Below are positions 1 to 19,174 of a stretch of DNA of 19,174 nucleotides, piece after piece (within the stretch, counting starts at the first letter, position 1; every line of letters begins with the position of its first letter). The stretch comes from Bdellovibrionales bacterium (lineage in GTDB: Bacteria; Bdellovibrionota; UBA1018; CAIMNF01), in NCBI GenBank assembly GCA_040380025.1, contig JBEIJY010000038.1, positions 1-19,174 on the forward strand. Direction: 5' to 3'. Both the position numbers and the translations under genes were made by a program. The notes beneath the pieces were generated by a model, which saw only the letters and a list, made by a program, of their open reading frames with translations, did no database searches and was not told where the DNA came from.

Positions 1-95
1 ACGCGCGAAAGCGAGGCCGCACGACGCGGCTCGGAGGTAAAAGCCGAATCATTCCAACTCCCCCGGCCGATCTCGCTCCATCATCAAGCACACTC

Positions 96-113
96 AAAGG
101 GGGCAGTTTGGGG
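96..113 (+). repeat. Left copy of a 17-18 bp motif AAAGGGGGCAGTTTGGGG, inverted relative to the copy at 18839-18855; probable mobile-element end
   Basis: Matches the reverse complement of 18839-18855 (AAAGGGGGCAGTTGGGG) apart from one extra T. It lies 4 bp from the pseudouridine synthase stop codon (118-120) and can pair imperfectly with CCAACTCCCCC at 54-64. Confidence 0.55.
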
Positions 114-117
114 AACC

Positions 118-741
118 CTACATTCCGACTTTCGTCCGGATCCGGATTTCCTTCCGGCTCACCGGATGCGTGAACGCCAACTCGCAGGCCTGAAGCATCA
201 ACCTCGGCTCCCCCCGAAAAAACCCCTTCCAGAGCTCGGGCGAACCGTAGAGCGGATCTCCCGCCAAGGGGTGGCCGATCGACTCGAAGTGCCTGCGAAT
301 CTGGTGGAATCGGCCGGTCAGAGGCGTCACGGTCACGAGCGAAAACCCCCGATCCCGCCGGATTCGCACATAATCCGTCCGGGCCGACTCCGTTTCCTTT
401 CCTTTGTTTTTCGGAAGGGGGGTCCGAATAGAGCCCCGTTCGGGCACCTCGCCCACGCACCATGCCTCGTAGGTTTTCTTCACCTTGTGCTCGCGAAAGG
501 CCCGAATGAAGCCGGCAGCACTCTTCGGATCGAGCGCGAAGAGCACGAGCCCCGAGGTGTCGGCATCGATCCGGTGGACCGGAAACAAGCGTTGTTGGAG
601 CTGCTCTTCCAAAAGCTCCTTGCACCCATCGGCATTTCCGCCTCGGGATTCGCGGTAGGTGGCGATTCCGGGCGGTTTGTGGACGGCAAGGCAGAATGAG
701 TCACGGTAGACGACTTTGAGCTTCGGCGGGCCTGGGTTCAT
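118..741 (-). CDS. RluA/RluD/TruC-family RNA pseudouridine synthase (no S4 domain)
   Basis: Motifs HKPPG, HRIDADTSG (catalytic Asp), KTYEA, TGRFHQIRRH and GDPLYG. Start set at ATG 741 because GAAGAGGA lies just upstream; ATG 768 is the alternative. Confidence 0.93.
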   Translation of the reverse strand: MNPGPPKLKVVYRDSFCLAVHKPPGIATYRESRGGNADGCKELLEEQLQQRLFPVHRIDADTSGLVLFALDPKSAAGFIRAFREHKVKKTYEAWCVGEVPERGSIRTPLPKNKGKETESARTDYVRIRRDRGFSLVTVTPLTGRFHQIRRHFESIGHPLAGDPLYGSPELWKGFFRGEPRLMLQACELAFTHPVSRKEIRIRTKVGM

Positions 742-797
742 GGGATCCTCTTCGGCGCTACTATACATGAGCGGGGGCGATGGGCTAAAAGGGTTCC

Positions 798-2042
798 ATG
801 CACCTTTCAGAAAAATCCAGGCAACTCATCGATCTCGAGGACCGGTTCGGCGGAAAAAACTACGCACCCCTTCCCGTGGTACTGGCTCGCGGGGCCGGCG
901 CGAAAGTATGGGATGTCGACGGCCGCGAGTATCTTGATTTTCTTTCGGCCTACAGCGCGGTGAACCAGGGGCATTGCCACCCGAGAATCATCGACGCACT
1001 GAAAGAACAGGCAGGGGTGCTGACGCTCACCTCGCGCGCGTTTTACAACAACCGCCTCGGAAAATTCGAGGAATGGATTTGCTCTCTGTTCGGCTTTGAC
1101 CGTCTGATTCCGATGAACTCCGGCGCCGAGGCGGTCGAAACCGCGATGAAGCTTGCTCGCCGCTGGGGCTACGATCGCAAGGGAATCGCAAAGGATCGCG
1201 CGAAAATCATCGTGTGCGAAGGGAACTTCCACGGGCGGACGCTCGGAATCATTTCGGCTTCCACCGATCCTGCTTCCCGCGGCGGATTCGGTCCGTATCT
1301 CCCCGGGTTCATCGTGATTCCGTACGACGATCTCCCGGCACTCGAAGAGGCGCTCAGGGACCCCGAAGTGGCAGGATTCTTGATCGAGCCCATCCAGGGC
1401 GAAGCCGGCGTGCGCGTGCCGAAAGACGGATACTTGTCCGGCGCGGCGGCACTGTGCCGGAAGGCCAATGTGCTCTTCCTTGCCGACGAAGTGCAGACCG
1501 GCCTTGCCCGGACGGGACGGATGTTTTGTTGCGATCATGAGGGGGTGAAGCCCGATGTTCTCATTCTGGGCAAGGCGCTCTCGGGAGGCGTGCTTCCGGT
1601 TTCGGCGGTTCTTTCGTCAAACGAGGTGATTCTGACGATCCGTCCCGGAGAGCACGGCTCCACTTTTGGCGGGAATCCGCTGGCCTGCGCGGTGGCGACG
1701 GCCGCGGTTCAGGTTCTTCTGGACGAGAACCTCGCGGAACGCGCCCAAAAATTGGGTGAGATCTTTCGAAGCGAGATCGAGGCCATGCGCTCGCCGATTG
1801 TCGAAAAAGTCCGCGGAAAAGGCCTGTTGAACGCCGTGGTGATCCGCCCGCATGGAAAAAACGAAAAAGGGGAGCCTCGCACCGGCTACGATGTTGCGCA
1901 TGACCTGGTCGAGGAGGGGGTGCTCGCCAAGCAAACCCATGTGCATACGATCCGTTTCGCACCACCGCTCGTAATTTCCGAGTCGGAGCTTGCGCGCGGA
2001 ATCGACGGCATCCGGAAGACCATCCGGAAGTCAGGGGGCTGA
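798..2042 (+). CDS. rocD: Ornithine--oxo-acid aminotransferase (class III PLP enzyme)
   Basis: [59 protein letters not shown] (PLP Lys) and [13 protein letters not shown] are ornithine aminotransferase signatures. Confidence 0.95.
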
Positions 2043-2049
2043 CGCGGGT

Positions 2050-2090
2050 TGGTTTTTGCGGGATCCGCAATGAAAACCATTTTGATTTTC
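2050..2090 (+). terminator. Probable intrinsic terminator after rocD
   Basis: Hairpin TGGTTTT-TGCGG-GAT-CCGCA-ATG-AAAACCA followed by TTTTGATTTT, starting 8 bp after the stop codon. Confidence 0.55.
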
Positions 2091-2168
2091 CGCGTTTTTC
2101 TCCTTTAAATCACCGAGGTGGATCGTGTAGATTCATCAAAATTCAACTTTGAGAAAGGATCCGTATTC

Positions 2169-3116
2169 ATGGCAAACCGAAGGCCGAAAATTTCCGTGAT
2201 TGGTGCCGGATTTGTAGGTTCAACCTGCGCCCATTGGGCCGCGAGCAAGGAGCTCGGGGATGTGGTGTTGATCGACATCAATGGTGATGCGGCGAAAGGG
2301 AAGGCCCTTGATCTTTTCGAGGCTTCTCCGGTCGAAGGGTTCGATTCGCGCATCGTCGGCGGGTCCGACTACGCGCTCTCCAAGGATTCCGACGTGGTGG
2401 TGATCACCGCCGGGCTTCCGCGCAAGCCCGGCATGAGCCGCGATGACCTCCTCGCGACGAATGCGAAAATCGTGAAAGAATGCGCGCAGAATGTGGCGAA
2501 GTTCTCGCCGGATTGCGTTCTCATCGTGGTTTCGAATCCGCTCGATGCCATGTGCCATGTCGCGATGGATGCCACTGGGTTTCCGCGCGAGCGGGTGCTC
2601 GGAATGGCCGGAGTTCTCGATGGCGCGCGCTTCCGGAGCTTCATCGCCATGGAATGTGATGTGAGCGTCGAAGATGTGCAGGCATTCGTGTTCGGCGGAC
2701 ACGGCGACACCATGGTGCCCATGCCCCGGTACGTCTCGGTCGGCGGAGTTCCGCTCACCCAGATGCTCTCGAAAGAACGCATCGACGCGCTTGTCGAGCG
2801 CACCCGCAAGGGCGGCGCCGAAATCGTCGAACTTCTGAAGACCGGTTCCGCGTACTATGCTCCCGCCGCTTCCACCATCCAGATGGTCGAGTCGATCGTG
2901 CGTGATAAAAAACGCATTCTGCCGTGCGCGGTGAGCCTGAAAGGCGAATACGGCGTGAATGGCCTGTTCGTGGGCGTTCTTGCCAAGCTCGGCGCGAAGG
3001 GCCTCGAAGGTGTTCCGACCCTCGAGCTGAACGCCGAAGAAAAAGACATGTTCGGCAAATCCGTCGCCGCGGTGAAAGGTCTCGTGGACGACATGAAACG
3101 ATTGGGGCTCAACTGA
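2169..3116 (+). CDS. mdh: Malate dehydrogenase (LDH-like MDH)
   Basis: GAGFVG NAD-binding motif, [13 protein letters not shown] with the MDH-specific Arg, VSNPLD, GGHGD and GSAYYAP. SD GAAAGGA precedes ATG 2169, so the ORF-track start at 2118 is probably too long. Confidence 0.96.
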
Positions 3117-4327
3117 TGAACATCCACGAGTATCAGGCAAAAGCAATTCTGAAGCGCTTCAAGGTTCCGGTGTCCGAGGGCGTGCTGGTCGAAGGCTCCC
3201 GCGACGGGGTGTCGTTCAAGGCCCGTGAACAGGTGGCGAAAGAAGCGCTCGATGCGGCCGAGAAGCTGAAGCGCGAAGTGAATCCTTCGGTGTTCGTCGT
3301 GAAGGCCCAGATCCATGCGGGCGGACGCGGAAAAGCCGGCGGCGTCAAGGTGTGCAAGAATGTTTCAGATGTCGCCGATGCCGCGAATGCCATCATGGGC
3401 AAGGTGCTGGTGACTCCCCAGACCGGACCCGAAGGAAAAAAAGTCCACAAGCTCTGGATTGAAGGCGGTTCCGACATCAAAAAAGAATACTATCTCGGAG
3501 TCGTGCTCGATCGCGCCCTCTCGCAGGTCGTGATGATGGCCTCGACCGAAGGCGGAATGGAGATCGAGGAAGTCGCCGAGACCCATCCCGAGAAGATCTT
3601 CCGCGTGGTGATCAATCCGGGGACCGGGTTTCAGCCCTTCCACGGTCGCGTTCTCGCCACCTCCCTCGGGCTTCCGGCCGCGCTCCACAAAGAAGCGGTC
3701 GCGTTCTTCAAGGGCGTTTACGAGTGCTTCATGAAAATGGACTGCTCGCAGGTCGAGATCAATCCGATGGTCGAAACCACCGATGGCCGTCTTCTTGCCC
3801 TCGATGCCAAGGTGAACTTTGACGACAACGCGCTCTTTCGTCATCCGGATGTGATCGAAATGCGCGACATTCTCGAAGAAAACGCGCAAGACGTCGAAGC
3901 CTCGAAATACGAGCTCGCTTACATCGCCCTCGATGGCAACATCGGTTGTCTCGTGAACGGAGCCGGTCTTGCGATGGCGACCCTCGATATCATCAAGCTT
4001 CACGGGGGAACGCCCGCGAACTTCCTCGACGTCGGCGGCGGAGCCTCGAAAGAAAAAGTGACCCAGGCCTTCAAGATCATCCTGAAGGATCCGAAGGTGA
4101 AGGCGATTCTCGTCAATATTTTCGGCGGAATCATGAAGTGCGATGTGATCGCGGAAGGCGTGATCGCCGCGGCCCGGGAGCTCCAGCTCAAGGTGCCCCT
4201 GGTGGTCCGGCTCGAGGGAACCAATGTCGAGCTCGGCAAGAAAATGCTTGCCGAAAGCGGGCTGAAGATCACGCCTGCGGATGATCTCGAAGATGCGGCA
4301 CGCAAGGTCGTGTCCGCGGCAAAATAG
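3116..4327 (+). CDS. sucC: Succinyl-CoA synthetase beta subunit
   Basis: MNIHEYQAK start, [46 protein letters not shown] and RLEGTN. The ATG overlaps the mdh TGA (TGATG). Confidence 0.97.
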
Positions 4328-4339
4328 GAAGGACCTTTC

Positions 4340-5227
4340 ATGTCGATCTGGGTGAATAAAAACACAAAGCTGATTGTTCAGGGGATCACGGGCTCGCAGG
4401 GGCTCTTCCACGCGAAAGGCTGTCATGAGTACGGAGTGAAGACCGGAGGCGCGAAAGTCGTCGGCGGAGTCACTCCCGGCAAAGGCGGGCAAACGGTCGA
4501 GGAATTCCCGGTGTTCAACACCGTCAAAGAAGCGGTCGGAGCGACCGGGGCGAATGCCTCGATGATTTTCGTACCGCCTCCCTTCGCCGCCGACTCCATT
4601 TGCGAGGCGGCCGATGCGGGCGTTCCGCTCATCATCTGCATCACCGAGGGGATTCCGATCGCGGACATGATCGCAACCAAGCGATATGTGACCGAGCGCG
4701 GTTCGCGACTCATCGGTCCGAACTGCCCCGGCATCATCACTCCGGGCGAGTGCAAGATCGGAATCATGCCCGGCCACATCCATCTTCCGGGTCGCATCGG
4801 GGTTGTTTCCCGCTCGGGAACGCTCACCTATGAGGCGGTCCATCAGCTCACCAAGCTCGGCATCGGTCAAAGCACCTGTGTCGGAATCGGTGGTGATCCG
4901 GTGAATGGCACGAACTTCATCGATGTGCTCGAGGCGTTCAACAACGATCCGGGCACCGATGGCGTGATCATGATCGGCGAGATCGGCGGAACAGCCGAGG
5001 AAGAAGCAGCCGAGTGGATCAAAAAGAACATGAAAAAGCCGGTGGCGGGATTCATCGGTGGAGCCTCGGCCCCTCCGGGAAAACGGATGGGACACGCGGG
5101 CGCGATCATTTCCGGGGGCAAAGGCACGGCGGAGGAGAAATTCAAGGCGCTGGAGCGCGCAGGTGTGCGGATTTCCCGCTCGCCCGCGACTCTGGGCATA
5201 ACGATGAAAGAGGCGCTTGCGCGCTGA
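4340..5227 (+). CDS. sucD: Succinyl-CoA synthetase alpha subunit
   Basis: [31 protein letters not shown] and RMGHAGA (phospho-His); SD GGAAGGA upstream. Confidence 0.97.
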
Positions 5228-5243
5228 AATCAAGGAGCAATCA

Positions 5244-5672
5244 ATGGCAGTCGAAAAAACGTTCAGCATCATCAAACCAAACGCGGTCGCGAAGAACAAC
5301 ATCGGAAAGATCATCGATCGTTTCGAGTCGCGCGGACTCCGCGTGTCAGCCGCGAAATTCACCCGCCTCTCGAAAGAGAAGGCCGAAGGGTTCTACATCG
5401 AGCACAAGGATCGTCCGTTCTTCGGTAGCCTTGTGAATTTCATGACGAGCGGTCCCGTGCTTCTCATGGTTCTCGAAGGCGAGAACGCTGTGGCCCTGAA
5501 TCGTGAGATCATGGGCGCGACCGATCCTTCGAAGGCGGCTCCCGGCACCATCCGCAAGGATTTCGCCGAGAGCATCGAGGCGAATGCCGTACACGGTTCG
5601 GATAGCCCGACCTCGGCGGATCGCGAAATCTCGTACTTCTTCGAGAAGAACGAAGTCCTCACCCGCTGGTAA
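5244..5672 (+). CDS. ndk: Nucleoside diphosphate kinase
   Basis: [28 protein letters not shown] and NAVHGSDS (catalytic His); SD AAGGAG precedes ATG 5244. Confidence 0.97.
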
Positions 5673-5691
5673 GAGTCCGGTACAAGAATTC

Positions 5692-5737
5692 GAGCCGCGG
5701 GTGTCGGGAGATTCCCGCGCCTGCGGCTCTGGTTTTT
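5692..5737 (+). terminator. Intrinsic terminator after the mdh-sucCD-ndk operon
   Basis: Long GC-rich hairpin GAGCCGCGGGTG-T-CGGGA-GAT-TCCCG-CGCCTGCGGCTC (two G-U pairs) followed by TGGTTTTT. Confidence 0.7.
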
Positions 5738-5776
5738 AACAAAGAGTTTTCAACCGTCCGTCATAAGGAGACGACC

Positions 5777-6340
5777 ATGAGCGCAAAAATCGATTTGAAC
5801 CGGTTCAAGGAAGTGGTGGGTCAGCTGAAGACGACCCAGAAGCATCTGCAGTCCCTGATGAGTCGGGAGACCTTGCAAGATGCCCGTCGGTATGCCGAGA
5901 ACTCGAAGCAAGAAATTCAGAAACTCCTGAAGGGCGCGGACCTGAAGACCGTTAAGGCGCGGATCGCAAAAGAGGCGGTCGAGCTCCGCAAGCTCCAGCA
6001 GTCGATTCCGGGAGAACTCGCGCGCTTCACCAAGTTTGTCGAGGCGCAAAAGAAGGAGCTCGAGAAAATCCTGAAGAGCGTGACTGCGCTTGATGCGGTG
6101 AAAACCCCGAAGGTGACCCCGGTGAAGGAAGCTCCCGCAAAAGGAGGCTCTGCCAAGCCACCGGTCGCGAAAAAAAGCACGCCCCGGAAGCCTGCTGTGA
6201 TCAAGACCAAGGCGAAGGCGGTCAAGGCGAAAAGCGCTCCGGCAGGTGCGTCGGCTGCGAAGGCGGCCGAGAATCTGGCCGAGAATTCGGTTGAGACGAA
6301 TTCTGGCGATGAATCGCAAGACTCCCTGTTCAAATCTTGA
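5777..6340 (+). CDS. Hypothetical protein: helical/coiled-coil N-terminal half plus Lys/Ala/Pro-rich histone-H1-like tail
   Basis: Strong SD TAAGGAG. Residues about 1-105 are charged and amphipathic-helical, about 109-164 are K/A/P-rich, and the end is short and acidic. Confidence 0.8.
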   Translation: MSAKIDLNRFKEVVGQLKTTQKHLQSLMSRETLQDARRYAENSKQEIQKLLKGADLKTVKARIAKEAVELRKLQQSIPGELARFTKFVEAQKKELEKILKSVTALDAVKTPKVTPVKEAPAKGGSAKPPVAKKSTPRKPAVIKTKAKAVKAKSAPAGASAAKAAENLAENSVETNSGDESQDSLFKS

Positions 6341-6370
6341 GTTCAATATCGTGAAGAGGAGCCGATTCTC

Positions 6371-6973
6371 ATGGCAAAGAAAAAAACCACGACCAGACCA
6401 AAAGCGAAGAAAAAACCCGCTGTAAAGAAGACCGCTGTAAAAAAGACGGCAGTGAAGAAAACAGCGATTAAAAAAACCACCCCGAAAATCAGGGCGACCT
6501 CGTTCTTGAATCCGGGCGTTCCGGCGCCAAAGTTCCATGCGGTCGACGAAAACGGCTCCCCCGTGCGCTTGGAGTCGCTCCGAGGGCGTACGATCGTGCT
6601 TTATTTCTATCCGAAGGACGACACCCCCGGATGCACCAAGGAGGCCTGCGATTTTCGGGATTCCTTCGCTCGTCTTCAGGCCGAGGGCATCGTGGTGCTT
6701 GGAGTGAGTCGCGATTCGCCCGAGTCGCATGCACGCTTTCGGAGCAAGTTCGACCTTCCGTTTTCGCTCGTGTCGGATGCCGACGGCAAGGTCTGCGAGG
6801 CGTTCGGGGTCTGGAAAGAAAAAAGCATGTACGGCCGGAAGTACATGGGTATCGAGCGTTCGACGTTTGTGATCGATCCCGAGCTCCGGATTGCCAAAGT
6901 GTACCCCAAGGTTTCGGTAACCGGCCATGTCGACGAGGTTCTTTCAGACATTCGTGCCATGAGGGAGTCTTGA
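6371..6973 (+). CDS. bcp: Bcp/PrxQ peroxiredoxin (CxxxxC) with Lys-rich N-terminal extension
   Basis: VLYFYPKDDTPGCTKEACDFRD active site, GVSRD, FSLVSD and GIERSTFVID; SD GAAGAGGAG upstream of ATG 6371. Confidence 0.93.
   Translation: MAKKKTTTRPKAKKKPAVKKTAVKKTAVKKTAIKKTTPKIRATSFLNPGVPAPKFHAVDENGSPVRLESLRGRTIVLYFYPKDDTPGCTKEACDFRDSFARLQAEGIVVLGVSRDSPESHARFRSKFDLPFSLVSDADGKVCEAFGVWKEKSMYGRKYMGIERSTFVIDPELRIAKVYPKVSVTGHVDEVLSDIRAMRES
6410..6484 (+). repeat. Five degenerate 15-bp coding tandem units (KKPAV KKTAV KKTAV KKTAI KKTTP)
   Basis: Units read aaaaaacccgctgta / aagaagaccgctgta / aaaaagacggcagtg / aagaaaacagcgatt / aaaaaaaccaccccg, with many synonymous differences. Confidence 0.85.
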
Positions 6974-6974
6974 G

Positions 6975-7463
6975 ATGAACCAGGTCGCGAAAGTTTTCGA
7001 GGGCGTGAAGTCGGTTCTGGTGGTTCTTTCTTCTCGAGCCATGGCGTTCGACCAGGCGGCGCTCCGGAATCACATTCACCTTGCCTATCCCGGAACAGCG
7101 GTATTTTTTGTCTCTGTGAGCGGAGACCCCGTGGGTGTGGCCGCACCCGGGAAGGTCGATCTCGTGATCGATTTCACCGAGCCGAAGGCGCGTCAGCCCT
7201 TGCTGTTCGCCGCAAAAATGCGCTCGCGCGGTCGCTTTGTTGTAGGCCGGAATGCGGGTCTGTTCCTCCGGAAGGCCCGGTATGACCGCGTGTATGATCA
7301 GGCCGCGGATTCCTCGATCCCGGGCGATTATCTCGAATCAGAATGCTGGGCCCAACGGCGGGTTCTGGAGCTTGCAGGGGTTCCGGTTCGTCGGCAGGGC
7401 GGGGTGACGCAAGATCTTGCCCGCGAGATCGCATCCCACCTTCCGCCCATGCAGAATCGATAG
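6975..7463 (+). CDS. Hypothetical protein, alpha/beta; loosely like the N-terminal domain of GT9 heptosyltransferases
   Basis: Tightly packed between bcp (1 bp gap) and the next gene (4 bp gap), with SD GAGGGAG. Pattern KSVLVV...AYPG...VDLVIDF...FVVG...YD. Product uncertain. Confidence 0.7.
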   Translation: MNQVAKVFEGVKSVLVVLSSRAMAFDQAALRNHIHLAYPGTAVFFVSVSGDPVGVAAPGKVDLVIDFTEPKARQPLLFAAKMRSRGRFVVGRNAGLFLRKARYDRVYDQAADSSIPGDYLESECWAQRRVLELAGVPVRRQGGVTQDLAREIASHLPPMQNR

Positions 7464-7467
7464 TCTT

Positions 7468-8967
7468 ATGCCGAATCGCAGTGCGCTCTTGCTCGAGAAA
7501 CTCTGGAATGTGCTCATCTCACTGAAGCTTGCAGTGATCGTGATCCTGTCTCTTGCAATCACCCTGTCTGTGGCGACCGTGATCGAGTCCATGCACGATA
7601 CCAAGACCGCACAGTATTTTGTGTATCGGGCCGCGTGGTTTTACGGACTTCTCTCGGTTCTGGGCCTGAACATCCTGGCAGTCGCCTTGAGCCGGCTTCC
7701 GTGGAAGAGGCGGCATATTCCTTTTCTGCTCGCGCATGCCGGGATTCTCATGATTCTGGCCGGGTCCTGGCTTACTTATGTGAACGGAGTCGACGGATCC
7801 CTCCTGATCTCCGAGGGCGAGATGAACTCGGCAGTGGAACTCGATGAGCTCGTGCTGGTATCGAAACGGGGAGAAGAGGTTCGGACCGTTCCCTTTCCGT
7901 GGATGCCGGCTTCGGTGGCCAAATCCTTCAAGCCACGCGAGTTTCCGGAACTGGGAATCCGCATCGAGCGTTATGTCGCCGACGCCGAGCGTGTCACGCG
8001 TTATTTTCCGGCCGATGGATCGAATCCCGAGGCCGCTCCCGCTGTGCAAGTGCGTGTTCTCGGCGCACCCATGGGAGGAGCGCCCGAGTTCTGGCTCTTT
8101 GGCGGTGATCCCGGATCGGCCTCCCAGAAGCTCGGGCCCGCTCGGTTTCTGATTCGAAAAGAAGAGCAAAAAGATCTCGAAGCTCCCTCGGTGGCGCAAG
8201 GATCAGATGAGGCGAGCGAGGCGCGGCTCGATTTCATTGTTTCAAAATCCGGAGCCCTGCGGTTTCAGGCGGTTTCCGTGCGCGGCGAGAAGAAATCAGG
8301 TTCGGTCGATCTGAAGACGCTTCAAGCCCGCGAGGAACCCGTGATCGTCGATCCGGGCTGGAAGATGCCGATCCGTCTGCAGGTAAAATCTTTTCTTCCA
8401 TCCGCCTTGATGGAAACCCGCTATGTCGAGCGGAAGGTGAAGCCTGTCGGCATGGGCACGGCCCAGCCCGAGCCCGCCATCGAAATCTCGATGGCCGGGA
8501 ATCCCGCATCGCGACTCTGGCTCGGTCTCGGGGATCGCGCGAATTTTCAGGATCAAAACGGAAATCCGGCCACGGCCGGGTATTTCCCGAAACGCCTTCT
8601 TCTTCCGTACGGGCTTCGGCTCGAGCGGTTTGAAATGACGACCAACCCCGGCACCAATGATCCGGCCACGTATTCTTCGCGGGTTCAAGTGGTCGATCAG
8701 TTTCAAAAAACCGAGGCCGATCTGCGCTCCCTTCCGGTTCACCACATCACCATGAACGAGCCACTCGAATGGAAGGGCTACACGTTTTATCAATCGAGCT
8801 ATGTTCCCGAGATTCCGCGCCCCACGACGACGATTTTGTCGGTCAATTACGACCCGGGCCGGGGCTTGAAGTACTGGGGTTCGGTGCTTCTGATCCTCGG
8901 GAGTGTCGCCTTGTATCTTGCCAAAACAGTGAAGAAGAAAAAAACAAAGGAGCTCCAAAATGCTTGA
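7468..8967 (+). CDS. resB: Cytochrome c biogenesis system II protein, ResB/CcsB-like
   Basis: N-terminal SLKLAV, three TM helices with LLAHAG (conserved His), a large periplasmic domain, and C-terminal ITMNEPL..KGYTFYQSSY..SVNYDPG plus a TM helix. Adjacent to ccsA. Start taken as ATG 7468. Confidence 0.85.
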   Translation: MPNRSALLLEKLWNVLISLKLAVIVILSLAITLSVATVIESMHDTKTAQYFVYRAAWFYGLLSVLGLNILAVALSRLPWKRRHIPFLLAHAGILMILAGSWLTYVNGVDGSLLISEGEMNSAVELDELVLVSKRGEEVRTVPFPWMPASVAKSFKPREFPELGIRIERYVADAERVTRYFPADGSNPEAAPAVQVRVLGAPMGGAPEFWLFGGDPGSASQKLGPARFLIRKEEQKDLEAPSVAQGSDEASEARLDFIVSKSGALRFQAVSVRGEKKSGSVDLKTLQAREEPVIVDPGWKMPIRLQVKSFLPSALMETRYVERKVKPVGMGTAQPEPAIEISMAGNPASRLWLGLGDRANFQDQNGNPATAGYFPKRLLLPYGLRLERFEMTTNPGTNDPATYSSRVQVVDQFQKTEADLRSLPVHHITMNEPLEWKGYTFYQSSYVPEIPRPTTTILSVNYDPGRGLKYWGSVLLILGSVALYLAKTVKKKKTKELQNA

Positions 8968-10660
8968 ATCGCGATTCGCACGCGTGATCCTGTTGGCGTT
9001 GGGCCTGTTTTCGGGCCTTCAGGCGGTGTCCGCTCCGGAGCCCGTGAAGGGGCTTCCCAAGAATGATCTTCGTCTGATCCCCGTGCAAAGTGGCGGACGA
9101 TTGAAGCCATTCGATGAATTTGCGCGCGAGAACATTCTCGCGCTGACCGGCTCGCGGAGCCATTCGGGGTTTGATCCTTCCGAGATGCTTCTTTCGATGA
9201 TGGTCCGGCCGTCCGAGTGGGCAAACGAAAAGATCATCCGGATTTCTGTGCCCGAGGTGAACCGGCAATTGCTTCTCGATCCGGACCGGAAGTACTTTTC
9301 GCTGAACGAGCTTCTCGCGAATCACGCTTTTTTGCAGTATTCCGAGGGCATTCGCGCGAACGGCTCGGCGCTCGAGCAGGTCACCGATACCGGCGTGAAT
9401 GCCGTGACCGGGCAAAAAGATCCGCGGGCCGAGGAGCTGAAGCGCGTGGTGGACCGCGTGATGCGGTTTCAGGCGCTGGTGACAGGTAGCCTCTGGGCGG
9501 TGACCCCCGGAAGCGATCGCGAGCAACCTTGGAAGACCGTGGCCGAAGGAATGACCGAGCCTTCCGAGCAATCGCAGGCCGTGTTCGCGCTCCTGAAGAG
9601 CTATCTCGAAAACAATCCCGAAGAGTTCGGGGTGTTCGCGGCGCAAGCGAGGGTTTCGGTCGAGTCGAAGATTCCCGAATTCGACGGCGTCAAGAACCTC
9701 CTTCTTGCAGAAGTCCTTTACAACCGTTTGAGGCCCTTTTTGCAGTCGATGATTTTTTATCTTCTTGCCGGAGTCCTCTGGCTCTTCGCAGAAAAAAAGC
9801 GACTTCTGCGTCTTTTGGCAAAGTTCTTCACGGTGACCGCCGTTTTACTCCATGTTTTGGGCTTCGCGCTCCGGTGTTATGTGGCCGGAAGGCCCCCCGT
9901 CACGAACATGTATGAGTCGATCATCTGGGTGTCGCTCGGGGTGATGTTCTTCGCGCTTCTTTTGTTCTGGAAGAACCGCCAGAACATGCTGATCTCCACA
10001 GCGACCATCCTCTCGGGCCTTGCGCTCTTCGCCGCCGATTCGGCTCCCATGGTGATGGATCCCACGATTCGGCCGCTCGTGCCGGTGCTTCGGAGCAACT
10101 ATTGGCTCACGATCCATGTGCTCACGATCACGCTCAGTTACGGGGCCTTCATGCTGGCGATGGGCATCTCGAATCTTTCCCTCTTCGGATTCTTCCAAGA
10201 GTCGCGCCGCGGGCCTTCGTCCGAAATCACCAAGCGCATCGCTCTTCTGAATCAGCTCTCGTACCGGTCGCTCATGTTCGGGACGGTCCTCCTCGCCGCA
10301 GGAACCATCTTGGGCGGAGTGTGGGCCGATTACTCCTGGGGCCGGTTCTGGGGCTGGGATCCGAAAGAGGTCTGGGCCCTCATTGCCCTGCTCTCGTACA
10401 TGGCCGTCCTTCATGGACGGTATGCCGGTTGGGTGGGGGCATTTGCCTTTCCGCTTTGGACCGTGATTTGTTTTTCGACCGTGGTCATGGCCTGGTATGG
10501 AGTGAATTTCGTTCTCGGGGTCGGTCTGCATTCTTATGGATTCTCGACCGGCGGTCAGGCCTTCGTGTTCGGATTCCTGCTTCTTCAGACGCTTTATTGT
10601 GGTTTCATCGCCTACCATCACCGTCGGAGGAATTCGAGTGGACTTCATCGCCGAGCTTGA
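8960..10660 (+). CDS. ccsA: Cytochrome c biogenesis protein CcsA/ResC with N-terminal periplasmic domain
   Basis: WWD motif WADYSWGRFWGWDPKEVW, PVTNMYES, PVLRSNYWLTIHV, LHGR and GLHSYG. N-terminal signal-like segment followed by GGRLKPFD. Confidence 0.93.
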   Translation: MLESRFARVILLALGLFSGLQAVSAPEPVKGLPKNDLRLIPVQSGGRLKPFDEFARENILALTGSRSHSGFDPSEMLLSMMVRPSEWANEKIIRISVPEVNRQLLLDPDRKYFSLNELLANHAFLQYSEGIRANGSALEQVTDTGVNAVTGQKDPRAEELKRVVDRVMRFQALVTGSLWAVTPGSDREQPWKTVAEGMTEPSEQSQAVFALLKSYLENNPEEFGVFAAQARVSVESKIPEFDGVKNLLLAEVLYNRLRPFLQSMIFYLLAGVLWLFAEKKRLLRLLAKFFTVTAVLLHVLGFALRCYVAGRPPVTNMYESIIWVSLGVMFFALLLFWKNRQNMLISTATILSGLALFAADSAPMVMDPTIRPLVPVLRSNYWLTIHVLTITLSYGAFMLAMGISNLSLFGFFQESRRGPSSEITKRIALLNQLSYRSLMFGTVLLAAGTILGGVWADYSWGRFWGWDPKEVWALIALLSYMAVLHGRYAGWVGAFAFPLWTVICFSTVVMAWYGVNFVLGVGLHSYGFSTGGQAFVFGFLLLQTLYCGFIAYHHRRRNSSGLHRRA

Positions 10661-11567
10661 ATCGCTCCGCTCCCGCTTCACGGGAGCCCTCGAGTTCGAG
10701 GCGCCCCTCGCGAAGGTGGCCTACTATCGCATCGGAGGCCCTGCAGCCGCACTCGCAACACCCCGGACGATGGAGGATCTCGAGCGTTTGCACGGAGTGA
10801 TCGCCAAGCACTCCGTTCCCTTTTTTGTTTTGGGCTGGGGCTCGAACCTGTTGTTCCCGGATGAAGGATTTCGCGGGATCGTGATCCGCATGAAGCACCT
10901 GAATTCCGGCGTCGAGGAAGTCTCGCCCGGAGTCCTTCGGGTCGGCGCCTCGCTTGGTGCCTCGAGTCTTCTTCGTGTCGCGGCCGAAAAAGGCTACGGG
11001 GGCCTCGAGCGATTCACCGGCATTCCGGGATCGATCGGGGGAATGATCGCCATGAATGCCGGAACGCATCTGGGCGAGATGTCGGGCGTGATCCTGCGAT
11101 CCGAGTGGGTCAATTTGCTCGATCCCGTCACCCCGCTCTCGCTTCGGGTGCGCGATCATGAACCGGCCGATTTCTCGTATCGCAAGAATCATTTTCTCAC
11201 CGAGGGGGATCTTCTCCTGCATGCGTTGCTCCGTTATGAGCCGGCCGATCCTTCGGCCGTGAAAGCCGAAATCGACCGCCTTTACCAGCGTCGCAAATCC
11301 ACCCAGCCTGTGGAGTTTCCGTCCTGCGGAAGTGTCTTCATGAATCCGCTCGAGGCGGGAATGAAGGCCTGGGAGGTCGTCGAGAAGCTCGGGCTCCGCG
11401 GGCATCGCCTCGGAAACGCGCAGATCTCTGAAAAACACCCGAATTTCATTGTGAATCTGGGCGGTGCGAGGGCCTCCGAGGTGCGCTCCCTGATCGCGCT
11501 CGTGAAGACCCGTGCAAAAGAGGAACTCGGAATCGAAATGCACGAAGAGGTGAGGGTGCTGCCGTGA
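10638..11567 (+). CDS. murB: UDP-N-acetylenolpyruvoylglucosamine reductase
   Basis: RIGGPA, LGWGSNLL, GIPGSIGGMIAMNAG, FSYR, PSCGSVFMNP, ISEKHPNFIVN and EEV. GTG start at 10638 follows SD GGAGG and overlaps the end of ccsA by 23 bp. Confidence 0.94.
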   Translation: MDFIAELESLRSRFTGALEFEAPLAKVAYYRIGGPAAALATPRTMEDLERLHGVIAKHSVPFFVLGWGSNLLFPDEGFRGIVIRMKHLNSGVEEVSPGVLRVGASLGASSLLRVAAEKGYGGLERFTGIPGSIGGMIAMNAGTHLGEMSGVILRSEWVNLLDPVTPLSLRVRDHEPADFSYRKNHFLTEGDLLLHALLRYEPADPSAVKAEIDRLYQRRKSTQPVEFPSCGSVFMNPLEAGMKAWEVVEKLGLRGHRLGNAQISEKHPNFIVNLGGARASEVRSLIALVKTRAKEELGIEMHEEVRVLP

Positions 11568-12265
11568 TCCGGAGCGGGGGAGTGGTGTATCATCTTCGCG
11601 CCCTCCGGTTCCGGCGCGAGCTCTGGGGGCAACATCAGGAGGGGGTGGCCTCGTTCCTTTCGGCGTGGAATCCGAAGTCCAAAAAGATCCTGCTGATCGG
11701 CCCTTCGGCCGGCTATTCCCTGCCTGCAGGCTGGCTGAATCGGTTTGAAGAGATCACGGCCTTCGAGCCCGATCTTCTGGCGCGTGTGCTCTTCGAGCGT
11801 CGGCATGGCGTTCGGCCCCGCTGGATCCGTCGCGGGTTCCCGTTTCACAGTCCTGAGCCGTTCCGGGGCCTTGAGCTCTCGAACACGGCGATTCTGTTTT
11901 GCAATTTGCTCGGGCAGATCCGGATTCCCGATGTGGCGTCCCTCGAACGAAAACTGCGCTCAAAACTCGATGGCAGGGAATGGGCCTCGTACCACGACGC
12001 GCTCTCGGGAGAAGGCATCGAGTTTGATCTCGAAGACAAAAGGCCCGGGCGTGCGGGCGTTGCCGAGATGGAACGCTGGATTTATGTGAGCGACCGGTTC
12101 CGGCGTGAAGTGACGGTGAATGCCCATCCCGCTCCCGAGCTCTTTCGGGATGCGCGGGGCCTTGAGTACCGGTATTGGCAATGGCGGATCATTCCGGGGT
12201 TCACGCATCTGATCGAGGGCGTGTTCCCGGCGAACCGTCCGGGATCCTCGGGTTGCCCCTCCTAG
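11564..12265 (+). CDS. Hypothetical protein, possible Rossmann/SAM-methyltransferase-like fold
   Basis: GTGA overlap with the murB stop and SD GAGG upstream. ILLIGPSAG...ITAFEPD resembles methyltransferase motifs I/II. Confidence 0.7.
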   Translation: MIRSGGVVYHLRALRFRRELWGQHQEGVASFLSAWNPKSKKILLIGPSAGYSLPAGWLNRFEEITAFEPDLLARVLFERRHGVRPRWIRRGFPFHSPEPFRGLELSNTAILFCNLLGQIRIPDVASLERKLRSKLDGREWASYHDALSGEGIEFDLEDKRPGRAGVAEMERWIYVSDRFRREVTVNAHPAPELFRDARGLEYRYWQWRIIPGFTHLIEGVFPANRPGSSGCPS

Positions 12266-12285
12266 GGACCCATCGGGTTGCCCTA
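12263..12285. terminator. Hairpin spanning two convergent stop codons; possible bidirectional terminator
   Basis: TAGGG-ACCC-ATC-GGGT-TG-CCCTA. No U-tract on either side. Confidence 0.3.
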
Positions 12286-13254
12286 AGGGCACGTCGCCCC
12301 ATCGCAGATCCGCTTCAACACGGCTCCTCCGCGGTTGTCTTTTGCGATCCCGATCAGGATTCTCCCGCGTCCCGTAGGAAGAGCCGCCACGGGCGGAAAA
12401 AACCGGTTCCACTCGCCCGGGAGCGTCCGCGAGAGCAAAAGGGTTCCATCACTCGTGCATTCTTTTTTTCGTGAGCATTCGATGTCTTCCGGCCCGCTCA
12501 GAAACCACGCCGTTTCGACTTTCTCGCTCAGGGTCTCGGTCGTGCCGTCGGGTTTCATCGAAAGGTAGCTCTCGATGCTTCCTGCCGGAACAAAGGCCTC
12601 GATCAGGGTCTCGCTCGATGGCAAAGCGGCGAGGTTCACGCCACCCGAACGGAACTCCAGGCTCGCGGGATTGTTGTTCCGTGCGGGTTTTGCCGGGTCA
12701 GAGAACAAAAGCCGCTTGAAGGTGGTGATCTTTTTTTGCTCTTCTCCGGCCGGAAAGAGCTCGAAAAACACCAAGATCGCAAAGCCGTTGAAGCGCCGAT
12801 CCTGAGAAAGTGCATTGTAGCGGGCGATATATGCGGCTTTTGCGGCCGGTGTGATCGTGTTCAGGTTGAACCCGAACGGAGCGATGTCGCCGGTGTGATT
12901 CGGCGAAGCGAAGCTCCCGCTCGGGGCGGTCAGTGTGCCGCTTGCGACATCCGTGCGGGTGGGGTTCCCCTCGCAGGTGGGTGGAGCACCGAGCCCGACT
13001 CCCGGATCAAGACAATGATACATGCGGTAATTGAGCGCCCGTCCGCCGCCGTACAGGTCGCTGATCACCGGAGTCGCCTGGATCGAGAACGGCGTGAAAT
13101 CCCCGGTCGCCGGATCAAAGCTCACCTCGGGAGAATCCAGGAGCAAGGCGATCACGCGAAGGCCCTGCAGGATCGAATATTTCGGAAGCGTCTCGGGGCC
13201 GCAGGCCGGGAGAGAAGTAAGAAGAAACACTAGCAAAACAAGGCGAGTTCGCAT
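12283..13254 (-). CDS. Putative outer-membrane lipoprotein associated with the TonB-dependent receptor
   Basis: Signal MRTRLVLLVFLLTS-LPA|C with lipobox Cys18; starts 1 bp after the receptor stop; several paired cysteines. Confidence 0.85.
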   Translation of the reverse strand: MRTRLVLLVFLLTSLPACGPETLPKYSILQGLRVIALLLDSPEVSFDPATGDFTPFSIQATPVISDLYGGGRALNYRMYHCLDPGVGLGAPPTCEGNPTRTDVASGTLTAPSGSFASPNHTGDIAPFGFNLNTITPAAKAAYIARYNALSQDRRFNGFAILVFFELFPAGEEQKKITTFKRLLFSDPAKPARNNNPASLEFRSGGVNLAALPSSETLIEAFVPAGSIESYLSMKPDGTTETLSEKVETAWFLSGPEDIECSRKKECTSDGTLLLSRTLPGEWNRFFPPVAALPTGRGRILIGIAKDNRGGAVLKRICDGATCP

Positions 13255-13255
13255 C

Positions 13256-15475
13256 TTAGAATTCTCCCTTCAACCCGAAAGTCGGGAGGACCGGAAACCC
13301 CCGGACCGGCTCCGAGCGGGTGTAGTCGTACGAATACTGAAGTCCCTCGACATTCTGGCGATTCAAAACGTTCAAGATGTCGAGATAGAGCGAGAGTGTC
13401 CACGAATCATAGACCCAGCGTTTGTCGATCCTGAGGTCGAGCATCGCAAAGGGATCAAGCCGCTCGTTGAAGAGCGCCCCGCGGATCGGAATGAACACAT
13501 CATTGTCGAGATCTCCCGCCGCACTTTGGGGAACGGTTTCGAGCGGTCCGGTCACATACCGGAAGCGGGTCGAGATCCGCCAGTTCCGCTTCAGGTTCAC
13601 CCCCGCGATCAGTGTCAAAAAGTGAGTCTGGTCGTACTGATACAAGTACTCGGGACGACGCGGATCCCAGCGGGTCGAGCGCGAAAGGGTGTAAATCGCC
13701 CAGAAATTCCAGTTGTCGAGGACGGTCTGAAAGCTGTTCTCCCAGCCGAGTGCGCGTCCCGAGCCCTCGTTCACGAAAAGCCGGGAGGTGTCCGGAATGA
13801 TGAGATTCTGGAACCATCGACCAAAAAAACCGGAGTACGCCTCCGAGCCCCGTCCGATCTCGTTCGAAAGATCCTTCTCGGCTCCGAGCTTCAACTGCCA
13901 GACCTGCGATCCCTTCACGGCAGGGTTTCCGTAGCTTGCCGACGACTGCCTCTCTTCGGGGGGCTGACCGTAAAGGCCGCCTGCCGCGACCAGGGTCAGA
14001 TCGGGAGTCGCCGCATATCGGGTTCCGAGGCGCGGACCGATTTGCAGATCATCGACCGGGCCGAAGTAATCGATCCGGAGTCCGGGAAAAAACGTCCATT
14101 TCGAGTCCGTCGCCGGCCGAAAAACAGGATTGAAGTAGAACCCGTACAAATCCGAGAAAACTCCGCGCAGATCGGCCGTCCTGGTTTCGCCCGAGCTCAG
14201 GGGATTGATGACCCCTCCGTCGCTCGTGATCACCGGAATTCGAAACGACACATCCGCAAGCGTGAACCGGTGATCCATGCCGTAGGCCAAGGTCAGTTGG
14301 TCATTCACGCGGGTCCGGTTTTCTGCGCGCACGGTTGAGGTCAGGGTTCTCAGATTGAAGAACGAGTCGCCGATGTCGGTATTGATGAAGTCGCGGCCCA
14401 CGGCCATGCTGAGTTTGGTTTTGGAATGATTCGAATGGGTCCACTCGAACTGCGGAATGAACCTGAAAAACCCGATCTCATTCGAGAAGTTCCCGCGCAA
14501 GGAAGGATCATTCCCGAGCGCGTTCGCGGCGACGAATTCGAGCGAGTCGCGCGATCCGATCGAGACGAGCTTGAAGTTCAGGTTCGGTGAGAGGGGACGC
14601 TGGTAGATCAGGCCGAGGTCGCCATACGTCGGCGCAACGGTGAGCGCAAAATTCTCGTTTCCCTTCAACACGGCTTTCAGCACCTGCCCGACATAGCTGA
14701 TTCGGGCGCCCGCCGCGAGCTGTCCTCGTTCGCCGACCGGAGTCTCGATCGCGGCGCCCGAGTTGAAGGTGTCGACAAAGGCCGAGCCCTTGAACTGCCG
14801 GCTCGAAAGATTCTTGGAATTCAGATTCAGAACTCCCCCGAGGGCACGGCTGTAATTGCTCTGGTAGCCGGCCGAGAGAAAATCAAAACTTCCCGTGAGC
14901 TCCGGATTGAACACCGAGCTGAGTCCTCCGAAATGGAAAATCAGCGGAATTTCGTGCCCGTCGATTGTGTATCGCGTGTCTTGCGGGGCTGATCCCTGAA
15001 TGATCACCTGGGAGGTGAAGCCCTGGCTTCGGTTCACGCCGGGCAGATTCTGGATCGCGCGGACCGGGTCGGCACCGGCACCGGGAAGGCTCTCGGCCGT
15101 TTTTTTCGAAATCGTCTTTTGAACGGAATCGCGATCGCCGCTCGCCTGAATTGTGGTTTCGAACGCCGTTGTGGCATCCGGCTCAAGAAGGATCCGCTCG
15201 GGAACTCCGGCGGGAGCCAGCGTGATGATTTTTTCGAATCGCTTGTAGCCGGGAGCGTTCACGATGAGCGTGGCCTCGCCATCCGGCACGGGCTCGAACC
15301 GGAACCGTCCCTCGTCATCGGTCGTGGTCCGTTGGCGCGAAGGCAGGAGTACGACATTCACTTGTGGTACCGGATCGCGAGTGCCGCGAATGCGAACCAC
15401 TCCCTCGACCGGGGTCTCTGCCAAGGCGGGGGCCGGGGCCAACGACGCGAACAGGATCGCGATCAATGAAATCAC
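13256..15475 (-). CDS. TonB-dependent receptor with N-terminal carboxypeptidase-regulatory-like domain
   Basis: Signal peptide (APALA|E), VEGVVR...TTDDEGRFRF...APGY domain, plug (IQNLPGV, IDGHEIP, YSRALGGVL), barrel end LYLDILNVLNR and terminal Phe (GLKGEF). GTG start overlaps the tonB stop. Confidence 0.93.
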   Translation of the reverse strand: MISLIAILFASLAPAPALAETPVEGVVRIRGTRDPVPQVNVVLLPSRQRTTTDDEGRFRFEPVPDGEATLIVNAPGYKRFEKIITLAPAGVPERILLEPDATTAFETTIQASGDRDSVQKTISKKTAESLPGAGADPVRAIQNLPGVNRSQGFTSQVIIQGSAPQDTRYTIDGHEIPLIFHFGGLSSVFNPELTGSFDFLSAGYQSNYSRALGGVLNLNSKNLSSRQFKGSAFVDTFNSGAAIETPVGERGQLAAGARISYVGQVLKAVLKGNENFALTVAPTYGDLGLIYQRPLSPNLNFKLVSIGSRDSLEFVAANALGNDPSLRGNFSNEIGFFRFIPQFEWTHSNHSKTKLSMAVGRDFINTDIGDSFFNLRTLTSTVRAENRTRVNDQLTLAYGMDHRFTLADVSFRIPVITSDGGVINPLSSGETRTADLRGVFSDLYGFYFNPVFRPATDSKWTFFPGLRIDYFGPVDDLQIGPRLGTRYAATPDLTLVAAGGLYGQPPEERQSSASYGNPAVKGSQVWQLKLGAEKDLSNEIGRGSEAYSGFFGRWFQNLIIPDTSRLFVNEGSGRALGWENSFQTVLDNWNFWAIYTLSRSTRWDPRRPEYLYQYDQTHFLTLIAGVNLKRNWRISTRFRYVTGPLETVPQSAAGDLDNDVFIPIRGALFNERLDPFAMLDLRIDKRWVYDSWTLSLYLDILNVLNRQNVEGLQYSYDYTRSEPVRGFPVLPTFGLKGEF

Positions 15476-16050
15476 TCTAATATAAAACGATAGGTATAGC
15501 GGATGCGGATTGCAACGGGTTTGTCGTTGATGCGCGCAGGACGGAACCGGAACTTCCGCACGGCAAAAATTGCCGCATCGGTGAGCTCGGGTGCGGGAGA
15601 ATCAAGAACCTTCGCCGAAGAAACCTCGCCGTTCGAAGAAAGCACGAGCTCGAAAAGCACGGGGCCTTGGATTCCTCGGGAGCGGGCTTCCGGTGGATAG
15701 GGGATCCGGACTTCGTTCAAAAGCACGGGGAGCTCCGAGACCTCATAATCCTCAAAGCTCTCGCCTGCGCCGGTGATCAATGCACCCGAGCCTCCGGTGG
15801 TTGCGCCTGTTGCAGAAGACTGCGCCGGGTCAGAAGACGTGCTCGTGGTCGTTTTCAGAGACGGTTTGATCGGAGTTTTGACGGCCGTTTGCCGAGCCTT
15901 CGAGGCCGGCGTTCCCGGGCTCGAGCGGATTCCCTGCACCTCGACCAATTCTACCGGAATCTCCTCGTGTGGCCCGAATGCGAAGAGCAAAAGAAGAAGC
16001 AGGCCCAGAGTTCCAAGGTGAATCAGCAATGATTGAAGTGTGGCCCGCAT
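15472..16050 (-). CDS. tonB: Energy transducer TonB-family protein
   Basis: N-terminal TM with SLLIH (SxxxH motif), low-complexity T/S/P linker, and TonB_C domain YPPEAR..GIQGPV...FRFRPA. Confidence 0.9.
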   Translation of the reverse strand: MRATLQSLLIHLGTLGLLLLLLFAFGPHEEIPVELVEVQGIRSSPGTPASKARQTAVKTPIKPSLKTTTSTSSDPAQSSATGATTGGSGALITGAGESFEDYEVSELPVLLNEVRIPYPPEARSRGIQGPVLFELVLSSNGEVSSAKVLDSPAPELTDAAIFAVRKFRFRPARINDKPVAIRIRYTYRFILE

Positions 16051-16060
16051 GCGAATTCAA

Positions 16061-16125
16061 ACCATATCAAATCAGGGCCCTTCCGCAATCAAAGGAGGCA
16101 AGATTGCCCCCCGGCGTGATAGGGT
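16061..16125. promoter_or_regulatory. Candidate divergent extended -10 promoters for the tonB operon and the methyltransferase
   Basis: Minus strand TGaTATGGT (16069-16061) lies 10 nt before the tonB ATG; plus strand TGaTAGGGT (16117-16125) lies 9 nt before ATG 16135. Confidence 0.35.
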
Positions 16126-16134
16126 TCCCCGATC

Positions 16135-17166
16135 ATGACTCCACGATTCTATTATTCGGTTTGTCAGGCCGGTGCCGAGAAAGTCGTTCGCGATGAGGTG
16201 CTTTCGGCCCACCCCGGACTTCGTTCCGCGTTCTCGCGGCCGGGCTTCATCACCTTCAAAGAAGATTCGAATGCGGGCGATCCGATCGACAACCCCATGA
16301 GTATTTTTTCGCGCCTTTGGGGCGAGAGCATCGGGCAGGCGCGCACGCCCGAAGAGGCGCATGCGCTTCTGGCAAAGATTCCCTCCGGCGCGACGGTTCA
16401 CGCGTTCGAGCGGGATTCGGTTCTTCCGGGCGATGAGCCCGAAGAATTCGTGTTGAACGCCAGGGTGCGGAGTCTTCTCGATTCCTGGAAGATCCCTTGC
16501 GCGAATCAAAGCCCGAAAGAAGGAGAGTGGGTGTACGACTGGATCCTTCTTGATGAGAGCACTTTGTTCTTGGGGCGCCATTTGCATCAACCCGGAATCG
16601 ATCCTGCTCCGGGCAATCGGCCCTTCCTTGCGCTTCCCGCAAACGCGCCTTCTCGCGCCTGGCTCAAGATCGAAGAGGCGATCCGCCGGTTCCGTCCTGC
16701 GATCCAAAAATCGGCAAAGGTTCTCGAGATCGGCTGTTCCCCCGGAGGAGCCACGACCGCCCTGCTTTCGCGCGGGCTTTTGGTGACCGGGATCGATCCG
16801 AAGAGAATGGACCCTTCGGTCGAGCGCCATCGTGCGTTCTCGCTCATTCAAAAAACTGCAAAAACGGTGCAAAAAGAGGATTTTCGCGGATGGAATCCGG
16901 AATGGCTCGTGCTCGACATGAACCTCGCGCCGCTCGAAGCGCTCGATGAGGTCGGGCATGTGCTTCGCCTCCTGCGCGAGATGCACGGCAGTCGACTTGC
17001 TCTTCAGAGCGGGTTCCTCACCGTAAAGCTGAACGACTGGAAGTTCGCCGCAAGCATTCCCTTGTACCTGAGACGAATCGAGGAGCTTGGATTCCGGGAG
17101 CTCGCCGCGGTTCAGCTTTGCTCGAACCGACAAGAGTTTTTTGTGCATGCAGGATCCTTCCGTTAA
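16135..17166 (+). CDS. RlmM-like (FtsJ/RrmJ family) SAM-dependent rRNA 2'-O-methyltransferase
   Basis: APSRAWLKIEEA (compare RlmM APSRSTLKLEEA), LEIGCSPGG SAM motif, and an apparent K-D-K-E tetrad (WLK, VLDMN, TVKL, RQEF). Confidence 0.85.
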   Translation: MTPRFYYSVCQAGAEKVVRDEVLSAHPGLRSAFSRPGFITFKEDSNAGDPIDNPMSIFSRLWGESIGQARTPEEAHALLAKIPSGATVHAFERDSVLPGDEPEEFVLNARVRSLLDSWKIPCANQSPKEGEWVYDWILLDESTLFLGRHLHQPGIDPAPGNRPFLALPANAPSRAWLKIEEAIRRFRPAIQKSAKVLEIGCSPGGATTALLSRGLLVTGIDPKRMDPSVERHRAFSLIQKTAKTVQKEDFRGWNPEWLVLDMNLAPLEALDEVGHVLRLLREMHGSRLALQSGFLTVKLNDWKFAASIPLYLRRIEELGFRELAAVQLCSNRQEFFVHAGSFR

Positions 17167-17278
17167 GGATTCAATCATGCTTGCAAAATCCTGACACGAT
17201 TCCGGTCGATATCGAATTGACTAATTTTTCCTGATCCGGTCTAGTCCTCCGAAACCATCACACCGAAAAAGGGAAGCA

Positions 17279-18838
17279 ATGAAATTGATTCGATTGTCGG
17301 CCTGTCTTCTGGTTCTCTCCCAACTCCCCCAAATCGCCCTAGCGAACGTCTGCGATGATCTCTTGCATCTGCAAGCCGCCGGCCCCCGCGTGTATTTTCT
17401 CGACACGAATGTGCTGCTCTCGGAGCCGGATGCATTCCTCGGGTTCAAGCGCGGCGAGACTGTGGTCATCCCCGAGCAGGTGATCCGCGAGATCGAAGCA
17501 AAAAAGACCGATTCCGACCTTGGCGTCAAGGCGCGCGAGTTCTTTCGCCTGCTCGATGAGCACACCGGTGCCGGCGCCCTGAAGAATGGCGTGATTCTGC
17601 CGAATGGTTCCAAACTCGAGTTCGCGACGGTTTCTCCCGTGACCGAGGCAAGCCCGGCCGCGATTCAGGGGCTCGATCTCACTCCGGCCGGAAACCCCGA
17701 CAATCGGATTCTTGCCGCGATGATCGAGTACCGCGAAAAAAATCCCGCCGCTGATTTCATGTTCCTCTCGCACGACAACGCGTTTCGCATTCTGGCCCGG
17801 GTGAACGAGTTCCCGGTGGGACGCTTCAGCGAGCAGTACCGGACGGTGGTGCCGGTCTCGAATGACGAGCTCATTTATTCGGGCCTGAAAAAGCACATCC
17901 TGTCTGAGCAGGAGCTGGACGAGTTCCGCACCCTCGGCACCATGGAAGTTTCGGATCCTTCGCTGTTTTATGACAACCAGTTCGTGATCCTGAAGGATCA
18001 GGAGTTTACACTGCTTGATCCTTACAAGCCTGCGACTCCCGACAACCAAAGATTGGTCAGCGAAGCCATCGTGGCGCGGTACCGGAGTGCGGACCAGACC
18101 CTGAATCACTTGAAGGTCAAAAAGACCACGAAGATCAAAACCATTTTGCCAAAAAATCTGGAACAGCGCCTGGCGCTCGACCTGTTGATGGATCCTTCGG
18201 TCACGATGGTGTCGATTTTCGGGAAGGCCGGTTCGGGCAAAACCCTCCTCACCATGGCGGCGGCACTCGAGCAACTCGACAAAAAAGTGTACGAGAAGAT
18301 TTATTATGCCAAGGCGCATGAGCTCGTGGGCGGCAAAGACAAGCTCGGGTTCCTGAAAGGCTCGTATGACGAGAAAACCGGGCCGTATCATGAGTCTTTT
18401 GTCGACAACCTCGAGGTGATCTTCGGCCTGAACCAGGTTGCGGCCCTGAAGAAGAGACTCAATAACTCGCCCAATGACGTGCTTCGCGAGTTCGGTATGG
18501 AGCCGATCAAGATCCTGTATTCCCGCGGCCGAAGCATCACCAAATCCTTCATCATCATCGATGAGGCGCAGAACCTGACGGCGCAGGAGCTGAAGACCCT
18601 CGGAACCCGGGTGGGCGAGGGCTCGAAGATCGTCCTGATGGGCGATCTGGGCCAGATCGACCTCGCCGGAACGCGCGGGCCGCACATGAGCGCGTTCTTG
18701 AAGGCCGTGAATTCGGAGGCTTTCAAGCGAAGCGAGATCTCGGGGCATATTCAGCTGATGGAAGGGCTTCGCTCGAAGACGACGGATCTGTTCAATGATA
18801 TTTTTGAAGAGATCGACCGCGGGGGCGCCCGCAAATAA
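17279..18838 (+). CDS. PIN-PhoH (PhoH2-like) RNase/ATPase with apparent N-terminal Sec signal peptide
   Basis: PIN motifs FLDTNVLL, VIREIE, PDNRIL and LSHD. PhoH motifs KNLEQ, Walker A GKAGSGKT, LGFLKG, RGRSI, Walker B IIDEAQN and MGDLGQID. A 37-aa N-terminal extension has n/h/c regions. Confidence 0.92.
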   Translation: MKLIRLSACLLVLSQLPQIALANVCDDLLHLQAAGPRVYFLDTNVLLSEPDAFLGFKRGETVVIPEQVIREIEAKKTDSDLGVKAREFFRLLDEHTGAGALKNGVILPNGSKLEFATVSPVTEASPAAIQGLDLTPAGNPDNRILAAMIEYREKNPAADFMFLSHDNAFRILARVNEFPVGRFSEQYRTVVPVSNDELIYSGLKKHILSEQELDEFRTLGTMEVSDPSLFYDNQFVILKDQEFTLLDPYKPATPDNQRLVSEAIVARYRSADQTLNHLKVKKTTKIKTILPKNLEQRLALDLLMDPSVTMVSIFGKAGSGKTLLTMAAALEQLDKKVYEKIYYAKAHELVGGKDKLGFLKGSYDEKTGPYHESFVDNLEVIFGLNQVAALKKRLNNSPNDVLREFGMEPIKILYSRGRSITKSFIIIDEAQNLTAQELKTLGTRVGEGSKIVLMGDLGQIDLAGTRGPHMSAFLKAVNSEAFKRSEISGHIQLMEGLRSKTTDLFNDIFEEIDRGGARK

Positions 18839-18855
18839 CCCCAACTGCCCCCTTT
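18839..18855 (-). repeat. Right copy of motif AAAGGGGGCAGTTGGGG; probable 3' end of the IS-like element
   Basis: Directly abuts the PIN-PhoH TAA, lies 46 bp downstream of the transposase stop, and is the inverted match to 96-113. It forms a stem with AAGGGGGG at 18870-18877. Confidence 0.6.
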
Positions 18856-18901
18856 CGCTGTTCCTAAACAAGGGGGGTGAGGGGCTCAGATCGAGCTCAC
18901 C

Positions 18902-19174
18902 TCACCCGAGAAGCACCGTGTTGTGATACCGGACGTAAAGAGCCAGGTGATCCATGAGCCGATCCTTCAGCTTGGTCGTGCACCAGGTTTTTCGGAAGAT
19001 CCGGTTGATGTTCGCACGTAGCATCTCGCAGGGGTGGTTGAGCGAGAAGAGCGGATCAAAGCCGCCTCTCTTGATCTCCCCTTGCCCCGTGTTCGAGCCC
19101 CGGCGGCCCGGGTGCCGAATGTGCTTTGCCTGAGGTAGGTGTTTTTTCACAAACATTGGATAATGCGGATTCTG
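18902..19174 (-). CDS. C-terminal fragment of an IS1-like transposase (partial; frame open to the window edge)
   Basis: Reads QNPHYPMFVKKH...DPLFSLNHPCEMLRANINRIFRKTWCTTK...HLALYVRYHN, which aligns without gaps to the IS1-family pattern ERxNxxLRxxxxRLxRKTxCFSK...YYN as I recall it. Confidence 0.65.
   Translation of the reverse strand, partial: QNPHYPMFVKKHLPQAKHIRHPGRRGSNTGQGEIKRGGFDPLFSLNHPCEMLRANINRIFRKTWCTTKLKDRLMDHLALYVRYHNTVLLG

Follow-up and report, generated by a model that had tools for sequence, protein, structure and literature searches.

In mycobacteria PhoH2 is described as a sequence-specific RNase that is also an ATP-dependent helicase, for which a hexamer model has been put forward and which has PhoAT as its partner (PMC7390352). 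Prey RNA is broken down in the course of Bdellovibrio predation, with the Sec pathway as the presumed source of the enzymes (PMC2797640). As far as the accessible parts of the literature go, predators export many hydrolases, with the routes into the prey cytoplasm being unresolved (PMC2797640, PMC12428579, PMC13689555, PMC12622784, PMC12419801, PMC11495043, bioRxiv 2022.06.13.496000), and reviews speak of limited evidence on the roles of predator enzymes and secretion systems (PMC12428579). How Bdellovibrio-type predators reach and dismantle the prey cytoplasm is the question addressed by the protein described here, P0001.

P0001 resembles PhoH2 of Mycobacterium smegmatis, M. tuberculosis and Corynebacterium glutamicum in the order of its PIN and PhoH domains, the four acidic PIN residues, the Q motif, Walker A/B, RGRS and a late arginine. 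It differs from these proteins by a leader, a lone-cysteine tag, a cysteine-free body, a long separate branch and a plain copy alongside. Unlike the mycobacterial PhoAT-PhoH2 toxin-antitoxin pair, no co-transcribed phoAT-like gene was seen upstream of its gene, and against the NCBIfam equivalog NF053827 (PhoH2) P0001, the one protein scored, reached 160.2 bits and thus stayed under the 680 cut-off. The Sec leader is shared with the exported nucleases Bd1244 and Bd1934 and the proteases of Bdellovibrio bacteriovorus, proposed to digest prey contents (PMC2797640, PMC12622784); those enzymes are cofactor-free hydrolases, whereas P0001 is predicted to be ATP-dependent. As in bacterial lipoproteins (Lgt/LspA/Lnt) the signal peptide is followed by a conserved cysteine and a short tether, but the cysteine of the tagged family lies several residues past the signal peptidase I (SPase I) site and is in many cases preceded by Asp, Pro, Arg or Asn. 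A further comparison is offered by the trafficking motifs at the N-termini of polymorphic toxins and effectors, such as MIX/FIX for T6SS and XVIPCD for T4SS. As with these, one short module is found on unrelated, patchily distributed cargo; unlike these, the tag sits about five residues behind a Sec leader and no immunity gene was seen beside the P0001 gene. Neither a post-signal cysteine tag nor an exported PhoH2 was found described in the literature searched, i.e. main texts outside most subscription journals; the accessible text of PMC2797640 and PMC12622784 does not mention such a tag, and the word cysteine does not occur in that of the latter. This PIN-PhoH protein, a presumably exported variant of a known RNase/helicase family, is real, well conserved and apparently undescribed, and it offers a useful entry to the wider tag.

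Gene, start site and catalytic domains

The window, i.e. the whole stretch of DNA analysed (19,174 nucleotides), is the entire contig C38 of the host genome G000 (2.35 Mb, 98% complete). The tagged PIN-PhoH (PhoH2-like) gene at 17279..18838 on the forward strand runs from ATG 17279 to TAA 18838, encodes the 519 aa product P0001 and apparently stands alone. In agreement with the initial annotation, which had noted a purine-rich run before this ATG and no Shine-Dalgarno sequence before an in-frame GTG, the Shine-Dalgarno-like run AAAAGGGAAG (17267..17276, forward strand) 5' of the ATG gave a duplex energy with the anti-Shine-Dalgarno motif of -5.5 kcal/mol, compared to -1.7 kcal/mol before GTG 17390, which encodes V38. 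The translated ORF likewise agrees with the reading of LDTNVLL from residue 41. Within the 112-bp upstream gap, where a small antitoxin gene had been reported absent, we also found no fully contained forward-strand ORF of at least 20 aa; two TTG ORFs (35 and 38 aa) upstream of the gene overlap the end of the preceding gene. Neither a sigma-70 promoter nor a convincing terminator was seen near the P0001 gene, and its neighbourhood in G000 is not conserved in G002 and G013, which also carry a tagged PIN-PhoH gene.

The PIN RNase domain spans residues 40-180 (17396..17818, forward strand; Pfam PF13638, PIN_4, E 1.5e-18) and contains D42, E71, D141 and D166, followed by the PhoH ATPase/helicase domain at residues 289-468 (18143..18682, forward strand; PF02562, E 1.4e-36) with Q296, Walker A at 315-322, RGRS at 416-419 and D428/E429 of Walker B; R498 lies just past the domain end. 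Both domains are modelled confidently by AlphaFold, with pLDDT below 50 for residues 17-32, and the closest solved structure, by sequence (E 6e-22) as well as by fold, is PDB 3B85, which represents the PhoH domain of PhoH2 from C. glutamicum. The labels RRB1/RRB2 were assigned by alignment position, with motif names taken in part from PMC7390352. D42/E71/D141/D166, Q296, Walker A, R416/R418, D428/E429, R444 and R498 are invariant in all 12 close tagged members, and the same catalytic positions are kept in nearly all of the 153 plain PIN-PhoH proteins; the four PIN acids show no exception among these 153 or among 10 distant tagged proteins. Among 20 positions compared in 10 distant tagged proteins the only changes were one N293S, one R418E and R/K at 345. 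The residue table thus bears out the earlier statement that the PIN acidic residues and Walker A/B are intact, and both the RNase and the ATPase site look functional. Since the residues of both activities have been kept over a divergence to about 30% identity, ATP use is likely still under selection. Position 345, an RNA contact, is K in 12/12 close tagged members versus R in 133/153 plain proteins, and one P that is invariant elsewhere is replaced by K in the close tagged clade; K345 and K360, both clade-specific, lie near the presumed RNA-binding loop. Substrate handling may therefore differ.

Several other ORFs of the window deserve mention. An ORF at 6371-6973(+), presumably a peroxiredoxin (Bcp)-like protein, carries a Lys/Ala/Thr-rich, histone-like N-terminal extension, and the adjoining 187-aa ORF at 5777-6340(+), without a Pfam match, has a similar basic tail. 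At the contig end, the 84-aa ORF at 18902-19156(-) is without a Pfam match too and resembles the remnant of a transposase C-terminus. A TonB C-terminal protein, a TonB-dependent receptor and a lipoprotein-like ORF form one unit at 12283-16050(-).

Leader, lone cysteine and the tagged subfamily

Signal peptides were called by our own heuristic (n-, h- and c-region and A-x-A site) in place of SignalP. For P0001 it predicts a Sec/SPase I signal peptide of residues 1-22 (17279..17344, forward strand) with cleavage after ALA22. None of 2000 shuffled N-termini of P0001 scored as high as the native one, and a signal peptide was called for 20/23 extended homologues versus 0/242 plain proteins, which upholds the Sec-type leader of the initial annotation. 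A-x-A-type cleavage sites are present in most tagged members; most also have a basic n-region, with the hydrophobic stretch not followed by a cluster of basic residues, favouring an outward C-terminus. The pattern [LVI][ASTVI][GAS]C, which we take as the lipobox, occurs in none of the 23 tagged PIN-PhoH proteins.

Behind the predicted site follows the tag NVCDDLL (residues 23-29; 17345..17365, forward strand), whose C25, three residues behind the site, is the sole cysteine of the predicted mature protein. C25 alone is invariant within the tag among the 12 close full-length tagged proteins. Of the post-cleavage CxxLL segment proposed earlier, the cysteine was thus confirmed; the strict C-x-x-L-L was found in 3/12. 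CDDLL of P0001 matches the consensus of its own genome, and the nearest homologues read CDDAA, CSDLS and CDQAS. By alignment, the tag is best described as a cysteine plus a short hydrophobic turn, not as a fixed CxxLL. Furthermore, the PIN-PhoH body is free of cysteine in 20 of the 22 full-length tagged proteins versus 33 of 239 plain ones (plain mean 3.0 Cys), and in 12/12 close tagged members versus 2/28 plain copies of the host lineage; kin are not independent in these counts, though the pattern spans down to 30% identity. Such a loss would fit transit across a compartment that is oxidising, where the tag cysteine would be the only free thiol.

All 23 extended PIN-PhoH proteins found carry the leader and the cysteine, namely P0001, 11 proteins at 52-67% identity, two more of the close clade and nine distant ones at 27-32%. 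Among the best 120 homologue matches, the leader and an aligned cysteine are present in each of the 11 full-length proteins (52-67% identity), and two further clade proteins are fragments lacking the N-terminus. Of the other 106, 103 start no more than 19 residues from the DTN motif; another two are extended by a stretch that is not hydrophobic, and the pattern failed to match the remaining one. When 50% cluster representatives were searched with a profile that includes the leader and hence favours leader-bearing matches, the two close-clade and nine distant leader-plus-cysteine proteins and one that is probably truncated were added; as judged by eye, 11 of the 148 new representatives have a signal-like N-terminus, and in all 11 a cysteine lies between it and the PIN domain. 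Conservation of the extension, which the initial annotation had left to be checked in a clade, therefore holds for the whole subfamily (23/23), down to about 30% identity. Of the findings named there as speaking against export, none that sequence analysis could address was encountered.

In a 59-row tree 16 of the 17 tagged rows fall on one side of a branch with 96% support, and in this quick search, with long branches in the tree, a single tagged clade was not rejected (p-AU 0.78). An origin of the tagged copy as a duplicate of the host lineage's plain copy was rejected under LG+G4 (p-AU 0.0007), with a long-branch caveat. With respect to this rejection and to the conservation of the subfamily, the tagged form is old and probably no recent duplicate of the housekeeping gene. 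An unextended PIN-PhoH paralogue, whose presence had been suggested as a check, is encoded by the same genome on contig C22. A PIN-PhoH match was found in 60 of 61 related genomes and the tagged form, among the 61 relatives searched, in G000, G002 and G013 only, i.e. 3/17 genomes of the genus; none of 27 lower-scoring PIN-PhoH loci read in the relatives has a leader and a cysteine. Given the near-universal plain copy, the tagged gene is a patchy accessory gene. A locus search of named genomes, the second scan of which covered 2 of 64 parts, returned no tagged member. The clade member P0009, one of the close homologues, is labelled Bdellovibrionales at NCBI, in keeping with the Bdellovibrio-like organism assumed earlier.

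The cysteine tag across genome and order

The tag scan was run on the 2102 genes of G000 predicted by our own gene caller. C-x-x-L-[LM] at +2 to +14 after the cleavage site occurs in 16 of 389 non-lipoprotein exported proteins, compared to 3, 0, 0, 0, 0, 1 and 0 in deeper control windows and 3/1638 among other proteins. The supposition that the cysteine segment is common to other exported proteins is thereby substantiated far above the chance controls. A looser scan yielded 46 candidates, from which 19 were kept by eye, P0001 included, with the consensus C-[SND]-[DE]-L-L; P0001 hence has its tag in common with about 18 other proteins of G000. The tagged cargo comprises five paralogues (two with an FGE-type domain), an oligopeptidase A, a 2H phosphoesterase and a protein matching a phage 'DNA transfer protein'. 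A methyltransferase-like assignment is weak (best Pfam E 3e-4, below the cut-off), as are the leads to ADP-ribosyltransferase (Atlas 0.89-0.91) and HD domains, and one protein that looks Fic-like by eye gave a single-sequence model of pLDDT 41. The gene at C2:94478 may be noted as a kinase-like candidate. For 13 of the 19 tagged proteins (15/21 with two extra proteins) there was no Pfam match at E 0.01.

The tag also occurs on homologues of other cargo in further families of the order. As read by eye in relatives, the tag is present on 12/13 methyltransferase-like and 4/4 phosphoesterase-like homologues and on 6/29 M3 peptidases, and for the FGE-domain family 5/10 are tagged, three have a leader without cysteine and two are cut off. 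In 400-kb samples of low power the broad motif was found in 7/103 exported proteins of G019, 1/86 of G060 and 0/76 of the same-genus G002, and in 1/50 and 0/54 of two proteobacterial controls. From these counts we conclude that the tag, as a sequence pattern, is order-wide, loose and uneven. An HMM of 18 tags from G000, searched over 61 genomes, recovered its own 18 members and elsewhere only unconvincing matches (best E 0.007); it misses the tagged PhoH2 of G002 and G013 and is therefore too narrow to show absence. Upstream of the 19 tagged genes no shared promoter word was found beyond the 5-mer CGTTA (6/19, corrected p 0.008).

The five tagged paralogues of about 1000 aa (C12:5522-15036, C2:147932-151231 and C35:5328-8603 of G000; L031-L033) share a C-x(4-5)-D-C-S motif, conserved among them, and bear an FGE-type domain at the C-terminus; this family occurs in 7/61 genomes, with five copies in G048. 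The tagged protein at G000:C26:26191-27819(-) (L038) has, by eye, an ADP-ribosyltransferase-like R-S-E pattern followed by a weak HD domain, and an Atlas similarity of 0.89-0.91 to NarE/scabin-like clusters. The M3 oligopeptidases of the order (L223-L252) were sorted by eye into four forms, namely cytoplasmic, lipoprotein, plain signal peptide and signal peptide plus cysteine tag.

Proposed delivery into prey and rival explanations

We lean, at somewhat better than even confidence, towards P0001 being an extra, ATP-driven RNase that is delivered into prey and whose cysteine peptide serves as a sorting or tethering handle. Judged from its sequence, P0001 is very probably exported and, given export, would quite probably act on prey RNA with prey ATP, either after translocation or in a breached prey. 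The separate plain PIN-PhoH copy likely does the in-house job, and the predatory lifestyle of the host is assumed from its relatives. Sequence and conservation place the start of translation at ATG 17279. Sec export and cleavage after residue 22 would follow, during which the enzyme would stay unfolded and harmless in the producer, so that no antitoxin would be needed. The lone-cysteine peptide at the new N-terminus could then act as the handle, most simply by a disulfide bond with some carrier or delivery component, a bond that the reducing cytoplasm would undo. Exit might proceed via type II secretion or a pilus-type system, routes which are present in the genome, with secretins at 5 loci and 8 ATPases of the T2SS/pilus type above cut-off in G000. 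By homology with mycobacterial PhoH2 the enzyme would finally assemble into a ring, unwind RNA and cleave it in an ATP-driven manner, and prey gene expression would be halted and nucleotides freed. More tentatively, the findings may reflect a two-step route in which, after Sec export, the single-cysteine N-terminal handle loads unrelated cytoplasm-type enzymes (besides the ATP-driven RNase ring, domains of phosphoesterase, methyltransferase-like and ADP-ribosyltransferase-like type) onto a machine that would carry them into the cytoplasm of living prey, with release by reduction. If true, such a route would be undescribed and categorically new, the tag would list each predator's effector arsenal from sequence, picking effectors out of many hypothetical proteins in predator genomes, and with this PIN-PhoH subfamily a PhoH2 would for the first time have become a weapon between cells. 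An exported enzyme whose ATPase site is complete makes a precise probe of delivery, since it should work only where ATP is. With a five-residue tag and an enzyme of known assay the question can be put to the test in B. bacteriovorus, where reporters of secretion are available (PMC12622784).

Every sequence fact supporting delivery also agrees with a secreted or surface-tethered digestive enzyme that is not translocated, acts, at the junction or in the bdelloplast, on the RNA and ATP that escape from breached prey and uses its cysteine peptide as an anchor or as a link to other enzymes by disulfide or unusual acylation. The tagged peptidase and phosphoesterases are typical of digestion, and a dedicated injection system was not found in the 98% complete G000 with one marker family each for the T6SS sheath (PF05943) and VirB4 (PF03135). 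It counts against delivery that oligopeptidase A, as part of the cargo, can do without a cytoplasmic cofactor, that the tag is rare in G002 (0/76) and G060 (1/86), and that a translocon partner for the tag was not identified in G000. According to a review, the junction of B. exovorus gives access to the cytoplasm of the prey after disruption of its inner membrane (PMC12428579). We nevertheless consider such digestion rather unlikely, as ATP in lysing prey should be short-lived and as the methyltransferase-like and ADP-ribosyltransferase-like cargo, weak calls that count little for delivery either, would better suit living prey. Moreover, the M3 peptidase already has lipoprotein and plain signal-peptide forms in the order, and a separate tag on it suggests a separate destination.

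A protein that never leaves the cell, being held by an uncleaved inner-membrane anchor or started at GTG 17390 and serving as a PhoH2 for RNA turnover or phage defence, would have both ATP and RNA at hand in the producer cytoplasm, and the signal-peptide call is heuristic. This is improbable in view of the A-x-A sites in most members, the basic n-region, the loss of body cysteines, the GTG without Shine-Dalgarno sequence and a leader kept to about 30% identity. Quite improbable, too, is a role in the own periplasm, be it against incoming phage RNA or in the salvage of imported RNA, with a local supply of ATP or with an ATPase site that serves assembly only. The several exported AAA+ ATPases of G000 could be a hint of an envelope compartment that contains ATP; in the general view the periplasm has none, the hydrolysis residues are fully conserved and the distribution is patchy. 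That an ordinary PhoH2 was mis-assembled or extended by chance, as one might fear for a metagenome-assembled genome, is hardly credible and was ruled out by 22 other proteins of the same architecture from several collections, besides the 0/2000 shuffles.

The tag does not extend to all exported ATPases, as three exported AAA+ proteins of G000, a ClpB-like protein with M41 peptidase, a double AAA protein and a MoxR-like one, are without it. The tag is consequently not required for every exported ATPase, and their predicted signal peptides show that the host puts leaders on other ATP-dependent enzymes and that the tag would not be the only route. The ClpB-like protein at G000:C40:2582-6814(-) (L330; 1410 aa) combines a signal peptide, three Walker A motifs and ClpB-type AAA+ and M41 peptidase domains, and thus appears to be an exported FtsH/Clp-like protease; in G002 and G013 its homologues (L131, L132) are found at a distance of about 3.5 kb from the tagged PhoH2. 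At G000:C1:94217-97917(+) (L331) two adjoining signal-peptide AAA+ genes encode proteins of 876 aa (two AAA modules) and 346 aa (MoxR-like), and the pair converges on a cysteine-tagged gene at 97929-98900.
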